Position numbers and translations under genes: made by a program
Notes under the pieces: model-generated
What the model was told of the DNA's origin: nothing
Databases searched by the model: none
Seen by the model: the letters and a program-made list of their open reading frames with translations, nothing else
Shown here: piece by piece, positions 1 through 64,000 of the stretch
Layout: each line of letters starts with the position of its first letter
Position numbering within the stretch: the stretch's first letter is position 1
From: a bacterium
GTDB taxonomy: Bacteria > UBP15 > UBA6099
Assembly (NCBI GenBank): GCA_029564595.1
Contig: JAKQPS010000120.1
Coordinates: 16,424-80,423, forward strand
Reading direction: 5' to 3'
Length of the DNA: 64,000 bases

Positions 1-375
1 AAGAGCCAACTGACTGCCCCTCGCATCCACCGCCGCCTTCGCCGCCTGAATATCCTCCTTAGGATATCCGCTCAATAGAGTCGCCAGCGCCTTCTCCGCG
101 ACCGTCACCGCCGCTTCGGCCTCGCCCAACGCCGATTCCAACTGAGCGTTCTCAAGTCGCGCAATGGCTTCTCCGGCCTCCAGCCTGTCGCCCTCTTCCA
201 CCAGCGCCTCTATCACCCTGCCCCCCTCCATCGACCCTACTGAAACCTCCTCGCTCTCTATCCAACCCGAAACCTCCATAGAGGATGTTTTCATCGCCGG
301 GTCGCGACCGCCCCAAATATATATCCCCGCCGCCACAATAACCACCGCAACCGCCGCCGCTATTTTCTTCTTCAT
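1..375 (-). CDS. HlyD/efflux-type periplasmic adaptor (membrane fusion protein), N-terminal part; 3' end lies beyond the window start
   Basis: Manual minus-strand translation from ATG at 375: MKKKIAAAVAVVIVAAGIYIW (signal anchor) then GRVIEALVEEGDRLEAGEAIARLENAQLESALGEAEAAV, the lipoyl/coiled-coil pattern of membrane fusion proteins; AAGAGG upstream; immediately downstream of a TetR regulator. Shorter than 60 aa threshold boundaries so absent from ORF track. Confidence 0.6.
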   Translation of the reverse strand, partial: MKKKIAAAVAVVIVAAGIYIWGGRDPAMKTSSMEVSGWIESEEVSVGSMEGGRVIEALVEEGDRLEAGEAIARLENAQLESALGEAEAAVTVAEKALATLLSGYPKEDIQAAKAAVDARGSQLAL

Positions 376-405
376 CGGGAACCTCTTTCAGCGCGCCTGT
401 CCGCG

Positions 406-1029
406 CTAATCCTCGTCGCTCCTCTTCCGTATCCCGTCGAACAACACGCGGACATGATGTCTCGCCGCTTTTCTTATAAAAGCCTTGGAGTACCCTTTTT
501 CGCCTCTGACAATCTCCACGATGGGCTTTGCGAAAACGAGATACGCCGGAAAACTCGCGAAACTTATGAATAGAAGCGTCTCGTCCGTTTTCCTTATCTC
601 GCCGGCATCGACCGCCTGCTTGATCATCGAGCGCATGTCGCCGGCCAGCTTGGTAAAATGCGCCCCCGCAATCTCAGGCAATCGTCCGCCGCCAAGAAGA
701 AGCTCCGCTATTATTATTTTGCTGATAGAATACTCTCCGGAAAGAAACTCCAGAAACCGCCCGAACACAATTTCAAGCTTTCTATCCAAAGGCAAGGACT
801 CCGAGTTGATGTCCGCAACCGTCTGCCGCGCAGCGCCAAGCCCCTCGGCCACCGCGGCTTTCAGCAAATTTTCTTTTCCGCCGAAGTGATACGAAATCGC
901 GCCTATGTTCACACCGGCCTTCGCCGCGATGTCTCTTACCGAAACCCCGTCGTAGCCGCAACTGGCGAACATCTCCGTCGCCGCGTCCAGTATGCGTTGC
1001 CTTGTCTCGATGTGAGCCATAATCGCCAC
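406..1029 (-). CDS. TetR/AcrR family transcriptional regulator
   Basis: 207 aa ORF; N-terminal HTH signature RQRILDAATEMFASCGYDGVSVRDIAAKAGVNIGAISYHFGGKENLL typical of TetR family. Confidence 0.85.
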   Translation of the reverse strand: MAIMAHIETRQRILDAATEMFASCGYDGVSVRDIAAKAGVNIGAISYHFGGKENLLKAAVAEGLGAARQTVADINSESLPLDRKLEIVFGRFLEFLSGEYSISKIIIAELLLGGGRLPEIAGAHFTKLAGDMRSMIKQAVDAGEIRKTDETLLFISFASFPAYLVFAKPIVEIVRGEKGYSKAFIRKAARHHVRVLFDGIRKRSDED

Positions 1030-1171
1030 CTATTCATACAACCGTTTGTTTTAATTATGGCTCCCCTTCCGTATCCTGTCAAGCTCTTTCTTCCCTTGTT
1101 TTCGGAGCCATAGCGGTTCTTGTGCGAAGAATTAAATGAAACTTCCCATTAGCCACTTGATAAAACAGCGT

Positions 1172-1200
1172 CATGCGCAAAGGAAAAAGCTTTGCGCATG
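1172..1200. promoter_or_regulatory. Perfect 11-bp inverted repeat CATGCGCAAAG-N7-CTTTGCGCATG, candidate TetR operator
   Basis: Read directly in the intergenic region upstream of the TetR gene; size and symmetry fit a dimeric HTH operator. Confidence 0.35.
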
Positions 1201-1378
1201 GCATATATTTAAGCGGGTGGAATAATCTAATAATATGTATAACTGATTCTTCCCACTGCCAAGTATGCCATGCGTAATATTCTTTCATTTGCGCATTAGC
1301 GATAACGGCGACAATTCATGGGTAATTTCAAATAATAAGCCGTATAATTGCGTGTGGAATCATCTTATAACATGTGAA

Positions 1379-1699
1379 TCAGCAACTATTTTTTAGGCGG
1401 GTGAGTTTTTCGCGGAGTTGGGATTCTTCGTGGTTGAGGCTGAGATGTCCTGTGAGGGTTTCTCCGCCGCAGTGGGCGCTCATCCAGTTGAGGATTATTT
1501 CAATGTCGCGGAGAGATACGCGGGGCCGGCCGCCGTGGGCGATGTCGTTTACCTTTTCGAGCGCGCGGGCTTCATCGGGGAACAGGACGTCGCCGTCTCC
1601 CCAGTGGCCGCCTCGCAGGGTGCGCTCAGACCACATCAGCATTATCCGCGCTTCGTTCGCGGTGAATGTGATTTCTTCCGGCTGGCTGTCCCGGCTCAT
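1379..1699 (-). CDS. Hypothetical protein
   Basis: 106 aa ORF, GGAG 5 nt upstream of ATG, same strand as and downstream of the sensor kinase; no recognisable motif. Confidence 0.4.
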   Translation of the reverse strand: MSRDSQPEEITFTANEARIMLMWSERTLRGGHWGDGDVLFPDEARALEKVNDIAHGGRPRVSLRDIEIILNWMSAHCGGETLTGHLSLNHEESQLREKLTRLKNSC

Positions 1700-1866
1700 T
1701 TGCGCTCCATGCGGCGTCTTCTGAAAGCTCCCGCGCCGCCCGTCAACGTATTGCCCTCATAATTATAAATGAAATCTTTCATAAGTTTGCGGCGAAATGA
1801 TTTTAAACATGTCGCCCGCGAAGATGCGAATAAAAACATTTCAGCGGTTGCGCGATTATCGAGAGT

Positions 1867-4800
1867 TTAGGCGCGACGGGCGGCGGAGATTGAGGGCGCG
1901 GCCGCGGCGTCGAGCGGGATGAAGAATCCGGCGCGTGTGAAGCCGCCTGAGCGGTCGATACCGATGCGTCCGCCGTGTTTCAGGATGGCGCGGCGGGCCA
2001 GAGTCAGTCCTAATCCCATTCCTCCGGGGTTGGTTCCATAGAACGGCTCGAAGAAGCGGGAGATGTCGGCCTGCGGATATTCGGGACCGTTGTCGAGGAT
2101 TTCGACAAGGATGCCCGCCGAGCCGTCCACCTCTGAGCGGAGGGTGCGGGCGACGACCTGACCGCCGCGTCCGTTTTTCGCCGCGGCGTTCGCCGCGTTG
2201 GCGGCAAGATGCCATATAGCCATTTTTAGCAGGTTTTCGTCCGCCTTCATCTCCGGGCAGTTCCTGTCGAAGCGGGTTTCGAGGTTGACGTTCGGCGGAA
2301 GCATGTCCCTAGCTTCGAGAGCGCGCAGGGTTTCGGCGACCGCGCTGTTCACGTCGCATGAGCGCAACTGCGCCGGAGTATCCACCGAGTACATCATCAG
2401 AGAGTTCGCGGCGAGAGAAAGTTCTTTTGCGTGTTCGACGACGTCTTCCCAGATGGCGCGGGTTTCGGGAGCGAAAATGACGCCGCCGAGTTCTTTGATG
2501 TCCGCGTTGAGGTTGTCGAGGACAGACTCAAACCTGTCAGCGACGGCGCGGGCGAGGCGGGTCTTGGTTCTGGCTTCGAGCAGCCGGGAGTCGCGCGCGC
2601 GCGATTCCATCTCGCTGCCTATCTCCCGCACGCACACCACGCAGGCCTTGTTGCCTTCAGAGTCCTTCACGGCGGCCCCGGAAACACAGGCGAAGAACTT
2701 CTGCCCGCGCATGGTGCGGAGCGTCAATTCGCGGGAGGCCGCGCCTCCGATGTCCAGCCGCGCGGTGTCGAATATCGGCCCGTCTCCGGACGCGTTCAGC
2801 GCGTCTATGCTCTTGCCGAGGAATATCTCTTTGCGCGCCTCGAACCTTCTCGCGAAGGCCGCGTTCGCCATCAGTATCTTTCCGCCGTCTCCCACCACCG
2901 CCATCTCTTCAGGCATGCAGTCTATAATAGAGGAAAGGAATCTTATCTTTTTTTCTAGGAGCGGTTTTTCGAAGAGGGCTGCGCGCTCGACGTCCCGCTT
3001 CGGATCAAGCTGCTTGAGCGAGAAGATAAGCCTGCCGCCGGTTTCCGCCGGTTTGGAGACGGAGCAGACAGACATCTCGAAAGCGGACTTTTCGCCGCCC
3101 GCGCCGATCTCGACTTCAACCCGTTCGGCTTCGGACATGTTTTCGGCGGCGTTTCTTGCCGCCGCGACTGCCAGATTGCGGCTCTTTTCTGCGATCAGCG
3201 AGAAGAAGTCCGCGCCTACGATATCGCCGGCCGCGTTGAGGGCGCGAGCGGCGGCCGGGTTCATCCACTCTATCTTTCCGCCGCCGTCCACCGCGATAAG
3301 AGGCTCCGGCGCGTCGGTGGATATCTCTCTGAAGAACTTCTCCGCGCCCGCTATCTTCTCGTGCCTGTTGACGGTCTCGCTGACCTCGCGTCCGTATATG
3401 ACAGCTCCCCCGCCGCCCGCAGTGAGCGGATAGACGCGGAAGTCGTATATGGAAGGCGCGCCGCCGTGCGACGGTTGGAACCGGACGTCGCTGACGGTGA
3501 TTTCCTGAGCGGTTTCAATGGCTTTGCGGACGGCTGACGCGAGCCGTTTCTGCGCCCACGCGCCGCCCAGCGAACCGAGGCCTTTGCCCATGCAGGGCAA
3601 CGCCTCTTTCGGCATGTACGCCTCCGCCCTTTCGTTCGCCATGATCACCGCGTTCCACCTGTCTATCACCATGAAAAGGTCTTGAATGCTGGAGAGTATC
3701 GCTTGATTGAAGCGGGCTGTTTCGCGGACGCTTTCCAGAGTTTTGCCGCTCTCGCGCCTGTCTGTGGAGATGGATGCGACCATGCGGTTGAAGGCGGAGG
3801 CGAGCGGAGCGAACCCGCCCGTCTCGGCGGAGCCTATTTCCTGATTGAGATGGCCCCGCGCGATGGCGTCCATCCTGCCGCCGAGCATGAACAGGAACCG
3901 CGTGATGGACTGAGTCTCCATCACGGACAGCGCCCCGGCGGCTCCGCAAAACAAAATGAGGAAAAGCAAAAGCGTTTTCAGTATGAAATCGGCTCCGGCG
4001 GCGGCTTCCGCATACGGGCGTTGAGTTATCAGCCCCCACCCCATCGATTCGACTGGGGTGAACGACGCCGCCATCTTCACTTTGCCGTAGCGGTAGACCA
4101 TTGAGCCTATCTGGCCGGAGAGGACAGCCTTGACCGGGAGAAGTTCGGCGAATTCCTTGACGGAGCCTTCTTCTTTGTCCGGGTCGCCGCTGGCGACGAG
4201 CCTGCCTTCGGCGTCCACTAGGAATGAGAATCCGCTTTTGCCAGATGCGAGTCCGGTCACCGGCGCGCTGAAGCTCCTGTCATCCAGATTGAAGCCGGCG
4301 GCCACCACGCGGGAGACCCCGCCGCCTTCGCCGTAGGAGGGAACGAAGACGTACGCGGTGCGCTTTCCGCTGTCTAGCTTGTACATCGAGGAATAGCACG
4401 CGGCGACACCCTCGCGGGCCTGCATCAGGCATTTGTCCTTTACGAGCGCGCGGGCCGCCCCGCCGTCTTGCTCGGACGAGGCCAACAGCCGGGATTCGCT
4501 GAAAAGATACACCGAATCGACCGCCGGCATGTGCTCTATCTGCGATTTGAGAAGGGAGGAAATGACATGGTAGTCTTTGCCGCGAGAGAGACTGGACGCC
4601 GCGACTGACTGAGCGAACGCGGCGACGTTTCCCGCGGCTCCGGCTACGGCCTCCGCGCCTGAACGGGCGAGGGCCAGTTGATCGGTCTTGGTTCTGTCGA
4701 TGAGAGCGGAGCGGGCCTTGAGCGCCGAGACTGCGCCGACCACCAGCACCGCCGCCGCAACGCACGCGACATACATCATCACGTGCCGCGACTGAAGATG

Positions 4801-4872
4801 TCTCAAGCCAAGCTCGTCCCGCAACGGGCGCTCCGCCCCGTCTTCAGCGTCGATCAAATCGCGCCTGTCCAT
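1867..4872 (-). CDS. Sensor histidine kinase, multi-domain (periplasmic sensor, HAMP, PAS repeats, HisKA, HATPase_c)
   Basis: 1001 aa ORF; two hydrophobic segments bracketing an extracytoplasmic region; C-terminal ATPase motifs ILDNGPEYPQADISRFFEPFY and GGMGLGLTLARRAILKHGGRI. Confidence 0.85.
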   Translation of the reverse strand: MDRRDLIDAEDGAERPLRDELGLRHLQSRHVMMYVACVAAAVLVVGAVSALKARSALIDRTKTDQLALARSGAEAVAGAAGNVAAFAQSVAASSLSRGKDYHVISSLLKSQIEHMPAVDSVYLFSESRLLASSEQDGGAARALVKDKCLMQAREGVAACYSSMYKLDSGKRTAYVFVPSYGEGGGVSRVVAAGFNLDDRSFSAPVTGLASGKSGFSFLVDAEGRLVASGDPDKEEGSVKEFAELLPVKAVLSGQIGSMVYRYGKVKMAASFTPVESMGWGLITQRPYAEAAAGADFILKTLLLFLILFCGAAGALSVMETQSITRFLFMLGGRMDAIARGHLNQEIGSAETGGFAPLASAFNRMVASISTDRRESGKTLESVRETARFNQAILSSIQDLFMVIDRWNAVIMANERAEAYMPKEALPCMGKGLGSLGGAWAQKRLASAVRKAIETAQEITVSDVRFQPSHGGAPSIYDFRVYPLTAGGGGAVIYGREVSETVNRHEKIAGAEKFFREISTDAPEPLIAVDGGGKIEWMNPAAARALNAAGDIVGADFFSLIAEKSRNLAVAAARNAAENMSEAERVEVEIGAGGEKSAFEMSVCSVSKPAETGGRLIFSLKQLDPKRDVERAALFEKPLLEKKIRFLSSIIDCMPEEMAVVGDGGKILMANAAFARRFEARKEIFLGKSIDALNASGDGPIFDTARLDIGGAASRELTLRTMRGQKFFACVSGAAVKDSEGNKACVVCVREIGSEMESRARDSRLLEARTKTRLARAVADRFESVLDNLNADIKELGGVIFAPETRAIWEDVVEHAKELSLAANSLMMYSVDTPAQLRSCDVNSAVAETLRALEARDMLPPNVNLETRFDRNCPEMKADENLLKMAIWHLAANAANAAAKNGRGGQVVARTLRSEVDGSAGILVEILDNGPEYPQADISRFFEPFYGTNPGGMGLGLTLARRAILKHGGRIGIDRSGGFTRAGFFIPLDAAAAPSISAARRA

Positions 4873-4928
4873 CCGGCCTCCGTCACATTGCGTCCGCCCC
4901 GCGTCGCGGAGCGGCTGTCATTGCCGCG

Positions 4929-5540
4929 TCAGTTGCTCGCCGCGCCGAGAATGGCTGCCGCCGCAACGCCTATCCACAGCGTGGTCTGACCTTTCTTGCG
5001 GTCGCTTCTTTCCTTGTCTAGGTCTCTGTTGAGAGCGGCGACATCCTGATTGAGCCGCCCGATGTCTTCTCTCATCTTCTTGTTTTCAGCCGCAAGCGCG
5101 TCAGTCCTCTCGCGGAACTCCACGACCGCCTTTGAGAGGTCGTTCTGGAGGACGACTCTGGCCTTCTCATTGTCCGCCACCCTCTGGTCGATAGCCTTCA
5201 TCCTGTTGTCATAGTCCGATATTTCATTTTTGAAGATGTCGCTGAGTTTCTTTATCTCCGCGAGGTCTCCGCCGCCGACGCCGATTTCTCCGCGCTCGAT
5301 CTGGTCGATGAGCTTCGCCAGAGCCGCCGCGAACACCACGCGGCTGAGCGCCTGTCCGCCTCTGAACTCTCCCGTGTCGTACAGAGCCAGATAGCCTTTG
5401 TCCACCAGCTTCTTGACGCTGGAGTACGCCCAGTCCGACTGCTTCATGTCTTTGATTTCCGTGTCCGCGCTCGCGACCGACGCCGAGAACGCCGCCAGCA
5501 GAACCGCCACAACAATCGCCTTCGCTCTCATAAACCACAC
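4929..5540 (-). CDS. Secreted coiled-coil protein with SLH-like N-terminal motif
   Basis: 203 aa; signal peptide AIVVAVLLAAFSASVASA; SDWAYSSVKKLVDKGYLALYDTGEFRGGQALSRVVFAAALAKL resembles S-layer homology domain; heptad-like central region; C-terminal hydrophobic tail. Confidence 0.6.
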   Translation of the reverse strand: MWFMRAKAIVVAVLLAAFSASVASADTEIKDMKQSDWAYSSVKKLVDKGYLALYDTGEFRGGQALSRVVFAAALAKLIDQIERGEIGVGGGDLAEIKKLSDIFKNEISDYDNRMKAIDQRVADNEKARVVLQNDLSKAVVEFRERTDALAAENKKMREDIGRLNQDVAALNRDLDKERSDRKKGQTTLWIGVAAAAILGAASN

Positions 5541-5616
5541 TCCTTGTAATTTTTGCTATATCACAATATATTGCCGGGCCGCGAAGCGCGGCCTTTGATT
5601 CGACTCCGTCGCGCTC

Positions 5617-7776
5617 TTATTCCGAGAGCGATTTTACCACCGTTTTCTCAATTGAATACTCGATGTCGCCGCCTGAAAGGTCCTTTAGAACCAAGCCCTC
5701 GACGTCAATGCCGCTTTCGCCGGGAGCCACCGCCCTGAAATACACCTTCACAATCGAACCTTCCGCGATGTCGAGAGGCGACGAGCGCCGGCCCTTTATC
5801 CCCGTTATCGCGCCGAGCTTGTTGTCTATGGCAGGATCGCGCCACGGAAGCGGCTGGCCCTTCTCCACGAACAGCGTGCCCTGCGACGCCATGACTGCCT
5901 GAAGCACGTCCGCGTTGAAACGCACCGTCATGTCCGCCTCGCCGATCTGCTCTATGTCGGTGACGAAAAGCTCGGCGGTGAAAAACATGCCGGGGTAGGT
6001 CTCGGCGGGAGCCCCAGTCCATCCCATCGCTACGGGCAGCGGGTCAACCGTCACCTCGCGCGTCACCGTCTTGTCCTCGGCGCTCTCGGAGGTTATGTTG
6101 AACTTGAGCGGAAGCGCGCCGGATTTTTCGCCGTTCGCCGACACGCGCCACGAGAACACAACTTCCTGCAGCCCGTCCAGCCTGCGGTAACTCTGTTCCG
6201 CTTTCTGAATGCGCGGGAACTCAAGCCCCTCCGGCAGAACCAGCTCCACTTTCAGGCCGTCCAGAGGCGACCTGCCGGTGTTCTTGCACTTGAGCTGCAC
6301 ATGGAACGGCGGGCCGTACGGGCCATACTCTCTCGTGGCCGCGCGCGACACCCTCTGCGGAGCGACAACCTCGGTCGCCACGTCCGGCGGAGAAAGAAGG
6401 GTGACGCCGATTTTCAGATGCACGGAGTCCACCTCGCGGGCGCTTCCGGAGATTGTTAATTCCTTTTCGCCGCCCGCGCCCGGTTTCGGGCGTATCACCC
6501 AGCCGATGGTCGCCTCTTCGCCCGGCTCCAGCTTCGCAAAGCGTCTGACGCCGGAGTCCCTGCCCGCAAACTCGATCCCCGCAGGCAGGTCGATTGTTAT
6601 CAGCACATCGTTCAGAGTTATGTTCGAACTGTTCGCCACGTATGCGTACAGCGTGTATGGCCTTATCTGGTTTTTCGCGGTCGACCATTCGCCGAGATGG
6701 CGGTTGGCCCCGATGCTCAGCACATCGCCGACCACGTCGAGATAGTCGATGCCGAACAGGGTGGCCACCTGAAGCTCGCCCTGAGCCGGGACAACCGTCT
6801 CGTCCCAGTAGAGCGCGGTGGCGCTGTCCATGTCGTCCTCGTTCTCCCTCTGGAACGAGCCTCCCGGCGTGTGGTGGACGGTCCACAGGTTATCCGCCAC
6901 CTTTCCCCAGTTGGCAAAAAGAACCCTGTCGGGAGTCGTCAGTCCCGGCCCGCGGAGCGTGCCGCGCGCCACCACTCCGGGGTCTTCCAGCGAGTCGAAA
7001 GCGATCCAGTATTCAGGCACGTCCGCGCCGGTCAACTCGGTCTCGGAAGTCACGCTCGATTCGCCCACCTTGAACGGAGAGCCGTCGTTGCTGCCGAGGA
7101 AAGTGTCTATAACCGCCCTGACGCCCACCTTGCGCGGCGAAGCTCCCAGATTGCGTATGTCGTAGCTAATCTTTATCGTGTCGTTAAGTTTCGAGACCGG
7201 GCCGCTGACGATGCTCAGCGTTTGAGTCACCTCGACGTCTTCCATGCGGTATCTGGAGACGATGGCGTTGGCGCCGCTCGTCCGGGGAAGGTCCACCGGC
7301 TGACCGTATAGCGCGTCGCGACCCGCCCGCCTGTGCGTTGAGCCGCCGAACACGTAGTTCTTCCCGTCTATCCGAATCGTGGTGAAAGACGTCCACGGCA
7401 GCGCGCCGCCGTAGATGAGTATCTTGCTGTCGTCAGTGTCCCGCGCCGGGTCGCCTTTGACTGTGCGGGCAAGGAACCGGCCCGTGTCCACCGGCATCAC
7501 ATTCACGTGCGCCGATATGAAGTCGTTGCTGATTACCAACTCCTTGGGGCCGTCGTACTGCGGGGCCGGGTCTGCAGCCGGGGAATGACCCTCTGCCGGA
7601 GCCGGAGATGGAGCGGGCGTCGCCGCCGGAGCAGGCTCGGTGTTCAGGACTCCGTTCACGTCCGCTATGCGCGGCTTGGGACTCTCTTCGGCTCCGCGCA
7701 CGGGCAGAGCGAAAAGCGATAGAGCGACAGCCGCCGCCGCCAGCCATGCCGCCGCTATTGTGAGTTTTTTCATCAT
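5617..7776 (-). CDS. Large secreted protein of unknown function (possible cohesin-like C-terminal domain)
   Basis: Start chosen at ATG 7776 (MMKKLTIAAAWLAAAAVALSLFALPVRG signal peptide), which overlaps the upstream TGA stop (ATGATGA), rather than the ORF-track start at 7818. Pro/Ala-rich linker then about 650 aa globular region. Confidence 0.65.
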   Translation of the reverse strand: MMKKLTIAAAWLAAAAVALSLFALPVRGAEESPKPRIADVNGVLNTEPAPAATPAPSPAPAEGHSPAADPAPQYDGPKELVISNDFISAHVNVMPVDTGRFLARTVKGDPARDTDDSKILIYGGALPWTSFTTIRIDGKNYVFGGSTHRRAGRDALYGQPVDLPRTSGANAIVSRYRMEDVEVTQTLSIVSGPVSKLNDTIKISYDIRNLGASPRKVGVRAVIDTFLGSNDGSPFKVGESSVTSETELTGADVPEYWIAFDSLEDPGVVARGTLRGPGLTTPDRVLFANWGKVADNLWTVHHTPGGSFQRENEDDMDSATALYWDETVVPAQGELQVATLFGIDYLDVVGDVLSIGANRHLGEWSTAKNQIRPYTLYAYVANSSNITLNDVLITIDLPAGIEFAGRDSGVRRFAKLEPGEEATIGWVIRPKPGAGGEKELTISGSAREVDSVHLKIGVTLLSPPDVATEVVAPQRVSRAATREYGPYGPPFHVQLKCKNTGRSPLDGLKVELVLPEGLEFPRIQKAEQSYRRLDGLQEVVFSWRVSANGEKSGALPLKFNITSESAEDKTVTREVTVDPLPVAMGWTGAPAETYPGMFFTAELFVTDIEQIGEADMTVRFNADVLQAVMASQGTLFVEKGQPLPWRDPAIDNKLGAITGIKGRRSSPLDIAEGSIVKVYFRAVAPGESGIDVEGLVLKDLSGGDIEYSIEKTVVKSLSE

Positions 7777-8615
7777 TTCGTAATCATCTCGCATTTCGGG
7801 AACGCCCCGCATCTGCACCCGATCTTGGTCTTAAACGTCTTGCCCGGGTCGGACGCCACCGCGTTCCGGTTGAAGTCCATCTCGATTATTCTGCGCGTCA
7901 TCTCTATCGTGTTTATGTCAAACCGGGTTTTGGGTTGGTCGTCAAACACGACTTTAAGCTCGCCATCCGCGTAAGTCACTTCGTAGGTAAAATAAAGCCT
8001 GTCGTTGTCCGCGTCGTCCTTCTTGCAGTCAGGAACTCTGGCAAGACCGAAAGAGCCTTGAGGGAAAGGGCCTACGCCGGGGCCGACGCCCATGCGGTCG
8101 TTCCTGCCGTCGCCCACAGTGTCGATAGGCCTGTCGCCGCCCGCGCCCGCGCTTGTCGCGCCGTCTTCGGCGCGGTCCGCGACCGCTCCCGTCCGGGCGC
8201 TCGAATCGCGCCCCGTCTCGCTACCCGTAGCGCGAGGTTGCGTTTTGGAAACCTGCGGCTCTCTGTCCCGCAGCCTCTCATCCCTCGGCTTGTCCGGCAA
8301 CACCACCGGCGACTGCGTCCTGTCTCTTACCGGGGCCCTGTCCGGGGCCTCCCTGACCACCGGAGCCGCGTCCCGGTCAGGCGAGATGTCGTCAGACGCC
8401 GCAACCGGCGTCTTCGCCCCGTCCACAGGAGACGTCACCTTCACCACCCCTATCGGAAGAAGCCCCTCGCTCAACGCCCCGCCCTGTATCGCCCCGCCCG
8501 GCCTGCTGAACAGCAACCCGATTATCAGCAAAAGCGCAAGATGCAGCAACAGCGACGCCGCGTACGACGCCGCTTTCGTCTTGCGCTCGTCCGTCGTTTT
8601 CTTCTTCATCGGCAT
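7773..8615 (-). CDS. TonB-like membrane-anchored protein (atypical), partner of ExbB/ExbD
   Basis: N-terminal TM anchor, long Pro/Asp/Arg-rich spacer, roughly 100 aa C-terminal domain ending in CRCGAFPKC; position directly after exbD. C-terminal domain does not clearly match canonical TonB. Confidence 0.5.
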   Translation of the reverse strand: MPMKKKTTDERKTKAASYAASLLLHLALLLIIGLLFSRPGGAIQGGALSEGLLPIGVVKVTSPVDGAKTPVAASDDISPDRDAAPVVREAPDRAPVRDRTQSPVVLPDKPRDERLRDREPQVSKTQPRATGSETGRDSSARTGAVADRAEDGATSAGAGGDRPIDTVGDGRNDRMGVGPGVGPFPQGSFGLARVPDCKKDDADNDRLYFTYEVTYADGELKVVFDDQPKTRFDINTIEMTRRIIEMDFNRNAVASDPGKTFKTKIGCRCGAFPKCEMITK

Positions 8616-8624
8616 CGACCGCCT

Positions 8625-9053
8625 TTAGTCTCCATCCTTCTGCTTCAACTGCAGCGCGAGCTTTTTGCCGCCCGAACTGTTCACGATGTCGATCACCCTG
8701 ACCACGTCGTCGTAAAGCACCTCCGGCTCGGCGGCAACCACGAACGCCGAATCCGGCTCCGACGACAGTTTTGCCGACACCATCGCCCCCAGAGTGTCCG
8801 GCGTAACCTGCAAGTCCTCGAAAAATATCGCCACATCCTGCCCGCCGCCGTGTTTGACGGACACCTGCACATGCTTCTGCAACGGCTCCACTTCCGACTT
8901 TTCGGGAAGATTAAGGTTCATCCCCGTCCGCGCCGATATCAGAGTGGTCGAGACGGCAAAGAATATTATCAGCGTGAAAGCGCAGTCGATGAGCGGAGTG
9001 AAATCTATGCTCGGCTTAATCCTGCTCGACCGCTTGTACCTAATTTGAAACAT
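8625..9053 (-). CDS. exbD: Biopolymer transport protein ExbD/TolR
   Basis: 142 aa; single N-terminal TM (IDFTPLIDCAFTLIIFFAV) and periplasmic domain, typical ExbD/TolR layout; overlaps exbB stop. Confidence 0.8.
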   Translation of the reverse strand: MFQIRYKRSSRIKPSIDFTPLIDCAFTLIIFFAVSTTLISARTGMNLNLPEKSEVEPLQKHVQVSVKHGGGQDVAIFFEDLQVTPDTLGAMVSAKLSSEPDSAFVVAAEPEVLYDDVVRVIDIVNSSGGKKLALQLKQKDGD

Positions 9054-9672
9054 CGGCCCGGCCCTCCATCCGCATGAAGTTGACCAACTCCGTGACCGAC
9101 TTCTCCATCTGATTGATTATCCTGTCCACCCTCGCGGCGAGCAGGTTGTGGAATATCATGAAGATAATCGCTATCGTCAGCCCGGTCGCGGTGGTGATGA
9201 GGGCCTCCGCGATTCCGCCCGACAACTGCTCGCTGTTGCCGATGTGCCCGCCCGCGATTACGCTGAACAGCTTCATCAGCCCCGTAATAGTTCCCAGAAG
9301 CCCCAGCAGCGGCGCGACCGTCACTAGGGTGGACAGTATCGGCAGCCCTCTCTCCATCCGGGGAGCTTCCTCAAGGAACGCCTCGTTCACGCCCTCTTTC
9401 AACTCCTCCAGTTCGAGATCGTGCAGGTCGATCGCCGTCGCAAGCGCCGCCGCCACCGGGCCCGGCGTCGCTTCGCAGTATCCGACCGCCACCCGGAAAT
9501 CTTTCTTCTTGAGCGCGTCCTTTACTTTGCCGATCAGTTTTTCCGGGTCCGCCCCGGCGCGGCTCAGACTGTAAAACCGCTCGATTGTTATCGCAAGAGC
9601 CACAATCGAGCACAGCAGCAGCGGCCACATCACCGGCCCGCCCTTTGTCATTATGTCCACTATCGCGCTCAT
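9040..9672 (-). CDS. exbB: MotA/TolQ/ExbB proton channel family protein
   Basis: 210 aa; three TM helices with conserved C-terminal region GGIAEALITTATGLTIAI typical of ExbB/TolQ. Confidence 0.8.
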   Translation of the reverse strand: MSAIVDIMTKGGPVMWPLLLCSIVALAITIERFYSLSRAGADPEKLIGKVKDALKKKDFRVAVGYCEATPGPVAAALATAIDLHDLELEELKEGVNEAFLEEAPRMERGLPILSTLVTVAPLLGLLGTITGLMKLFSVIAGGHIGNSEQLSGGIAEALITTATGLTIAIIFMIFHNLLAARVDRIINQMEKSVTELVNFMRMEGRADVSN

Positions 9673-10248
9673 TGCCGTCCTCCGTTTTTTACTTTGTATT
9701 TTTTCATCGTTGAAAGCGCTGTTTTGTCGCTTAAAGTGCGGAATAATTCCGCTTTGTCCTAGATTCTATTATGCGCTCTTCGAAAAATCAACCCTTCTCA
9801 GTAAAATATTCACCTATAGTTGCCGACAGTTATTTCTATTAAACGGGGGATAAACAACAAACAAGCCATAAATGATTGCCGTCTGCGGTTTTGTCCTTTT
9901 TGTCTCTTATGCCCGCCCTCGTCCCCGCTCGCCTTATTTAGACAATGCTCGCGCTCATTCCGGAGCTTTTTCTCAAAAATATCGATATGGCAAAAATAAT
10001 GGAACCCGAACTCGCAGTTTATCCCGGGTTCGCCGATAGATTGTTCAACTTCGAAGAGAGTTCCGGGTTTTTCGCGGTTCTTCTTATCGTTGCGGAACAA
10101 ATACGCGCGAAAAAGTTTTGGCAAAAGGAGCTTTGGCGAAACAACCCGTTTTAAACGGTTTTTTCGGGTTAATTGACCGGCGGAGAGAACAAAACTATCA
10201 TATCAGAGGCGCGCCGAAGCGCGCGCAATCAGCCCGGAGGAGGGCATC

Positions 10249-11343
10249 ATGGACATTAAAAAACTCGTTCTCCCGCATCTTTTCGAAATCAAACCATACG
10301 TACCCGGAAAGCCCATACAGGAGGTTCAGCGCGAACTTGGCATAGACGACGTTCTGAAGCTGGCGTCGAACGAGAACACCATAGGCCCTTCGCCGAAAGC
10401 GGTCGAGGCTATCCGCGCAGCGGCGGCGGGCGTGAACTTCTACCCCGACGGCGGATGCTACTACCTGAAAGAAAAACTGAGCGCGAAACTGGGCGTCGGA
10501 TCCGACAGCGTAGTGGTCGGAAGCGGCATAGACGAGTTGCTGCGCATACTTTGCGTGTCCTGCCTCGGCCCGAAAGACGAAGTAATTTTCGCCGACCCCT
10601 CGTTCGTGATGTATAAAATCTCCGCAATGGTGGCGGACGCCACTCTGATATCCGTGCCATGCAAAGACAGATACTACCACGACATCCCCGCCATGCTCGA
10701 CCGCGTGACGGACAGAACCAAGCTTTTCTTTCTGTGCAACCCGAACAATCCGACCGGGACGATAGTGAAGAAGGCGGACGTCGAGCTTCTCATGAGCAAG
10801 ATTCCGGAACATGTCCTTGTGGTGTTCGACGAAGCTTACTACGAATACGCTTCCGACCCTGATTATCCACAGACGATGGAGTATTTCAAATCGGGGCGCG
10901 ATGTCGTAATCTTCAGGACGTTCTCGAAGGTGTACGGCCTTGCCGGGCTGCGCGCCGGATACGGAATCATGAGCGAGGAACTGGCGGGCGTGTTCCACCG
11001 CGTGAGGAATCCGTTCAACGTCAACGAGCTTGCTCAGGTCGCGGCTCTGGCCGCGCTCGACGACGACGAGCATGTCAAACGCGTGGTTGAAGCAAACGCG
11101 GCGGGAAGAAAACAGTTCTACGCCGCTTTCGACGCCATGGGCCTCGAATACGCGCCGTCCGACGCCAACTTCGTTCTGGTCGACATCAAGCGCGACTCGG
11201 AAGAGATATTCAACGCGCTCCTGAAAAAAGGAGTTATCGTGCGACCCGGCAGGTTCCTCGGATTCCCGACCGGATTGCGAGTTTCGGTGTCCGATGAAAA
11301 GGCCAACGCGCGGTTCATCGCGGCTCTGAAGGAAGTCCTTTGA
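10249..11343 (+). CDS. hisC: Histidinol-phosphate aminotransferase
   Basis: 364 aa; class II aminotransferase motifs LASNENTIGPSP, CNPNNPTG, and PLP-lysine context RTFSKVYGLAGLRAGY. Confidence 0.9.
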   Translation: MDIKKLVLPHLFEIKPYVPGKPIQEVQRELGIDDVLKLASNENTIGPSPKAVEAIRAAAAGVNFYPDGGCYYLKEKLSAKLGVGSDSVVVGSGIDELLRILCVSCLGPKDEVIFADPSFVMYKISAMVADATLISVPCKDRYYHDIPAMLDRVTDRTKLFFLCNPNNPTGTIVKKADVELLMSKIPEHVLVVFDEAYYEYASDPDYPQTMEYFKSGRDVVIFRTFSKVYGLAGLRAGYGIMSEELAGVFHRVRNPFNVNELAQVAALAALDDDEHVKRVVEANAAGRKQFYAAFDAMGLEYAPSDANFVLVDIKRDSEEIFNALLKKGVIVRPGRFLGFPTGLRVSVSDEKANARFIAALKEVL

Positions 11344-12053
11344 TGAGCGGCAAGAAAAACATATCGGTCGCGATAGACGGTCCGGCTGGAGCCGGGAAGA
11401 GCACGATCGCCAAGCTGGTGGCGCGAGCCTTCGGTCTGGAATACGCGGACACCGGGGCGATGTACCGTGGCGTGGCTCTTGTGGCGCGGCGCGCGGGCGT
11501 CGCCGCGGACGACGAGGCGGCTCTTTCCCGCATCGCATCGGAAGCCGTATTCTCATTCGAGGCCGTCGAGCGCGGCGGCTCCCTCGTCAACCGCGTCTTC
11601 ATCAACGGCGAGGAAGTCACGGACGCCATCCGCGAGCCTGAAATCTCTTCGACGGCCTCGACGGTGTCCGCGCTCAGCGGAGTGCGGGCCGCTCTGGTTG
11701 CCAAACAGAAACAAATGGGGGCCGCTGGCGGCGTCGCCATGGAAGGCCGCGACATCGGAAGCGTCGTCCTGCCGGACGCCGAGGTCAAGATTTTCCTCAC
11801 TGCGTCCCCCGAAGCCCGCGCCCGCCGCAGGCATCTTGAACTGCTCGCCGCAGGAAAATCCGCGGATTACGACACTGTCCTCAAAGAGATATCCGAGCGC
11901 GACCAGCGCGACGCCACCCGCGCCGACTCTCCCCTCAAACAAGCCGACGACGCGGCGCTGGTGGATACGGACAACCTGTCCATCGAGCAGGTCGTCTCTC
12001 ATATCTGCGATATTGTGACGGAAAAAACGGGCCGACGGCCCCTTACGGCTTGA
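11340..12053 (+). CDS. cmk: Cytidylate kinase
   Basis: 237 aa; P-loop IAIDGPAGAGKST and MEGRDIGSVV motif; start overlaps hisC stop (ATGA). Confidence 0.85.
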   Translation: MMSGKKNISVAIDGPAGAGKSTIAKLVARAFGLEYADTGAMYRGVALVARRAGVAADDEAALSRIASEAVFSFEAVERGGSLVNRVFINGEEVTDAIREPEISSTASTVSALSGVRAALVAKQKQMGAAGGVAMEGRDIGSVVLPDAEVKIFLTASPEARARRRHLELLAAGKSADYDTVLKEISERDQRDATRADSPLKQADDAALVDTDNLSIEQVVSHICDIVTEKTGRRPLTA

Positions 12054-12918
12054 TTCCCAGCAAACGCTTTATCGGAGAGGCCTTCTTCATCGCCTTCGCC
12101 TCCCGCGTGTTCTCCTCGCAGAATTCCAGATGCCTCGACTTGAATTCGCGCAAAGACGCGTTTTCCTTCTTCAACACTTCGACGGACTTCCTGATTTCCT
12201 CGACCGCGTTCTCTTTCTGAGAAAGCTTGGCGCGGACAACCCGCAATTCTTCCTTCACGCGCGCCACATCCGCCGCCGAGTCTCCGCTTTCCGCGATCTT
12301 ATCTATTCTTTCCTCTATCGAGGCTAGTTGTTTTTTTATCTGTTCAAGGGACTCCCTGTCCTTGCCCGCCGAAGCGTTCATGGCGGCCGCAAGAGAGCCT
12401 AACGCCCTGCTGATGTTCTCGCGCAACTGCCTGTTTTCGGCGCGAGCCTCTTCCCTCACCGTCTCGACCGCCTTCAGCATCTGAAGCGCGATCGCATTCA
12501 CCACCATCGTCTGCTTCTCGTTCATGGCGAGGAACTTCGCCATGAGATTCCCGCCATTGCCCGCCGCCGCAGCCTTCGCGTCTGGCGCGGCCGCCCTGCT
12601 CCGCTCAACTTCCAGCGCGCCGGTCTCAAGCGGCATCGTCGTCTGCGCCGGAACCCCGCCTTTCGGCGTCGCGTCTATCGGATACTTCTCGGCCAGCTTC
12701 TCCGTTATCGCGTCCCACGGCAGGTGCTGCTCCTCGCGCATATCCCGGATGTCCTTCAGGATATCCACCGCTTCCGCTCTGTACCTGCGCGAGCGGCCCG
12801 TCCCGACTCCGGGTATGAAATCGCTGAACAACTCCCTGTATTTCCTCAGCGAGCTTTCAGGCACGTCCAACTGCTTGGCTATATCTTTCAATGTCATCAA
12901 TCGCGACAAGTTATTCAC
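12043..12918 (-). CDS. MerR-like HTH DNA-binding protein with long coiled-coil C-terminal region
   Basis: 291 aa; N-terminal MTLKDIAKQLDVPESSLRKYRE helix-turn-helix; C-terminal heptad-rich region. Confidence 0.6.
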   Translation of the reverse strand: MNNLSRLMTLKDIAKQLDVPESSLRKYRELFSDFIPGVGTGRSRRYRAEAVDILKDIRDMREEQHLPWDAITEKLAEKYPIDATPKGGVPAQTTMPLETGALEVERSRAAAPDAKAAAAGNGGNLMAKFLAMNEKQTMVVNAIALQMLKAVETVREEARAENRQLRENISRALGSLAAAMNASAGKDRESLEQIKKQLASIEERIDKIAESGDSAADVARVKEELRVVRAKLSQKENAVEEIRKSVEVLKKENASLREFKSRHLEFCEENTREAKAMKKASPIKRLLGIKP

Positions 12919-13063
12919 CCGACCAGAACCTGTTTCGCATCAATCAGGACTTCCCTTTGACTGAATGCGCATAATATATCATACGGCATATACACTGTCA
13001 AAATATCAGTAGAGTAATTTTTTTGTGTAAGTGTATATTGACTTTTCAATTTATTGGCGGTAA

Positions 13064-14401
13064 TCAGCCCGGCGCCGGAGAGTCGTTCGCCGCATCCTGT
13101 TTCTGCTTCAGCGGCCGCAGGCCGATGAAAGCGGCCAGCGCGCAGACTCCCAGTATCGCCGCGCAAGCGCCGAACGGCGCGTAGCGGCCCGCGAGATTGT
13201 ACGTGTTCTCCGCGATTGTTATCTCGATTTTCAGCCCGTCGCCATATAGCACCGGACCAAGGAAAAGGCCGATCGCCGCCCCGGCTCCCTGAAACGCCGT
13301 TACCACGCCCAGAACAGCCCCGCGAAGCCCCGCCCACTCGCCGCGCGTCACCAGCGCCATCCACGCCGGCGCGCCCACAACAAACGCCAGCCCGTACCCC
13401 GCAGCCGCCACCCCCAGCGTCCACGGCTCCCTCACAATCGCCATCAGCCCGAGACATACCGCGGAGATGGACATCGACACTTTTACCGCCGCCTCCCTGC
13501 CCGCGACGTCCGCCAAGCGGCCCGCAGGCAGCGCCAACAGCGCTATCCCCGCCCCCGCCAGCGGGATCACGTACCACAAATCCTTCTCCTCCCATCCAAG
13601 CTCGTCGAATAGGAAGAAGAACGTCGTGTGCGTCACCATGCTCGTGCCCATCATCTGCATGAACGCGATGAAAATCAGAGTGGCGAGCTGTCCCAGAACC
13701 GGCCAGTCCGTCAGCAGTTTCTTCAGGTTCTGCGCCATCGTAGCCGGGTCGGCGGCGCGCGCCCGCGCGTCAACGCCCGCTTTCACCGCCCTGCATATCC
13801 TCTTCGACGACCACACCGTCAGAACCATCGCGCACACCATCAGCAGGCTCATAGTCGCGAACACGTGCTCATAGTCGCCGAACGTCGCTTTAATCAGCGG
13901 GGCCAGAGTGAACCCTATGCCGAGGCTGCACAACATGCAGATGGTAAAAACGCTCATCGCGGTTGCGCGGTGTTTCTCGTCCGTCGCGTCCGCGAACAGG
14001 GCGATAATCGCCGGCCACAGCGCGGCGGCCCCCGCCCCGTCTATCAGCCTCAGCGCCAGAAACGCTCCCGGCCCCTGCGCCTTGGCGTAAAAAAACGGCG
14101 TCACCATCCCCACCGCTAAGCTCAGCATCACAAGATTCGTCCGCTTCACCCGGTCGCCCAGCCCGCCCGTGATCGGCTTCAGCGCCGTCTCAGACAACAC
14201 GAACCCAGACTGCGCCGCCCCGGCCAGCACCTTCGACCATCCCCTGCCCGCAAACAACAGCGGAACCAACGGGATCATCATCTTATAGCAAAGGTCCGCC
14301 GACAGCGTCACCGCCGCAAGCAGCAACACCACCGGATACCTTCGGAAAAATTCCCTTATCGATATCCTCGCCTCGTTGTCCGCTCCCCGTTCCGTAAACA
14401 T
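13064..14401 (-). CDS. MFS transporter
   Basis: 445 aa with about 12 hydrophobic segments; motif GGLGDRVKR in the TM2-3 loop position typical of major facilitator superfamily. Confidence 0.8.
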   Translation of the reverse strand: MFTERGADNEARISIREFFRRYPVVLLLAAVTLSADLCYKMMIPLVPLLFAGRGWSKVLAGAAQSGFVLSETALKPITGGLGDRVKRTNLVMLSLAVGMVTPFFYAKAQGPGAFLALRLIDGAGAAALWPAIIALFADATDEKHRATAMSVFTICMLCSLGIGFTLAPLIKATFGDYEHVFATMSLLMVCAMVLTVWSSKRICRAVKAGVDARARAADPATMAQNLKKLLTDWPVLGQLATLIFIAFMQMMGTSMVTHTTFFFLFDELGWEEKDLWYVIPLAGAGIALLALPAGRLADVAGREAAVKVSMSISAVCLGLMAIVREPWTLGVAAAGYGLAFVVGAPAWMALVTRGEWAGLRGAVLGVVTAFQGAGAAIGLFLGPVLYGDGLKIEITIAENTYNLAGRYAPFGACAAILGVCALAAFIGLRPLKQKQDAANDSPAPG

Positions 14402-14527
14402 CCTCGTATCGCTCCCTTATAAAACGCCCGTTTTTTTATCAGCATTGAAAAAATGCGCTTCATGTTTTTCTCCGCTGCCAAAAACATCCCTGAGTATCGC
14501 GCAAACTAAGTGATTGAAACTGCACAA

Positions 14528-14614
14528 TTTGGAGTGCGGCGATTCATCGCCTTTATTTTGATAAGCGACTGAAGTCGCTTATATGAAAGCGACAATGAAT
14601 TGTCGCACTCCAAA
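14528..14614. repeat. Nested palindrome cluster: 20-bp inverted repeat arms (2 mismatches) enclosing perfect palindromes ATAAGCGACT-GA-AGTCGCTTAT and GCGACAAT-GA-ATTGTCGC
   Basis: Read directly: arms TTTGGAGTGCGGCGATTCAT (14528-14547) and ATGAATTGTCGCACTCCAAA (14595-14614); inner palindromes at 14561-14582 and 14589-14606. Confidence 0.6.
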
Positions 14615-14677
14615 GCAAAACAAACATAAACCCTTCTTCACATATGCAATATTTTCAACTGCGCGACTGCCTGTGTT

Positions 14678-15541
14678 TCATTGGTAGTCATGAAAATATT
14701 GATGCATTCTTTCCCTAATACTTATGCATTGCTGACACAAACCATCCGCTTGTTTTCCATCAACTTCAACTATGGCTGCTCCTGATAAAAGTATTAATGT
14801 CATCAAATCGAGCGTGTTCTTTATCGCACGGATATGCATTCTTGGAATGGGGTCTATATTCACCAGTCGAACATCTCCGCTTTCATAGATAAACAAATCA
14901 TCCGGCCCTCTTTTGCCATGTGTGATCATGCAGAAATCACGATACGATTTTTTATATTCATTTCTGAAGTGGCCAGAATTGTGCTTGGCATCGATTCTAT
15001 CGCATTCTTGTTGATAATTTAATTGATTCCCGAGCGCTTTTACTCTTTCTTTGCTGCTGGAAGTTAAATCTGCAGATTCAATTTCTCTTTCAAGTCCAGA
15101 CTTCATTTCTCCTAGTTCGTTCAGGTAGTCAGCATAATCTTTAGAGTAATATTCGTAGATTTTTTTGTGTTCATTTATCTCATTTAGTCGAAAACCAAAT
15201 GCCGCTTCTATTGGCTCATCTTTTAATATTAGAATTCGTATCCAACACTCCCATAATGTTCGAATTATTATGTATGCGGAATCAGGATATCCTGACAAAG
15301 ATATTTTTAACGCAGCAACACAATGTCTGAAAGACCTTGCTAGCACAGGAACAAGAACTTCGTCATGAATAATGCTTTTATTCGGATACTCGATTTCTGT
15401 TTTTATTATCCCAAATAGAATCTTTTCGCATTCTTCTAAAAGTTCCAAAACACCCTTAATCTGTATGATGTTCTCTTCGTGCTTGTCATTCATTGCTTTA
15501 TTAAAACGTAACCAACCCACATGTTCGTCAAGAATTTCCAT
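14678..15541 (-). CDS. Hypothetical protein in AT-rich island; possible HEPN-like Rx6H motif
   Basis: Start chosen at ATG 15541 (MEILDEH, AAGGG upstream) rather than the GTG at 15637. Strongly AT-rich codon usage unlike neighbours. RDFCMITH near C-terminus fits R-x(4-6)-H. No family recognised. Confidence 0.5.
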   Translation of the reverse strand: MEILDEHVGWLRFNKAMNDKHEENIIQIKGVLELLEECEKILFGIIKTEIEYPNKSIIHDEVLVPVLARSFRHCVAALKISLSGYPDSAYIIIRTLWECWIRILILKDEPIEAAFGFRLNEINEHKKIYEYYSKDYADYLNELGEMKSGLEREIESADLTSSSKERVKALGNQLNYQQECDRIDAKHNSGHFRNEYKKSYRDFCMITHGKRGPDDLFIYESGDVRLVNIDPIPRMHIRAIKNTLDLMTLILLSGAAIVEVDGKQADGLCQQCISIRERMHQYFHDYQ

Positions 15542-15828
15542 GTCTGAACCCTTTTTATTCAAACATTTACACATAATCAGTTTTCTGCATTTCGTCAGAA
15601 CCATATAATTCTTTCTTTCTATAACCCTCATTGCCACGCGAACACGATTCTTATTATAGCGCCGACAAATCTAATAGTAAGCTTTGCCTAATTACTCGCC
15701 CGTTAAGATTATGTGAAAAATGGCGCTGTAAACGGAGGCGGTTTCATGTTATGATTCCACGAAAGCACAACCGTCGGCGCCGGGGTCTTTTGGCAACCGG
15801 GACGCGGCGGACATCGCGGAGGCGAACC

Positions 15829-16824
15829 ATGAAATGCTCCACATGCGGAACCAACCTCGAACCGGGCGACGCGTTTTGCCCTGAATGCGGAACAAAAGCG
15901 GCTCCCGCGCAGGCGGCCGCCAAACCCGCCGCGCCTCCGCCTCCGCAGCATCCTAAACAACCTGCCGCCGCAGCGCCGCCTCCGCAATATCCTAAACAGC
16001 CCGCAGCCGCCGAAGACGAGGAAATCCTCCCCGGCAAAAAGAAAAAAGAAAAGAAAGAAAAAAAACAGAAACTTCCTAAAGAGCCTAAAACGCCCAAAGC
16101 TCCGCGCGCGCCTAAGGCTCCGAAAGACCCGAACGCGAAGAAGAAACCAGTCGTACTGTTGATCGTGTTGCTGGTCGTCGCGGCCGGCGCGGCGGCATTT
16201 ATGACATTCGGCAATAAACCCTCCGAACCGCCCATGCCCATGCCCAACAGCGCCGTCCGCCCCGCCGCTCAGCGCCCTGCTTCCGCCCCTGCCGCCCGCG
16301 TTCCCAGAACTGGCGACATTCAGGAGCCCGGCGTGGACAAGTTCGCCGCCCGCATATGCCGCAACTCAATGTCAGACGTGAAAGCTGTGGACGACCTTAC
16401 CAGCTTCGAGTTCATCGCTAGAATATCCGCCGATCCCGCCGCTCTCGCGGCCAAGAAAATCGACATGAGGGACTACGTTTCCGCCGCCGCAGACGCGGTC
16501 CGCGCGGACATCGAGAAACAGGGAATGAAGCCCTGCGAAAGCTGCAACGTCGCCCTCGCCAAAGAGATGGAATGCGGACAAGTCCTCGGCGCGCTCGGCT
16601 CCGTTCTCGTCAAAGAAAACCTGCTGAAAAACACGCCCGAGATTCGGCCCGCCGCCGCCGAAACCGGCGTGGCGAACTGCGGCGTGTTCGTGCTCGAACA
16701 GAAATGGCCCGGCGCGGCTTCGCCCTCTCAGGTCGCCTATTTCACAGGCGAAATCAACGGCAGGCGGTCAATACTCTTCTACGCCGCCACCAGCCATTTC
16801 GCCTCTGAAATCGCGTCTCAATAG
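15829..16824 (+). CDS. Zinc-ribbon domain membrane protein with Pro-rich repeats
   Basis: Start chosen at ATG 15829 (GGAGG 8 nt upstream): MKCSTCGTNLEPGDAFCPECG zinc ribbon; duplicated PPPQHPKQPAAA; Lys-rich spacer; single TM VVLLIVLLVVAAGAAAF; extracytoplasmic domain. Confidence 0.6.
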   Translation: MKCSTCGTNLEPGDAFCPECGTKAAPAQAAAKPAAPPPPQHPKQPAAAAPPPQYPKQPAAAEDEEILPGKKKKEKKEKKQKLPKEPKTPKAPRAPKAPKDPNAKKKPVVLLIVLLVVAAGAAAFMTFGNKPSEPPMPMPNSAVRPAAQRPASAPAARVPRTGDIQEPGVDKFAARICRNSMSDVKAVDDLTSFEFIARISADPAALAAKKIDMRDYVSAAADAVRADIEKQGMKPCESCNVALAKEMECGQVLGALGSVLVKENLLKNTPEIRPAAAETGVANCGVFVLEQKWPGAASPSQVAYFTGEINGRRSILFYAATSHFASEIASQ

Positions 16825-17086
16825 ATGGAATAGGAATTAGCCAAAGAGTAACTTTTTTCAAGTTTCTCTTTGATCCTCTTTGAATATTTAAATATCGATG
16901 GGAGACAATCGCAGTCGCGATTCTCTCCCGTTGGGCGAATCAGAGGGCGATTCGTGAATCCGCCCTTGCATTCCTGCTTTGCCACCCCGTCCGTACGCCC
17001 CGCCGGGTCGCCCCCACAATCCGCATTCTTCTCGCGTTTTCTACCAATTAACATAAACCTACCTCCATAATAATAATCATAAATAG

Positions 17087-17124
17087 GCGTCACGGGGAAA
17101 CTTGTTTGCGCGTGACGTTTTTTT
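17087..17124 (+). terminator. Rho-independent terminator (GCGTCACG stem, loop, CGTGACG + T7)
   Basis: Hairpin followed by TTTTTTT read directly at 17118-17124. Confidence 0.6.
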
Positions 17125-17367
17125 GTGGAACAGCCTCCCAAACAAGTTCCTCTCTATACCTAATACCAGCAAAATAATGCGGCAATTTTGACTGTGAGGT
17201 GAATCGCCGTAGTTGAAAGCGCTCGAAATGCGGCGCGCGTGTTATCAGCGCAAATATTTTTTTTGGACGCCAGCGTCCGCTTTTCGTAAAAGACGGGCAA
17301 TATTCACCGATAAATCTCCGAGCTTATAAAAGATTTTTCACGCGGCTGAAAAAATAGTTTAAGCTTC

Positions 17368-19306
<1,939 letters not shown>

Positions 19307-19420
19307 TCTGTAATGACGCGAATATACGGCGGTGAGGGCGGGAAGTTGATTCCCGCCCTCTATTACCGCCTCCGCGTCCGGACATCTTGCGGCATCGAAT
19401 GGAGAGAGGCGGCTTAAGGC

Positions 19421-20062
19421 ATGAAAATTCCAATACAAGACGGCAATAGTTCGAAGCGCCCGGAACGGGAGCGCGACGGCGATGTTGCCGGGCAACAAAG
19501 CTCCCAAGGCGCTCCTGCTCCCGAACCGGCCCCGGAACCGGCCGACGCTCCGCGCGCGGATTCTCCGGACGCTCTGGCGCAGGCTCGCGAGAAAATCGCC
19601 GAACTGGAAAAAACCCGCGCCGAATACCTTGACATGCTCCAGCGCATGAAGGCCGAGTTCGAGAATTACAAGCGCAGAACGACGAAGGAAAAGGCGGACG
19701 CGCTCAAGTACGGTCACTCCCGAATGGCGGAAAGGCTGCTTCCCGTGCTGGACAACCTTCAGCGCGGCTTGAAGTTTGCGGCAGGCGGCGAAGCGGACGC
19801 GAAAATTCTTGAAGGCATGTCCCTCGTAGAGCGGCAGATGATCGACGTCCTCGCGGAGTTCAACGTTGTTCCCTTCGACTCTGTCGGCGAGTTCTTCGAC
19901 CCGAACATCCACGAGGCCCTCTACACTGTCGATTCGCCCGACGTCGAGGACAGCCGGATAACCGAGGAAATTGAGAAGGGGTTCAGGATAGACGAAAAGC
20001 TGCTTCGGCCCGCCAAAGTGGTCGTGTGCAGAAAACAACAGCCGCCGCAACTTTCGGACTGA
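19421..20062 (+). CDS. grpE: Nucleotide exchange factor GrpE
   Basis: 213 aa; coiled-coil AELEKTRAEYLDMLQRMKAEFENYKRR and C-terminal GrpE domain (FDPNIHEAL). Confidence 0.9.
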   Translation: MKIPIQDGNSSKRPERERDGDVAGQQSSQGAPAPEPAPEPADAPRADSPDALAQAREKIAELEKTRAEYLDMLQRMKAEFENYKRRTTKEKADALKYGHSRMAERLLPVLDNLQRGLKFAAGGEADAKILEGMSLVERQMIDVLAEFNVVPFDSVGEFFDPNIHEALYTVDSPDVEDSRITEEIEKGFRIDEKLLRPAKVVVCRKQQPPQLSD

Positions 20063-20139
20063 TGTTCAGGCGCTGTTCAGTCAGGATATAATTTGATGAG
20101 AAGTGTCCGCCGGAACACACGGCGGCGAGGCGGCGAGCA

Positions 20140-21264
20140 ATGGCTCAGGACTTCTATAAAATACTCGAAGTCGAAAAGAACGCGACGGAGGCCGACATCA
20201 AAAAGGCCTACCGGAGGCTCGCGCGCAAACACCACCCGGACGTCAACCCGAACGACCCACAGGCGGAAAAGAAATTCAAGGACATCAGCGAGGCATACCA
20301 GACGCTTAGCGACCCGAAGAAGCGGCAGGAGTACGACGCGTACGGCCCCGGCGGATTTCAGGGCGGGCAAGGGTTCCCCCCCGGCGGCGGCGGATACGAA
20401 TACCAACAGGGCGGATTCGATTTCGGAGGCGGGGGCGGCGGATTCGGCGACATATTCGAGACGCTGTTCGGAGGAGGGCGCGGCGGCGGCGCGGCGTCCC
20501 ACTTCAGGCGGCCCGCTCGCGGCGAGGACATCCATCTCTCTCTGGCAATCTCATTCGACGAAGCTTTCAAGGGCGTCGAAAAGGATATCTCGTTTCAGGG
20601 GTTCGACGCGTGCGGCAACTGCGGCGGCTCAGGCTCCGCGCCCGGCTCGGCCCCCGGCCCCTGCCCCGCCTGCGGCGGCTCAGGACAAGCGAAAATCGGT
20701 CGCGGCATGTTCAACATCTCCCAGCCCTGCCGCGCGTGCGGCGGCTCAGGCATGACCTCCGGCCCGTCCTGCGGCAAATGCGGCGGCTCCGGCAGCGTCC
20801 CGGCCATCAAACGCATGTCCGTGAAAATCCCGGCGGGCGTCGATAACGGCTCGAAAATCCGAATCCCCGGCAAAGGCAGGCCCGGCGCCGCCGGCCAACC
20901 CGCCGGCGACCTCTACATCATCACTCAGGTCTCCCCCCACAGCCTCTTCGAGCGCAAAGGCAACAACCTTTACGTCGAACTGCCCGTCACCATAGTCGAA
21001 GCCGCGCTCGGAGCGCTGCTCGAAGTGCCCACCCCCGAAGGGAAATCGTCCATCAAGATTCCCGAAGGCACGGACTCCGGCAAAACTTTCAGGCTCAGAG
21101 GCAAAGGATTCCCGTCGCTGCAAAACAAAGGGCGCGGCGACCTTTACGTTAAAATAAAAACGGCGACCCCCCGCAACCTGTCGAAAGCGGACAGGGAACT
21201 GCTGAGGAAATTTGCCGAATCGCACCCCGAAGATCCGAGGGCGGCGCTTTACGCCGGGCTGTGA
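20140..21264 (+). CDS. dnaJ: Molecular chaperone DnaJ
   Basis: J-domain with HPD (KHHPDVNP), Gly/Phe-rich linker, four CxxCxGxG zinc-finger repeats. Confidence 0.95.
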   Translation: MAQDFYKILEVEKNATEADIKKAYRRLARKHHPDVNPNDPQAEKKFKDISEAYQTLSDPKKRQEYDAYGPGGFQGGQGFPPGGGGYEYQQGGFDFGGGGGGFGDIFETLFGGGRGGGAASHFRRPARGEDIHLSLAISFDEAFKGVEKDISFQGFDACGNCGGSGSAPGSAPGPCPACGGSGQAKIGRGMFNISQPCRACGGSGMTSGPSCGKCGGSGSVPAIKRMSVKIPAGVDNGSKIRIPGKGRPGAAGQPAGDLYIITQVSPHSLFERKGNNLYVELPVTIVEAALGALLEVPTPEGKSSIKIPEGTDSGKTFRLRGKGFPSLQNKGRGDLYVKIKTATPRNLSKADRELLRKFAESHPEDPRAALYAGL

Positions 21265-21286
21265 CGCGCGGCGCCGGGAGACGGCC

Positions 21287-21709
21287 ATGGACATAGACAG
21301 AGACAAACCCGTTTACGTCATCAGCGTGGTGGCCGACATGCTCGGCGTGCCGCAACAGACCCTGCGCATATACGAGAAAGCCAGCCTCATCCGCCCCAGA
21401 CGCACTTCCCAGAACACCCGCCTCTACTCCCAGTCCGACGTCGAAAAACTCCAACGAATCATCAGGCTCCACCAAGACCTCGGCATCAACCTCGCCGGCA
21501 TCGAAGTCATCCTCCACATGCGCATGAAAATGGAGCGCATGCAGACCGAGTTCGAAGGCTTTGTCAAGTTCGCCCGCGAACGCATCGACTCCGACGCCTT
21601 CACCGCCCCCGACGAAAACTCCACCGACCTCGTCCCGCTCTCCGAACAAGGGGCGAACATCATGCGCATCATCGACATCCTCACCCGCGACGAACCTGAA
21701 AACCGATAA
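21287..21709 (+). CDS. hspR: MerR-family heat-shock repressor HspR
   Basis: Start at ATG 21287 (MDIDRDKPVYVISVVADMLGVPQQTLRIYE MerR-type HTH); follows dnaJ as in dnaK-grpE-dnaJ-hspR operons. Confidence 0.8.
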   Translation: MDIDRDKPVYVISVVADMLGVPQQTLRIYEKASLIRPRRTSQNTRLYSQSDVEKLQRIIRLHQDLGINLAGIEVILHMRMKMERMQTEFEGFVKFARERIDSDAFTAPDENSTDLVPLSEQGANIMRIIDILTRDEPENR

Positions 21710-21809
21710 CCCCAAGCCGGAACACTGAATTTCAACAGCGCCTCCGGCTTCCAAAGAGAAACTCGCTTAGCGCGCTCATCGCGGCGCGCTTCATCGCAAC
21801 GCGCTCATC

Positions 21810-21898
21810 GTTGCCAAGGTCTCCTTGGCAACGGGGGAGACGATGGCAATGAAAGCGGAGCTTTCGGTTTGTGCGATACCAAGGCGACCTTGGTATCG
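21810..21898. repeat. Twin hairpins sharing CCAAGG-N3-CCTTGG cores
   Basis: GTTGCCAAGG-TCT-CCTTGGCAAC (21810-21832) and CGATACCAAGG-CGA-CCTTGGTATCG (21874-21898) read directly in convergent intergenic region. Confidence 0.6.
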
Positions 21899-22101
21899 AT
21901 GTATAAAACCCGAATCCGCCTTTAGGATTTGAGAGCGAATCGCCTCCGCGCTTCCCCTCCCGACGACCCATACAAAATCATTTATGAATAAGATTCCACT
22001 GAAAAACCCTTATCCAACATCTTTTCACATGAGCGCGGCGGAGCGAAGGCGCGAACGCGCCCGCTTCGCCGCGCTCATTGAAACGTTTCAAAAGGGATTT
22101 T

Positions 22102-22131
22102 AAGGGAAAACTTTTTCAAAAGTTTTCCCTT
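22102..22131 (-). terminator. 13-bp perfect hairpin AAGGGAAAACTTT-TTCA-AAAGTTTTCCCTT, probable terminator of the oxidoreductase operon; member of a palindromic element family
   Basis: Immediately 3' of the stop at 22144; T-rich tract follows on the minus strand; core resembles GGGGAAA..TTTTTGCAAAAA..TTTCCCC elements near 26050 and 28850. Confidence 0.55.
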
Positions 22132-22143
22132 AACTCCCCGCCT

Positions 22144-23148
22144 TTAGAGCGGCAGCGAGACAGGCGCGACGCGGCGGGCGGATTCGTAGGCGGCGAGAGC
22201 GATTTCGAGAGCTTTGAGGCCGTCGATAGCGGGCACGGGAGCCGGGCCGCCGGCGAGGACCGCGCGGACGAAGTCGTCGATAAGCAACGCGTCCATGTTG
22301 TCGCCCCATCCCTTCCAGACCGCCATCCCCGCCCTGTCGTCGCAACAGAGAGCGTTCTGCGCGAACGCGTCAAGCTCGATCGCGCCAGCGTCTCCAAAGA
22401 TGTTTATCGTCACGTCGCCCCATGTCGGAAACGATTTCGGGCGCGACCAACTCGTGTCAATGGTCGCGAAAAAGCCCCCTTCGAACTTCACGGACAGCAA
22501 GCCCGCGTCGTCCAGCCCCAAACCCGAATGCAGGAGAGAGTTTCCGACTTCCGCGAACACCTCGACGGCGTCGGCGGCAAGAATCCAGCGGAGGACGTCC
22601 GCCACGTGGACGGTGTGGTCGATAACCGCTCCGCCGCCGGACTGCGCGGCGTCGAGGAACCAGCCGGGGGGCATGCGTCCATGGTTCGTGCAGGAGGCGG
22701 CTATCGGGCGGCCTATCTCCCCGGCCATGATTTTTTCCCTCAACCTCGCCACTGGCGGGGAATACCTAACAGGAAACGCGATGGAGAGAATCCGCCCGGC
22801 GCGCTCGAAAGCCGACATCATCGCGCGCGCGTCGGCGAGCGTGTGCGCGATAGGTTTTTCGCAGAGCGCGTGGACTCCGGCGGCGGCGCACGCCTCGGCG
22901 TCCCGGCGGTGCGCCGCGTTTTCAGAGCATATCACCGCGAAGTCAGGTTTCAGCCGGTCGAGCAGCTCCGGCAGATTGTCGTCGTAAGCCGCGCCCAGCT
23001 TTTCCGCCGCCGCGCTCCCTCGTTGCGCATCGTCATCGTACACGCCGCAGACGGAGACGTCTTCCCGCCTCGCCAGACAGTTCGCGTAACTATTGGCGTG
23101 CGGGTGAGCGAAACTTGCCATGACCGCTTTAAGTTTCAATGACGACAA
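22144..23148 (-). CDS. Gfo/Idh/MocA family oxidoreductase
   Basis: 334 aa; N-terminal Rossmann region and the EKP motif (HALCEKPIAHTLADARAM) characteristic of the family. Confidence 0.8.
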   Translation of the reverse strand: MSSLKLKAVMASFAHPHANSYANCLARREDVSVCGVYDDDAQRGSAAAEKLGAAYDDNLPELLDRLKPDFAVICSENAAHRRDAEACAAAGVHALCEKPIAHTLADARAMMSAFERAGRILSIAFPVRYSPPVARLREKIMAGEIGRPIAASCTNHGRMPPGWFLDAAQSGGGAVIDHTVHVADVLRWILAADAVEVFAEVGNSLLHSGLGLDDAGLLSVKFEGGFFATIDTSWSRPKSFPTWGDVTINIFGDAGAIELDAFAQNALCCDDRAGMAVWKGWGDNMDALLIDDFVRAVLAGGPAPVPAIDGLKALEIALAAYESARRVAPVSLPL

Positions 23149-24097
23149 CCTTTCCTTCCCTCGCGGAGCGCGCTATCGCGTCTGCGGCGGCCACCGCGAG
23201 CGCCGCTTCGTCCGCGTTTATCAACGGTTCCGCCCCGTTTTCCACGCAGTCCAAGAAATGTTCGAGTTGAAGAGCCATCGGAGATTTCGTTGTCGGGTTT
23301 TCGAGTCGCGAGCAGCCGTCGTAAAGAGAAGTCTTTAGAGCGGGTTTGGACGCGCTGTCGATGTGGAGCAAGCCCCGGTCTCCCGCAAGCTCGAACTCGT
23401 ATCTGAAACCGATGTTAGCGGCCCAGCACGCCTCGAAGTGGGCCATAGCCCCGGATTTAAATCTGAGCGTCGCCAGAGCGAAATCGAGCCCCGATGCCGG
23501 GTCGCATGCCCGCCGCGCGAACGCCCTTTCGGGCGCTCCCAGCGCCAGCAGCGCAAAATCTATGTCGTGAATCATCAGGTCGAGTATCACGCCGCCGCAG
23601 AGCGCGTCGTCGCAGTACCACGGGCGCGAGTCTGGGGGCCGATTGGTCAGCCGGCGCGCGCGCGCCACTCCCGGCGATCCGACATCCCCGTTCCTGTAAC
23701 TGTTCAGCAATGTCCGGTAGTCCGGAAAAAACCGTAGGATGTGGCCGACGAGCAGCAACCGTCCCCTTGAGGCCGCCAGCGCGGCCAGCGCCCGCGCTTC
23801 CGCGGGGTCGGCGCACAGCGGTTTCTCGCAAAACACGTGCGCCCCGGCCTCCAGAGACGCCCTGACCGCAGGCGCGTGCAGGTGCGTCGGCAGGCACACG
23901 TCCACCACGTCCGGCCTAGCGCGCTCAAGCATCTCTTCGATGGAAGCGAACGCCTTCATGCCCGCCGCTTCCGCCTCCGCGCGCCTCGCAGGGTCGGTGT
24001 CCGCCGCGAACGACGGACGCGAGCCTCCCGCAGCCGCGTATGCGTCGCGCCTGACCCTTGCCATGAATCCGTATCCGGCGAAACCTATCGTCGCCAT
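23129..24097 (-). CDS. Gfo/Idh/MocA family oxidoreductase (second paralogue)
   Basis: Start at ATG 24097 (MATIGFAGYGFMARV, GGAGGG upstream); motif HVFCEKPLCADPAEARAL; ORF-track upstream extension to 24508 is Arg-rich and implausible. Confidence 0.75.
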   Translation of the reverse strand: MATIGFAGYGFMARVRRDAYAAAGGSRPSFAADTDPARRAEAEAAGMKAFASIEEMLERARPDVVDVCLPTHLHAPAVRASLEAGAHVFCEKPLCADPAEARALAALAASRGRLLLVGHILRFFPDYRTLLNSYRNGDVGSPGVARARRLTNRPPDSRPWYCDDALCGGVILDLMIHDIDFALLALGAPERAFARRACDPASGLDFALATLRFKSGAMAHFEACWAANIGFRYEFELAGDRGLLHIDSASKPALKTSLYDGCSRLENPTTKSPMALQLEHFLDCVENGAEPLINADEAALAVAAADAIARSAREGKVVVIET

Positions 24098-24264
24098 CGC
24101 GCCCTCCGGGAGCCTTGCCGCCTCACGCCGAAATGATATGTCCGCCGCGCCGCCCTCGTCAATCTCCTGTTCAAAGCTCCGCAAAAACTGTATAATCGAC
24201 GGAACACGGCGCGGCGCCGCAAGACAGCGCGACACGCGAGGCCCGCGCGATTGAGGAGACAATA

Positions 24265-24879
24265 ATGAGCCTGACGGAAAAGTTTTACGCTGAGATAGAA
24301 ACCCTGAAAAACCATTTCGACGGCATAGACGGCAAACGGGAATGGGCGTATGTGACGGCAAGGGAGTTGCGCCGCGACTCCGTGCAGGCGGTGCGCCACA
24401 TCCACCGCGGCAGGTTCGACGAAGCCCGCGAGCTGATAGCCAAAGGCCGCGACGCCGCGGTAGAACTCGCCGCCCTCGAAAGCAGGTTCGGTTTCGCTGA
24501 AGAGGCACAACAGGAATACGCCGAAGCCGCCCTCACTCTGGCTTTCATCTCAGGACAGGAACCGCCCTCGCGCGAGGACATCGGGGCCACCGAACGCGGC
24601 TACCTCCTCGGCATGGCGGATGTCATCGGAGAGCTTCGCCGCCACATTCTCGACCTGCTCCGCAACGACCGCATCGACGAATCAATCGCCTTCATGGACC
24701 TGATGGACGACCTGCAGGGCATCCTGATGAAGTTCGACCACACGGACGCCGTGCTGCCCATGCGCCGCAAACAAGACCAGTTCCGCCCAATAATCGAACG
24801 CACGCGCGGCGACCTCACCAACATCATCTGTCAGAAAAAACTCGAACAGCGGCTCCGCGAAAGCGCTCAGCCGGAATAA
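24265..24879 (+). CDS. Translin-family-like protein (tentative)
   Basis: 204 aa all-helical; GMADVIGELRRHILDLL resembles the translin/TRAX GEL-R motif. Assignment from memory of the family. Confidence 0.5.
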   Translation: MSLTEKFYAEIETLKNHFDGIDGKREWAYVTARELRRDSVQAVRHIHRGRFDEARELIAKGRDAAVELAALESRFGFAEEAQQEYAEAALTLAFISGQEPPSREDIGATERGYLLGMADVIGELRRHILDLLRNDRIDESIAFMDLMDDLQGILMKFDHTDAVLPMRRKQDQFRPIIERTRGDLTNIICQKKLEQRLRESAQPE

Positions 24880-24939
24880 CCTCCGCATCCCGGCACAATG
24901 GATAAATCTTTTAATACTTCATATGCGCGCATGAAAAAA

Positions 24940-24975
24940 ACCGCCCCGATGTGAGTCGGGGCGGTTTTGGTTTTC
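24940..24975. terminator. Bidirectional Rho-independent terminator (A-run, ACCGCCCCGA stem, TCGGGGCGGT, T-run)
   Basis: Read directly between convergent genes. Confidence 0.7.
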
Positions 24976-25043
24976 TTAAATCCGAAATCAGCGAGTCTTC
25001 CGGGTTCTGAACGCGCTCCGCGGTTGCTCGCGCGACAGCAGGC

Positions 25044-25856
25044 TCAGGTCTTGAGGCCGCCGCTCACGTTCAGCGTCACTCCGGTCAGGTAGTCGGAGCC
25101 GGAGGTTGACAGGAAATAGACCACGCGGGCGATGTCGATGGGCGCGCCCATGCGGATTCCCATGAAGTTCATGTACATCAGGGACTGCTGGCGGTCCTGA
25201 TCGGGGATTCCGATGTCGGAGCCTTCGGGTTTTTTCTGGGTGAGGCGTGTGTCAATCCAGCCGGGAGCCACGCAGTTGCACTGCACGTTAAACATAAGGC
25301 CTTCGATGGCGACCGTCTTGGTGAGACCGACGATGCCGGATTTTGCCGCCGAGTAGTTGGCCTGCCCCTTGTTGCCGAACAGCCCCGCGACCGAGGAGGT
25401 GTTGATGATTTTGCGGGATTTTTTCTCTTTGCCGTCGGCTTTCGCCAGATCGCGCATTGCCGCCATCGCCGCCTGACAACAGAAGAACGTGCCCTTCATG
25501 TTCACGTCCACTATGAAGTCCCACATATCTTCGGACATCTTGTGGAGCATGCCGTCGCGGGTGATGCCCGCGATGTTCGCCATAACGTCCAGCCCGCCGA
25601 ACTTGTCGAGGGCGGTCTTGACCGTCTTCTGCACGTCGTCTTTAGAGGCGACGTTGCCCGCGATGGCGACGCCGTCGCTGCCCGCCTTCTTGACCAGTTC
25701 GAGCGTTTCGTTCGCCGGCTCGATGTCAAGGTCGTTGACTATGACCTTCGCGCCGCCTTCGGCGAGGGCTACCGCCACCGTCTGCCCTATACCGCGCCCG
25801 GCCCCGGTGACCACCGCTACTTTTCCATCTAATTTGAAATCATCAAGTATGGCCAT
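25044..25856 (-). CDS. SDR family oxidoreductase (3-oxoacyl-ACP reductase-like)
   Basis: 270 aa; TGAGRGIG dinucleotide motif, NIAG, and catalytic YSAAK. Confidence 0.9.
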   Translation of the reverse strand: MAILDDFKLDGKVAVVTGAGRGIGQTVAVALAEGGAKVIVNDLDIEPANETLELVKKAGSDGVAIAGNVASKDDVQKTVKTALDKFGGLDVMANIAGITRDGMLHKMSEDMWDFIVDVNMKGTFFCCQAAMAAMRDLAKADGKEKKSRKIINTSSVAGLFGNKGQANYSAAKSGIVGLTKTVAIEGLMFNVQCNCVAPGWIDTRLTQKKPEGSDIGIPDQDRQQSLMYMNFMGIRMGAPIDIARVVYFLSTSGSDYLTGVTLNVSGGLKT

Positions 25857-25974
25857 TCTTTTCCCCCTTAAACAAGCGTTATTTTAATTTGATGTTGCGA
25901 TATGAATGTTATCAGAACGGCGGCGCGGTTGTAAAGGAAAAAATTCACAAACCGGGACGCGGCGCGGACGCGAA

Positions 25975-26095
25975 TGTTCAGAAGCCGATTTTGTGTTGAA
26001 CGCAGTTCAAAAAAATCGGCGCTCCAAGAGTTTTTTTGGGAAGGGGCGCGGGGAAACCGGTTTTTGCAAAAAACGGTTGCCCCGCAAACTCATAG
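25975..26095 (-). repeat. About 120-bp repeat element, copy A (inverted relative to copy B), containing hairpin GCGGGGAAACC...GGTTGCCCCGC with TTTTTGCAAAAAA loop
   Basis: Reverse complement aligns with 28815-28935 at roughly 85 percent identity by eye; explains shared peptide strings in ORFs 25978..26694(-) and 28718..28900(+). Confidence 0.7.
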
Positions 26096-26145
26096 AAAAA
26101 AACATTGAATAGGCGGTATAATGTTGCGCGGGAGCGTGGAAGACG

Positions 26146-28683
26146 ATGGAAACAATGAAGAACAGGGCGGCTGGCGTTGCCGCCGCGATTATATTGTCGC
26201 TGTTTGTCAGTTCGGGCGCCGGCGCGGCCCCGGTGGTAAGGAAAGACAACCGGCTGTTCGCTATGGGCGCGCAGCTTGCCGTGATTTACAACATGGAGAC
26301 CGGGACGTTTGACATCGCGCGGACGAACGGCGAGGCCGTCGCGCGGGGCGCTCGCGCGGAGGTCGTCGTCACGGCGGGCGGCAAGGAATCCACTCTCTCC
26401 ACTCGCGGGGCCGCCAAACTCGGCTGGTTCTTCGAGGACATCGAAGACGCGCACGGCAAAGGAGCCTCCGTCAGCGTCACAGCCACCGGCTCCGGGTCCG
26501 ACCCTGACGTCGTTCACACTTTCCGCGTTTACGACAACCAGCCGTTCATATTGATGAGCGTCGCGGCGCAGAACGTGTCGGACAAACCCATCGGGGTCAG
26601 AAGGCTGTCGCCGATTGTGGTGGACGGAAGCGGCGAATCGGGAGTGTTCCTCGGACTTGACCCGGCGGACGTGGTGGCCCTTGAGAACGGACACAGGCTG
26701 GAGTTTGATTTCTGGGTGAGAAGGACGCGGGCCGCCGACGGGTCTGACAGCAACTGGAGCGTCGCGCTGTACGACGAGAAATCAGGACGCGCTCTGGTCG
26801 GCGGGTTCCTGTCGCAGCGCGCGGCTTTCGGCTCGGTGTCCACCGGCGGCGGCGCGGTCGAGCCTGCTTTGGACGCGCGCACCGGCAGGCGCGGACTGGG
26901 CCTGTTCCACGCCCGCTCCTCGTTCTCCCCCGCCCGCAGAGTCGGCCCGTACTCCGCGCTCGAGTCCGACGCCTTTTTTATCATGGGCGCTTGGGACGCC
27001 CCTCTCGGCGCGCTGGACGTTTTCGCGCGCGCTTCAGCCGTGGAAAACGGCGTCCCCGCTTCACTCCTCCGCCCCGTGCCGACTTTCTGGGACACTTGGT
27101 ACTCAAAATATTCAACAGACATAAATGAAAAGGTCATTCTGGATAACCTCGCCGCCGCCTCCGAAAAGCTAGCCCCGTTCGGTCTCAACGCGTTCCACAT
27201 CGACGGCGGATGGGAAAGAAAAAGAGGCGACTGGGAGCCGAATGAAAAATTCCCCGGAGGGATGAAGGCGCTGGCGGACGCGATCCGCGCGCGCGGGCTG
27301 ACTCCCTCGATATGGATCGCTCCTTTTTCGGCTGCCGCCGATTCCCCCGTCTGCCGCGACAACCCCGGCTGGTTCCTCGACCCGGACGTCATCGGCTCAG
27401 CCATCATACCGTCCAACGAGCGCGCGCTCGACATCTCCAACCCGGACGCCCTCGCTTGGATGAGCGGGACGATTTCCCGCTTGGTCCATGAATGGGGCTT
27501 CGGGATAATTAAAGTCGACTTCACCTACTATTCCCTTCTGGGAAGGAGCTACGCGGCGAAGGGCAGGACGCGCGCGGAGATATTCAGGGAAGCGTTTCGC
27601 GCCATCCGCGACGCCGCCGGGCCTGACGTTTACATACTCGCCGTCGGCGTGCCCGTCGGCATCCACGCAGGTCTGGTGGACGGCATGAGAACCGGGCTGG
27701 ACACCGCCCCGCGCATCGGAGAGGAAAAAGGTTACGCCGCGCAGGGGTTCAAACCCGCTTTCTCCTCTATGATCCGGCGGCAGTTCCTCAACAACGTCCT
27801 CTGGCACAATGACCCGGACGTCATCTACACCGGGTCGGACGAAACAGCGAAAAGGTGGGGAGAAGCCCCGCTGCCGAAGGACGCCCTGATAGCGTGGGCG
27901 AGCGCCGTCGCGCTCTCCGGCCAGATGCTTGAAATCGCCGACCCGCCCGCCGACATGACTCCCGACGCTCTGGCAATCGCCCGCGCCGTTCTACCCGTCT
28001 ATTCCAAAGGAGCGCGTCCTCTCGACCTTTTTACTAAAGACTACCCCGAAATCCTCTCCCTCCGGCTCGACGCCCCGGACTCCCCGCGCCACATCGTCGG
28101 CATTTTCAACTGGGGCGAAAACGATGACAACGGCGCGACAATATCAGCCGAAACCCGCCTCGTTCACCTGCCGTTCTCCGCTCTCGGCCTCTCTCCCAAC
28201 GCCCAGTGCCATGTTTTTGATTTCTGGAACGGCAAATATCTCGGAAATCCGAAATTCGGCCACGCCGTCCGGCTGGCCCCCCACTCCGTTCAGGTGGCGG
28301 CGGTCGTCGAGACTCTAGACAGGCCTCAGTTCATCGCCTCCAACCGCCACGTAACGATGGGCGCAACAGACATCCGCTCCGTCTCTTGGGACGAAGCCGC
28401 GCTCGAACTGCGCGGCTCTCAGGACTCCGTCGCCGGATTCGATTACGCCCTGACATTCCACACGCCTGAGCCTTACCAGTTTGACAGCGCCGAAGTCGCC
28501 GGCTCCCCGGCGGCCGCGGAGCTTTCGCCTGAAGGCAGAGTGATAACGGTGAAGTTTTCCCCCGCCGAATCCGGAAACACGAATTGGATTCTAAAATTTA
28601 AAAAAACCGGCCCTCCCGCCCCGCCTGCCCCTGACCCCCAGAACAATCAGAAAAACCAGAAAGACAAAAACAAAAAGAAATAA
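26146..28683 (+). CDS. Secreted alpha-galactosidase-like glycoside hydrolase (GH36/melibiase-like, tentative)
   Basis: 845 aa; signal peptide; TIM-barrel-like core with HIDGGWE and IIKVDF motifs resembling alpha-galactosidase catalytic regions; Pro/Lys-rich tail. Confidence 0.65.
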   Translation: METMKNRAAGVAAAIILSLFVSSGAGAAPVVRKDNRLFAMGAQLAVIYNMETGTFDIARTNGEAVARGARAEVVVTAGGKESTLSTRGAAKLGWFFEDIEDAHGKGASVSVTATGSGSDPDVVHTFRVYDNQPFILMSVAAQNVSDKPIGVRRLSPIVVDGSGESGVFLGLDPADVVALENGHRLEFDFWVRRTRAADGSDSNWSVALYDEKSGRALVGGFLSQRAAFGSVSTGGGAVEPALDARTGRRGLGLFHARSSFSPARRVGPYSALESDAFFIMGAWDAPLGALDVFARASAVENGVPASLLRPVPTFWDTWYSKYSTDINEKVILDNLAAASEKLAPFGLNAFHIDGGWERKRGDWEPNEKFPGGMKALADAIRARGLTPSIWIAPFSAAADSPVCRDNPGWFLDPDVIGSAIIPSNERALDISNPDALAWMSGTISRLVHEWGFGIIKVDFTYYSLLGRSYAAKGRTRAEIFREAFRAIRDAAGPDVYILAVGVPVGIHAGLVDGMRTGLDTAPRIGEEKGYAAQGFKPAFSSMIRRQFLNNVLWHNDPDVIYTGSDETAKRWGEAPLPKDALIAWASAVALSGQMLEIADPPADMTPDALAIARAVLPVYSKGARPLDLFTKDYPEILSLRLDAPDSPRHIVGIFNWGENDDNGATISAETRLVHLPFSALGLSPNAQCHVFDFWNGKYLGNPKFGHAVRLAPHSVQVAAVVETLDRPQFIASNRHVTMGATDIRSVSWDEAALELRGSQDSVAGFDYALTFHTPEPYQFDSAEVAGSPAAAELSPEGRVITVKFSPAESGNTNWILKFKKTGPPAPPAPDPQNNQKNQKDKNKKK

Positions 28684-28720
28684 CCCCGCCGCACAAAAAA
28701 TGTGAGAAGTTTGGGAAATG

Positions 28721-28775
28721 GGGTTTGGGGAAAGAACCCTTTTCAAAGGGTTTTTCCCCAATCGCCGAAGGCGAA
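28721..28775. repeat. Palindromic element copy C (GGGGAAAGAACCCTTTT-CAAA-GGGTTTTTCCCC)
   Basis: Read directly; same family as hairpin cores at 26046-26085, 28826-28864 and 22102-22131. Confidence 0.55.
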
Positions 28776-28814
28776 AACCTCTTATATCAGCTTTTTCGGG
28801 TTTAAGGATTCTTC

Positions 28815-28935
28815 GTATGTGTGCGGGGAAACCATTTTTTGCAAAAATAGGTTTCCCCGCGCCCCTTCCAAAAAAACTCCCGGACGCCGCTTTTCGCTGA
28901 ACTCCGTTCAACGCAAAAACCGGCTTCTTTCCATA
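28815..28935 (+). repeat. About 120-bp repeat element, copy B, with hairpin GCGGGGAAACC-ATTTTTTGCAAAAATA-GGTTTCCCCGC
   Basis: Direct alignment to reverse complement of 25975-26095; together they flank the glycoside hydrolase gene in inverted orientation. Confidence 0.7.
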
Positions 28936-29190
28936 GTGAATTCCCTACTCCCGTGTTGGCAAAAAAGACGGGTTACTTAAAACAAAACATTCAATTTGCC
29001 AAATAGGGAGCATTATGATAACATCGAAGCAAAGCATTACAAAAATCGGCAATATCTAAAAAAACAATGTTCATAAGGCCTTTTATGGATTTTGAGACTT
29101 GAAGTAACAGAATATAAGGAGCATCGTATAACATCTCGCAAGTGAGTAACGTTGATGATAACTCGTAATTGTTAGTATTATCGGAGGGCT

Positions 29191-30027
29191 ATGAAAACCA
29201 AGATAATAACATTGTCGTCTGATGTTGTTGAAAAGGCTGATTTGCTTGAATATGAGAAAATGATTTTAGATAACAAAAACATAAGTGAGCACAATGCATC
29301 CAAATTCTTTGCCAAGTTTCCAAAGTTTCTTTCAATAGGCGGCTATAAAGAATTTGCAAGAGAAATAGTATTATCTACACCTCAAAATGAACAGATGTAT
29401 CGTGTGGATTTTTGTAGGAAGCGGTACGGCACATTGTACTGGGACATAGTTGAACTTAAAAGACCCGGGATTCAGGCATTGGTAAAGAAAGGAAAACATT
29501 GGCATTTTTCTGATGCGGTGCAGAAAGGGATAGATCAATCATATGATTACAGAAATTTGATGCATGATAAAACAAATATGGAATTAACAGAGAATAAAAC
29601 GGGAATTAGAATTTACAGACCCAAGATATTGCTAATTGCTGGCAGAAAAGATAACGATATCGGGGAAGATGAATTGATTGATTTGATAGATAAATACAAC
29701 CATTTTGAGTTTTTGACTTATGACGATCTTTTTAATAGTCATACAGAACACTATAAATCAACACTGATTGTTGTCCCCGTGTTCGAAGGCGATGACATAC
29801 CGATAGAAGATTCTGGGGTTCAACTTAAAAGACATATTCAAGAAATGCTAGTTGTGTTGACAAATAAGGAAAGACGTGTTCTCGAATTAAGGTTTGGATT
29901 GATTGACGGAATACCGCGTGATTGCGAAACGATAGCAGAATCAATGAATGAAAATCCAAGCAATATAAGAAAGATTGAATCAAAAGCTTTACGCAAGCTT
30001 AGGTTTCCTCCAACTACCAGACTTTAA
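29191..30027 (+). CDS. Two-domain protein: N-terminal Shedu/DUF4263-like PD-(D/E)xK nuclease-like domain fused to C-terminal sigma-70 region-4 HTH
   Basis: 278 aa, AT-rich codons, GGAGG before ATG. N-terminal FFAKFPKFLSIG...RVDFCRKRYGTLYWDIVELKRPG...QKGIDQSYDY fits D...E-x-K...Q nuclease signature; C-terminal LTNKERRVLELRFGLIDGIPRDCETIAESMNENPSNIRKIESKALRKLR is a near-textbook sigma-70 region 4.2. Confidence 0.6.
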   Translation: MKTKIITLSSDVVEKADLLEYEKMILDNKNISEHNASKFFAKFPKFLSIGGYKEFAREIVLSTPQNEQMYRVDFCRKRYGTLYWDIVELKRPGIQALVKKGKHWHFSDAVQKGIDQSYDYRNLMHDKTNMELTENKTGIRIYRPKILLIAGRKDNDIGEDELIDLIDKYNHFEFLTYDDLFNSHTEHYKSTLIVVPVFEGDDIPIEDSGVQLKRHIQEMLVVLTNKERRVLELRFGLIDGIPRDCETIAESMNENPSNIRKIESKALRKLRFPPTTRL

Positions 30028-30077
30028 GAAGTTCTTGGAAAGAAACAATTAGAGTGAATCCGAGATTGTTGTCTGTA

Positions 30078-31610
30078 TTATCGCCGGGCAGGCGATTTCT
30101 TGTCGTAAAATAGTTGCACTACTTTTTCCATTCGGGAAATTTCATTATCCGAAAGAGCCTCGAAATGGCTTGCTCGTTTCCGCCCTGAGAGTCTGCCATT
30201 GTTTTGCAGACAAAAGCGGATGAAAATGTCGATTTGCCTGTCGGGCATATCCACAATCTCCTGTATAGCTTTCTTGGTTTCATCGTAATTTGCTAGGAAT
30301 AACAATTCACCCGCCAGTTCAGTATCAATAGTCTTCTCAATGAACAGAAACAGCGCTTCTGCTTGCGGAGTCATATCAATATAGCGGTACCATTTAACCG
30401 TATCATTATGGACGGTCATACGGCCATCTTCATCAAGAGAGTATTCCACTAATGGCATTAGACGCTTTGAAAACGATTCCAAAGAAGCATCATAGTCGGC
30501 GGGATTCTTCAACATGGATGCCGACACCGGGAACATGATGCCTTCGGGTGTAAAACCGCGGCGAGCAAGAATGTTATGGATCAGAAACCGGTGAATTCTA
30601 CCATTGCCATCCTCGAACGGATGCAGAAAAACAAATCCATATGAAACGACGGCGGCGTGAATCACGGCGGGAACATTGCCCTCGTCCATGAACTTGAAGG
30701 AAATCTCTAAGCCTTCCATAAGGTCAGGCAGATTTTCAGGTTTTGGACATGCGAAGTGTATCTTTTCATTTTGCCAAGCGACCGACTCCCCCACATAATT
30801 CTGTGTGCGCCGGTAGTCGGAATCACGGAACCGCGCATCGACAATGCGATTCTGAAGCTCTATCAAACTCTTTTTATCATAAAAATCTTTTTGCTCCGCC
30901 AGTTGAAGCAGAGAAACAAATCTTTCCGTCTTATTTGAAGTGGGATTGATGTGTTCTATCTCGAAGGAAGATTTAGTTTCTTTGGCGTAGAGATAACCAA
31001 GAGCGCGCTTTAGCATTTCCGGAGGATAGGCTGATACAACTTGGCGGCATCTATCGGGAAGGTTTGTTTTTTCGAAGTCGCGAAGGATATCTGTGCGACG
31101 AACCGAAGGACAGAACTGGTGATTTCCCAATAAATTATCATTGATTCGTTGGCGACGGACTATGCGGGCTGGAGAAACCGTATAGTATTCTGATGATTCT
31201 AGCAGATCGACATAGTTGCCCCTCTTCAAGTCGGCTAACGGGAGTTTTTTGCCTGTGAGAAACTCGTATAGGAACCATAGTCGCCTTACGTACTTGCCAC
31301 TAGGTTTGGACTGCGCATATTCGAGAAAATCTTTTTCTTCTATTTCTTGAAATAAACTGGCTAGTATCGCAAGGTTCGTGCCGTCATACTTAAGCGCGAA
31401 TTCAAGATGATCTCCCAGCATATCCCCGGGCCAATACTTAAGCGGAAAAACTTCCTCAATCACGCCGCCGGAAGAATCAACTTGATGTATTCCGGAGTTA
31501 ATGACAAAGGAAATATGCCAATTTGGGATGACATCAAGGTCGTACCGCTCGACAAGCGCCGCATATCCTGCGGGTCTGCGGGTCGATTCGTCTTTGTCTT
31601 TTTCAGACAT
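30078..31610 (-). CDS. Fic family protein (AMPylation/phosphocholination-type Fic/Doc enzyme)
   Basis: Start at ATG 31610 (MSEKDKDES) behind GGAGG; canonical Fic motif HPFEDGNGRIHR; SFEIEH segment about 100 aa upstream could be an inhibitory-helix-like motif. ORF-track start 31664 lacks RBS. Confidence 0.85.
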   Translation of the reverse strand: MSEKDKDESTRRPAGYAALVERYDLDVIPNWHISFVINSGIHQVDSSGGVIEEVFPLKYWPGDMLGDHLEFALKYDGTNLAILASLFQEIEEKDFLEYAQSKPSGKYVRRLWFLYEFLTGKKLPLADLKRGNYVDLLESSEYYTVSPARIVRRQRINDNLLGNHQFCPSVRRTDILRDFEKTNLPDRCRQVVSAYPPEMLKRALGYLYAKETKSSFEIEHINPTSNKTERFVSLLQLAEQKDFYDKKSLIELQNRIVDARFRDSDYRRTQNYVGESVAWQNEKIHFACPKPENLPDLMEGLEISFKFMDEGNVPAVIHAAVVSYGFVFLHPFEDGNGRIHRFLIHNILARRGFTPEGIMFPVSASMLKNPADYDASLESFSKRLMPLVEYSLDEDGRMTVHNDTVKWYRYIDMTPQAEALFLFIEKTIDTELAGELLFLANYDETKKAIQEIVDMPDRQIDIFIRFCLQNNGRLSGRKRASHFEALSDNEISRMEKVVQLFYDKKSPARR

Positions 31611-31619
31611 GACTTCCTC

Positions 31620-31811
31620 CAGAAAAACGCTTACAACACGAGAATTATAGTTATATTTTAGCATGTGGCAAGAAAAACAGTTACGGCGGCAAATGCTGTA
31701 AGCTTCTTAGTCTGACAAGAAAAACGCTTACAAGGCAAGAAAAACGCTTACATAACAGCCTGCGACAAGAAAAACGCTTACAACGCGGCCTGTGGCAAGA
31801 AAAACAGTTAT
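31620..31811 (+). repeat. Array of six direct repeats CAAGAAAAAC(G/A)(C/G)TTAC (iteron-like) upstream of the Fic gene
   Basis: Copies at 31620, 31669, 31717, 31736, 31766, 31796 read directly; first copy degenerate; spacings 19-48 bp. Confidence 0.8.
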
Positions 31812-31856
31812 GTCGGCGCGGGCGGATGTAGGAACGCGCCGGCGGTGTATAATGAG

Positions 31857-31964
31857 CACGAATCCGTCATTAGGATTCGGGGGCGATTTTTCGGTACGGA
31901 TAAATCGCGGGACGCAAGCCGCGTTTTTACAGTGGATAGAACATAGGGTTCATAAACAAAAAAA
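31857..31964 (+). repeat. About 105-bp repeated element, copy 1 (GAATCC-N7-GGATTC hairpin, then ATAGAACATAGGGTTCATAAACAAAAA)
   Basis: Shares both end motifs and their 65-bp spacing with 52938-53041; interior roughly 65 percent identical by eye. Confidence 0.55.
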
Positions 31965-32178
31965 GGGTGGCTCCCTCAAGTTGCTCTTGGGGGCGAGAAG
32001 CGGTTCGCCGCTATGAAAACCGCCCCGGTTCGTCGGCTCTATCGAGGAATCCGGTATAGTTGCGACATAGAGCATTGAAGCCCCTCTGGAATTGGCGCGC
32101 CGGTTGAAGTAGAATGATTTCGTAGAATCCATTTACTGGATTCCGGTTGGAAAAAGAGCAGCCGAAGGAACGCAAATA

Positions 32179-33534
32179 GTGAAAAAAAACGCTGTAGGGG
32201 GAGACCTGTTCAAAGCGCGGCTCGAAGAGAATCTCGAGCGGGCGCAGGCGCTCGCCACCCGCATGAGGCCCTCCAAGCTGGAAGACTTCGCCGGGCAGGA
32301 CCACCTTCTGGGCGAAGGCCGCCCCCTGCGCAAAATCCACGATTCGGGCATACTGGCCTCGATGGTGTTCTGGGGGCCTCCCGGAATTGGAAAAACCACG
32401 CTCGCCCGTATAATCGCCCGCCGCGCGGGCGCTCACTTTGAGGAATACAGCGCCGTCACTTCGAAAAAGGAAGATATCGTAAGAGTCGTCGCCGAGTCCG
32501 AAGACCGTCTCGCCGCTCACGACAAGCGCACGGTCATCTTCGTTGACGAGTTCCACAGATTCAACAAAGCCCAGCAGGACGCATTCCTGCCCCATCTGGA
32601 AAGCGGCCTGCTCACACTCATCGGGGCCACCACTGAAAATCCGTACTTCGTGCTCAATCCGGCGCTGCGATCGCGTCTTTCCATTTTTCGCTTCAACAGA
32701 CTGGACGCCGCCGCGATGACGCGGCTTGCGTTGCGAGCGGCAGAGACGGCGCGCGCCGCCGCCCTCCCCATGCCCCCCGCCATCCCGCAGGCCGCGCTCG
32801 ACGAGCTTCTGCTTTACTCCAACGGCGACGCACGCGTTATGCTGAACCTGCTGGAGTTGGCGGCGCGGGTCGCCGGAGCGGACGGCGAACTGTCCGCCGA
32901 CCTCGTGCGCGAGACCGCCGGGATGAGACAGCTAGACTACCAGCGGCTAGGCACGGACAGGTTCGACATGGTGTCGGCATTCATCAAGAGCATGCGCGGC
33001 TCGAACCCCGACGCGGCGCTGCACTGGATGACCCGTCTTCTGGCCGGAGGCGAGGCCCCTGAATTTATCTCCCGCAGAATGGTCATCTTTGCCGCGGAGG
33101 ACATCGGTTGCGCCGCCCCGAACGCCATCAACGTGGCCGCATCCGCCGTCCGCGCCGTCGAATTCGTGGGCATGCCAGAAGCCCGCATCCCTCTGGCCTT
33201 CTGCTGCGTCTACCTCGCCACATGCCCAAAAAGCAACGCCGCTTATTCCGCCCTCAAACTGGCCGAGGCCGACGTCCGCGACAAACCTCTCGGCCCAGTC
33301 CCTCTCCATCTGCGCAACTATGACTTCTCCGCCGAAAAAGAATCAGGAGACGAATACAAATACCCGCACGACTTTCCCGGACATCACATCGACGCCGATT
33401 ATTTCCCCGAAGAGATGTCAGGAACGGTTTATTACCGCCCAACCGAGCAGGGAAACGAAGCGGCTATCTCCCGGCGGCTCGATGCTTGGAGAGCAAAGAA
33501 AATAGAACCCACGGGCAACGCCAATGACGATTGA
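32179..33534 (+). CDS. rarA: Replication-associated recombination protein A (AAA+ ATPase RarA/MgsA)
   Basis: GTG start with GAAGGA RBS; Walker [12 protein letters not shown], Walker [13 protein letters not shown], sensor region; C-terminal RarA-specific domain. Confidence 0.9.
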
Positions 33535-33604
33535 CAACAGAATATTCATGCTCAGCTAAACCTTATTTTTCGCAAGGGAAAGCCGGACTAAACCCTGATT
33601 CGGA

Positions 33605-35755
33605 CTAGATGACGCCGTCTTCGGCGAGAGCGTAGAGGACGAGTTTCTGGATGATTTTCTCTTTGCGGTCGGCGGGAGAATCCAGTTTCATGCGCTCTAG
33701 GTAAGGACGCGCGGCGGCGGGCGGCCTGAATGTTTTGCCTATCGCGGCTCCGGTCGGCCGGAACCCTTTTGGGGTCAGCCTCGCCTTCAGCCCGCGAAGC
33801 GCTTTTGCAAGCCCAAGCTCTTCCTTGGTCAGTTCCGTTCCGTACGGGAATGTGGGGAACAGGCCCTCTTTGATGAAAGGCTTGGCGAGGTTCGCCACTG
33901 CCTCCGGCAGATTGCCCCTGAAAGCCAGCGGTATCTGGTAGTCGGCGGGAACTTTGCTGTTCTCCTTTGCCTTTTTCAACAGCGCCTGCTGGAATCTTGA
34001 ATCTGTTATCTTGAGAATTTCTATGATTGTGTCGCGGTCGGTTTTTCCTCGGACGTCTGCGATGCCGTATTCGGTGACGAAGATGTCGCGCAGGTGGCGG
34101 GGGATGGTGAGGTTGCCGACGCTGAAGACGATGTTGGACTCCGGGCCGGAGGAGCCGGCGCGGACGCTTCGCACGACGATGATTGAGCGCGCTCCGGGAA
34201 TCTCGTGCCCCATAGACACGAAGTTAAACTGGCCGCCGACGCCGCTGATGACCTGATTATTGTCCAGCGTGTCGGAGGCGACGCCGCCGAGGACTGTAGC
34301 CATCATTGCTGTGTTGACGAAGCGGCCGTGCAGCCGTTGCAGGAGCTTCAGTTCGTCTTGTCCGGGAATCTGGTTGACGAAGCTTATCTCGCGCATCTTG
34401 ATTTCGCGGCGGCGGGCGTCGTCCATGTTCATCAACTGGTCGTAGAACCATCGAGAGCCGATGAAGAAGCCTGCGTGGATGAGAAGCCCGTTGGTTAGCT
34501 TGTCGCCAAGGCACTCGTTCACCACGCGGTTGCGGGCGACGATGTCCCGCATGTCGGCGGGAATTCTATCGCCGTTCGGCAACACTAGACAGCCGTCGTC
34601 CCACGCCACGTTGTCCTTAAAAATCCCGAACTTGCGCAGCGCGCGAAAAACTTCCTCGGTTATCCACGGGCCGATTATTCCCCGGTCGAGCAGCACGTTT
34701 ATGTTGTCGGCGGTGACTTCCTCGCCGATGACGCCTTCGTTGAGCAGGCTTTGAAGGATGGGATGATCGTAAACGCGGCGCTTGATGATGCCGCTGTCCA
34801 TGAGACGGATAAAGCCGTCGAAGATGAACTCGGAGCAGCCGTACAGCCCTTTCTCAAAAGGTTCCTCCCCGCCCACTTTCTGAATGATAGGCATGAACTT
34901 CTCGTCGACTTTCGTGTCTCTTACGATTCTTCTGTAAACATCGTTTTTCTCGTGCCGCAGTTGTAAGGCGTACACGATGGCGTCTGCCAGCGAGCCGAAG
35001 CCGACCTGAAAAGTGCCGCCGTCTTTGATGAGGGCGCTGACATGGAAACCGATGGAATAGTCGGTGACTGTTATCGGCTCTTTCGGAGGGGCGAAAATCG
35101 GGTGGTGGCCGGCGTCGCAGTCGAGTATGCCCGTGAATTCTTCAGGCGAACACTCACCGGCTCCGTACATGTAAGGCATGTTGCGGTTGACCTGAGCGAG
35201 GATGGCGACGTTGCGTCCGGCGGCTCGCGCCCGGTTCATGTCCCATAGCTGCATGACAGTGGCGTCCGCGTTGCTCCCTGTGCTGTGCTTGCCTGTTGCT
35301 GATTTTTCGGAGACCATGATAGCCATCGCGTTGCAACCGGCGGCCTCGATGTCTCTTGCGACATGCGTGTAGTTGCTGGACATGTAGCCCTGCTGCATGG
35401 CTGGTTTGCCAAGCCCGGTTCCCGGAGAAAGATAAATCTCCTGAAGGTCTACGTTGGCGGGAAGTTTCCCCGCGTGGGCGTCCCTCATGTACACCGGGTC
35501 GGGATAGCCGCCGAAGAGCCTTTCGGAGAGCGGCTGTATCAGCCTGCGCTCAATGTCGCTGTTCCATGCGGGCGTCTGCAGAGTAAGTCCGCTCATCATA
35601 GTAAGTTTGATGCTCGGATCGGCTTTCGCCCTTCTGTAGAATTCGTTCGCGATCACCGTGGGTTTGCCGACCGCTATCGGCAATCCGAGGATAATGTTTT
35701 TTCCGATGGTGGATATCGCGTCGTCCACAATTTTTTCGACGTCTTTGTAAATCAT
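33605..35755 (-). CDS. Acetyl-CoA hydrolase/transferase family protein (CoA-transferase)
   Basis: 716 aa; two-domain layout and glycine-rich segments typical of family I CoA-transferases / acetyl-CoA hydrolases (tentative family-level call). Confidence 0.7.
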   Translation of the reverse strand: MIYKDVEKIVDDAISTIGKNIILGLPIAVGKPTVIANEFYRRAKADPSIKLTMMSGLTLQTPAWNSDIERRLIQPLSERLFGGYPDPVYMRDAHAGKLPANVDLQEIYLSPGTGLGKPAMQQGYMSSNYTHVARDIEAAGCNAMAIMVSEKSATGKHSTGSNADATVMQLWDMNRARAAGRNVAILAQVNRNMPYMYGAGECSPEEFTGILDCDAGHHPIFAPPKEPITVTDYSIGFHVSALIKDGGTFQVGFGSLADAIVYALQLRHEKNDVYRRIVRDTKVDEKFMPIIQKVGGEEPFEKGLYGCSEFIFDGFIRLMDSGIIKRRVYDHPILQSLLNEGVIGEEVTADNINVLLDRGIIGPWITEEVFRALRKFGIFKDNVAWDDGCLVLPNGDRIPADMRDIVARNRVVNECLGDKLTNGLLIHAGFFIGSRWFYDQLMNMDDARRREIKMREISFVNQIPGQDELKLLQRLHGRFVNTAMMATVLGGVASDTLDNNQVISGVGGQFNFVSMGHEIPGARSIIVVRSVRAGSSGPESNIVFSVGNLTIPRHLRDIFVTEYGIADVRGKTDRDTIIEILKITDSRFQQALLKKAKENSKVPADYQIPLAFRGNLPEAVANLAKPFIKEGLFPTFPYGTELTKEELGLAKALRGLKARLTPKGFRPTGAAIGKTFRPPAAARPYLERMKLDSPADRKEKIIQKLVLYALAEDGVI

Positions 35756-35998
35756 TGAATTCCTCCGCAGGTGAACATCCCGTGCCGCTCCAAAATTGGA
35801 GCATATTATAAGCGCCGAAACGGTTTAAATAAAGCTTTCGCGCTCCGTTTTGAGCCGGGGCGGCGGTTTTCTTGACAAGCGCTCTTTAAGGTCATTACAT
35901 TAATTATGCGCGTCGGCGACTAAGGCTCGCTATAATTAGCTTCAGGAGCGACGTGCCGGGGCGGCTATGAGAAGCCGCTCTTACCGGCGATTGACATC

Positions 35999-37027
35999 AT
36001 GAATGTGAAGGGTTCGACAACCGCGCGCGCGGCAAGGTTCCTCGCGACGAACGCAGACGCCCTGTTCCTGCTGGCGGCGTGTTTCCTCGCGCTGACTCTG
36101 CTTCGCGAGCAGACGAATGTTCTCCACAAACAATGGAAAACGGCTATGTGGTCGGACGAAACGCTGCTTGAGCGCCCGTCTAAGTATTCGCATATTAGCG
36201 TGCTCAACATGCTGCCGCAGCCAATTAAGAAAGCGACGGCGAATGTGTTCTGGATACGAGCAATGTCTCTAAAAGCGGATCAAGCGTTCGAGATGCGAAA
36301 GGAGCAGGCGTCCGGGGCAAAGTTATCGGGGCTGATGGCGCAGGCGGGACTGTCGCGGACCACCGCCGATTCGATCGAGATGTATGAGCTTATCCGGATG
36401 GTGACGATTCTGGACCCCACATTCGAGTATGCCTATTACTACGGCTCCACCCTGCTGGCTTGGGACGAGGAACTGGAGCTGGCTTTCCTGCTTTCGGAAG
36501 CCGGACTGCGCAACAACCCCAAGTCGGCCATGATAGCTTCCAACCTGTCGTTCATGAGCTACTATTTCCGTGGCGACTGGGAGATGGGAGGCATGTACGC
36601 GGAAATATCCCATCGGAACTCCGGCAAGTATTCATCGTCCGTCGACGAGGTGGCCGACCTGTACGCCGCCGGGCGCAACTATGAGATGGCCATAGGTTTT
36701 CTGGCGGACTCCATCGAGAAGGCGAAAGACGATGCGACTCGCGTCCAGCTTCAGAACCAAGCCGGCATGATAATGGTGGAGATGCACATAGATGAGATAG
36801 ATAAGGCCGCCGTTTTTTTTGAGAGCATAAAGGGAAGAAGGCCGAGGGACGTCGAGGAGCTTGTGGCGGCGCGGCTGCTTTCAGAGGTTCCTCAGGAGCC
36901 TTTCGGCGGCGTTTACGTGATAACCGAGGAGGGCGCGACCAACAAGCCCGAAGTGCGGAACAAGCACTACAAGAGAATGAGAGAGTATCAGGCCGAGACT
37001 CCGAAAGGCGGCAGGAAAAGAATATGA
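35999..37027 (+). CDS. Membrane-anchored helical-repeat protein, first gene of ABC transporter operon
   Basis: 342 aa; N-terminal TM LFLLAACFLALTLL; helical repeat-like body; stop overlaps next ATG (ATGA). Start uncertain (no clear RBS). Confidence 0.5.
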   Translation: MNVKGSTTARAARFLATNADALFLLAACFLALTLLREQTNVLHKQWKTAMWSDETLLERPSKYSHISVLNMLPQPIKKATANVFWIRAMSLKADQAFEMRKEQASGAKLSGLMAQAGLSRTTADSIEMYELIRMVTILDPTFEYAYYYGSTLLAWDEELELAFLLSEAGLRNNPKSAMIASNLSFMSYYFRGDWEMGGMYAEISHRNSGKYSSSVDEVADLYAAGRNYEMAIGFLADSIEKAKDDATRVQLQNQAGMIMVEMHIDEIDKAAVFFESIKGRRPRDVEELVAARLLSEVPQEPFGGVYVITEEGATNKPEVRNKHYKRMREYQAETPKGGRKRI

Positions 37028-37767
37028 ACGCGCTCGAAATCTCAAATCTGAAAAAAACCTATAAAACCGGATTTTTGCGCAAAGAAACAGTCGCCGCCGT
37101 CAACGACCTTTCTTTTAATGTGCGGAAAGGCGAAATATACGGTTTCCTCGGCCCGAACGGCTCCGGAAAAACCACGACTCTTATGAGCGTGATGGGGTTC
37201 ATAACCCCGACATCGGGCAAGATTCTTGTTCTGGGAGACAGCCCCGGCTCGTCGAAAAGCCGCGAGCGGATCGGGTTCCTTCCTGACAACCCGGTACTCT
37301 ATCCGTATCTGTCGGGATACAACGCGCTGTATGTCGTAGGCCGGATGTTCCTGCTGTCTCACTCGGAGATAAACAAAAGAATCGGGGCGCTGGCGGACGA
37401 ACTCGGCATGGACAGGGAACTTCGCCTTCCGGTCGCCAAGCATTCCAGAGGAATGAGACAGAGGATAGGGTTCGCTCAGGCGCTGATTAACGACCCGGAA
37501 CTGCTGATTATGGACGAGCCGATGAACGGTTTGGACCCCATGGGCCGCAAGATGTTCAGGGACGTTATCATGAAACGGCGCGAGAAAGGCAAAACCGTCT
37601 TCTTCAGCTCTCACATACTGTCCGACATCGAGATGATATGCGACAGGATATGCGTGATCCGCGACGGCGGCATAATATATGAGAACACGATGAAGGGCAT
37701 ATCCGAAAGCAGGCCCGGAGAAACGCTGGAAGACATATTCATGTCCATGATGGGGAGCGAAAAATGA
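37024..37767 (+). CDS. ABC transporter ATP-binding protein
   Basis: Walker A GPNGSGKTT, signature HSRGMRQRIGFAQAL, Walker B LLIMDEP, H-loop. Confidence 0.9.
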   Translation: MNALEISNLKKTYKTGFLRKETVAAVNDLSFNVRKGEIYGFLGPNGSGKTTTLMSVMGFITPTSGKILVLGDSPGSSKSRERIGFLPDNPVLYPYLSGYNALYVVGRMFLLSHSEINKRIGALADELGMDRELRLPVAKHSRGMRQRIGFAQALINDPELLIMDEPMNGLDPMGRKMFRDVIMKRREKGKTVFFSSHILSDIEMICDRICVIRDGGIIYENTMKGISESRPGETLEDIFMSMMGSEK

Positions 37768-38531
37768 TAAGGAGAGCATTCTGGGTGTCGGCGGCCACAA
37801 TCGCCGAATTGCTGAAAGACCGAACGATAGCGGGCGTCTTTTTCGTCGGCGTGGCGATGATTTTCGGCGGCTACGTCGTGGCGGAGATGGCAGTGGTCGA
37901 GCGCATGAAGATGTTTGTCGACACCGGGGTCGGCGCGGTGTTCGTAGCCGGCGTTTTCATCACTCTGATGGCAGGCTCGAACCTGCTCGGCAGGGAAATC
38001 CGCGACAAAGAGATATTGTGCACGCTCTCCAAACCGCTCCCGCGCCCGGTATGGGTTGTGGGAAAAACCCTCGGCCTCCTCGTCGCTGTGGCCATCCTGA
38101 TTTTTTCGCTGGCGACCGTTCTGCTTTTCTACCTGAAGTTCCAGACCAATGTGTGGAAGCCGGAAATTTTCCTCGCTTGTTTTTTCATCTATCTTGAGAT
38201 GGTGATTCTGTGCAACTACATCGTGCTGTTCTCCTGCGTGACGACGCAGTATCTTTCGGTGTTTTCCGGGATACTGATCCTGCTGGCGGGAGGGATGGCG
38301 GACGACCTGAAAATATATTGGGACAGCGCGTCGCCGCTAGCGCAGGGGATGTCCCGGCTTTTATATTACGCGCTGCCGAATCTCGGCGCTTACTCTCCCG
38401 GCCCGGTCCTTTCAGGCTCGGTTTCGGTTCCCGCCAACCTGTTGTTCGCGATGGTTTTTTCAGCGGCGATGTACGTGGTTGTCGCCGTCACGCTGTCGGC
38501 GCTGGTCATCAGAAAGAAGGAGCTTGCTTGA
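37764..38531 (+). CDS. ABC-2 type transporter permease
   Basis: 255 aa with six hydrophobic segments; ATGA overlap with the ATPase gene. Confidence 0.7.
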   Translation: MIRRAFWVSAATIAELLKDRTIAGVFFVGVAMIFGGYVVAEMAVVERMKMFVDTGVGAVFVAGVFITLMAGSNLLGREIRDKEILCTLSKPLPRPVWVVGKTLGLLVAVAILIFSLATVLLFYLKFQTNVWKPEIFLACFFIYLEMVILCNYIVLFSCVTTQYLSVFSGILILLAGGMADDLKIYWDSASPLAQGMSRLLYYALPNLGAYSPGPVLSGSVSVPANLLFAMVFSAAMYVVVAVTLSALVIRKKELA

Positions 38532-39413
38532 ATGGAGCTTTCTGAGGGCAAGCGCTTTTCCGCCGTCCGGCTTGCGAGAAAAATCGCGCTATTCGCGTAT
38601 GGTTATTTTCTGCTTTATCTTTTCCGCGACGACATGATAAAACACTATCTTCACGAGAGATACCAACCGTTGACAGTTGGGGCGGCAGCGCTGCTTATAA
38701 CAGCGTCGATAGCATATTCCTCTGTGGAGCGGAGGAGCGGCGGTTGCGATGATAACCACGGCCACTCTCATTCCAAGCCGCGCGGGGGGGACTCTCTCGC
38801 GGCGCGCGCCGCCGCCGCGCTTTCTTTCGTTTTTATTCTTATCCCGGTCATTTTGGGATTCGCTTCTCCCGCGACGGTGCTCGGCTCGGCGAGCGGAATG
38901 ATGAAGAACAAAGGCGTTTTCTCAGCCACATCGTCTATGGTCGACGCAGACGCGCTGAGGAAACCTCATTCGTCGGATATGAAAATTGAAATCTCGACTG
39001 CAGACGGGACTAAACCGGAGGCAGTTTCATATTCTCCGATAAATCTTATGGAATTGCACATGCTGTTGAGCGGGGGCGGCGACGCGTTCGTCGGAGACAG
39101 GGTTGCCGTTCAGGGTTTCGTCTATGAAAGCGCCGAATCGGAAGAAGGCTTCTTTTCGCTTGTGCGATACGTAATCCCATGTTGCATAGTTCACGCGGTG
39201 GCGGTGTCTATGAAAGTGAGCGTCGGCTCTGCCGCCCCGCCCGCCAATGATCAGTGGGCGCGTGTTTATGGCGTGACGCGCAAGTTTGCGGAGCCTCGCG
39301 GCGACGGCCCGGAGAACATCTATTATATCGAGGCTGAAAAAATCGAAACCGCGGAAACTCCGACGGACCCTTATATTAACAGGAGCTATCTAAGAAAGCC
39401 GTTCATGTTCTAG
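38532..39413 (+). CDS. TIGR03943/DUF1980-like membrane protein (tentative)
   Basis: Two N-terminal TM helices, His-rich loop HGHSHSKP, C-terminal domain with conserved CC (VIPCCIVHAV); AAGGAG RBS in end of upstream gene. Confidence 0.5.
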   Translation: MELSEGKRFSAVRLARKIALFAYGYFLLYLFRDDMIKHYLHERYQPLTVGAAALLITASIAYSSVERRSGGCDDNHGHSHSKPRGGDSLAARAAAALSFVFILIPVILGFASPATVLGSASGMMKNKGVFSATSSMVDADALRKPHSSDMKIEISTADGTKPEAVSYSPINLMELHMLLSGGGDAFVGDRVAVQGFVYESAESEEGFFSLVRYVIPCCIVHAVAVSMKVSVGSAAPPANDQWARVYGVTRKFAEPRGDGPENIYYIEAEKIETAETPTDPYINRSYLRKPFMF

Positions 39414-39428
39414 TCCGCATTTTCACTG

Positions 39429-40376
39429 ATGTGGGCTGGAGAGGAGCGCGGGCGGGCGGAGCCTGCGGATGATTTGGAACAGTTGAGCGAATTCAGGTTG
39501 TTCTTCGTCGGGCTGATTGTGGAGACGACCCCCTTCATCGCGGTCGCCTCCCTCATGGCGTTCATCTTCGCCTTCGTGCCGCAGGACGCGTTCCGCAGGC
39601 TGTTCAGCGGAAACAAAATCGTGTCGATATTCATCGCGGCGGCGGCGGGGTTCGTGATTCCGCTGTGCGAATGCTCGATAGTTCCGATTGCCGCGCGGCT
39701 TGCCAGACGCGGACTTCCGCTTCCGGTCGCGGTTACTCTCATGGTCGCAGTCCCGTCCCTCAGCCCGATTGTGGTGGCGAGCACAAGCGTCGCGTTCTCG
39801 TCAGCTCCTCACATCATACATATCCGTTTCGCGGCAGGGTTCATACTTGCTGTGGCCACAGGACTGATTTTCCTTTTCCTTGACCGTGACGGAAAACTAT
39901 CGGCTCAACCATTCCCGGACGAACCCGAAAGGATGTGCGACTGCGCGGTTGAGAAGCCCGGAGGACTTTCTTTCGAGGAAAAAGTCAAAGCGGGGTTGGA
40001 CGACGCCGCCGGGGATTTCACCCGGATGATGGTCTACATCGTAGCCGCTTCCGCCATCGCTGCGGCAATCAAGTCGCTCGTCCCGGCGGACATTGTCAGC
40101 GCCGTCGGCGGCAACTCGATTGTCAGCGTCCCGGCTATGATGCTCTTCTCGTTTATTCTATCTACTTGTTCCGACGCCGACGCTTTCATCCCCGCCGCGA
40201 TGATTGGTTTCAGCGCCGCGTCGAAACTCTCGTTCATGCTCTTAGGCCCGGCGCTTGACCTCAAACTGTCTATCATGCATTTCTCGTTCCTGCCGCGCCG
40301 CGCCGCTGTTATTCTGATAATCGTCATCCCAGCGCTAGTCTTAGCCGCTTCGATTGTCGTCAGTCTGACAACCTGA
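39429..40376 (+). CDS. Predicted permease (COG0701/DUF318-like) with PLCECS motif (tentative)
   Basis: Multi-TM protein with PLCECSIVP motif; classic partner of TIGR03943 proteins. True start may be downstream of 39429. Confidence 0.5.
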   Translation: MWAGEERGRAEPADDLEQLSEFRLFFVGLIVETTPFIAVASLMAFIFAFVPQDAFRRLFSGNKIVSIFIAAAAGFVIPLCECSIVPIAARLARRGLPLPVAVTLMVAVPSLSPIVVASTSVAFSSAPHIIHIRFAAGFILAVATGLIFLFLDRDGKLSAQPFPDEPERMCDCAVEKPGGLSFEEKVKAGLDDAAGDFTRMMVYIVAASAIAAAIKSLVPADIVSAVGGNSIVSVPAMMLFSFILSTCSDADAFIPAAMIGFSAASKLSFMLLGPALDLKLSIMHFSFLPRRAAVILIIVIPALVLAASIVVSLTT

Positions 40377-41930
40377 TTATTTCGCCGCCGGAGCTGGCGA
40401 GCTTTCAGCTTTTCCCGTCGCCGCTTCATTCATAACTTCAAATATATGCGTGTTGTCAATCAGCCTTGTCCCCGGATACCAAGAGCCTTCGTGTTTCGTG
40501 AATATCTCGACTCCGGCCCCTTTCGCGTAGACGCTGACAAGTTCGTTAGTGTGCCCGCTCGTTGAATAAAAAACTTCTCCTCCGGGATACTCGCAGAGCG
40601 CGGCGACGCATTTCTGTTCTGGCAGGTCGCCGGGAGCGAGTTTCTTTTCCGGATTGAGCCTCATTAAGCTGTTGGCGTGGTCGGCGGTGACGATGAGCAG
40701 GGTGTTTTCCCAGTCGAGAGCGTTGTCCGGCCTGTCGATAAAATCTACCGCCGCGCGGACTGCCTCGTTCAGGTCCCACATCGCGCCGATCATCCAACTG
40801 AAATTGTTCGCGTGGTTCGCCCAGTCGATGTCTCCCTGCTCCGCCAAGAGAAAGAACCCGTTTTCATTCGACGAGAGGATTTCGAGAGCGGACAAGACGA
40901 CGTCGCGCAGAAGCGGGTTTTCGTGTGTCGCGCGGTCAATCGCGGGAGCGCCCGGCTCGTCTCTGGGAATGGGATGCTCGAAACTTCCGTCAGCCCCTCC
41001 GAACAGACCGAAGAGTTTTTTCCTTTCCGCCGCCGCCGTCGCCGCCGCATCATATAGGAGCGCCGCGCCGTCTTCCCCTGCCCGCCTCTCGACGAAAACG
41101 TATTCGCTTGAAGAACCCGCGCTTTCATACAATCCCTTAGAGATGTATCCCTTTGTGGTTTCCCATTTCGGATTGTTGAGCGAAGGATGGCCTCCGCCTA
41201 TGACGACATCCGGGCGGGTTACTGTCAGAATCTCGTCGGCTATGCCAAGACCGGAATAATTTTTAAAACCAGTGTAAAAGTTGTTCCTTCCCTTGTTGTG
41301 ACTCGAAAAAGACGCCGGGGTGGCATGGGAAAAAGGAACGGTTGACACTACTCCTATCGAGGCTCCGTTTGTTTCTCTCATGATTTCCGAAATCGATTTC
41401 AACTTCCCGTTTTCCGAGCCTTCGAAATCCCAAGCGATTCTTGATCGCTCCGTCTTAACGCCTGTGGACAACGCCGTTCCCGCCGAAGCGGAGTCAGTGG
41501 CCGGGCCTTTTCTTAAAAGCGGCGGAGTCTTCCTCGAATAATCGGGGAATAAGTATCTCAATCTTTCCTCCGTGTCCTCAGACAGCGGGGACGGCTCGGT
41601 TCCCGCCTTTTTCAGGTTGTAACCGTAGATGGGGTTGAAATTATCGGGATCGAAAGTCGGTTTTCCCTGCATGACCGCGTAAAGGTTGTACGTCGACTCG
41701 TCCCAAGTGGTGACGTAATTCTTATAAGGAAAATAATGCCACGCCAGCGAGAAGTCCGCGCCGAACAGATAATTGCTCGCGGCGACCTCGTGTTGAAGGT
41801 GCATACCGTCGCCTATGAAAAGGATGATGTTTTTCGCGGGAGCAGCAGTCGCCGCAGTCGCAGACAACCATAACAATGCGAGAGCGGCAACCAGCGCGCG
41901 CGTCTTTTTCAAAATCCCGGACATTCTCAT
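40377..41930 (-). CDS. Alkaline phosphatase family protein
   Basis: Signal peptide; active-site region TDSASAGTALSTG matches alkaline phosphatase serine motif D-S-A-x-x-x-T-A; metal-ligand-rich C-terminal part. Confidence 0.8.
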   Translation of the reverse strand: MRMSGILKKTRALVAALALLWLSATAATAAPAKNIILFIGDGMHLQHEVAASNYLFGADFSLAWHYFPYKNYVTTWDESTYNLYAVMQGKPTFDPDNFNPIYGYNLKKAGTEPSPLSEDTEERLRYLFPDYSRKTPPLLRKGPATDSASAGTALSTGVKTERSRIAWDFEGSENGKLKSISEIMRETNGASIGVVSTVPFSHATPASFSSHNKGRNNFYTGFKNYSGLGIADEILTVTRPDVVIGGGHPSLNNPKWETTKGYISKGLYESAGSSSEYVFVERRAGEDGAALLYDAAATAAAERKKLFGLFGGADGSFEHPIPRDEPGAPAIDRATHENPLLRDVVLSALEILSSNENGFFLLAEQGDIDWANHANNFSWMIGAMWDLNEAVRAAVDFIDRPDNALDWENTLLIVTADHANSLMRLNPEKKLAPGDLPEQKCVAALCEYPGGEVFYSTSGHTNELVSVYAKGAGVEIFTKHEGSWYPGTRLIDNTHIFEVMNEAATGKAESSPAPAAK

Positions 41931-42150
41931 TTTTCGCCTCCGTGTTTTGCCGCAGTTGCATTTTCAAATTAATTATACAGCTCGCGAATGAATTACATGT
42001 TAATTAAATATTATGTTTGTGTTAACTCAGAATTGCTAAGTTAAAAAAACGCTTTGAAGCTTATCTGCGCCTTTTCCCAATCCGCCGATTCAACGCGGAT
42101 TCGTCTATAGAGCGGACGAAGCGTGGCAATTTTCATAGCGGCGGATCGCG

Positions 42151-42264
42151 AATAAAAAAAGCGGCTCGGAAATGGAGCCGCTGGAGCTTGAACCGTGTTG
42201 CGGACGGTTCAATGAGGTAGGTTGCTGAAACGGGCAAAGTCCGCGGGCTAGATAGCCCGCGGAC
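42151..42264 (-). terminator. Three consecutive hairpins 3' of the Fe-S oxidoreductase gene, the last followed by a U-run on the minus strand
   Basis: GTCCGCGGGC-TAGATA-GCCCGCGGAC (42239-42264), GAACCGT-GTTGCGG-ACGGTTC (42190-42210), GCGGCTC-GGAAATG-GAGCCGC (42161-42181) adjacent to A7 at 42151-42160. Confidence 0.55.
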
Positions 42265-42329
42265 GCTGTCCATATTCATCGTTGCCGGTTGCCGTGCGGG
42301 ACTGTTCCGCCCGCGACGGCTCTTCGAGG

Positions 42330-44489
42330 TTACTTCTCCACTTTCGCCTGTTCGGTCTGAGCAGGCGCGTCCACCACCGCGGGAGCGGCGGGTTTCACTT
42401 CGATGCCCATCGCCTGAACCACGAGTGTGGAAATATCTTTGAGTTTCAGTTTCTCTTCCATTTCAATGAGCTTTACGCCGTCTTCGATCATCTGCATGCA
42501 GTACGGGCAAGCGACCGCGATGGTGTCCGCTCCGGTGTTGGCAAGCTCTTTGGCGCGTCGGACGTTGAGCCGTTCGTCGCCGGGCACGTCGAGGTCCATG
42601 TCCATGAAGTAGTTGCCGCCGCCCGCTCCGCAGCAGAAGCTGTCCGCGCATTTGTTCTTCGGCTCGATGGCGGTCACGCCTTTGATGGACTTCACGACGC
42701 TGCGCGGCTGTTTGGTCTGTCCGGCGTACCTGCTCAGGTAGCAGGGGTCGTGATAAACCACTTTGCCAGCCACTTCTTTGGTGAGCTTTATCTTGCCCTG
42801 CTCTATCAGTTCGTTAAGGAACTGTCCGTGATGGACGACTTCGTACTTGCCGCCGAACTGGCTGAACTCGTTTTTCAGGGAGTTGAGGCAGTGGGGGCAG
42901 ATGACCACTATGCGGTTGAACTTTATTGAATTGAGTATCTCGACCTGATTCTTGGCGAGGCTCTGGAAGACATTTTCGTCGCCGAGGCAGCGGGCGGGGT
43001 CGCCACAGCATGTCTCGTTGTCGCCGAGCATCGCGAACTTCACGCCGGCGGCGCGCATGATGGCCATCATGTTTTCGGCGATGTGCTGTTTGGCTTGGTC
43101 ATAGTTTGCGACGCAGCCGAGCCAGAAGAGCACGTCTGTTTCTCCGCCCGCGTCGATGATGTCAGGCATCTCGCCTTTGATCCAGTTGAGGCGGCCCTGT
43201 TGCGGGCCGAACGGGTTGCCGCGCTGTTCGAGCGCCTTGAGGGCGTTCTTCGCGTCCGCAGGCAGCCTGCCGTTCATCATAACTTCCGAGCGGCGCACTT
43301 CGACGAGCTGGTCGATGTGCTCGATCATCGCCGGGCACACTTCCATGCAGGCGCGGCAGGTGCGGCACAGCCACAGCCCGTGTTCGTCGAGCACGTCTCC
43401 GATGAAGGGTTCGAGTTCGAGAGGCTGCTGTTCGGCGGCTCCCTCTTCGCCTTCGGCCTTGGCTCCGTCGCCGCCGGCTTTGGCTTTTTCCTGCGCTTCA
43501 TACATCTTATAGAGCGATTTCTTCAGGGACTGTACTACTTTGCGGGGCACTAACGGGTATCCGCACTGGCTGACCGGGCAGGCCTCTTCGCAGCGTCCGC
43601 ATTCGAGGCAGGCGTCCAAGTCCAGCGCGTTTTTCCATGTGAGATCTTTCGCCGTGGTATGTCCGAAATTGAACTCCTCGACATCGTCGCGGGAGAAAAG
43701 CTCTTCGAGGTCTTCCCTCTGCAGGGAGCCTTTCGGCTTGTCGTTGGAGAACATGTAGTTGGCCGGGATGAGCATGATATGGAAGAACTTGGTGTAAGGC
43801 AGAGAAGCGATGAGGGCGAAGGTGGCCAGCGCGTGAGTCCACCACACGAGCGGGTAAACCACCGGCACGGAAGCTTCGGAGAAGACGCCCATCGCTTTGG
43901 AGACGGCGAACCCGAACGGGCTGTATGCCGACCACGGATCGCCCGCGAACTGAATTCTCAGTCCTTCGAGAACGAACCCGCCGAGAGCGATGAACAGCAA
44001 CAGTCCGAGCATGTACGCGTTCTGCCAGTCGGTTTGCAGCGTCTTCGGTTTCAGAACATATCTGCGGATAATCGCAATCGCAAGGCCGACCACGAGGAAG
44101 AACCCCGCTATGTCAGCCAGAAAAGAGACCGCCAGATAGAGGTTGCCTTTGAAGAAAGTCAGCCCGAAAAGCGGTTTCGTAACGTCAATTTCGACGGTCA
44201 GTATAGCCGTTGTGATAGCCAGCATGATGAACGACCAGAAGATCATCGAGTGAAAGACGCCCGGCATGAGTTTTCTGCGAACGCGTCTTTGCATGACCGT
44301 TTCGACCGCCATTTTTACCACGCGGCCCACAACGTCGCCGAAGCGCTCGTTCGCCGGTTTCAGAGCCTTCCACTGCATGATTTTCTTGTATACCCCGTAA
44401 CCGAAAACAGCGAACGAAGTAATCATGAAAATGTACATCACCCAGTGGTGATGCACGTGCCAGTAATATTCTCTATGCGCCATATCCAT
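42330..44489 (-). CDS. Membrane-bound Fe-S oxidoreductase, heterodisulfide reductase-related (NarI-like TM domain + 4Fe-4S ferredoxin + two CCG domains)
   Basis: 719 aa; five N-terminal TM helices with His residues; CLECGRCEEACP and CRTCRACMEVCP ferredoxin motifs; CCG-type cysteine clusters (NETCCGDP, DSFCCGAGGG, CPYCMQ). Confidence 0.8.
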   Translation of the reverse strand: MDMAHREYYWHVHHHWVMYIFMITSFAVFGYGVYKKIMQWKALKPANERFGDVVGRVVKMAVETVMQRRVRRKLMPGVFHSMIFWSFIMLAITTAILTVEIDVTKPLFGLTFFKGNLYLAVSFLADIAGFFLVVGLAIAIIRRYVLKPKTLQTDWQNAYMLGLLLFIALGGFVLEGLRIQFAGDPWSAYSPFGFAVSKAMGVFSEASVPVVYPLVWWTHALATFALIASLPYTKFFHIMLIPANYMFSNDKPKGSLQREDLEELFSRDDVEEFNFGHTTAKDLTWKNALDLDACLECGRCEEACPVSQCGYPLVPRKVVQSLKKSLYKMYEAQEKAKAGGDGAKAEGEEGAAEQQPLELEPFIGDVLDEHGLWLCRTCRACMEVCPAMIEHIDQLVEVRRSEVMMNGRLPADAKNALKALEQRGNPFGPQQGRLNWIKGEMPDIIDAGGETDVLFWLGCVANYDQAKQHIAENMMAIMRAAGVKFAMLGDNETCCGDPARCLGDENVFQSLAKNQVEILNSIKFNRIVVICPHCLNSLKNEFSQFGGKYEVVHHGQFLNELIEQGKIKLTKEVAGKVVYHDPCYLSRYAGQTKQPRSVVKSIKGVTAIEPKNKCADSFCCGAGGGNYFMDMDLDVPGDERLNVRRAKELANTGADTIAVACPYCMQMIEDGVKLIEMEEKLKLKDISTLVVQAMGIEVKPAAPAVVDAPAQTEQAKVEK

Positions 44490-44570
44490 TTTTGATGTCC
44501 CTCCCCGGATGAGTTTTTTTATGGACAGGCCGCCCTTGCGGGCGGCCCATGTTCTGTGTTGTCCGTCCCC

Positions 44571-45001
44571 TTACTTTTTCACGCCGACCGGCTTCTCCAC
44601 ATCTATCGCCTTTCGGGTCGCCGCGTACGTCTGCGAACCCGACTTGCCGTACCAGAACCTCGTGAACTGGCTGGTCACGTCGAAGCAGGTTGTCGCCGCT
44701 TCAAGCTTCAGCCCCTTGCTGTCCAGCGCTTTCATGAACGGGGACACCACTGCCCGCGTCCTGCCGAGGCTCCACACGCATTCCACCAGCGCCACTTCCG
44801 CGTCGCTTGCCTCTTCGAGCATCTTTTTGATCCCCGGGCGGTCCATCACCTTTTCGCATTCGTCAACGTCCTCGTACATCGCCACTATCTCGATTCCGTT
44901 GGCTTCCGCGTATGCTTCGATCCTTTTCTTCTGTTCCCCTCTGTCCACCACGTTGCCTTCGTTGTCTACGTACATTCCGCTCGCGTATCCGATCGCTTTC
45001 A
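44571..45001 (-). CDS. Small protein with resolvase-catalytic-domain-like pattern lacking the catalytic serine
   Basis: Start at ATG 45001 with GGAGG 8 nt upstream; MKAIGYASGMYVDNEG...EIVAMYEDVDECEKVMDRPGIKKML resembles serine-recombinase N-terminal domain layout but has no YxRVSTxxQ serine and no HTH. Confidence 0.5.
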
Positions 45002-45233
45002 TTGTCTTTGCCTCCTCTCTATTTTCACTGTTGTTTTTATTTATCTTTTCCATCTTTTTCACCCCTTTCGGCTTCCTTCAGCCTGCGCCTATTAATATAT
45101 CAAGCCCAGCGCCAAGCCCGATGCCAGCTCAGCAATACAACAAATTGTCCTTCTTACAAAGGCATTTTTATTTTGAATTATTTTTTCGCCTGAATTTGCG
45201 CATCGGATTTTTACATCAGGCGCATATAAAACA

Positions 45234-45433
45234 TATTCACCCTCCGGCCCTTCTTGAGAAATAAATCACAATCTACTATGAGATTTGGTGAATGTGTTTT
45301 CTATTCACCCTCCATGCGTTTTTCAGAATCCATAGCTTCTTCATCTGCCGCATACAAATTTTTTCTTTTATTTACTAGGTGTTTTTTCAGTTTTCTCCCT
45401 TCCATCGCACGGTGAATAAAAATTTTATTCACC
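45234..45433. promoter_or_regulatory. Operator-like array: two GGTGAAT-N9-ATTCACC inverted repeats plus duplicated half-site TATTCACCCTCC
   Basis: Read directly at 45287-45309 and 45411-45433; 12-mer at 45234-45245 and 45302-45313; in AT-rich divergent intergenic region. Confidence 0.5.
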
Positions 45434-45625
45434 TGCATTTCTAATCCCCCAGTTTTGCTGTGGTTTTCCACGTTTTTGAGGAACAAACCTTAAATCAAGT
45501 GGATTTTTCGGTTTACAGGTTCGCCTTTTCATTTTGATGGAAAACAACTGCCACAGATTTTGTTATACAGAGATATATGTATATAATTGACTTACTTTAA
45601 AGATGCTAAGCGGAGGAGACGAACG

Positions 45626-46267
45626 ATGTCTGCGGCGTTAAAGAAAAAAGCAATGGCGATAGCGGAGTATCTACAGGCCAACTACGACGACGCGACCACC
45701 TCGCTCGACTACTCCAAACCGCACGAACTGCTCGTGGCGACCATTCTTTCGGCTCAATGCACGGACGAACGCGTGAACATCGTCACCAAAGACCTGTTCA
45801 AGAAATACAGGACGGTGAAAGCGTTCGCGGACGCCGACCTCGGCGAGCTTGAGAAAGACATTCATTCGACCGGATTCTTCAAGAACAAAGCGAAGAACAT
45901 CAAAGGCTGTTGCGCGGCGATAATCGAGAAACACGGCGGCAAGGTTCCGGGGACGATGGAAGAGCTGGTGGAACTGCCCGGCGTCGGGCGCAAAACCGCC
46001 AACGTGGTGCTCGGCAACGCGTTCGGAACTCCCGGCGTGATAGTGGACACCCATGTGTCCCGCATCGCCCAGCGTTCCGGGCTTTCGAAAAACTCCGACC
46101 CCGTTAAGATTGAATTCGACATCATGGAACTTATCCCTCAGAAGATGTGGACGGATTTCTCCAACCAGCTTGTGTGGCACGGCAGGAGAATCTGCGACGC
46201 GAGAAAACCCAAGTGCGGCGAATGCGGCATGATAAAACACTGCGACTTCGGCAAGAAATCACAGTAG
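45626..46267 (+). CDS. nth: Endonuclease III (DNA glycosylase/AP lyase)
   Basis: Start at ATG 45626 behind GGAGGA; HhH-GPD motif LVELPGVGRKTANVVL, catalytic Lys context, [4Fe-4S] cluster C-x6-C-x2-C-x5-C (CDARKPKCGECGMIKHC). Confidence 0.9.
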   Translation: MSAALKKKAMAIAEYLQANYDDATTSLDYSKPHELLVATILSAQCTDERVNIVTKDLFKKYRTVKAFADADLGELEKDIHSTGFFKNKAKNIKGCCAAIIEKHGGKVPGTMEELVELPGVGRKTANVVLGNAFGTPGVIVDTHVSRIAQRSGLSKNSDPVKIEFDIMELIPQKMWTDFSNQLVWHGRRICDARKPKCGECGMIKHCDFGKKSQ

Positions 46268-46287
46268 CCCTGAGCGTTTTTTGGGAA

Positions 46288-46947
46288 TTATCCCTTGGAT
46301 CGCTTCCGCGCCGAGATAAAATAATTCATTCCCGCGCGCTTCAGTTTTACGTTTTCGAATCCGGCTTCGGAGACCATTTTTCGGACTTCGACGCCCGGAA
46401 GTCCGGACGAATAAGACTTCCAGAAATTGCCCGATATCATCCTGCCCGCGGCAACGCGCAAAAAGACCCGCATCGCGACGGCAATCGCTTTCGGACTATC
46501 CGCGTCAAAATCAACGAGGAAAAATTTTCCTTCAGGCTTCAGCGCACGCAGAGCTTCTGATATCACTCCGGCAGGGTTGTCGGCTTCGTGAAGCAACTGC
46601 TTGCACACTACGATATCGAACGACGCGTCCGCCGCCGAGAGATTGTCCGCCGAACAAAACATGGTGTCGATGGAAAACCCGGCGCGAGCGGCTTCCTCGC
46701 GCGCGATCGCGAGCATGGGCGCGGCGGAATCCTGCCCGACAAGCGCAGCGTTCGGGATGCGCTTTGCAAGTTGAATAAGAAGAAACGCCGGTCCGGTAGC
46801 AATGTCAAGAATCGCCGGAGCTTCGGGAAGCGGCTCCAGTTCGCCCGCAATCATGCTCGCCGTCATCCCGTGATCGAACCGCGAGAACGGCCGCAGTCCG
46901 TCAGCGTACTGCCTGCAGAATTCCTCGTTCCAGTCGTAAACAACCAT
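46288..46947 (-). CDS. Class I SAM-dependent methyltransferase
   Basis: 219 aa; motif I ILDIATGPAF and downstream acidic motifs. Confidence 0.8.
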   Translation of the reverse strand: MVVYDWNEEFCRQYADGLRPFSRFDHGMTASMIAGELEPLPEAPAILDIATGPAFLLIQLAKRIPNAALVGQDSAAPMLAIAREEAARAGFSIDTMFCSADNLSAADASFDIVVCKQLLHEADNPAGVISEALRALKPEGKFFLVDFDADSPKAIAVAMRVFLRVAAGRMISGNFWKSYSSGLPGVEVRKMVSEAGFENVKLKRAGMNYFISARKRSKG

Positions 46948-47018
46948 TTTTCAGATTTCTCTTTCGACAATTTCTGGCGTGTCCGGCCTCGTCAACTCGC
47001 ATTTTTCGCCAATGCGGA

Positions 47019-48374
47019 TCAAGCGTCGAAGCGGCTGTCCGCATTATCCGACAGCGCTTTTCGCGAAGCGCGCGCCTTTTCGGCGGCGGCGTCTATCACG
47101 AAAAAGAATTCTTTTCCGCCGCATATTATCCCGCTGTCTGTAACTGAGCGGTCTTTTATCATTTCTTTTAACGCGTTTTCATCAAACCTGTGAGTCTTTA
47201 TTCCCGTCCCCGGGTCGGACAGCCTTCCGGCCGCGCTCGCGATTATTCTGTTGCGCGACGACGCCAAGTTCTTAACCGGCTCAGACACAACCACTTTTTT
47301 TCTCGCGGCGGCAACCATCTTGTCGATAATTTCCTCGTGCCTCGGAATAAATTGATACAAACTGCTCAGCATAACCACATAATCGGCCTCAGGCAGAGCA
47401 TCCGCCGTCTCTACATTCATGCGTCGCGCGTCAATCCCCTTTTTCTTGGCTAGCCGAACAAATCGGGCGTTCACATCCACGCCGGCATACTTAATCCTCT
47501 TTCCCTTTGCGATATCGAACAGAGTCGCGTCTGCGCAACACACATCGAGCGCGCTCGCTCCCTCTTCCAAAACATCCGACGCCTTCCGGAATTTTTCTAA
47601 ATATGAGCCCGCATACATCAACTTTGAAATCGCGCGAAAAACAAAAGGATGCCTGTAATAAAAGCTCGGCCTTCCCGCTTTGGGGTAAATCTTTCTCAGC
47701 GCGAAAACATGCTTCAAGTGTTTGAATCCGATTTTGAGGCTCGATAAGTGGCCCGATGAAAGCTTGCTTTTTCCGATTCTATGCCTATAGCGGACAGGCA
47801 TCTGAGCCGTTATCGCGCCGCTGCTCGCCGCGGCCACATACATTTCCGACGAAAAAGACGAGTCGCCGATATGAAGCTTGTCTACAAAACGTTCGAGGGA
47901 CTTCCTCCTGACGGCGACAAACGTCGAGCCGATATCCGTAAGCGGCTCGCAGCCGTACAGCCACGACACCAGCTTGCCGAGAATCCTGTTTCCCGCGACT
48001 TTATACCATGACATATCAGCGCCGGACTCGTTCATAGCAGGGAAGGTTCTGCTTCCGGAAACGAAATCCGCTTCTTCCAGCGCGTCAAGCATTCCAATCA
48101 AGTCCGCAGCCGAGAATGTCCCATCGGATTCCACAAGAACCACGATATCCGATTTCGCCTCTTTCAATGCCCGTATGCAGGCGTTTCCGTATCCCTGCTT
48201 CTCCTCCTTGACGACCTTTGCGCCCGCGCCCTCCGCAACCGCCGCCGTGGCGTCCGTTGAATTATTGTCCACGACTATTATTTCGTCCACGAAACCGAGA
48301 GCGCGAAAATCCTTCGCCGTCGCTCCGACGCCGTCTTCCTCGTTATAAGCCGGCATGACAACCGACACTTTCAT
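47019..48374 (-). CDS. Family 2 glycosyltransferase fused to a methyltransferase-like C-terminal domain
   Basis: Start at ATG 48374 (MKVSVVMPAYNEE); GT2 signatures VVDNNSTD and DxD-like ESDG; C-terminal half resembles class I methyltransferase fold (ALDVCCADATL). Confidence 0.7.
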   Translation of the reverse strand: MKVSVVMPAYNEEDGVGATAKDFRALGFVDEIIVVDNNSTDATAAVAEGAGAKVVKEEKQGYGNACIRALKEAKSDIVVLVESDGTFSAADLIGMLDALEEADFVSGSRTFPAMNESGADMSWYKVAGNRILGKLVSWLYGCEPLTDIGSTFVAVRRKSLERFVDKLHIGDSSFSSEMYVAAASSGAITAQMPVRYRHRIGKSKLSSGHLSSLKIGFKHLKHVFALRKIYPKAGRPSFYYRHPFVFRAISKLMYAGSYLEKFRKASDVLEEGASALDVCCADATLFDIAKGKRIKYAGVDVNARFVRLAKKKGIDARRMNVETADALPEADYVVMLSSLYQFIPRHEEIIDKMVAAARKKVVVSEPVKNLASSRNRIIASAAGRLSDPGTGIKTHRFDENALKEMIKDRSVTDSGIICGGKEFFFVIDAAAEKARASRKALSDNADSRFDA

Positions 48375-48764
48375 CCCATTGCGAGCCATATAGTTGCGTC
48401 CTGACAACTCACGCGCGGAAAGCCATCCGGCGCCGGCGATCCCGAAAGGTTAACCGCGGCTTCGCGTTCGAACCGCTAGATCGACCGCTGTCCATCAGCC
48501 AACGCGCCGCCTGCGAAAACCTTCCTTTTCAGCCGCAAACGCCCTCAACTAGATTTCCGTTCCGATGATATTAGATATATCCCGACTAGTCAAACAGCGA
48601 AGCGGGGATGGAGACATGGTTCGCGGCGCTCTGCGCGCCGCGTATGAAAAACAAGCGCGGCTGAAATCCAATTTCCGACGACGCCGCTTTATGCCTGACT
48701 GGTTGTTCATTCTCGACTAGGCTTTCCAGAGTTCGAAAGGATTCGGAATTATTGTTTCCAATCG

Positions 48765-49790
48765 ATGCGGGCACGGTATAATATCCGCATGAAAAACGGC
48801 GACAGGGAATCGATAGACGTTCATGTTCATATTCTTGCGGTGGCGGCGGCCAACGGGGCGCGGGTGTGCCCGAAAATGCGGCGCAGCCTGATGTCGCTCT
48901 GCCTCGGCGCGAAATACGGCTGGCGGGGAGACGATGAAGCTTTCGACAGGGCGTACGCAGAACGGCTGGCGCGGGAAATTCGCGAATCAAAAACAACCGA
49001 CCGGGCAGTTGTCTTGGCGTTCGACGGAGTTTACGACTCTTCCGGCGCGCTCGACTCGGCGCGCACTTCGGCATACATCCCCAACGAATACTGCCTGAAG
49101 CTCTGCGAGAGGCATCCCGAATTCATCTTCGGCGCTTCCGTGAATCCGGCGCGGGCGGACGCTCTGGACGAACTGGACCGTGTGGCCGCAAACGGCGCCG
49201 CCCTCATTAAATGGGTGGCGAACTCTCAGGACATCAATCCCGCAGAGCCTTCTTTCATCCCTTTCTACCGCAAGATGGCGGAACTGAAGCTCCCCCTGCT
49301 CTCTCACACGGGATACGAACACTGCGTAAAAACGTTGAACCACGCGTACGGCGACCCCAAACTGCTGCGCGTCGCGCTGGACGAAGGCGTGACGGTCATC
49401 GCCGCCCACGCCGGCACATCCGGAATAGGACATCCCATCGAATATTTCGACGACTATCTGGCTATGCTCGACGAGTATCCCAACTTGTGGGGAGACCTCG
49501 GAGCGGTAACCGGAATCACAAGGTTCAAATACATCCCCGCCATGCTTGCCCGCGAGGGGTTCACAGGTCGTTGTTTGCAGGCAACTGACTATCCGGCGCC
49601 GCCGATCCCCGCGCTATTCGTCCGCTCCGTCGGCGTCCGCCGCGCGCTCGGACTCTCCATGCGGCGGAACATCTTCGACAAGGATGTAGAACTGAAGCGC
49701 GCGCTCGGTTTTCCGGACGACATCCTTTACAACGCCGCAGGTCTGCTGCCTGAAGCGTCGCTTCGACCCCGCGCTATTACCAATAATTAA
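48765..49790 (+). CDS. Amidohydrolase-family (TIM-barrel metal-dependent hydrolase) protein
   Basis: 341 aa; N-terminal IDVHVHIL metal-binding HxH motif; alternative start at ATG 48789 lies 7 bp after a TATAAT (possible leaderless mRNA). Confidence 0.7.
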   Translation: MRARYNIRMKNGDRESIDVHVHILAVAAANGARVCPKMRRSLMSLCLGAKYGWRGDDEAFDRAYAERLAREIRESKTTDRAVVLAFDGVYDSSGALDSARTSAYIPNEYCLKLCERHPEFIFGASVNPARADALDELDRVAANGAALIKWVANSQDINPAEPSFIPFYRKMAELKLPLLSHTGYEHCVKTLNHAYGDPKLLRVALDEGVTVIAAHAGTSGIGHPIEYFDDYLAMLDEYPNLWGDLGAVTGITRFKYIPAMLAREGFTGRCLQATDYPAPPIPALFVRSVGVRRALGLSMRRNIFDKDVELKRALGFPDDILYNAAGLLPEASLRPRAITNN

Positions 49791-49895
49791 GATTCGTCGA
49801 TTTTGAATTAAGATTTAAGCTCGCCTGAGGCTGGTGAATTTTTTCACATTGAATCTCCGCCGCCGGCTCATTATAATTCTCGCGGGGGAACCGCC

Positions 49896-51299
49896 ATGCT
49901 GACCAATGTGGATTTCACAAGCGGAAAGATGCTTCTGAGGAACGCGAGGACTTTGGATGTCGCCGGCGGGAAACTGCTTGACGCGTCCAACGTGCTGATT
50001 GACGGCGGGAAGGTGGTCGATATCGACGCGGCGTCCGCGCCCCCTTCGGACGCTGACGTGTTCGACCTCGGCGGCCTAACTCTTTCTCCGGGCCTCATCG
50101 ACACTCACGTCCATATACTCAGCCCATATCTGACAGAACAGAAAGGCGTGCCGGGGATGTGGACTTTCAAACAGATGGACCGCAACTGCGAGAACACGCT
50201 CGCTGCGGGAATTGTCTGCGTGGTGGACATGTTGTCCCCGATAAAAGTGCTGAGGCGGCAGCGAAAGAAAATCTCGGCGGGCAAGGTGAACGGCCCGGAT
50301 GTGATGATGTCCGGCGGAATATTCAGTTGCCAAGGCGGATACCCGGAGGCGATAAACCCCGTGCCGAAAGCCGTCGGCGCGCTTGTGGGCCAACCGAAAT
50401 ATCAGCCGCAGTCGCCGGACGAAGCCGCCAAACTTGTGAACTATCTCCACGGCCTCGGAGCGACCGTGATAAAGGTCGGATACACGAGACTTTCCAGACA
50501 ACTCGTCGACGGGCGCTCCCTGCCCGCCATCTCGGATGAAGTTCTGACGGGCGTTTGCGACGCCGCCCATGCGCTCGGCCTCAAAGTCCGCGTGCATCAC
50601 AACTGGTCGGAAGACATGCTGCATCTGGTCGATTTCAAAATCGACGCCCTTGAACACGGAGTTTACGACCGCAACCTGCTGGACGACGAGATAATGGCCC
50701 TTAAAAATCACGGCGCGTCGGTAATCCCGACACTGACCATCAACGACAGCCAAGGCCGTTTTGAAGAAAAGCTGGGATTTCTGCGCAGCGAGCGCGCACA
50801 AGAATATTTCGAGCCGCAAGCGCTCGAACACCTGCTTTGGGTGTGTTCGACGTGGACCAAGTTCCAAGGCGAAAGCTATGACGGCTCCTTCGGTTACACT
50901 CGCGCCAACAGATACTGCTATGAAATCGAATACCGCAACACCCGCAAACTGTTCGAAGCCGGAGTGAAGCTGTACGCGGGAACCGACTGCGGAGCGGTCG
51001 TGGCGTACCCCGGCGAACTTGCTGATGAGATACTGCGTCTGACATCCATCGGGATGACGAACGCGCAGGCTCTCCGCGCGGCGACGAATGAAGCCGCCGA
51101 ATTCATCGGCCGCCCAGACCTCGGAGAAGTCGCCCCCGGAAAAACCGCTCACCTCGCGGTGTTCGAGGGCAACCCGATGGAAGACCTCTCGGCTCTGCGC
51201 CGCGTACGCTATGTGATGAAATCCGGCCGCCTGATGAAAACTTCCCACGACGAGTTGCCGGAATTCTGGCAAGGCTTCACCGTTCTTGCCCCGAACTGA
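49896..51299 (+). CDS. Amidohydrolase family protein
   Basis: 467 aa; GLIDTHVHIL metal-binding motif, conserved downstream His and Asp (GTDCGAV). Confidence 0.8.
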   Translation: MLTNVDFTSGKMLLRNARTLDVAGGKLLDASNVLIDGGKVVDIDAASAPPSDADVFDLGGLTLSPGLIDTHVHILSPYLTEQKGVPGMWTFKQMDRNCENTLAAGIVCVVDMLSPIKVLRRQRKKISAGKVNGPDVMMSGGIFSCQGGYPEAINPVPKAVGALVGQPKYQPQSPDEAAKLVNYLHGLGATVIKVGYTRLSRQLVDGRSLPAISDEVLTGVCDAAHALGLKVRVHHNWSEDMLHLVDFKIDALEHGVYDRNLLDDEIMALKNHGASVIPTLTINDSQGRFEEKLGFLRSERAQEYFEPQALEHLLWVCSTWTKFQGESYDGSFGYTRANRYCYEIEYRNTRKLFEAGVKLYAGTDCGAVVAYPGELADEILRLTSIGMTNAQALRAATNEAAEFIGRPDLGEVAPGKTAHLAVFEGNPMEDLSALRRVRYVMKSGRLMKTSHDELPEFWQGFTVLAPN

Positions 51300-51553
51300 A
51301 GACCGCGCACAGCGCATCCGAACAGTCTTTTCCTTATTTTTTTGATGAATCCGATATTGCGGATAACCGAGCGGCAAACGCGAGACGCGGGGCGCTTGCT
51401 TTCGCGCAACGTCGCGCAACGAGTCCCATCGCGTCCTTGTGATTAAAATCCTTTCGCTAAAGTCCGTTAAAGCCGCCGAACGCGGGTATATATAAGGGTG
51501 AAGGCGATTGCGGCGCAGAAAAACAGCCGGAGATGTCGCAGGAGGTGGACGAA

Positions 51554-51910
51554 ATGGCACTAAGCCTAAAAATCAAAAGCACGCAGACGACCCACGTGGT
51601 GAGCCTCAAGGGAGAACTCGCGTTCGACACAGTCGGGGCATTGAAAAACTATCTGGACGGTCTGCCTGAGTTGAACAGGCTGCCGGTGGTGCTCGACATG
51701 TCGGAAGTGGAGTTCGTGGACAGCAAAGGGGCCGGGTTCATCGTCCAACTCAACGAACGCCTCAGCCGCGAAGGCCTCTTTATCTCCGAGTTGCAGCCGC
51801 AGATAAAAGAAATCTTCCGCAGGCTGTTCCTTCTCGAAAGGTTGAAGGTTTTCAAAAAAACCGAGGACGCCGTAAACGAGGCTCCCGGACTTAGCCGGTC
51901 ATTCGGCTGA
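51554..51910 (+). CDS. STAS-domain protein (anti-sigma-factor antagonist-like)
   Basis: Start at ATG 51554 behind AGGAGG; roughly 118 aa with VVLDMSEVEFVDSKGAGFIV STAS core. Confidence 0.65.
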   Translation: MALSLKIKSTQTTHVVSLKGELAFDTVGALKNYLDGLPELNRLPVVLDMSEVEFVDSKGAGFIVQLNERLSREGLFISELQPQIKEIFRRLFLLERLKVFKKTEDAVNEAPGLSRSFG

Positions 51911-52003
51911 CGGAAGGAACGCGCCGCTACAGCGGAAGTTGAGCCAACGTTGTGAAACCGCCGACCGCATGGAGTATAATAACTCCGGAGGCGGCGGTTT
52001 CGC

Positions 52004-52705
52004 ATGGAATACGCGCTCGAAGCAAGGTCCGTAACAAAGACATATAAGATGGGCGAAGTGGAAGTGCGCGCGGTGGACGGCGCGAGCTTGGCCGTGCCGC
52101 GCGGCGGCTTCGTGTCCCTTATGGGGCCGTCCGGCTCCGGAAAAACCACCCTGCTCAACCTGCTCGGCTGCGTGGACAGGCCGTCAGGCGGAGACATCTT
52201 CATCGACGGCAGCCCGGTGTCCCGGATGTCGGACGCGGAACTGGACAGGACGCGCCTGTTGCGGATCGGCTTCGTGTTCCAGAGGGTGAACCTCATCCCG
52301 ATTCTGACCGCGCTCGAAAATGTCGAGCTTCCGATGGAGATGGCTGGCATGGGCGGCGCGGAACGGACCCGGCGCGCGCTCGAGCTCCTCGACTCGGTCG
52401 GGCTGTCCAACCGCGCGGGACACAAACCTTCCCAATTGAGCGCGGGCGAACAGCAGCGCGTCGGCATCGCCAGAGCGATGGCCAACCGGCCTTCAGTCAT
52501 CCTCGCCGACGAGCCGACAGGCAACTTGGACTCCGCCTCCGCAGCCTCCGTTATGTCCCTTCTGGCCGAACTCAACAGACAGTCGGCGCAGACACTCGTC
52601 ATCGTTACCCACGACCCCGAAGTCGGCAACGCCGCCCAAAATAAAGTCGTAATCAGAGACGGAAAGATATATTCCGCCGAAAGGACTCCCGGCGCGGTTG
52701 ACTAA
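52004..52705 (+). CDS. ABC transporter ATP-binding protein (MacB/LolD/FtsE-like subfamily)
   Basis: Walker A GPSGSGKTT, signature LSAGEQQRVGIARA, Walker B ILADEPTGNLD; no permease gene adjacent. Confidence 0.85.
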   Translation: MEYALEARSVTKTYKMGEVEVRAVDGASLAVPRGGFVSLMGPSGSGKTTLLNLLGCVDRPSGGDIFIDGSPVSRMSDAELDRTRLLRIGFVFQRVNLIPILTALENVELPMEMAGMGGAERTRRALELLDSVGLSNRAGHKPSQLSAGEQQRVGIARAMANRPSVILADEPTGNLDSASAASVMSLLAELNRQSAQTLVIVTHDPEVGNAAQNKVVIRDGKIYSAERTPGAVD

Positions 52706-52842
52706 CAACTCGAACGGCAATATAATTTGGCCGAAAGGGGCCGGACGAGTCCCGCCCCGATTTTTTTTGCGCGGCGCGCGGAGCGCAGTTGTCTCTCGGC
52801 GCCGATTGAAATAAGGGCCGATTCCCCGGCCCCGCACAATAC

Positions 52843-52916
52843 GGCTAGGTAGCTCAGCTGGTCAGAGCACACGGCTCATACCCGTGGCGTCGCCGGTTCA
52901 AATCCGGCCCTAGCTA
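52843..52916 (+). tRNA. tRNA with anticodon CAT (Met; initiator, elongator or Ile-lysidine not resolved)
   Basis: Hand-folded cloverleaf: acceptor GGCTAGG/CCTAGCT (G1-U72), D-arm GCTC-AGCTGGTCA-GAGC, anticodon arm CACGG-CTCATAC-CCGTG with three G-C pairs next to the loop, T-arm GCCGG-TTCAAAT-CCGGC; CCA not encoded. Confidence 0.85.
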
Positions 52917-52937
52917 CTATCATAAATACAAATAACC

Positions 52938-53041
52938 CGAATCCTTCGCTAGGATTCTGTCGCGATTGTTCCCAACAGATGAAATGCGAGGCGCAAAGCG
53001 CTTTTTTGCTTTGAATAGAACATAAGGTTCATGAACAAAAA
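52938..53041 (+). repeat. About 105-bp repeated element, copy 2, beginning 22 bp after the tRNA
   Basis: CGAATCC-N5-TAGGATTC hairpin start and ATAGAACATAAGGTTCATGAACAAAAA end with the same 65-bp spacing as copy 1 at 31857-31964; partial third motif GCATAGGTTCATAGA at 53156-53170. Confidence 0.55.
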
Positions 53042-53489
53042 CGCTGAACGTCTAATCAGCCCCCCCCGCTTTCCCGGAGCGTCCTCTGCCGAAGGAGACA
53101 CAGACAATCCGGCCTGTCGCCCGTCGCGCATATCGCGAATTTTCAATCGCTCAAGCATAGGTTCATAGATTCGGCTCGTCTTCATGCGACTCTCCATATC
53201 ACCCTGCGGCAGACTTCTAACATGGACGTACAAATATCCATACAAGGTTTAGCCGCGATCAAGTATAACTCCGGAAGACAGGTTCGTGTGTCTGCCGCCA
53301 CAATGCTGAGCGCCCCCCTATTCGACGCAAGATAACGCGTCGCGCGCAACGAGCGGCGCAGTCGCGACAAATTTGTGTTGATGTTGTCATCGTTTTCCTG
53401 TAAACTCGGAATACGGTTCCGGAATGGCGTTTGACCGAATGAACGCCGCGCCGGTAGCTCCGTAAATCATTGAAAGGGCGAATATTTGA

Positions 53490-55193
53490 ATGATTCTGCT
53501 TAATCCGAAAAAATATGATCCGAAAAGGCTCGACCCGGCATCCGCCGAACTGATGAAGAAAACCATCGCGTTCTTCGAGGCAAAGGGCAAAAGAAAACTG
53601 AAACAGGACGACCACGAGAGAGTGTGGTACGCGGACTTTCTGGATTTCGTGAAGCAGGAAAAAGTGTTTTCGAAACTGCTTACGCCGTCCGGTTATTCCG
53701 ACGGCGACCCTGACACCCGGTGGGACAACAACCGGAACTGCGACTTCAACGAGATAACCGCCTTCTACGCCCTGCACTACTGGTACACGTGGCAGGTGAG
53801 CATTCTCGGCCTCGGCCCGATATGGATGGGCAAAAACGAAGAGGTGAAAAAGAAGACGGCGGAGCTGTTGCGCGAGGGCGGCATCTTCGCGTTCGGACTG
53901 TCCGAAAAAGAGCACGGCGCGGATATCTATTCCACGGATATGTCGCTCGCCCCGCAGGCCGACGGCACATACATTGCCAATGGGAGAAAGTATTACATCG
54001 GCAACGGAAACAAGGCGGCGCTGGTGTCCACTCTCGGCAAGATGAAGGACAGCGGCGACTTCGTGTTCTTCGTCGTCGGATCGACTCACGGCAAGTACGA
54101 ATGCGTGCGCAATCTGGTGAACACTCAGTCTTACGTCGCCGAGTACGCTCTGAACGACTACCCGATATATGAATACGACATCCTCACGAAGGGACAGGAG
54201 GCGTGGGACTCCGCGCTGAACACCATAAACGTTGGGAAATACAATCTCGGATGGGCGTCGATCGGCATATGCACGCACTCGATTTACGAGGCGATAGACC
54301 ACGCGTCGAACAGGGTGCTGTACGGCAAACACGTGACGGACTTCCCGCACATCAGGCAGCTAATGACTGACGCGTACTGCCGATTGGTCGCGATGAAACT
54401 GTTCGCGCTGCGCGCGTCTGACTACATGAGGGCGGCGGGGCCGGACGACAGGCGCTATCTGCTGTACAACCCGATGGTGAAGATGAAAGTGACCACGCAG
54501 GGCGAGGAAGTCATCAACCTGTTGTGGGACGTGATAGCGGCGCGCGGGTTCGAGAAGGAAACGTATTTCGAGATGGCGGCGCGAGACATCCGCGCGCTCC
54601 CCAAACTCGAAGGAACTGTTCATGTGAACATGGCCCTCATCATCAAATTCATGCGCAACTATTTCTTCATGCCCGGCAAATTCCCCGAACTAGGCGTGAA
54701 AACAGACCCGGCGAACGACGACTTCCTGTTCAATCAGGGACCGACGCGCGGACTGGGCAAAATCCAGTTCCACGACTACAACATCGCGTACAACAGCGTT
54801 GACTTGCCGAACGTCAACCTCTTCAAAGAGCAAATAAACGTCCTCAAGGAATTCCTCATGACCGCCACCCCCACAGAGGAGCAGGCCAAGGACATCGATT
54901 TCCTGCTCGTGCTCGGCGAACTATTCACGCTTGTGGCATACGGGCAGCTTATCATCGAGAACTCCGCGATAATGAATGTCGAGGACGCGCTGCTCGACCA
55001 GATATTCGACTTCTTCGTCCGCGACTTCTCCAAATTCGCGCTGCAACTTTACTCGAAGACGGGCAGCACGGAGAAGCAGATGGGCCTGTGCCTGAAGATG
55101 ATCCGCAAACCTGTCCCGAACCCGGAAAGATTCAACAAGATATGGAACGAGCACGTCTTCGCCCTCAAAGGCGCTTACACCATGAGCGACTGA
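53490..55193 (+). CDS. Acyl-CoA dehydrogenase family protein
   Basis: 567 aa; overall three-domain ACAD-like layout (tentative family-level call from pattern, not a motif match). Confidence 0.65.
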   Translation: MILLNPKKYDPKRLDPASAELMKKTIAFFEAKGKRKLKQDDHERVWYADFLDFVKQEKVFSKLLTPSGYSDGDPDTRWDNNRNCDFNEITAFYALHYWYTWQVSILGLGPIWMGKNEEVKKKTAELLREGGIFAFGLSEKEHGADIYSTDMSLAPQADGTYIANGRKYYIGNGNKAALVSTLGKMKDSGDFVFFVVGSTHGKYECVRNLVNTQSYVAEYALNDYPIYEYDILTKGQEAWDSALNTINVGKYNLGWASIGICTHSIYEAIDHASNRVLYGKHVTDFPHIRQLMTDAYCRLVAMKLFALRASDYMRAAGPDDRRYLLYNPMVKMKVTTQGEEVINLLWDVIAARGFEKETYFEMAARDIRALPKLEGTVHVNMALIIKFMRNYFFMPGKFPELGVKTDPANDDFLFNQGPTRGLGKIQFHDYNIAYNSVDLPNVNLFKEQINVLKEFLMTATPTEEQAKDIDFLLVLGELFTLVAYGQLIIENSAIMNVEDALLDQIFDFFVRDFSKFALQLYSKTGSTEKQMGLCLKMIRKPVPNPERFNKIWNEHVFALKGAYTMSD

Positions 55194-55238
55194 GTAGGCA
55201 AACTAATGTTGACTATGCGTTGATTCTATTGTTATTTT

Positions 55239-55280
55239 GCGGGGAAGCATTTTTATGAAAAGGCTTCCCCGCTTTTATTT
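55239..55280. terminator. Bidirectional terminator hairpin GCGGGGAAGC / GCTTCCCCGC followed by T-rich tract
   Basis: Read directly between convergent genes. Confidence 0.65.
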
Positions 55281-55457
55281 AGAAGCTTCTATTATCGACT
55301 ATTCAGTAAAGTTTCGTTCTTCGCAATATCCGCGCATATCCATACTTGCAATATTCACACGCTTTTATTGGAGCCAATGTTTATTGCTCCGGCCAACCCC
55401 GCACAACCGAACCTATCTCTCTTCAATTATTTCTCTATTTCGAAAACAGCTCGTTTT

Positions 55458-57365
55458 TCAAAGTTTTTTTGATTCCTTTTTCGCCAGCCGCAAAGACATC
55501 ATAATGACAACAATGACGCCTCCTATTAGCGCAATCCAAATAATAATTTCTTTTCCCAAAGGTCGGTCGTCCTTTTCATCGCATGCGTCTCCTATTCCAT
55601 CTTTGTCTTTATCAGGTTGCACGGATTTGCCATATTGCTGTCGCTTGGGATTGCTGACTAATGGACAATTGTCAAGCGCATTTAGAACGCCGTCATTATC
55701 CCAGTCTTCGCATGCGTCTCCAACGCCGTCATTGTTCCTGTCCTTCTGATCATTGTTAGGAATGTCCGGGCAATTATCATTGACATCCAACACGCCATCA
55801 TTGTCGCTATCCTCGCAAATATCGCCGATGTCGTTAAGATTAACATCGCGCTGATCAGGATTTTTCATGCTAGGACAGTTGTCGCAAGCATCTCCGACAC
55901 CGTCATTGTCGGAATCGCGCTGATCAGGATTCTTTTTCTTCACGCAATTATCCTTGAAGTTCTGCGCATCATCATTGTCGTCGTCATCGCAAGCGTCTCC
56001 CACGCCATCGTTGTTTTTGTCTTCTTGTTGAGGATTATAACCATGAATACAGTTGTCGCATGCGTCGCCAATGCCGTCCCGGTCGGTGTCCCGCTGATCT
56101 GCATTCGGCTTGTTTCGGCAGTTGTCAACCGCTGTCGGAATGCCATCATTGTCCATGTCTTCGCAAGCGTCGCCGACGCCGTTGCGGTCTTTGTCCTGCT
56201 GTCTCGGATTCCTAACAGATGGACAATTATCCTTGCTGTTTATGATGCCGTCAAAATCATGATCGTCGCAAACATCGCCAATTCCATTTGAATCTGAGTC
56301 CATTTGGTCAGGATTTGCCATATCCAGACAGTTGTCACAAGCATCGCCAACCCCATCCCGGTCAACGTCCTCTTGGCTCGCATTAGGAACATCCGGACAG
56401 TTATCACATGCGTCTCCTACGCCGTCGCGATCAGAATCCTTCTGATCTGGATTGCTATTAAGAGGACAATTATCATATTTTGTTATCTTATCTCGATCCG
56501 GGTCTTCATTATATTCTGGATTCGGCTTCTCTCTTCCGAGCTTCACCTGCGGCATGTTCTTCCAGACGCGTAAACCGCGCGTATTAGATTTCGTATTTGA
56601 GCTTTTAATGTTCCCGTAATATATCTGATACTTTTTTCCCTCTTTTATATCGAACACAGCGCCAATTTCGGACGGCCCGAATATTCGCATTTCTCTTATT
56701 GCGATACCGCCGCCATGTTCAAATGCGAAACGGATAAATCGCTTTATAACAGGCGGATATGGGATTTCAAGATTCAAAGGCTCGTCCGCATCGTATTTCA
56801 CATTCTGCAAATACGTCCATTGGACGCCGTCATTGCTCCCGCTGATAATCAGTTTCTTAAATGTGAATGCATCGTCATGCAAATGTATCTCAGCAAACCC
56901 TGTGAGCGTAGGCTGGCCGAAATCAAAAGTCAGGGTCGTATGCCTAGGGTCTTTTTCAGGATCGCTCTGGTAGTAACTGCCCTCTTTGCCGGAAACATCT
57001 CCGTCTGTTAAATTGCGCGACCCGTACGAGGCGCCGCGGAATGGGGACCGCTCTGAAGTCGCTTTTATTCCTGATGCTCTTGAGGCGACATCCATTCTGT
57101 CATTCTTTACCAGCATATACGGTATTTCCTTTCCTGATTCGGCGATTCGCAAATCCCGCTGGTCCGGCAGCATTTTCTGAAGCGCTTCTTCGTCGAGGCG
57201 CAACAACGCCTCGCCTTGCGCGCTTCCCGTCGACACGTCTCGCATATATGGATACGCGGAAAACGTTTCAGCCTCGCCCGCCTTTGCGGTAATGGCAATG
57301 ATCGACACAAGCGCAAAGATATACATACTTAACCTTGTCACTGCCTTCTCTATATCAGTCGTCAT
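55458..57365 (-). CDS. Thrombospondin type-3 repeat protein with N-terminal discoidin-like region and C-terminal TM anchor
   Basis: Start at ATG 57365 (GAGGAG upstream) overlapping the upstream stop (ATGA); more than ten tandem Ca-binding-type repeats (DxDxDGxGDxCDNCP); C-terminal hydrophobic [17 protein letters not shown]; lower GC than flanks. Confidence 0.75.
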
Positions 57366-59749
57366 AACAACTCCTCGATTTGTTTTCTGTATCTGTAATA
57401 TAAAAACGATGCGACAAGAAGGATCACTCCAACTCCGAACAAAGATACAACGCGATACGCCAAGTCTAGGCTTGCCATATCGCGGATAAGCGCCTTTGCC
57501 AACGAGAGCACTAAAAGACTTATGCCGACATAACGGATATATCGCGATTTTGAAACAAAACCAATGATTAAAACACATACAGCTTCCACTGCCCATGCGA
57601 TGGTAATCCAATGTCCGGAGAACACACATGCCAGCATATATGTCAGGAATATGGTTGAGCATGAGGCGTAGACGACGCCAGCTTGTTTTATTTGTTCAAA
57701 AGGCGAAGAGTATTCTCCTTTGTACAGCCGATATGCCACAATGTAATAAATCAATAATTGTGGCAAAAGCGTTTGCATCGCGATATTGCTGTTCTCTGCG
57801 ACAGAATACAAGGTTCGCATTGATAAAATCAGATGAATCGTGAATGCGGCGGCATATAACCAGTAAAGACGTCTGTTGCGCGCCACTGCCAACAGAGCGA
57901 TTCCCAGCAGACAAACGGCAAACACACTGTTTTCAAGTTTTGCGAAGACAAGATTCAATTGCATTGTCGCAAGACCCGCGCCCGCAATCGCATAAACATA
58001 TGTTTCTAGAAATTTCATGTCATATCTCTGAATCTTCATAAGCCTGTCGCTTAAAACTGCTAAAATGAAGAAGCTTGCCGCCGACACGACCAACATGACT
58101 GCTCGCAAACCTTGTTCGCCGATAAATATGAAAACGCTGCATAGAGCGGCAACCGCCACAAAACGACTGAGCCAGCGCAGGAGTTTATTATCCAAAATTA
58201 CTGAGAGATAGAATAGCATTGCGGATTCCACAGCCCAAGAAAGCGGCAACCAATTCTTTGTTAATTGAACCGGAATCGCGAGCGTGACGAAAACAGTAGC
58301 AAGAGCCAAATAGGTTTGTGACAGAGGTGTAAGTTTTTTTGACATGGCGACACGACAGAGACAAACACACAGCACGGCCATGCTGAGGGTAAACAACCCC
58401 GCGTATTCATGATATTCAGAGAAGATTTTGTGGAACAGAAATCCGAAAAAACACAACTTATTCATAACAACAATGACGACTTCCTCTAAAATCAAACCGG
58501 TTTTCGATAATTGCATCAGAAACGCACACACAGTGAATATCGTCAACAGGCATGCTAAGAATAACAGAGCCATGGCTGTTTGTCCTTCGACACTATTATT
58601 CCAAAGAAGAAACGCAATATAATTTGCCACGACCGCTCCGATGCCAAGCCCAGCTATGGAATAACGCAGGATTAGGAAAACGAGAGTCAGGTCAATAGCC
58701 AAGTAATAAATCAACGACAGGCTGCCGCTTTCCATGGTGAAAAACGGAATAAATAGATTCAATATAGCGATGGCATAGATAACACATCGACTTTCTAACG
58801 GTAAAAGCTTCTTTTCAACATTCATAGCGATGACGCGAGCGCCAAACTGCTTTTGCGCAAAAACCAAACCCATAAAAAGCCCGAAATAGCAAAACAAAAA
58901 CAACAAATTCATTAAAAGCTCGCTCGGATTATTATTGAGCCAGTTGATATGAATTATATAGGTTGCCGCTAGTCCCGCGACTCCAATTCGAAACCATCCC
59001 TTCCTGCGCGCAAGGTAAATCAAACCAACGGCAAGCACGACATTGTATAAAAGAGTAAATACGTTTATCGCGCCGCAGAGATATGCCGTTGCATATCCCA
59101 ATAGAAACGCTTCGCCGGCAAGCAGCGCGGAATCAAGCTTTATAGAATATATAATCGCGCTAGCAACGACTATAGTCAGCAATATTATGTCCATGACAAG
59201 CGAAATATGCGTGAACTCCGCGTAGAAATGATGCGCCGCATAAAGAGTGAAATATAGAAGAGCGAAACCGCCTCCTATCAATGTTCTGTCATAACCCTTG
59301 TACTGTTTTTTCGTTTTAAGAATATTCCCGGTTAATATAAATATCAAAGCGAGCGCGATGCCTCCAACGATGCGCGTTGTCGGCCCGATCCATTGATTGT
59401 CAATTGCGTATTTCACAAAAAAAGAGAACGCAACGACGACCAGAATAATTCCCGCGAGCCCGAACCACTTCATGCCGATTTCAGCCTCGCGGGACGTCTT
59501 TGGCGCAGGAGGCACATCCGGCGAAGACAAGGGAGAGTCGGGCGGTTCATATAGCTCATTAGCGGGCTTTTTTGCCTCTTGCATATCCGCCGCAACGACA
59601 TCTTTGATTCTATTAATATCCGTATCAGTTTCATGCGCAACTCTCTCCCGCACTGCCTGCTCCAAATGATCAAATCGTATCCTCAACTCATCAATCTGCG
59701 TTTTGATCATTAGCATTTCTTTCTTGATCTCTTCAGGCATTTCCGCCAT
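57362..59749 (-). CDS. Large polytopic membrane protein, DUF2339-like, with N-terminal coiled coil
   Basis: 795 aa; N-terminal helical segment then about 20 hydrophobic segments; lower-GC codon usage; family assignment from memory. Confidence 0.65.
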
Positions 59750-60425
59750 AGAAGCAACCCCTTATTGATTCACAAGTTTTCAATGTGTCTTTGCCATATG
59801 ACACACTGATTTCTGACAGTTGGTTGTGTTGTTGTCAATTATACAAGCGATAGCATTTATTTGAAAGGGGTTATAACCTTACTAATTTCAATATTATTTA
59901 AATGGCAACCTTGAGTTCGAAATAGGAACGCGCTCATCGCATTCTTTGCATCAACTATTTTGTCGGGCTTACTAAATGTCCACCATCAATAATGCCGCAT
60001 ATTTCAAGTTGAATTCCGGCTTAGCAATACGTCCCTCTATTGTAACGCGTAAATTCTTCTCGTAAAAGAATCATCGCCGCATCGCGAAGCTTGTGGGTTA
60101 AAAAACTAATCACAAACGAAATATACGCGATTCACAATCTAATACAGCCTGAAGATGTGTCAGTTTTGGGGATTCTTGCGGCAAGCCTTCTTCGAGTCTT
60201 CTTTTTTTATGTCGGGTTTGACTCTTGAGACGGGGTTGCGCGTCCAGAATTTCCGGATGGTTTTCCACGCGGGTTTTATTTTCTTCTTTTTAGCCATTTG
60301 GCGTTGTCCATAACGTCGTTCTTTGCAAATCGTCTTGATATTTATATGAATTCTAACGATGGATTAGCGTTTATTCGCGATGAACGATGAAGGCCGCGAA
60401 TTTTAATTAAGCGTCGCTATCCCCG

Positions 60426-60608
60426 TCAGTTATTCGTATTGCCGTCGTCGCCCTGCCCCGTTTCTTTTTTCAGCATCGCCACGTCGAACGCGTGGTCGAG
60501 ACATTTGACTTCGCCGCCGCCGGATGAGACGGAGAAGCGTTTGTTGCATGTGGCGCGGTACGCGCAGTTCGAGCAAAGTTTGACGGTCGGCTGTTCTGTT
60601 TGGCTCAT
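60426..60608 (-). CDS. Small cysteine-containing protein (possible zinc-binding), hypothetical
   Basis: 60 aa with C-x2-C-x5-C and a fourth Cys; 27 bp downstream of lepB on the same strand. Confidence 0.35.
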   Translation of the reverse strand: MSQTEQPTVKLCSNCAYRATCNKRFSVSSGGGEVKCLDHAFDVAMLKKETGQGDDGNTNN

Positions 60609-60635
60609 TGTGTTTTTCTCCTTGCGACGGCCGGT

Positions 60636-61436
60636 TCAGCGGAGAATGCCTATGCGGCCGGGAGGCCAGAAGCGGAAAAACGCTTTGGCCTGCACGTTCT
60701 TTTTCGGGAGGAACCCCCATTTGTGTCCGTCGTGGCTGTTGCACCTATTGTCGCCAAGCGCCAGAAGCATGCCTTCGGGGACTGTCCTTATCGGAAAATC
60801 GTCATAGTTTGGGCAGACGCGCAGTCCGTTCTTCAGATATGGCTCGTCGAGCGGTTTGCCGTTTAAGAAGATTTTTCCTCCGAACACGCCCACCGCGTCG
60901 CCTTCGACGGCTACGGCGCGCTTAAGGTAGGAATAATCGAAGTCTTTGTCCTTGTTGAAGCGGGTTGAGAGGGTTCCGGGGGCGAGAGGCTGCGTTGTCC
61001 GGCGCACTTCGGGAGGAGGGATGAAAGCGATTATGTCGCCGCGCGCCGGGTCGGACAGCCTGTATGTGATTCTGCTGCCGAAGACGCGGTCGCCCGGCTC
61101 TATGGTCGGTTCCATCGAGCCTGTGGGGATGACGTACGCCTGAACGAGAAAAGTTTTTATCAACAGCGCGAGGACAAGAGCGACGGCGATGGATTTCGCC
61201 CAGTCCCAAATTTCTTCTGCAGCGCGGCGGGCGCCGCTTTTTTTGAGTTCCGCCGGAGCTTCCGCAGCCGAACAGTCACACGGGATGCAATCCGGCGTTT
61301 CTAGTCCGGTCACAACGTCTGAGGCAGAAAGTGCGGATGAAGTTTCAACGCCGTCGCGACTCATTGTCCGGGCGTCTCCGGTTTCTCTTTCCGGCAACTT
61401 GGGAATCGCGGGGTTGTCCTGTTTTTCGAAATCCAT
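60636..61436 (-). CDS. lepB: Signal peptidase I
   Basis: S26 family boxes: SMEPT (catalytic Ser), RGDIIAF, and GDNRCNSHDGHKWG (catalytic Lys region); N-terminal extension suggests true start may be internal. Confidence 0.85.
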   Translation of the reverse strand: MDFEKQDNPAIPKLPERETGDARTMSRDGVETSSALSASDVVTGLETPDCIPCDCSAAEAPAELKKSGARRAAEEIWDWAKSIAVALVLALLIKTFLVQAYVIPTGSMEPTIEPGDRVFGSRITYRLSDPARGDIIAFIPPPEVRRTTQPLAPGTLSTRFNKDKDFDYSYLKRAVAVEGDAVGVFGGKIFLNGKPLDEPYLKNGLRVCPNYDDFPIRTVPEGMLLALGDNRCNSHDGHKWGFLPKKNVQAKAFFRFWPPGRIGILR

Positions 61437-61506
61437 GCTTAATCCTAAGCGGTCCCGTGCTAAACGCCGCGGCTTCGCTGACGCGCGACCGGGATCAGCT
61501 TTCCTC

Positions 61507-62988
61507 TCAAAGCCTTACGTGGTACAGGTAGTTCCCGCGTTGAACGATGATGAAAACGGATTCGAGAACGGAAGCGATGAGAGTGGCTTCCCTGAAGTCG
61601 TCCATGTTTTCAATCGAACGGTTGCCGACCTGACGGATGATATCGCCGGGTTCGATGCCGATTCTGTCCGCGGGGCCTTTGGGGTCGACGCGGGTGACGA
61701 CAACGCCGGAGGCCCTGCCGAGGCGATACTTCAGCCGCGCGGCCTGATCGATGTCGTCAAGAGACATGCCGAGAAGTTCGCGCGAAAGGGAGTCCGCCCT
61801 GTCCAGAGGCATGCCCGCCATTTTCATGTCTGTTTTTTTGCGAGAGCCGTCGCGCACGTATTCTATCGACGCGGAGTCGCCGACGAGGTAGGAGCCGATT
61901 ATCTCGACGAAGTTGCTCATGGAGTCAACTTTTCGATTGTCAATTTTTGTGACGATGTCGCCGGATTTGAAGCCCGCGCGGGAGGCCGGGCTGTCGGGAA
62001 TGACGTCCGCCACTAGCGCGCCGGCGGGAGAGTCCATGCCCATGCGGCGGGCAAGCTGAGCCGATAGCTCCTGCATCCTCAGGCCCGTCCAAGTTTTTTC
62101 GATTCTGCCGAAGCGGATGAGGTCGGCCACAGCGCGCATCGCCCTGTTGATGGGAATGGCAAATCCGATGCCCTCGGCGTTGGCATAGATGGCGGTGTTG
62201 ATGCCGATGACCTCGCCTGCGAGGTTGACGAGAGGCCCGCCGCTGTTGCCGGGGTTGATCGAGGCGTCAGTCTGGATGAAGTCGTTGAACACCCTGCCCT
62301 CGTCCGTTTTCATCGAGCGGCCAACCGCGCTGACCACTCCGGTGGTGACGGTCTGGTTAAGGCCGTACGGGTTGCCTATGGCGATGACGGTCTCGCCAAT
62401 CATGAGGGCGTCGGAATCGCCGGTGCGCGCTGCGGGAAGGTCTTTCTTGAGGTCGACTTTGAGGATGGCCAAGTCGAACTTCGGGTCGGCTCCGATTATC
62501 TTTGCTTCGGCCTCGGAGCCGTCGGGCATCGTTATCTGGATGCGGGACGCGCGCATTACGACGTGGTCGTTCGTGAGGATGTATCCCTTGGGGTCTATGA
62601 CGACGCCGGAACCGAGCGTCTGAGTCTGGTATCTCTGGGTTGGCATGCCGTCGAAAAATCTGTCGAAGAAGTCGTTGAAGAACTCGTCGCGGAAAGAGCC
62701 GCCGAAGGGGTTTGCGCGGCGCTCGACGATTTTCTCGGTGCTGATGTTGACCACCGCCGGGCCGACCCTTTCGATGGCTGCGACGACCGGGGTGCGGCGC
62801 AGAGCCAGCGCGGCTTCCGGCGAGATATCTGACGCGCCAGCGAACGCGGTGGACAGAGAGAGGCGTTCCGCCGCTCTCGAACCGCCTTTGATTCGGCTGC
62901 AAGCGGCCATTCCCATTGCGAAAGAGAGAATCAGAAGGGAAACGAAAAACAAGATGTTTCGGGTCTTTGAAACTTTTGAGGAGCGCAT
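61507..62988 (-). CDS. htrA: Do/DegP/HtrA family serine endoprotease with PDZ domains
   Basis: Catalytic triad contexts TNDHVV, D in DLAILKV, GNSGGPLVN; two PDZ-like regions. Confidence 0.9.
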   Translation of the reverse strand: MRSSKVSKTRNILFFVSLLILSFAMGMAACSRIKGGSRAAERLSLSTAFAGASDISPEAALALRRTPVVAAIERVGPAVVNISTEKIVERRANPFGGSFRDEFFNDFFDRFFDGMPTQRYQTQTLGSGVVIDPKGYILTNDHVVMRASRIQITMPDGSEAEAKIIGADPKFDLAILKVDLKKDLPAARTGDSDALMIGETVIAIGNPYGLNQTVTTGVVSAVGRSMKTDEGRVFNDFIQTDASINPGNSGGPLVNLAGEVIGINTAIYANAEGIGFAIPINRAMRAVADLIRFGRIEKTWTGLRMQELSAQLARRMGMDSPAGALVADVIPDSPASRAGFKSGDIVTKIDNRKVDSMSNFVEIIGSYLVGDSASIEYVRDGSRKKTDMKMAGMPLDRADSLSRELLGMSLDDIDQAARLKYRLGRASGVVVTRVDPKGPADRIGIEPGDIIRQVGNRSIENMDDFREATLIASVLESVFIIVQRGNYLYHVRL

Positions 62989-62991
62989 GGT

Positions 62992-64000
62992 CTAGTTGTC
63001 CGCGTTCTGTCCGGCCTGAATCAGCCCACGAAGCGTCTTGAGCATTTCCTTTGCCCGCTCGTCGCCGAGGTCCATCGCTTTCTTTGCGTCGTGGACCGCG
63101 TCGAGGATATTGCCGAGACGGTAGTTTGCGACGGCGCGGTTCCTGTAATAAAGAGGGACATTCGCATTGCGGGCAATCGCCTTGTCGAGCCATTCCACAG
63201 CCTGAGCGTATTCATTCTGCTTGATGAGATAAACGCCGAAATTATTGTAAGTGCCCGAATTGTCGAGCAGGGGCTCGTCCTCTTTTGTGAAATATGTCGT
63301 CTGCTTTTTCGGTTCTTCTTCGGTTTTTTGAGATACCGGCCTCGTTGTGTCGGGTTTAGCGGTTTCCGTCAGAGGAGACACTATGCCGAGTTTCTTTGAG
63401 GCTTCCACAACGCCTTTGCGGGCGTATTCGTTGGCCGGATCGATGGCAAGGGCGGCGGCGTAGTGCTCAAGCGCGCGGTGATAACTTCTGTCGATAAAAA
63501 AACTGTTCGCCTTGTATACGTGCCGTTCGGCGGTCCACTCGCCGCTTTCGGGCGGCGCGTCGGTTTTCGGGGGGATGTCCTTAAGTTGCTTTTCAGCCTT
63601 TTTCGGCTCGTCTTGCGGGGGCTGAGCCGGGGCGGGCGGTTTTGGCTCCGCCTTTTTTTCCGCCAGCGCAAGCTCCGGCTTCTTTTCATCCGGTGCGGGC
63701 GCGGGTTTCTCTTCTGCCTTCTCCGCTTTTTTCGATTTTCTGTCCGCCACCGGGGCCGGTTCCGCAGGTTTGACTTCTTTTGCCGGAGCGGGGATCTCTT
63801 CGATTTTTGTTTTGGATTCTGTTTCCTGAGTTTTCTGCTCTGTTTTCGCGGTTGGCTCAACAACAGCGGCGGGTTTAGCCGCGACTTTTGATTTGTCGGC
63901 TTCCGCCGTCTTTTCGGGAGTTGATTTGGAGGCGTCGCTCGAAGCCGCCGGGGCCGGTTCCGTCTTTTGTTGAGCAGGGGCCGCGCTGTCTATTTCTTCG
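62992..64000 (-). CDS. TPR-repeat protein with long Lys/Pro/Ala/Glu-rich N-terminal region; 5' end beyond window
   Basis: TPR-like helices (YHRALEHYAAALAIDPANEYARKG, AQAVEWLDKAIARNANVPLYYRNRAVANY). Reading frame stays open to position 64000 on manual translation; the ORF-track start at 63750 is an internal GTG. Confidence 0.6.
   Translation of the reverse strand, partial: EEIDSAAPAQQKTEPAPAASSDASKSTPEKTAEADKSKVAAKPAAVVEPTAKTEQKTQETESKTKIEEIPAPAKEVKPAEPAPVADRKSKKAEKAEEKPAPAPDEKKPELALAEKKAEPKPPAPAQPPQDEPKKAEKQLKDIPPKTDAPPESGEWTAERHVYKANSFFIDRSYHRALEHYAAALAIDPANEYARKGVVEASKKLGIVSPLTETAKPDTTRPVSQKTEEEPKKQTTYFTKEDEPLLDNSGTYNNFGVYLIKQNEYAQAVEWLDKAIARNANVPLYYRNRAVANYRLGNILDAVHDAKKAMDLGDERAKEMLKTLRGLIQAGQNADN

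Follow-up and report, generated by a model that had tools for sequence, protein, structure and literature searches.

A conserved serine-recombinase fold lacking its nucleophile is encoded directly ahead of EMO/EtfD-family oxidoreductases in several phyla

The window examined here, a 64,000-nucleotide stretch from a UBP15 bacterium (contig JAKQPS010000120.1, positions 16,424 to 80,423), carries two consecutive genes on its minus strand. The second in order of transcription (42330..44489) encodes a 719-residue protein with NarI-like heme-b, HdrC-like and HdrB-like domains, features of the EMO/EtfD family of membrane oxidoreductases. The first (44571..45002), referred to as X, encodes a pseudo-recombinase with a 143-residue core form, which comprises a serine-recombinase catalytic domain and an αE-like helix. 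The initial annotation rightly placed both genes on the same strand; it ended the smaller ORF at 45001, one base short of 45002, and gave the gap as 80 nt. The intergenic spacer (44490..44570, minus strand) is in fact 81 nt long. It contains a perfect 8-bp GC hairpin (44528-44547) with no U-run after it on the transcribed strand, and an Rfam scan of the operon and its UTRs, spacer included, returned zero matches. The X and EMO genes of the window share one reading frame, with a single stop codon between them.

The core ATG of X is preceded at 8 nt by GAGGAGG, the strong ribosome-binding site that had been reported, and the core Met is the start in most of the wider X family. In-frame alternatives are an ATG at 45053, which would give 160 residues, and a GTG at 45062, which would give 163; homologs are called at 160-170 residues. 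The possible N-terminal extension (45003..45062, minus strand) is rich in Lys, Glu and Asn and poorly conserved. Six orthologous loci keep both the upstream ATG (45053) and its GGRGTG-type Shine-Dalgarno-like site, with the extension in frame, and also keep an internal AAGGAGG Shine-Dalgarno sequence before the core ATG. The true start of X is thus ambiguous, since the upstream ATG has a conserved Shine-Dalgarno-like site of its own.

Two overlapping, degenerate σ54-type −24/−12 elements, TGGCATCGGGCTTGGC and TGGCGCTGGGCTTGAT, precede the core ATG by 96-107 nt (45099..45126, minus strand). Orthologous loci carry canonical elements at the same place (L001, TGGCATGGGGTTTGCA; L003, TGGCATCGGGCTTGCT; L008, TGGCACCGCTGTTGCA). 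The −12 region of the window copies reads TTGG or TTGA; with its GC either absent or one base out of place, the function of these elements is uncertain. No σ70-like site was found upstream of X on the minus strand. About 150 nt past the EMO stop codon, a hairpin with a T-run resembles an intrinsic terminator (42160..42182, minus strand) and likely marks the end of a two-gene X-EMO operon.

Pfam identifies Nitrate_red_gam, Fer4_8 and two CCG domains (CCG E-value 1.7e-30) in the 719-residue protein, and a hydropathy scan finds four hydrophobic segments. The closest structural reference is Mycobacterium smegmatis EtfD (PDB 9OJN_A), which aligns along its full length with an E-value of 3.2e-92 (residues 43-695 against 41-746). 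His80, His219 and His237 align with MsEtfD residues His78, His223 and His241, which correspond to the heme-b ligands described for MsEtfD and for SaEMO of Syntrophus aciditrophicus. Two CX2CX2CX3CP motifs (residues 294-305 and 375-386) would bind the two [4Fe-4S] clusters of the HdrC-like domain, and two CCG motifs (494-496 and 619-621) the noncubane cluster of the HdrB-like domain. The protein therefore has the single-chain layout of SaEMO and MsEtfD, in which the NarI-like heme-b domain is joined to an HdrC-like part carrying two [4Fe-4S] clusters and an HdrB-like part carrying two CCG motifs, and none of the three heme-binding histidines or of the cluster cysteines has been lost. The NarI-like helices, two ferredoxin motifs and CCG domains described in the initial annotation agree with the Pfam matches and motif positions. 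Its label of an "Hdr-like" enzyme is correct for the modules and imprecise for the whole; judged from these sequence comparisons, the protein is an EMO/EtfD-type ETF:menaquinone oxidoreductase homolog. HdrDE of Methanosarcina is built of homologous cofactor modules, with HdrE resembling the NarI-like domain and HdrD the fused HdrC/HdrB-like domains. However, HdrDE is made of two chains and uses methanophenazine in the reduction of CoM-S-S-CoB, whereas here the modules are fused, the host is bacterial, and NCBIfam Hdr, DsrK and TmcB models score far below their cut-offs.

EMO/EtfD genes are commonly, though not always, linked to etfBA or β-oxidation genes. No ETF genes were detected in the window, either by Pfam across 22 ORFs (30-63 kb) or by tblastn of the whole window with four ETF subunits from Niallia and Haloterrigena. 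Among about 100 related loci, etfAB genes stand next to the X-linked EMO in a single lineage, L027/L041, where they are convergent. The control EMOs of Niallia, Haloterrigena and Paraburkholderia all have etfB-etfA adjoining. An acyl-CoA dehydrogenase gene is present in the window at 53490-55193.

The X protein matches PF00239 (Resolvase) with 35.5 bits, above the Pfam gathering cut-off of 23.3. The match covers only profile positions 18-112, and hence leaves the nucleophile region unmatched. An AlphaFold2 model (pLDDT 87.9, pTM 0.81) contains the resolvase-type catalytic-domain fold and, beyond this core, only the αE-like helix, in line with the serine-recombinase pattern originally noticed in the sequence. 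The nearest relatives that possess both the catalytic Ser and a DNA-binding domain are large serine recombinases, at 22-26% identity. The N-terminus of X aligns without gaps to bona fide members of this group (TP901-1 Int, Bxb1 Int and ϕC31 Int), with which it shares a long β1-α1 loop, residues Tyr6, Gln24, Asp45, Arg55 and Arg81, and the D-x-x-S-x-x-x-R motif that caps helix E. In contrast to these enzymes, the window protein has Met at the position of Ser10 (γδ numbering) and Ser at that of Arg8. Across 110 family members, position 10 is occupied by Ile (74), Val (31), Met (4) or Thr (1), position 8 by Ser (94), Ala (7), Asn (4), Gly (2), Cys (2) or His (1), and Asp67-Arg68 is replaced by Trp followed by Ala, Ser, Cys or Thr. 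The only catalytic Arg/Asp residues retained, among those checked, are Arg71 (Arg81 in X) and Arg45 (Arg55 in X). Tyr6 is found in 109 of the 110 members, and Gln24, Arg55, Arg81 and the D-x-x-S-x-x-x-R motif are invariant. Ser8 was considered as a displaced nucleophile and rejected, because it is present in only 94 of 110 members and aligns with Arg8.

X also differs from large serine recombinases in ending about 25 residues past the catalytic core, after a helix of αE length. Neither a helix-turn-helix, nor recombinase and zinc-ribbon domains, nor any other DNA-binding domain was detected by Pfam, NCBIfam or in the AlphaFold2 model, and no transmembrane segment was detected in the protein. 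On this point the initial annotation is borne out: X has the catalytic fold of a serine recombinase but neither the nucleophile nor a domain for DNA binding. The family numbers at least 433 clusters at E ≤ 1e-10, and 53 representatives were obtained at 50% identity. Its dN/dS values of 0.08-0.33, obtained at saturated dS, together with this family size, indicate that X is not a decayed pseudogene. Where databases give its members a name, it is "recombinase family protein" or "DNA invertase Pin-like"; the former name is used in metagenome-assembled genomes (MAGs) of Thermodesulfobacteriota, Acidobacteriota, Bradymonadales and UBP15. The stand-alone protein MJ0014 of Methanocaldococcus (PDB 3LHK) also resembles resolvases and was deposited under the description of putative DNA-binding protein; it scores an E-value of only 0.19 against the X profile and falls outside the family.

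Loci were searched with an alignment subset (A3), the broad alignment (A2) being too diverse. A same-strand EMO-like gene lies directly downstream of X in 50 of the 57 nonredundant X clusters with enough sequence (88%), at a median distance of about 120 nt across nonredundant loci. The pair spans several phyla, and it recurs between differing flanks on annotated contigs of Acidobacteria, Bradymonadales and other MAGs. The pairing, whose co-occurrence across genomes had been put forward as a check, is strongly conserved. Of the two outcomes that the initial annotation said would refute it, catalytic homologs in mobile elements or a lack of conserved linkage, neither was observed. The X-linked EMOs form one clade, apart from the X-less EMOs of Niallia, Haloterrigena and Paraburkholderia, to which they are about 30% identical; they have X in front where the latter have etfB-etfA, and are usually under σ54/two-component control. 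An X-less EMO paralog at L049 falls outside the X-linked clade. We found no earlier description of the pairing in the literature or sequence libraries searched, and literature searches on inactive or exapted serine recombinases, or on resolvases with EtfD, DUF224, σ54 or Fe-S oxidoreductases, yielded nothing relevant. Distance matrices for X, EMO and the response regulator from 17 loci are all strongly correlated in a mirror-tree comparison (r = 0.89-0.96); with partial correlations of only 0.33 vs 0.27, the comparison does not discriminate between partners.

In the remaining seven clusters, X is followed by genes for Peptidase_S9-like, Flavodoxin_2 or unknown proteins, or by a convergently transcribed gene. 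Fusions of X to a receiver domain (REC-X) are found upstream of an unrelated soluble protein of 583 residues. Together, the fusions and the clusters without EMO show that the function of the X domain is not strictly tied to EMO. Tandem X genes precede EMO at L032, L090, L091 and L093, and P0011 and P0012 are fusions of two or three X domains. As a group, the REC-X fusions, the fused tandem domains and the X genes without EMO fit a module for regulatory interactions better than a structural subunit that EMO always needs.

The upstream region of X is also conserved in kind. A σ54-type −24/−12 motif is found 26-121 nt before X at 51 of 75 loci, compared with 15% of random windows. A histidine kinase and an NtrC-type (σ54) response regulator are encoded within 4.5 kb of X at 24 loci, and are absent from 13 others with enough sequence. 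The latter situation applies to the window, where a scan of the ORFs found no enhancer-binding activator or two-component system near the pair, and to its clade, as well as to L095 and L098, for example. The C-terminal motifs of X show no correlation with two-component-system adjacency.

Taken together, these results make X a probable, so far undescribed partner or regulator of EMO, and not a recombinase. The specific model we favor, tentatively and at somewhat short of even confidence, is that a catalytically dead recombinase domain has been exapted as a cytoplasmic, probably dimeric, protein-protein interaction module that binds or regulates EMO as its operon partner. X and EMO would be co-transcribed as a two-gene operon running from the promoter through X and EMO to the terminator, with the promoter being of the σ54 type and a two-component system nearby in most lineages. 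X would then attach to EMO on the cytoplasmic side, at the HdrC/HdrB-like module where electrons enter, as a partner for regulation or docking that might, for example, gate or organize the access of electron donors. It is probably not an electron carrier, as it has no cofactor-binding motif. Physical contact between the two proteins is inferred, and tandem X genes and fused X domains hint at dimerization. A regulatory rather than structural role is likewise deduced; because X is typically the first gene of a σ54-type operon located by a two-component system, regulation is at least as well indicated as a structural function. Against the partner model, purified SaEMO and MsEtfD work with ETF as single polypeptides in the absence of X, and no accessory protein has been reported for either. 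The seven clusters without EMO, the REC-X fusions, the degenerate σ54 element of the window and its lack of an adjoining two-component system also do not favor the model. The interpretation in the initial annotation is partly supported: the fold and the pairing hold, and the role of X as an accessory subunit is putative.

The same promoter context is accommodated by a fairly unlikely alternative, in which X is chiefly a feedback or connector regulator of the σ54 circuit itself. Here, X, as the promoter-proximal product of the operon, would adjust transcription by binding the kinase or the NtrC-type activator, perhaps switching to EMO according to redox or quinone state, and EMO would be the usual cargo rather than an obligate target. 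The σ54-type promoters and the kinase-regulator pairs agree with this scheme, and the σ54/two-component context persists with cargo other than EMO. At L057, a triple X is followed by an S9-like hydrolase; at L102, genes for a histidine kinase and a response regulator are followed by REC-X, preceded by TGGCATGTTTTTTGC, and then by the 583-residue protein. L016 fits as well. The receiver-domain fusion indicates that X can be the output module of a phosphorelay, and the Ala-Ala C-terminus, invariably present in one subfamily, resembles a ClpXP-type degron, which, if it acts as one, would suit a short-lived regulator. PspA-PspF offers an analogy, in regulatory logic only: like PspA, X is the first gene of a σ54-dependent operon, often divergent from the activator gene, and is found beside a membrane-associated function. 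The folds of PspA and X are unrelated, however, and binding of X to an AAA+ activator is putative and without precedent. Many loci, including the window and its clade, have no adjoining activator, and adjacency to EMO is more pervasive than adjacency to a two-component system. Moreover, many operons of these phyla are under σ54 control, and the association could reflect taxonomy. A related and rather unlikely scheme combines both partners: X would be a new signaling or partner-switching module that senses or gates the state of EMO (quinone pool or ETF load), relays it to the σ54 activator in the manner of PspA, and has been reused as a receiver-controlled output in REC-X.

It is improbable that the X-linked EMO subfamily uses X as a dedicated factor for its assembly or stability, acting for instance in noncubane Fe-S or heme insertion or in membrane targeting and remaining outside the mature enzyme. 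The X-first gene order and tight linkage are typical of dedicated chaperones, and X itself lacks any cofactor motif, with Cys109 its single well-conserved Cys. Nevertheless, the noncubane domain of SaEMO is reported to be produced in E. coli with high cluster occupancy and to need no auxiliary assembly genes, X-less EMOs are widespread, and X also exists without EMO and in REC fusions.

A continued action on DNA is quite improbable as well. X could be an architectural protein or repressor that contacts the promoter through its phosphate-binding residues and αE, or it could form dominant-negative heterodimers with active serine recombinases. Tyr6, Gln24, Asp45, Arg55 and Arg81 of the scissile-phosphate pocket are retained along with the αE N-cap motif, and the family has a median pI of 8.7; the window protein is acidic, however, with a pI of 5.35. 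Serine recombinases owe their DNA affinity mainly to the DNA-binding domain, which X does not have, and its conserved partner is a redox enzyme. In the window, no recombinase genes lie near X, and inverted, res or att repeats flanking it occur only at chance level.

The wider locus likewise gives no sign of a mobile element. X is chromosomal, the neighbors of the pair are housekeeping genes, and PADLOC returned zero hits for X and EMO. A plasmid collection contains no close homolog of X, and phage matches are confined to weak, distant integrases. These results, with the missing nucleophile and DNA-binding domain, uphold the initial view that X is unlikely to be a recombinase, as does the finding that relatives bearing the Ser and a DNA-binding domain are only distantly related. 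The nth-X-EMO block, which ends at 42151, is 95% identical in nucleotide sequence to contigs of related MAGs whose flanks differ. That X is a decaying pseudogene or mobile-element remnant lying beside the oxidoreductase by chance, as its database names, the weak integrase matches and this block might suggest, is exceedingly improbable and already contradicted by the linkage kept across phyla, the strong purifying selection on X, the invariant noncatalytic motifs of hundreds of conserved members, and the absence of plasmid homologs and of inverted repeats above chance.

EMO/EtfD links fatty-acid β-oxidation to the quinone pool, is central to syntrophic methane formation, and has been proposed as a tuberculosis drug target. 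The first structures of these enzymes appeared only in 2025-2026 and depict a single-polypeptide enzyme with no auxiliary genes. We find a clade of EMO homologs in which the gene nearly always follows one for a conserved dead recombinase-fold protein; its members come from uncultured anaerobes of several phyla. The clusters that match the X profile, at least 433 in number and bearing recombinase or invertase names where a name is given, are probably misannotated, and mobile-element genes in MAGs could be overcounted as a result. If the favored reading of X as a partner of EMO is true, it would provide a clear case of a fold from a mobile-element enzyme recruited to a function that does not involve DNA. 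If X binds or regulates EMO, it would be an unrecognized component of the EMO electron-transfer step; if it relays the state of EMO, the enzyme that joins β-oxidation to the respiratory chain in anaerobes would be subject to a further level of regulation.

X, a small resolvase-like protein of 143 aa in its core form, is encoded on the minus strand at 45002-44571. Pfam PF00239 matches it above the cut-off, solely from profile position 18 onward, and a profile of its close homologues gives weak PDB matches to Gin, Hin and gamma-delta resolvase. AlphaFold2 confidence is confined to the core with an 11-sequence alignment, and the matches listed by Foldseek are serine-recombinase catalytic domains throughout; the 110-sequence alignment yields a model with pLDDT 87.9 and pTM 0.81. 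The N-terminus aligns gap-free (MAFFT) with that of bona fide large serine recombinases (MKAALYTRVSTDIQAEEGFSLDAQ versus MKAIGYASGMYVDNEGNVVDRGEQ). Met occupies the nucleophile position of the window protein; across the family (n = 110) this residue is Ile (74), Val (31), Met (4) or Thr (1), while Ser, Ala, Asn, Gly, Cys or His takes the place of Arg8 and Trp-(Ala/Ser/Cys/Thr) that of Asp67-Arg68. Gln24, Arg55, Arg81 and the D108-x-x-S111-x-x-x-R115 motif capping the N-terminus of helix E are invariant in these sequences, and Tyr6 is retained by 109 of the 110. The chain stops after a helix of αE length; Pfam, NCBIfam and the AlphaFold2 model reveal no HTH, recombinase or zinc-ribbon domain, and no TM segment is detected. 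With its nucleophile and other catalytic residues replaced and its chain ending without a DNA-binding domain, X fails the defining tests of a functional recombinase.

A word-indexed search with X recovers only 10 close clusters. Searching 1.84 billion representatives with a profile returns 53 at E ≤ 1e-10, and a second profile built from the hits extends the family to 433 clusters at the same threshold. The names they bear are "recombinase family protein", "DNA invertase Pin-like" or "hypothetical", and Pfam and NCBIfam offer no model specific to the family. The clusters come from MAGs of Thermodesulfobacteriota/Deltaproteobacteria, Acidobacteria and Bradymonadales, and contigs of bacterium ADurb.Bin236 and UBP15_UBA6099 match the window. 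No homologue is present at E ≤ 1e-3 among 72,556 plasmids, the sole phage match is a distant integrase, PADLOC gives no match, and no inverted repeats flank the gene. Six orthologues compared in pairs give dN/dS values of 0.08-0.33, with dS saturated. The main family ends in a conserved [RK][RK]P-x-x-L-x-F peptide; instead, in every member of the P0028-like subfamily (L078-L094) a basic helix leads into a terminal Ala-Ala, an ending similar to a ClpXP-type C-terminal degron.

The 719-aa protein encoded 81 nt after X (44489-42330, minus strand) is, by sequence, a homologue of the EMO/EtfD family of ETF:(methyl)menaquinone oxidoreductases. Residues 43-695 align with M. smegmatis EtfD (MsEtfD; PDB 9OJN_A, E = 3.2e-92), and in the alignment His80, His219 and His237 coincide with the published heme ligands of MsEtfD and of the Syntrophus aciditrophicus enzyme (SaEMO). 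The protein carries two CX2CX2CX3CP motifs (294-305 and 375-386) and two CCG domains, and falls far below the cut-offs of the NCBIfam TfrB, LdhH, TmcB, GlpC, DsrK, QmoC and Hdr models. Published structures show EMO/EtfD as one polypeptide with ETF as its electron donor, and that work reports neither accessory proteins nor genes dedicated to its assembly. Homologues from Niallia (Bacillota), Haloterrigena (Archaea) and Paraburkholderia adjoin etfB-etfA and have no X.

The pairing of X with EMO is widespread. Within the close clade it is found on every contig long enough, with varying flanks. A metagenome scan with a broad X profile gives 80 loci, and in almost all of them tblastn with the window EMO places an EMO-like gene (35-47% identity) directly 3' of X on the same strand. 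When X is collapsed at 90% identity and at least 700 nt of downstream sequence are required, 50 of 57 clusters are linked (median gap ~120 nt). Annotated contigs of Acidobacteria, Bradymonadales and another MAG hold the pair in unrelated neighborhoods, and four loci (L032, L090, L091, L093) have two tandem X genes ahead of EMO. In a neighbor-joining tree all X-linked EMOs fall in one clade; the Niallia, Haloterrigena and Paraburkholderia controls and an X-less paralogue from locus L049 lie outside it. This second L049 copy (L049:3320-5335) shares a contig with the X-linked one but is nearer to the etfBA-linked Niallia EMO (39.6% identity) than to that neighbor. ETF genes adjoin an X-linked EMO in one lineage only (L027/L041, convergent orientation), which suggests that the clade still works with ETF.

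Seven of the 57 clusters lack a downstream EMO gene. In L057, three fused X domains precede a Peptidase_S9-like gene; in L088 two X genes precede a Flavodoxin_2 gene; in L016 X is followed by two unknown proteins; and in L030 and L081 the downstream gene is convergent. Polypeptides in which Ala/Pro-rich linkers connect two or three X domains in tandem occur in L056/L057:2492-4000, P0011 and P0012. One subfamily (P0015, P0271, P0272) fuses a receiver domain to X (REC-X); its gene comes after those of a histidine kinase and a sigma-54 response regulator, with a -24/-12 site of its own. At L102:10001-12712 and L103:498-3201, REC-X (~300 aa; TGGCATGTTTTTTGC site 47 nt ahead of the start) precedes an unrelated, conserved 583-aa soluble protein that has no Pfam match. 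The EMO-less clusters and these fusions indicate that X is a portable module rather than a structural part that EMO always requires.

The initial annotation correctly placed both ORFs on one strand and ended the span at 45001, one base short of the first base of X. GAGGAGG lies 8 nt 5' of the core ATG, and in-frame starts at 45053 (ATG, 160 aa) and 45062 (GTG, 163 aa) lie upstream; homologues are called at 160-170 aa. In six orthologous loci the upstream and core ATGs each have a conserved Shine-Dalgarno-like site, and the intervening K/E/N-rich extension is in frame throughout. Since the upstream ATG is conserved in orthologues, yet the core Met is the first residue in most of the wider family, the start in the window clade is ambiguous. 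The paired starts (45003-45062 in the window; upstream of X in L001, L003, L007, L008 and L014) suggest either that X is made in two forms (160 and 143 aa) or that the N-terminal extension is specific to this lineage. X and EMO share one reading frame in the window, with a single stop codon between them. Their spacer contains a perfect 8-bp GC hairpin (44528-44547; GGCCGCCC-TTGC-GGGCGGCC on the plus strand), which has no U-run after it on the transcribed strand and might influence how the mRNA is processed, how stable it is or how far the two genes differ in expression. The probable operon terminator is a hairpin with a T-run at 42182-42160. Rfam gives no match over the operon.

The block of terminator, EMO, X and endonuclease III (nth) at 42151-45440 and 45576-46258 is 93-97% identical in nucleotides to contigs of related MAGs and metagenomes (L009, L010, L011, L100, L101), and the sequence past either end of it is unrelated. 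On those contigs pyrR/pyrB/pyrC lie downstream and an Fe-ADH gene lies upstream; the window has alkaline phosphatase and methyltransferase genes. Rearrangement, block transfer or chimeric assembly could account for the difference.

No ETF gene was found among 22 window ORFs scanned with Pfam or in a whole-window tblastn. An acyl-CoA dehydrogenase-like gene (53490-55193, 567 aa) and an acetyl-CoA hydrolase/transferase-like gene (33605-35755) are compatible with acyl-CoA metabolism feeding an ETF/EMO route. Elsewhere, 55458-57662 encodes a 734-aa protein with thrombospondin type 3 repeats and an F5/8 type C domain. Four ORFs (14678-15637, 29191-30027, 30078-31664, 57362-59749), including a Fic/DOC-domain gene and a DUF2339 membrane protein, have third-position GC of 0.33-0.48, far below the window norm of ~0.7, and may be foreign islands.

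Across the broad family, X usually has two close upstream neighbors, mostly divergent from it: a sensor kinase (sCache_3_3/HAMP/HisKA/HATPase_c or PilS-like) and an NtrC-type sigma-54 activator (present in 24 loci, absent from 13 with enough sequence). A -24/-12 motif (GG...GC, score ≥17) occurs 26-121 nt 5' of the core start in 51 of 75 loci, compared with 15% of random 250-nt windows. Window-clade orthologues carry canonical copies (L001, TGGCATGGGGTTTGCA; L003, TGGCATCGGGCTTGCT; L008, TGGCACCGCTGTTGCA). The window itself has two overlapping, degenerate candidate elements at 45126-45099 (TTGG/TTGA at -12), no sigma-70-like site upstream of X on its strand, and no two-component system adjoining the pair.

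The findings as a whole fit X as a non-catalytic protein-interaction module co-expressed with a specialised EMO, on which it most likely acts. Tentatively, we favor binding of X to the cytoplasmic electron-input module, where its part would be regulatory or that of a docking partner. The main rival, PspA-like feedback within the sigma-54 circuit, proposed by analogy, is less likely, though it could coexist with EMO binding. That X is an assembly factor for EMO is improbable, as published work on SaEMO needed no auxiliary assembly genes, and a residual DNA role is slightly more improbable still for a protein without a DNA-binding domain. A decaying pseudogene or mobile remnant is contradicted by purifying selection, the breadth of the family, the lack of plasmid homologues and the conserved pairing. 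Our searches of the literature found nothing on a pairing of this type; the fold and the enzyme family are each known, and it is their widely conserved association that is undescribed.

Follow-up and report, generated by a model that had tools for sequence, protein, structure and literature searches.

A conserved palindromic array upstream of a redox operon in an uncultured bacterial lineage: probable enhancer sites of a sigma-54-type promoter

An array of palindromes beside an operon for a resolvase-fold protein and an oxidoreductase

The window, by which we mean the whole stretch of 64,000 nucleotides that was analyzed, contains an intergenic gap of about 570 to 620 bp, its length varying with the start codon chosen for the gene on its left. 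To the left lies a two-gene operon on the minus strand, encoding a resolvase-fold protein and an Fe-S/CCG oxidoreductase; to the right lies nth on the plus strand (45626-46267). The gap between oxidoreductase operon and nth had been described as AT rich in an earlier note on this DNA, and this was borne out, with 35-40% GC in the gap versus 53-63% in the flanks. The first gene of the operon (44571-45053, minus strand) encodes a protein of about 160 amino acids with a serine-recombinase catalytic-domain fold and a weak match to Resolvase_N. An in-frame upstream ATG of this gene, at 45053, is conserved in its orthologues. The second gene (42330-44489, minus strand) encodes a 719-amino-acid protein that combines a NarI/DsrM-like membrane domain with a 4Fe-4S dicluster and two CCG domains, and that resembles HdrD, TfrB, and DsrK.

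The small protein belongs to a rare family, represented by 17 clusters among 5.8 billion proteins, and the NarI/Fer4/CCG fusion regularly follows directly after its gene in relatives. An AlphaFold model (pLDDT 83) matches serine-recombinase catalytic domains, and comparison at the sequence level agrees. The model stops after a helix resembling the E-helix, and is thus predicted to have neither a helix-turn-helix (HTH) motif nor another DNA-binding domain. In addition, the positions of the nucleophile serine and its partner arginine are not conserved across the family, which reads GY(A/V)SG, CG, AG, or VD. As far as sequence and model can tell, the protein is a catalytically dead member of the resolvase fold. 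We considered whether a conserved pair of cysteines could make it a DsrC-like substrate and rejected the idea, as conservation fails at C66 and distant members have lost C123. In one relative (L024), two tandem paralogues of the small protein are followed by a flavodoxin-like FMN reductase in place of the fusion protein.

The gap holds three palindromic sites, which we call A, B, and C in order of distance from the operon. The two copies of GGTGAAT-N9-ATTCACC that had been claimed for it are exact by direct reading and by pattern search, one at 45287-45309 (site B) and the other at 45411-45433 (site C, the distal site, which is also a perfect 11-1-11 palindrome). By our own arithmetic, about 2e-4 exact palindromes with 14 specified bases are expected per 64 kb. 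Site A, the site proximal to the operon promoter, is a third and degenerate copy (45219-45241). It reads GGTGAAT-ATGTTTTAT-ATGCGCC on the operon strand and GGCGCAT-N9-ATTCACC, with 2 mismatches, on the plus strand; read along the operon, all three sites are assigned to the minus strand. The distances between neighboring sites are 68 and 124 bp, so that the array spreads over about 190 bp. Furthermore, 5 of the 15 GGTGAAT heptamers of the window fall inside 215 bp here, when 6.9 would be expected in the window as a whole. A duplicated 12-mer half-site had also been proposed, and this description holds only in part. The 12-mer TATTCACCCTCC does occur exactly twice in 64 kb (45234-45245 and 45302-45313; 0.2 expected), the first occurrence being the right arm of site A, and what lies beyond its 7-mer is merely a G-rich flank in relatives.

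Outside the gap, neither the window nor 30 kb of its flanks (about 95 kb of genome in all) contains another good copy of the motif. A motif search, which had been suggested on the scale of the genome as a means of defining a regulon, defined none over these 95 kb, and a regulon cannot be called upon in support of the enhancer interpretation developed below. A match with 2 mismatches on the minus strand at 53477-53499 (GCAGAAT-N9-ATTCGCC) overlaps the start codon, at 53490, of an acyl-CoA dehydrogenase-like gene and is probably due to chance. Searches of Rfam returned no match in the region at the gathering threshold and only chance-level matches at E-values up to 10. Separately, a CRP/FNR-like sequence, TGTGA-N6-TCTCA, lies on the minus strand at 45255-45270, exactly between sites A and B, and is kept in three sister genomes (L005-L007). 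Only one other such match with at most 1 mismatch occurs in the 64 kb, GGTGAATTTTTTCACA at 49833-49848, some 50 nt ahead of an amidohydrolase gene at 49896.

Conservation of the sites and of their distance to a -24/-12 element

The first comparison involved the window and the three sister metagenome-assembled genomes (MAGs), which are species-level relatives. All three sites are retained at the same places in L005-L007, including the seemingly degenerate ATGCGCC arm of site A, while site C is present with a different spacer. Across these four sequences, 41 of the 42 half-site columns are invariant, compared with 15 of 27 spacer columns and 219 of 376 (58%) of the other intergenic columns (Fisher p = 2e-5 and 3e-8, respectively). 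The arms have stayed invariant while the spacers drifted, which argues that the arms are recognized in a sequence-specific manner. With its conserved half-sites, free spacers, and conserved position, the array very probably contains sites for a sequence-specific regulator of redox genes, as had been supposed, and comparative evidence marks it as a real, conserved cis-regulatory element. For the spacer of site B (45294-45302), the window has AGAAAACAC and L006 has AAAAAACAC, and L007 (positions 984-992) carries it in inverted form, its ATGTTTTGT being ACAAAACAT reverse-complemented; apparently the loop was inverted by template switching inside the palindrome. Two open reading frames overlapping the array were also examined as genes and set aside. 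Metagenome gene callers place a 45-amino-acid frame over sites B and C (45301-45438, minus strand), which has no Pfam match and in L005-L007 is broken by a change from ATG to ACG together with a 1-nt indel; it is probably a false gene call. Likewise, a 53-amino-acid frame over the sites has no Pfam match and is not conserved.

We then compared seven further lineages that are 50-63% identical (L008, L009/L012, L010/L015, L014, L020, L023, L025, and L026); a scan of metagenomes contributed only 5 loci. Among the distant lineages recovered, nth was not found as a neighbor of the operon. Instead, the upstream neighbor is a co-oriented gene for an acetate-CoA-ligase-like protein in L008, L010, and L020, and a gene for a CBS-domain membrane protein in L025. 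The sites travel with the operon where nth is not its neighbor, and therefore they belong to the minus-strand operon. The palindromes are unrelated to nth, which has a sigma-70-like promoter of its own (TTGTTA-16-TATAAT, 45560-45587) about 130 bp beyond site C. The picture of an operator array in a divergent promoter region thus finds no support, both for this reason and because a promoter of the -24/-12 type is located 142-334 bp downstream of the sites.

This promoter was recognizable in all seven distant lineages, where a -24/-12 element lies 111-130 nt ahead of the start codon of the small gene, with its conserved MKA. The element has the canonical form TGGCAY-N5-TTGCW in five of them. Specifically, it is of the TGGCAT-N5-TTGCA/T type in L008 (TGGCATGGGGTTTGCA), L012 (TGGCATCGGGCTTGCT), L020 (TGGCATGGGGTTTGCT), and L025 (TGGCATTCGTTTTGCT), and of the TGGCAC-N5-TTGCT/A type in L014 (TGGCACGCGGATTGCT) and L026 (TGGCACCGCTGTTGCA). 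The exceptions are L023, whose -24 reads TGGCGC (TGGCGCCGGGCTTGCA, TGGCGC-N5-TTGCA), and L010, whose -12 reads TTGTT (TGGCACGAGACTTGTT, TGGCAC-N5-TTGTT).

When the sites of each lineage were anchored on its own -24/-12 element, their positions proved to be nearly constant. The core pattern GMAT-N9-ATKC gives a proximal site centered at -142 to -145 in the window clade and in L008, L012, L014, L020, L025, and L026, and a second site centered at -210 to -214 in the window clade and in L008, L012, L020, L025, and L026; the L014 locus ends before the position of the distal site. In L023 the pair is shifted, to -170 and -237. The spacing between the two sites is 67-71 bp, with the same orientation along the operon in every case but that of L010, which has no match to the core pattern and only weaker sites with 3 mismatches near -147 and -225. 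Taken together, a dyad at least 100 bp upstream of the promoter and at a conserved distance from it is found in the window and six other lineages. The third site is restricted to the window clade, as no counterpart of site C was found in the more distant lineages. Many copies across lineages are asymmetric, with 2-4 arm mismatches. Between lineages the half-site varies at its central base, and the two arms vary in concert, giving GAAT/ATTC, GCAT/ATGC, and, in L021, GTAT/ATAC.

In the window, the positional orthologue of these elements is TGGCGC-TGGGC-TTGAT (TGGCGCTGGGCTTGAT, 45114-45099, minus strand), with the GG of the -24 at 45113-45112 and a predicted transcription start near 45088. Its -12 reads GA, not GC, at 45101-45100. 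The departure is shared by the sister genomes, since the window and L005-L007 all read TGGC(G/A)(C/T)-N5-TTGAT, and the TTGAT of the window aligns positionally with the TTGCT of L012. In the window clade, the change from C to A at the -12 simultaneously yields an extended -10-like sequence, TGATATATT (TGnTATATT), so that a partial or complete hand-over to sigma-70 may have occurred. We infer that the GA variant is still used by sigma-54. The same stretch (45099-45126, minus strand) carries a 12-nt tandem duplication in the window clade, TTGGCATCGGGC followed by TTGGCGCTGGGC and TTGAT, which creates two overlapping -24-like elements. Other sigma-54 promoters are not enriched in the window, where 16 matches with at most 2 mismatches were found and 25 were expected.

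Between the sites and the promoter lies a further small dyad. In L007, L008, L012, L010, L014, and L025, CCTTT-N4-AAAGG flanked by runs of A and T is centered at -66 to -70. Its counterpart in the window (CCTT-N6-AAGG, 45147-45165, centered near -67 in a region of A/T tracts) has arms of 4 bp and is weaker, or degenerate, relative to that of the other lineages. This dyad could be a site for a bending or architectural protein; alternatively, it could be a weak bidirectional terminator that insulates the promoter.

A sigma-54 enhancer and its alternatives

We propose that the palindromes are probably enhancer sites, or upstream activating sequences (UASs), for a bacterial enhancer-binding protein (bEBP) acting at the sigma-54 promoter of the minus-strand operon 45053->42330. 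Sites located 142-334 bp upstream of a -24/-12 promoter have the geometry expected of sigma-54 enhancers, not of repressor operators. In sigma-54 systems described from comparative genomics, UASs lie at least 100 bp upstream of the promoter and act through looping (PMC4641369). On our model, the palindromes would be bound by a bEBP rather than by some other protein, and the likeliest candidate is a response regulator of the NtrC type whose gene lies at another place in the genome. Dimers of this regulator would bind the dyads centered at -142, -210, and -334 and, once activated, would assemble into an ATPase ring. The A/T-rich DNA with the small dyad near -67 would allow the intervening region to loop, bringing the ring into contact with sigma-54 RNA polymerase held at TGGCGC-N5-TTGAT (45114-45099). 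ATP would then be spent to open the promoter, and transcription would start near 45088. Against this interpretation stands the layout of the sites, since the gap of 68 bp between them and the distance of 16 bp between half-site centers are both wider than in textbook NtrC and NorR enhancers.

The sigma-54 mechanism itself is textbook; it is the motif that is new and the lineage that is uncultured. What had been a repeat without an explanation thereby becomes a regulatory model, open to testing, for an uncultured lineage of anaerobic digesters: the motif is defined (GNAT-A-N7-Y-ATNC), and the promoter, the transcription start, and the kind of regulator are predicted. The model further singles out a gene pair, rare but conserved, whose function would be tightly controlled and gated by sigma-54. 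The regulator and the signal to which it responds would be the quickest route to the role of the enzyme.

Among the alternatives, the one that survives best is that the palindromes serve as operators or activator sites for a one-component regulator of the classical kind, either a Rex-, CRP-, or FNR-like protein or another HTH dimer, working at sigma-70 promoters on one or both flanks. In one variant of this explanation, the extended -10-like TGATATATT has taken over as the promoter of the operon in the window clade. Dyads with conserved half-sites would suit any dimeric DNA-binding protein, the -12 of the window does deviate to GA with TGnTATATT overlapping it, and the CRP-like TGTGA-N6-TCTCA sits between sites A and B. 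Yet we regard the explanation as unlikely. At 142-334 bp from the operon promoter and at least 130 bp from the -35 of nth, the sites are too distant to repress by steric hindrance; loci without nth still have them; and the orthologous promoter has a canonical or near-canonical -24/-12 in seven lineages. Furthermore, the spacing is unlike that of the known boxes. CRP/FNR proteins recognize TGTGA-N6-TCACA and Rex recognizes TGTGAA-N6-TTCACA, while ARG boxes read TGAAT-N4-ATTCA. The half-site letters of the window (GTGAA/TTCAC and TGAAT/ATTCA) are similar to these, but they are arranged as GTGAA-N11-TTCAC, compared with the N6 of Rex. The earlier note had already observed that the spacing fits neither CRP/FNR nor Rex while still drawing the analogy. 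With the spacing incompatible, and with the relatives sharing the core GMAT-N9-ATGCAC and not the GTGAA/TTCAC letters, the analogy is not supported.

The presence of a serine-recombinase fold next to three dyads suggests two other explanations. The first is that a domesticated, dead serine recombinase still acts on res-like dyads, for example as an architectural or co-regulatory partner at the enhancer, or by way of a partner protein. We allow this no more than an outside chance. If it were true, transcription of the genes for a membrane redox enzyme would be switched by a device derived from a recombinase, and the locus would not be a plain bEBP enhancer. The second is that the array is a res-like site, as in Tn3 and gamma-delta, serving recombination or autoregulation by the adjacent protein. 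Like res, the array places three dimer-type dyads directly before a gene of the resolvase family, in an intergenic region between divergent genes, and the inverted spacer of site B in L007 might be taken as a trace of recombination. However, the neighboring protein has no HTH or other DNA-binding domain and no conserved catalytic serine or partner arginine. The N9 spacing is uniform in all subsites, unlike in res, and lineages other than the window clade have only two sites. All assemblies are collinear, with no transposon context and no recombination variants seen among them, and inversion of a 9-bp loop can be explained by template switching within the palindrome. We therefore consider a res site of the usual kind to be very improbable.

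An equally faint prospect is that the palindromes form RNA hairpins with a 7-bp stem and a 9-nt loop, located in a transcribed leader, a 3' untranslated region, or a small RNA. The stem arms are conserved and the loops free, the arms covary between lineages, and the region folds better than its shuffles do (z-scores of -2.6 and -3.3). However, the z-scores are uninformative because any repeated set of palindromes folds well, and paired changes in the arms are equally expected of a symmetric dimer site. The sites are upstream of both the operon and the nth promoters and hence in neither known transcript, there is no Rfam match, and the 2-4 arm mismatches in many copies would break a 7-bp stem. 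Moreover, a distance to the -24/-12 element that is fixed within a few base pairs points to a constraint on the level of DNA. Least probable of all is that the sites are nonfunctional, arising by local duplication or as dispersed palindromes of the REP or MITE kind, since, despite the spacer-like ATGTTTT/AAAACAT strings that the three copies share and that suggest a common origin by duplication, about 95 kb of genome holds no further copies, the half-sites are far more constrained than their surroundings, and the orthologous position is kept across lineages with 50-63% protein identity.

Comparison with known enhancers and candidate regulators

The enhancer interpretation can be set beside several described systems. 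Upstream of the sigma-54 promoter of norVW in Escherichia coli, the NorR enhancer consists of three GT-N7-AC dyads, which nucleate three dimers that form one hexamer (PMC2831303). In both cases three intergenic dyads precede a -24/-12 promoter, and the DNA that separates the two bends at norVW and is predicted to bend in the window; by analogy the three dyads of the window can be read as sites for three dimers of a single hexamer. The differences are considerable. The motif in the window is GNAT-N9-ATNC over 23 bp, the sites extend over about 190 bp whereas those of NorR are packed within about 66 bp, and most of the related lineages have only two sites. In addition, the activator gene is not adjacent, and the -12 of the window is noncanonical.

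A second point of reference is NtrC. At glnAp2, the enhancer sites of NtrC lie around -140 and -108. The proximal site in our window has a similar position, near -140, and the half-site ATGCACC/GGTGCAT is similar to TGCACC, the half-site of NtrC. Another likeness is that the homologous operon of L021/L022 has genes for an NtrC-family response regulator and its kinase beside it. By contrast, the half-sites described here are oppositely arranged and far wider apart (N9, with an AT-rich center) than in the 17-bp NtrC dyad, and they would control a redox operon instead of nitrogen assimilation.

A third parallel is provided by the sigma-54 regulons reconstructed by comparative genomics in Desulfovibrio and in Clostridiales (PMC4641369, PMC6615313). 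There, as in our window, a conserved -24/-12 element is combined with a lineage-specific palindromic UAS at least 100 bp upstream, in front of metabolic and redox operons. What differs is that the lineage studied here is uncultured and that its regulator is not co-localized with the operon in most genomes. Furthermore, an operon that joins a dead serine-recombinase fold to a NarI-HdrD fusion was not among the targets that we found described.

A search of the 64-kb window in six frames for GAFTGA and Walker motifs revealed no bEBP gene. Similarly, no bEBP gene is adjacent to the operon in 10 of 11 homologous contexts, and among all loci fetched only L017/L018 and L021/L022 carry one. L021/L022 is the most distant homologous operon, a high-GC locus whose small protein is 36% identical and whose partner is the same NarI/Fer4 protein. 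It is divergent from genes for a Cache-HAMP histidine kinase and for a regulator with Response_reg and Sigma54_activat domains. This regulator carries GESGTGKE and ESELFGH and is cut off by the end of the contig. The operon there (2400-2900 in L021, 2520-3020 in L022) has a promoter of its own, CTGGCACGCGAGATGC (CTGGCAC-N5-ATGC), together with a dyad of the 7-N9-7 form, AGCGTAT-N9-ATACGCC. This locus is the best lead to the class of the regulator.

The other bEBP gene comes from a contig that shares the first genes of the window (L017). About 6-7 kb to the left of the window, it encodes a Response_reg-Sigma54_activat-HTH_8 protein with GAFTGA, which suggests that the lineage to which the organism belongs makes use of sigma-54 activators. 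We considered this protein as the cognate regulator of the operon and set it aside, since its 39% identity to the regulator of L022 amounts to generic family similarity and allows no assignment. The pilus and regulator region of this contig contains no copy of the palindrome motif. In the same region, which spans L017 5131-11480 and lies about 3-10 kb to the left of where the window begins, a pair of pilB- and pilC-like type IV pilus genes stands beside the sigma-54 response regulator, along with genes for a HAMP-PAS histidine kinase and for a stand-alone receiver, and the system is probably PilS/PilR-like.

Follow-up and report, generated by a model that had tools for sequence, protein, structure and literature searches.

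A Horizontally Acquired Gene Pair Related by Sequence to the Arc3A/Arc3B Envelope Defence Proteins in an Anaerobic-Digester Bacterium

Introduction

What do two overlapping genes, one for a membrane protein packed with transmembrane (TM) helices and the other for a protein with a long array of thrombospondin type 3 (TSP3) repeats, do for an uncultured bacterium of an anaerobic digester? The genes, here called A and B, lie in a 64,000-nucleotide stretch of DNA, the whole of which is called the window below. An earlier note had taken them for an acquired cell-surface module and had compared B with the TSP3 proteins that end in an OmpA domain.

The known system with which we compare them here is Arc3 of Pseudomonas aeruginosa. 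Homologues of Arc3A belong to the Pfam family PF10101 (DUF2339) and Arc3B belongs to PF13163 (DUF3999); in P. aeruginosa the two are encoded by adjacent genes and co-immunoprecipitate (Ting et al., eLife 2022, PMC8926400). Arc3 guards P. aeruginosa against T6SS phospholipases; the defence is Tle3-specific and prevents accumulation of LPE and MLCL, and divergent DUF2339 proteins (four heterologous homologues) complement across species (PMC8926400). P. aeruginosa Arc3B contributes little to defence in pairwise assays; the gene aas often adjoins arc3, and in P. aeruginosa the action of Arc3A does not depend on Aas (PMC8926400). Independent work has confirmed Arc3 defence when the lipase effectors are those of V. 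cholerae and A. baylyi. Against the lipase toxins that rival bacteria deliver, Pseudomonas has in Arc3 its main known defence of the non-immunity kind. We know of no structure for Arc3.

Results

Gene A (57362-59749, minus strand) encodes 795 amino acids and gene B (55458-57365, minus strand) encodes 635 amino acids. Direct reading of the sequence confirms both open reading frames and the ATGA overlap described earlier (57362..57365, minus strand): the TGA stop of A at 57364-57362 overlaps the ATG of B at 57365-57363. The pair occupies an inserted islet of 4,963 bp (55207..60169, no strand assigned; GC 0.446), made up of A, B and their own flanking non-coding DNA, where sister genomes have 75 bp. 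When two of these genomes (L019 and L021) are compared with the window by BLASTN, the flanks are 92.6-97% identical up to 60170 on one side and 55206 on the other, and nothing aligns between. In all four relatives (L019-L022) the genes for DegP, LepB, a 57 amino acid ORF and an acyl-CoA dehydrogenase (ACAD) are in place, and both A and B are missing. An empty site in such close relatives means that the pair was acquired.

Composition points the same way. The lower GC content that had been remarked on is confirmed, and synonymous sites share it: A has a GC3 of 0.481 and B one of 0.497 (z = -4.2 and -3.9), whereas 31 other genes of the window average 0.732 (sd 0.060). The codon-usage distance is 0.19 for A and 0.17 for B, as compared to 0.08 ± 0.02 for host genes. 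Horizontal acquisition of the A/B pair is thus strongly supported. The empty site in sister genomes of 93-97% identity, together with the atypical GC3 and codon usage, upholds this part of the earlier note; what we find at the locus is the reverse of a universally conserved pair with native codon usage.

We looked in vain at the borders of the islet for an integrase or transposase gene, for inverted repeats at its ends and for a duplicated target site, and within it there are no mobility genes and no regulators. Near A and B the window holds no aas/lplT, phospholipase or type VI secretion system (T6SS) gene, and neither gene matches the anti-phage models of PADLOC-DB. The other low-GC patches in the window hold defence-type genes (a Shedu-like SduA and PDC-S24/Fic).

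Signals for expression can be recognized around the genes. A GAGGAG Shine-Dalgarno sequence lies inside the 3′ end of A, 7 nt upstream of the ATG of B, and the identical 4-nt overlap between the genes recurs at two other loci (L012 and L013). Of the sigma-70-like promoters that might serve the pair, the best candidate is TTCAAA-16-TATAAT (59838..59865, minus strand), which lies within the islet approximately 90 nt upstream of the ATG of A; it has 10 of 12 consensus matches in our scan and is a pattern match only. An Rfam scan of 55000-60800 gave no match, and hence no riboswitch or small RNA in the long upstream spacer. At the right edge of the islet, between B and the convergent ACAD gene, there is a GC-rich hairpin, GCGGGGAAGC...GCTTCCCCGC (55239..55272, no strand assigned; inverted repeat I6, 93% complementary), with a T-run on the ACAD side. 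A hairpin resembling it is also present at 28823-28860. The two genes would be expressed from a single transcript, with their translation coupled.

The product of A is a polytopic, predicted inner-membrane protein of the DUF2339 family. It matches PF10101 with an E-value of 3.8e-52 (178.4 bits, cut-off 33.6) over profile positions 3-658 of 659, and all 190 of the homologues that we found are PF10101 proteins. The AlphaFold model (pLDDT 78, pTM 0.73) begins with a long amphipathic, coiled-coil-like helix, predicted to be cytoplasmic (amino acids 6-54; 59588..59734, minus strand; AF2 secondary structure), after which the chain is a disordered linker as far as residue 86 (pLDDT < 50 for residues 44-78). 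The remainder (amino acids 87-786; 57392..59491, minus strand) is predicted from the AF2 helix list and the hydropathy scan to form approximately 26 densely packed TM helices, more than the 20 or so estimated before, joined by very short loops, mostly of fewer than 8 residues in the model. Two “W-A-V-E” helices (amino acids 501-513 and 715-727) stand out, and the columns W505/E508 and E709/W719 are nearly invariant in the family alignment. A search of PDB sequences with the A-family profile returned only weak matches, to coiled coils such as keratin and Lpp, and comparison of the model with known folds matched neither the MFS nor an acyltransferase fold. An internal repeat in DUF2339 was hinted at by self-comparison with hhalign (E-value about 1e-10); we discount it, as TM composition inflates such scores.

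Gene A resembles the P. aeruginosa Arc3A gene, PA5114, in several respects. It matches the entire PF10101 profile, its product is very large with unusually dense TM helices, the gene next downstream, in the same orientation, is of the Arc3B family, and it sits in an accessory, defence-type locus. The differences are that A has 795 amino acids and approximately 26 helices as compared to approximately 35 predicted TM segments in PA5114, that it carries the long N-terminal cytoplasmic helix, and that its host is from an unclassified lineage of anaerobic digesters, where a Gac/Rsm context is lacking and neither estA nor aas lies beside the pair. Among homologues of DnaK, the nearest with a named source come from Clostridia, at about 70% identity, which assigns the host to no named phylum. 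Arc3 shares with LplT/Aas the problem that it is proposed to solve, namely removal of lysophospholipids after phospholipase attack, although A has no sequence or fold relationship with LplT/Aas.

The product of B is modular. Pfam finds TSP_3 (E-value 4e-55, in 8 stretches) and F5_F8_type_C (E-value 1.2e-9, residues 100-224), so that a domain search supports DUF2339, TSP3 and discoidin alike, as had been anticipated. A Sec signal peptide (amino acids 1-30; 57276..57365, minus strand) is predicted from the sequence, the hydropathy and an AF2 helix at residues 4-28; it ends in the cleavage motif A-K-A↓G, a site of signal-peptidase-I type with no lipobox cysteine, and homologues of B have the same type of signal peptide. 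A globular head follows (amino acids 31-292; 56490..57275, minus strand), in which a conserved N-terminal beta segment (“Y.Y..V...LD...DLRI..EIPY”), a discoidin/CBM32-like domain (amino acids 100-224) and a second beta segment (“YxIYYGN...NPEY”) are arranged in that order; the AF2 model of the head contains one discoidin domain. The TSP3 stalk (amino acids 298-595; 55581..56474, minus strand), delimited by the motif and cysteine map and by Pfam TSP_3, consists of 10 Cys-pair units (“DNC...GD.C”), each 23 or 35 residues long. Its composition is 38% Asp plus Asn, and the DNA carries direct repeats with spacings of 69, 105 and 174 nt. The previous count of more than ten repeats is thereby corrected to 10 disulfide-bounded units and about 13 DxDxDG-type loops, the latter predicted to bind calcium. 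All 20 cysteines of B fall in the stalk, as 10 pairs, while residues 1-299 have none; this is consistent with an oxidising extracytoplasmic compartment. The protein ends in a TM anchor (amino acids 607-625; 55491..55547, minus strand; hydropathy 2.88), as reported before, and a basic tail.

Several identities suggested by database matches to B were rejected. The match to MtsC (NF047638) reaches 243 bits, below the equivalog cut-off of 350, and is confined to residues 460-597; moreover B ends in an ordinary TM helix and basic tail, not in a MYXO-CTERM. An Omp28-related NCBIfam model scores 169 bits, below its cut-off of 200. An OmpA-type identity finds no OmpA domain or beta-barrel, since TSP_3 and F5_F8_type_C are the only domains found by Pfam. 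TSP3 repeats serve as a periplasmic linker in OmpA-like proteins. B shares with these proteins, and with thrombospondin/COMP, the DxDxDG..D..D repeats with paired cysteines (TSP_3 E-value 4e-55), but it lacks the OmpA peptidoglycan-binding domain and its flanking domains are of Arc3B type. Compared with CBM32 and F5/8 type C domains, the discoidin region is only 14-23% identical and has no attached glycoside hydrolase or clotting factor.

We are interested in whether the neighbouring position of A and B is peculiar to this islet. A locus search with a 4-sequence alignment gave 2 genome and 4 metagenome loci, and the adjacency count was made over 9 lineages. In 8 of these 9, a TSP3-type B gene is directly downstream of a DUF2339 gene, the two being co-oriented and either abutting or overlapping (the window; L001/L011/L023; L012; L013; L015; L018; L025; L026), with B identity across the linked loci falling to 28%. 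A canonical DUF3999 gene has the same arrangement with DUF2339 at L017, and a distant B-like gene at L016 has no DUF2339 neighbour. This bears on the possibility that the islet is functionless hitch-hiking or decaying foreign DNA in which A and B are adjacent by accident. Its foreign composition and its want of mobility genes and regulators would suit such a history. However, both reading frames are intact and full length with respect to their homologues, a Shine-Dalgarno sequence, a promoter-like site and a terminator-like hairpin are present, copies of A/B at 99% identity are carried on three independent metagenome contigs, and the adjacency persists down to the 28% identity given above. We regard functionless DNA as extremely improbable.

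If A belongs to the Arc3A family, is B an Arc3B? PF13163 gives no match to B at E ≤ 0.1 and none to the head of B at E ≤ 10, and close relatives of B score 19-23 bits against a gathering score of 30 bits. The link emerges from more sensitive comparisons. An exhaustive HMMER search with the head of B matched only 57 representative clusters; among the matching sequences, 32 of 58 fit DUF3999 at E ≤ 0.01, and four (P0142, P0143, P0145, P0150) pass the gathering score. With phmmer, B matches proteins that pass PF13163 in a library of 1.84 billion proteins, with E-values of 1e-10 to 1e-4. When the profile of the B subfamily is aligned with that of DUF3999 by hhalign, the probability is 100% (E-value 4e-40, 268 columns), and the juxtamembrane/TM profiles align with a probability of 97.5% (E-value 6e-12). 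The alignment jumps DUF3999 columns roughly 100-230, and a secondary match reflects an internal duplication in DUF3999 only.

The architecture agrees with this. In both B and DUF3999 proteins a signal peptide is followed by a segment of the form “W.Y.K.I...LD...DLRI..EVPY” and a discoidin-like domain, then by a segment of the form “Y.LYYGN..A..P.YD...LG.E..NP.Y”, a juxtamembrane motif, a single C-terminal TM helix and a basic tail, and the gene lies downstream of DUF2339. B differs in having one discoidin-like domain instead of two in tandem and in the 300-residue TSP3 stalk, an insertion that separates its “NP.Y” motif from the membrane anchor. It also has no lipobox, whereas PA5113 was predicted to be an outer-membrane lipoprotein; most DUF3999 proteins sampled are likewise without a lipobox, and the lipid anchor may not be a family-wide feature. 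By these profile comparisons, B is a divergent Arc3B homologue of TSP3-stalk type that falls below the Pfam DUF3999 threshold, and the pair is homologous to Arc3B (DUF3999) and Arc3A (DUF2339), an envelope defence pair. It is this relationship that the comparison with TSP3-OmpA proteins misses.

Discussion

We consider it fairly probable that the small acquired islet carries, as an envelope module of two genes, homologues of the P. aeruginosa pair Arc3A/Arc3B and that its products act along the following lines. A would be an Arc3A-type protein of the inner membrane, with approximately 26 packed TM helices and a cytoplasmic N-terminal helix, and by homology it would limit the build-up of detergent-like lysophospholipids during phospholipase A attack, e.g., by a T6SS lipase effector. 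B would leave the cytoplasm by means of its Sec signal peptide and stay anchored in the inner membrane through the C-terminal helix. From there it would show a discoidin/CBM32-like head atop a disulfide-stapled, calcium-binding TSP3 stalk of approximately 300 residues, which would project into the periplasm in the direction of the cell wall or outer membrane. B would probably bind A, as an auxiliary tether or sensor. What the analysis shows is the homology, the architecture, the conserved adjacency and the acquisition; we infer the association of A with B, the calcium binding, the periplasmic location and the anti-phospholipase function; a defensive role is what homology to Arc3 would suggest.

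The location of B separates this reading from that of a surface module. A Sec signal, a C-terminal TM helix and a basic cytoplasmic tail, in a diderm host, would place the ectodomain in the periplasm; the diderm status is taken from the secretin gene that adjoins the locus. B carries no outer-membrane or surface sorting signal, and it is probably an inner-membrane-anchored periplasmic protein and not a surface adhesin, contrary to the cell-surface role proposed in the earlier note. Were B a calcium-dependent adhesin or matrix-binding module after all, it would lie outside the cell and bind glycans through its discoidin domain, and A would be unrelated or accessory. The MtsC match that might speak for this comes from the repeats only, however, and B has no MYXO-CTERM, OmpA domain, beta-barrel, lipobox or T9SS signal. 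Given the outer membrane to which the neighbouring secretin gene points, a protein anchored in the inner membrane would be periplasmic. Head, tail and gene order are of the Arc3B/DUF3999 type, and an autonomous adhesin has no need of the link to DUF2339 seen in nearly all lineages counted. We find an adhesin quite improbable.

Rather unlikely, in our judgement, is a general envelope-homeostasis or tethering module with no part in defence. Here A would be a lipid organiser or scaffold and B a calcium-stiffened ruler that joins the inner membrane with peptidoglycan or the outer membrane, and their task would be routine lipid turnover, envelope spacing or stress sensing. The pair is, however, dispensable and patchy, absent from sisters of 93-97% identity and foreign in codon usage, which an accessory defence fits better. 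The sole known phenotypes of the family are in defence against lipase effectors, and the stress assays in P. aeruginosa, on our reading of them, gave no pointer to a general role.

Within the Arc3-type reading it is tempting to go one step further, although we think the step itself unlikely to be right. Proteins of the TSP3-stalked type might form an unrecognised, mobile branch of Arc3. The calcium-loaded, disulfide-stapled stalk, its length quantised at about 1-4, 6, 8 or 9-10 units, would then serve as a ruler in the periplasm or as a switch that responds to calcium. Through it the condition of the wall or outer membrane, sensed by the CBM32-like head, would be coupled to lipid handling by Arc3A in the inner membrane, and envelope damage or loss of calcium would gate the defence.

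The locus overturns nothing in current understanding. It does indicate that the Arc3B family is broader than its Pfam model, and that it takes in a whole subfamily labelled merely “thrombospondin type 3 repeat protein”, so that surveys based on PF13163 undercount the paired systems; B itself, being below the gathering score, would go uncounted. The pair travels as a compact islet of two genes, which here has entered an intergenic site in an uncultured bacterium of an anaerobic digester, as would be expected of a defence trait. Finally, the natural domain swap, in which a discoidin domain has been lost and a variable calcium-binding stalk gained, marks the parts of Arc3B that appear to be indispensable, namely the N-terminal segment, one discoidin domain, the “YYGN/NP.Y” segment and the juxtamembrane/TM anchor, and these may offer a handle for structure-function work on the family.

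Organization of the gene pair

The region 55458-59749 is filled by two minus-strand open reading frames (ORFs), gene A (57362-59749; 795 amino acids) and gene B (55458-57365; 635 amino acids). The TGA stop of A (57364-57362) and the ATG start of B (57365-57363) share an ATGA in the sequence, just as the earlier note had read it, and the ribosome-binding site of B (GAGGAG) lies within the last codons of A. The two genes form one transcription unit in which stop and start overlap. A 734 amino acid reading of the B ORF was rejected, since the 635 amino acid form is the one picked by gene calls made independently on three metagenome contigs that are near-identical and since the homologues of B open with a signal peptide that matches this form.

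The pair lies in a recently acquired islet

GC content is 0.43-0.47 over 55-60 kb, compared with 0.55-0.61 on both sides. Synonymous sites are included in this atypical composition: GC3 is 0.481 in A and 0.497 in B against 0.732 ± 0.060 in 31 other genes (z approximately -4), and the synonymous codon fractions of A and B lie about twice as far from the pooled usage of the window as those of any host gene. Exact-sequence look-ups place the genes on either side, which encode a DegP-like protease, signal peptidase I and an acyl-CoA dehydrogenase, in an unclassified lineage akin to “bacterium ADurb.Bin236.” Four contigs of the sister lineage (L019-L022) carry DegP, LepB, a 57 amino acid ORF and ACAD with no A or B between them. 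In a BLASTN comparison, L019 is 92.6% identical to the window up to 60170 and 97% identical from 55206 on; in place of the intervening islet (55207-60169; 4,963 bp, GC 0.446) it has 75 bp with a terminator hairpin. With the islet come 420 bp of upstream sequence of its own, where the top promoter-like site lies at 59865-59838, and a hairpin at its right edge (55239-55272). Its borders show neither a target duplication nor terminal repeats, and no mobility genes were found.

Formally, the sister lineage could have lost the segment by deletion; we prefer insertion in view of the foreign codon usage of A and B. The pair was recently acquired, the empty site being the decisive evidence; the earlier note, which recorded the lower GC, had also proposed acquisition. 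It is unlikely to be non-functional passenger DNA, because the ORFs are intact, conserved and stable in the population. Nor is the family inherently GC-poor: a homologous pair in another genome (L001) has a GC3 of 0.69-0.71, equal to its neighbours, which indicates a different donor for the copy in the window.

Several other features of the window were observed. Synteny with L019 breaks off again at 53369, immediately to the left of the acyl-CoA dehydrogenase gene and near a tRNA-Met (52843-52917); past this point L019 continues into flavodoxin-like and Fe-S genes and the window into an ABC ATPase gene. A second low-GC island (29191-31664; GC3 0.33 and 0.46) contains two convergent genes. One encodes a Shedu-like protein of 278 amino acids with SduA_C and sigma-70 region 4, the other a 528 amino acid Fic-domain protein that matches PDC-S24, a PADLOC candidate defence family (E = 5.6e-180). 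An isolated low-GC gene at 14678-15637 (minus strand; GC3 0.33, z = -6.7) encodes a 319 amino acid DUF5677 protein with no PADLOC match. The low-GC patches with the Shedu-like and PDC-S24/Fic genes fit a host genome with several small, separately acquired defence islets. A repeat of approximately 110 bp (85% identity, opposite orientations; 25980-26089 and 28819-28930, also L019 16190-16298) flanks a melibiase-like gene (26146-28683) on both sides and abuts the low-GC island at 29 kb. At the core of this repeat lies a hairpin, GCGGGGAA...TTCCCCGC, similar to the one on the right-hand border of the islet with A and B; the element could be a shared terminator, a REP-like element or a recombination hotspot.

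Gene A encodes an Arc3A-family protein

In Pseudomonas aeruginosa, arc3A (PA5114) and arc3B (PA5113) are adjacent and make up one of three “antagonism resistance clusters” under Gac/Rsm control (Ting et al., eLife 2022, PMC8926400). Arc3A and Arc3B co-immunoprecipitate, and no gene matters more than arc3A for surviving the T6SS phospholipase Tle3; without it lysophosphatidylethanolamine and monolysocardiolipin build up, a defect that divergent DUF2339 proteins of other species complement (PMC8926400). A later preprint independently found that arc3A confers protection from V. cholerae and A. baylyi lipase effectors. The Methods of Ting et al. define Arc3A homologues by Pfam 10101 (DUF2339) and Arc3B homologues by Pfam 13163 (DUF3999); the two names are interchanged in several main-text sentences and in the Figure 3 legend (PMC8926400), and we adopt the Methods definition here. 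Because A matches the entire DUF2339 profile (E = 3.8e-52), it is assigned by that definition to the Arc3A family.

The AlphaFold model of A (pLDDT 78, pTM 0.73; 66-sequence alignment) has a long N-terminal helix (residues 6-54), which is cytoplasmic, a disordered linker, and approximately 26 closely packed helices with very short loops (residues 87-786). A “W-A-V-E” motif occurs in two of these helices (residues 501-513 and 715-727), its W and E columns being nearly invariant in the DUF2339 alignment, and the family profile compared with itself gives a weak internal-repeat signal, which suggests that A may stem from duplication of a multi-helix unit. The model matched no solved membrane-protein fold and we found no structure of DUF2339 or DUF3999. 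The candidate molecular mechanisms are accordingly still the two that Ting et al. leave, lysolipid sequestration or lipase interference (PMC8926400).

Gene B encodes an Arc3B homologue with an inserted stalk

B matches TSP_3 (E = 4e-55) and F5_F8_type_C (residues 100-224, E = 1.2e-9) in Pfam. Its signal peptide has A-K-A|G at its end; at the C terminus, residues 607-625 form a strongly hydrophobic helix, after which comes a positive-inside tail. All 20 cysteines fall within residues 300-595, a region with approximately 13 DxDxDG loops and 38% Asp+Asn, where the stalk is built of “DNC...GD.C” units, ten in number and each 23 or 35 residues long. From the ORFs, the Pfam matches, the cysteine map and the AlphaFold model, the description in the earlier note holds (DUF2339 in A; thrombospondin type-3 repeats, discoidin domain and C-terminal transmembrane helix in B) except for its counts, namely about 20 transmembrane segments in A and more than ten repeats in B. 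Stalk lengths in the B subfamily (proteins P0121-P0176) are discontinuous, clustering at approximately 90-135, 178, 235-242 and 305-316 residues (1-4, 6, 8 and 9-10 Cys-pair units, respectively), with B of the window in the longest class. This clustering suggests that the stalk is a spacer whose length matters.

Is B an Arc3B? PF13163 does not match the B head in Pfam even at E ≤ 10. An exhaustive phmmer search with residues 27-292 against 1.84 billion representatives matched only 57 clusters. The nearest 25 or so matches share the build of B (signal peptide, one discoidin domain, 1-10 TSP3 units, C-terminal transmembrane helix), and the next group (E = 1e-10 to 1e-4) consists of 400-450 amino acid proteins above the Pfam DUF3999 threshold (P0142, 91 bits; P0150, 81; P0145, 58; P0143, 46); DUF3999 is found at E ≤ 0.01 in 32 of the 58 sequences of the set. 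A profile-profile alignment of 27 B-type heads with 18 DUF3999 proteins (100% probability, E = 4e-40, 268 columns) spans the signal peptide, a “W.Y.K.I...LD...DLRI..EVPY” segment, the second DUF3999 discoidin-like domain and a “Y.LYYGN..A..P.YD...LG.E..NP.Y” segment; nothing in B corresponds to the first of the two DUF3999 discoidin-like domains. A match was also obtained between the juxtamembrane/transmembrane ends (97.5% probability, E = 6e-12). In canonical DUF3999 proteins at most approximately 10 residues separate the “NP.Y” motif from this end; it is at this very point that B-type proteins carry the TSP3 stalk as an insertion. These comparisons identify B as an Arc3B homologue with a different middle, outside the Pfam family as now modelled. 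The public annotation of B is only “thrombospondin type 3 repeat-containing protein”; the searchable literature contains no description of a TSP3-stalk Arc3B and no paper that names DUF3999. The Arc3 pair itself is already known.

The pairing is conserved across lineages

A homologue of A (P0002, 48% identical) is followed by a 628 amino acid discoidin-TSP3 gene in L001 and L002, where the surrounding genes (GH31, BNR, serpin) are entirely different; L011, L023 and L024 belong to the same lineage. B-type genes at 28-34% identity lie directly downstream of DUF2339 in six more loci (L012, L013, L015, L018, L025, L026), frequently with the 4-nucleotide overlap, and a canonical DUF3999 gene (L017) has the same order relative to DUF2339. 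Altogether, the pairing is kept in eight of nine lineages examined. The exception (P0141; L016 3231-4484), a distant B-like protein with one degenerate TSP3 unit and a C-terminal transmembrane helix, lies without a DUF2339 neighbour amid SLH-domain/S-layer-type genes and may represent a stand-alone version in another kind of envelope.

The L012 pair lies on a short contig (DAOUWY010000181.1, 4.7 kb) from a bin labelled “Methanosarcinales archaeon,” which means either a binning error or an occurrence of the pair in archaea. In L015 (4441-6056), genes for an ABC transporter ATPase and an ABC-2 permease follow the pair on the same strand with short gaps, and in L001 a 252 amino acid membrane-like ORF follows it; the window has no third gene of either kind after the pair.

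A possible role in envelope defence

A secretin gene two genes away from the pair implies that the host has an outer membrane, so the body of B would lie in the periplasm. Thrombospondin type-3 repeats bind calcium, and the stalk presumably does likewise. By analogy with PA5113 and PA5114, B would associate with A, which would curb lysophospholipid accumulation under phospholipase attack. The fold of the B head is nearest to glycan-binding modules, making a glycan of the envelope, such as the cell wall, a reasonable target; factor V/VIII C2 domains, to which the head is related, bind phospholipid, and the membrane is a possible alternative.

The earlier note saw a cell-surface module. A role for B as a surface adhesin is weakened by the lack of a surface-sorting signal, by an MtsC match that is below threshold and confined to the repeats, and by the tie of B-type genes to DUF2339. 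A housekeeping envelope tether would suit the spacer-like stalk but fits poorly with the absence of the pair from sister genomes.

Existing ideas are not challenged by these results, and the function here is one that we infer. The stalked form broadens the Arc3B family and, as a natural domain swap, provides a means of dissecting Arc3B, in an islet that comes with its own empty-site control.
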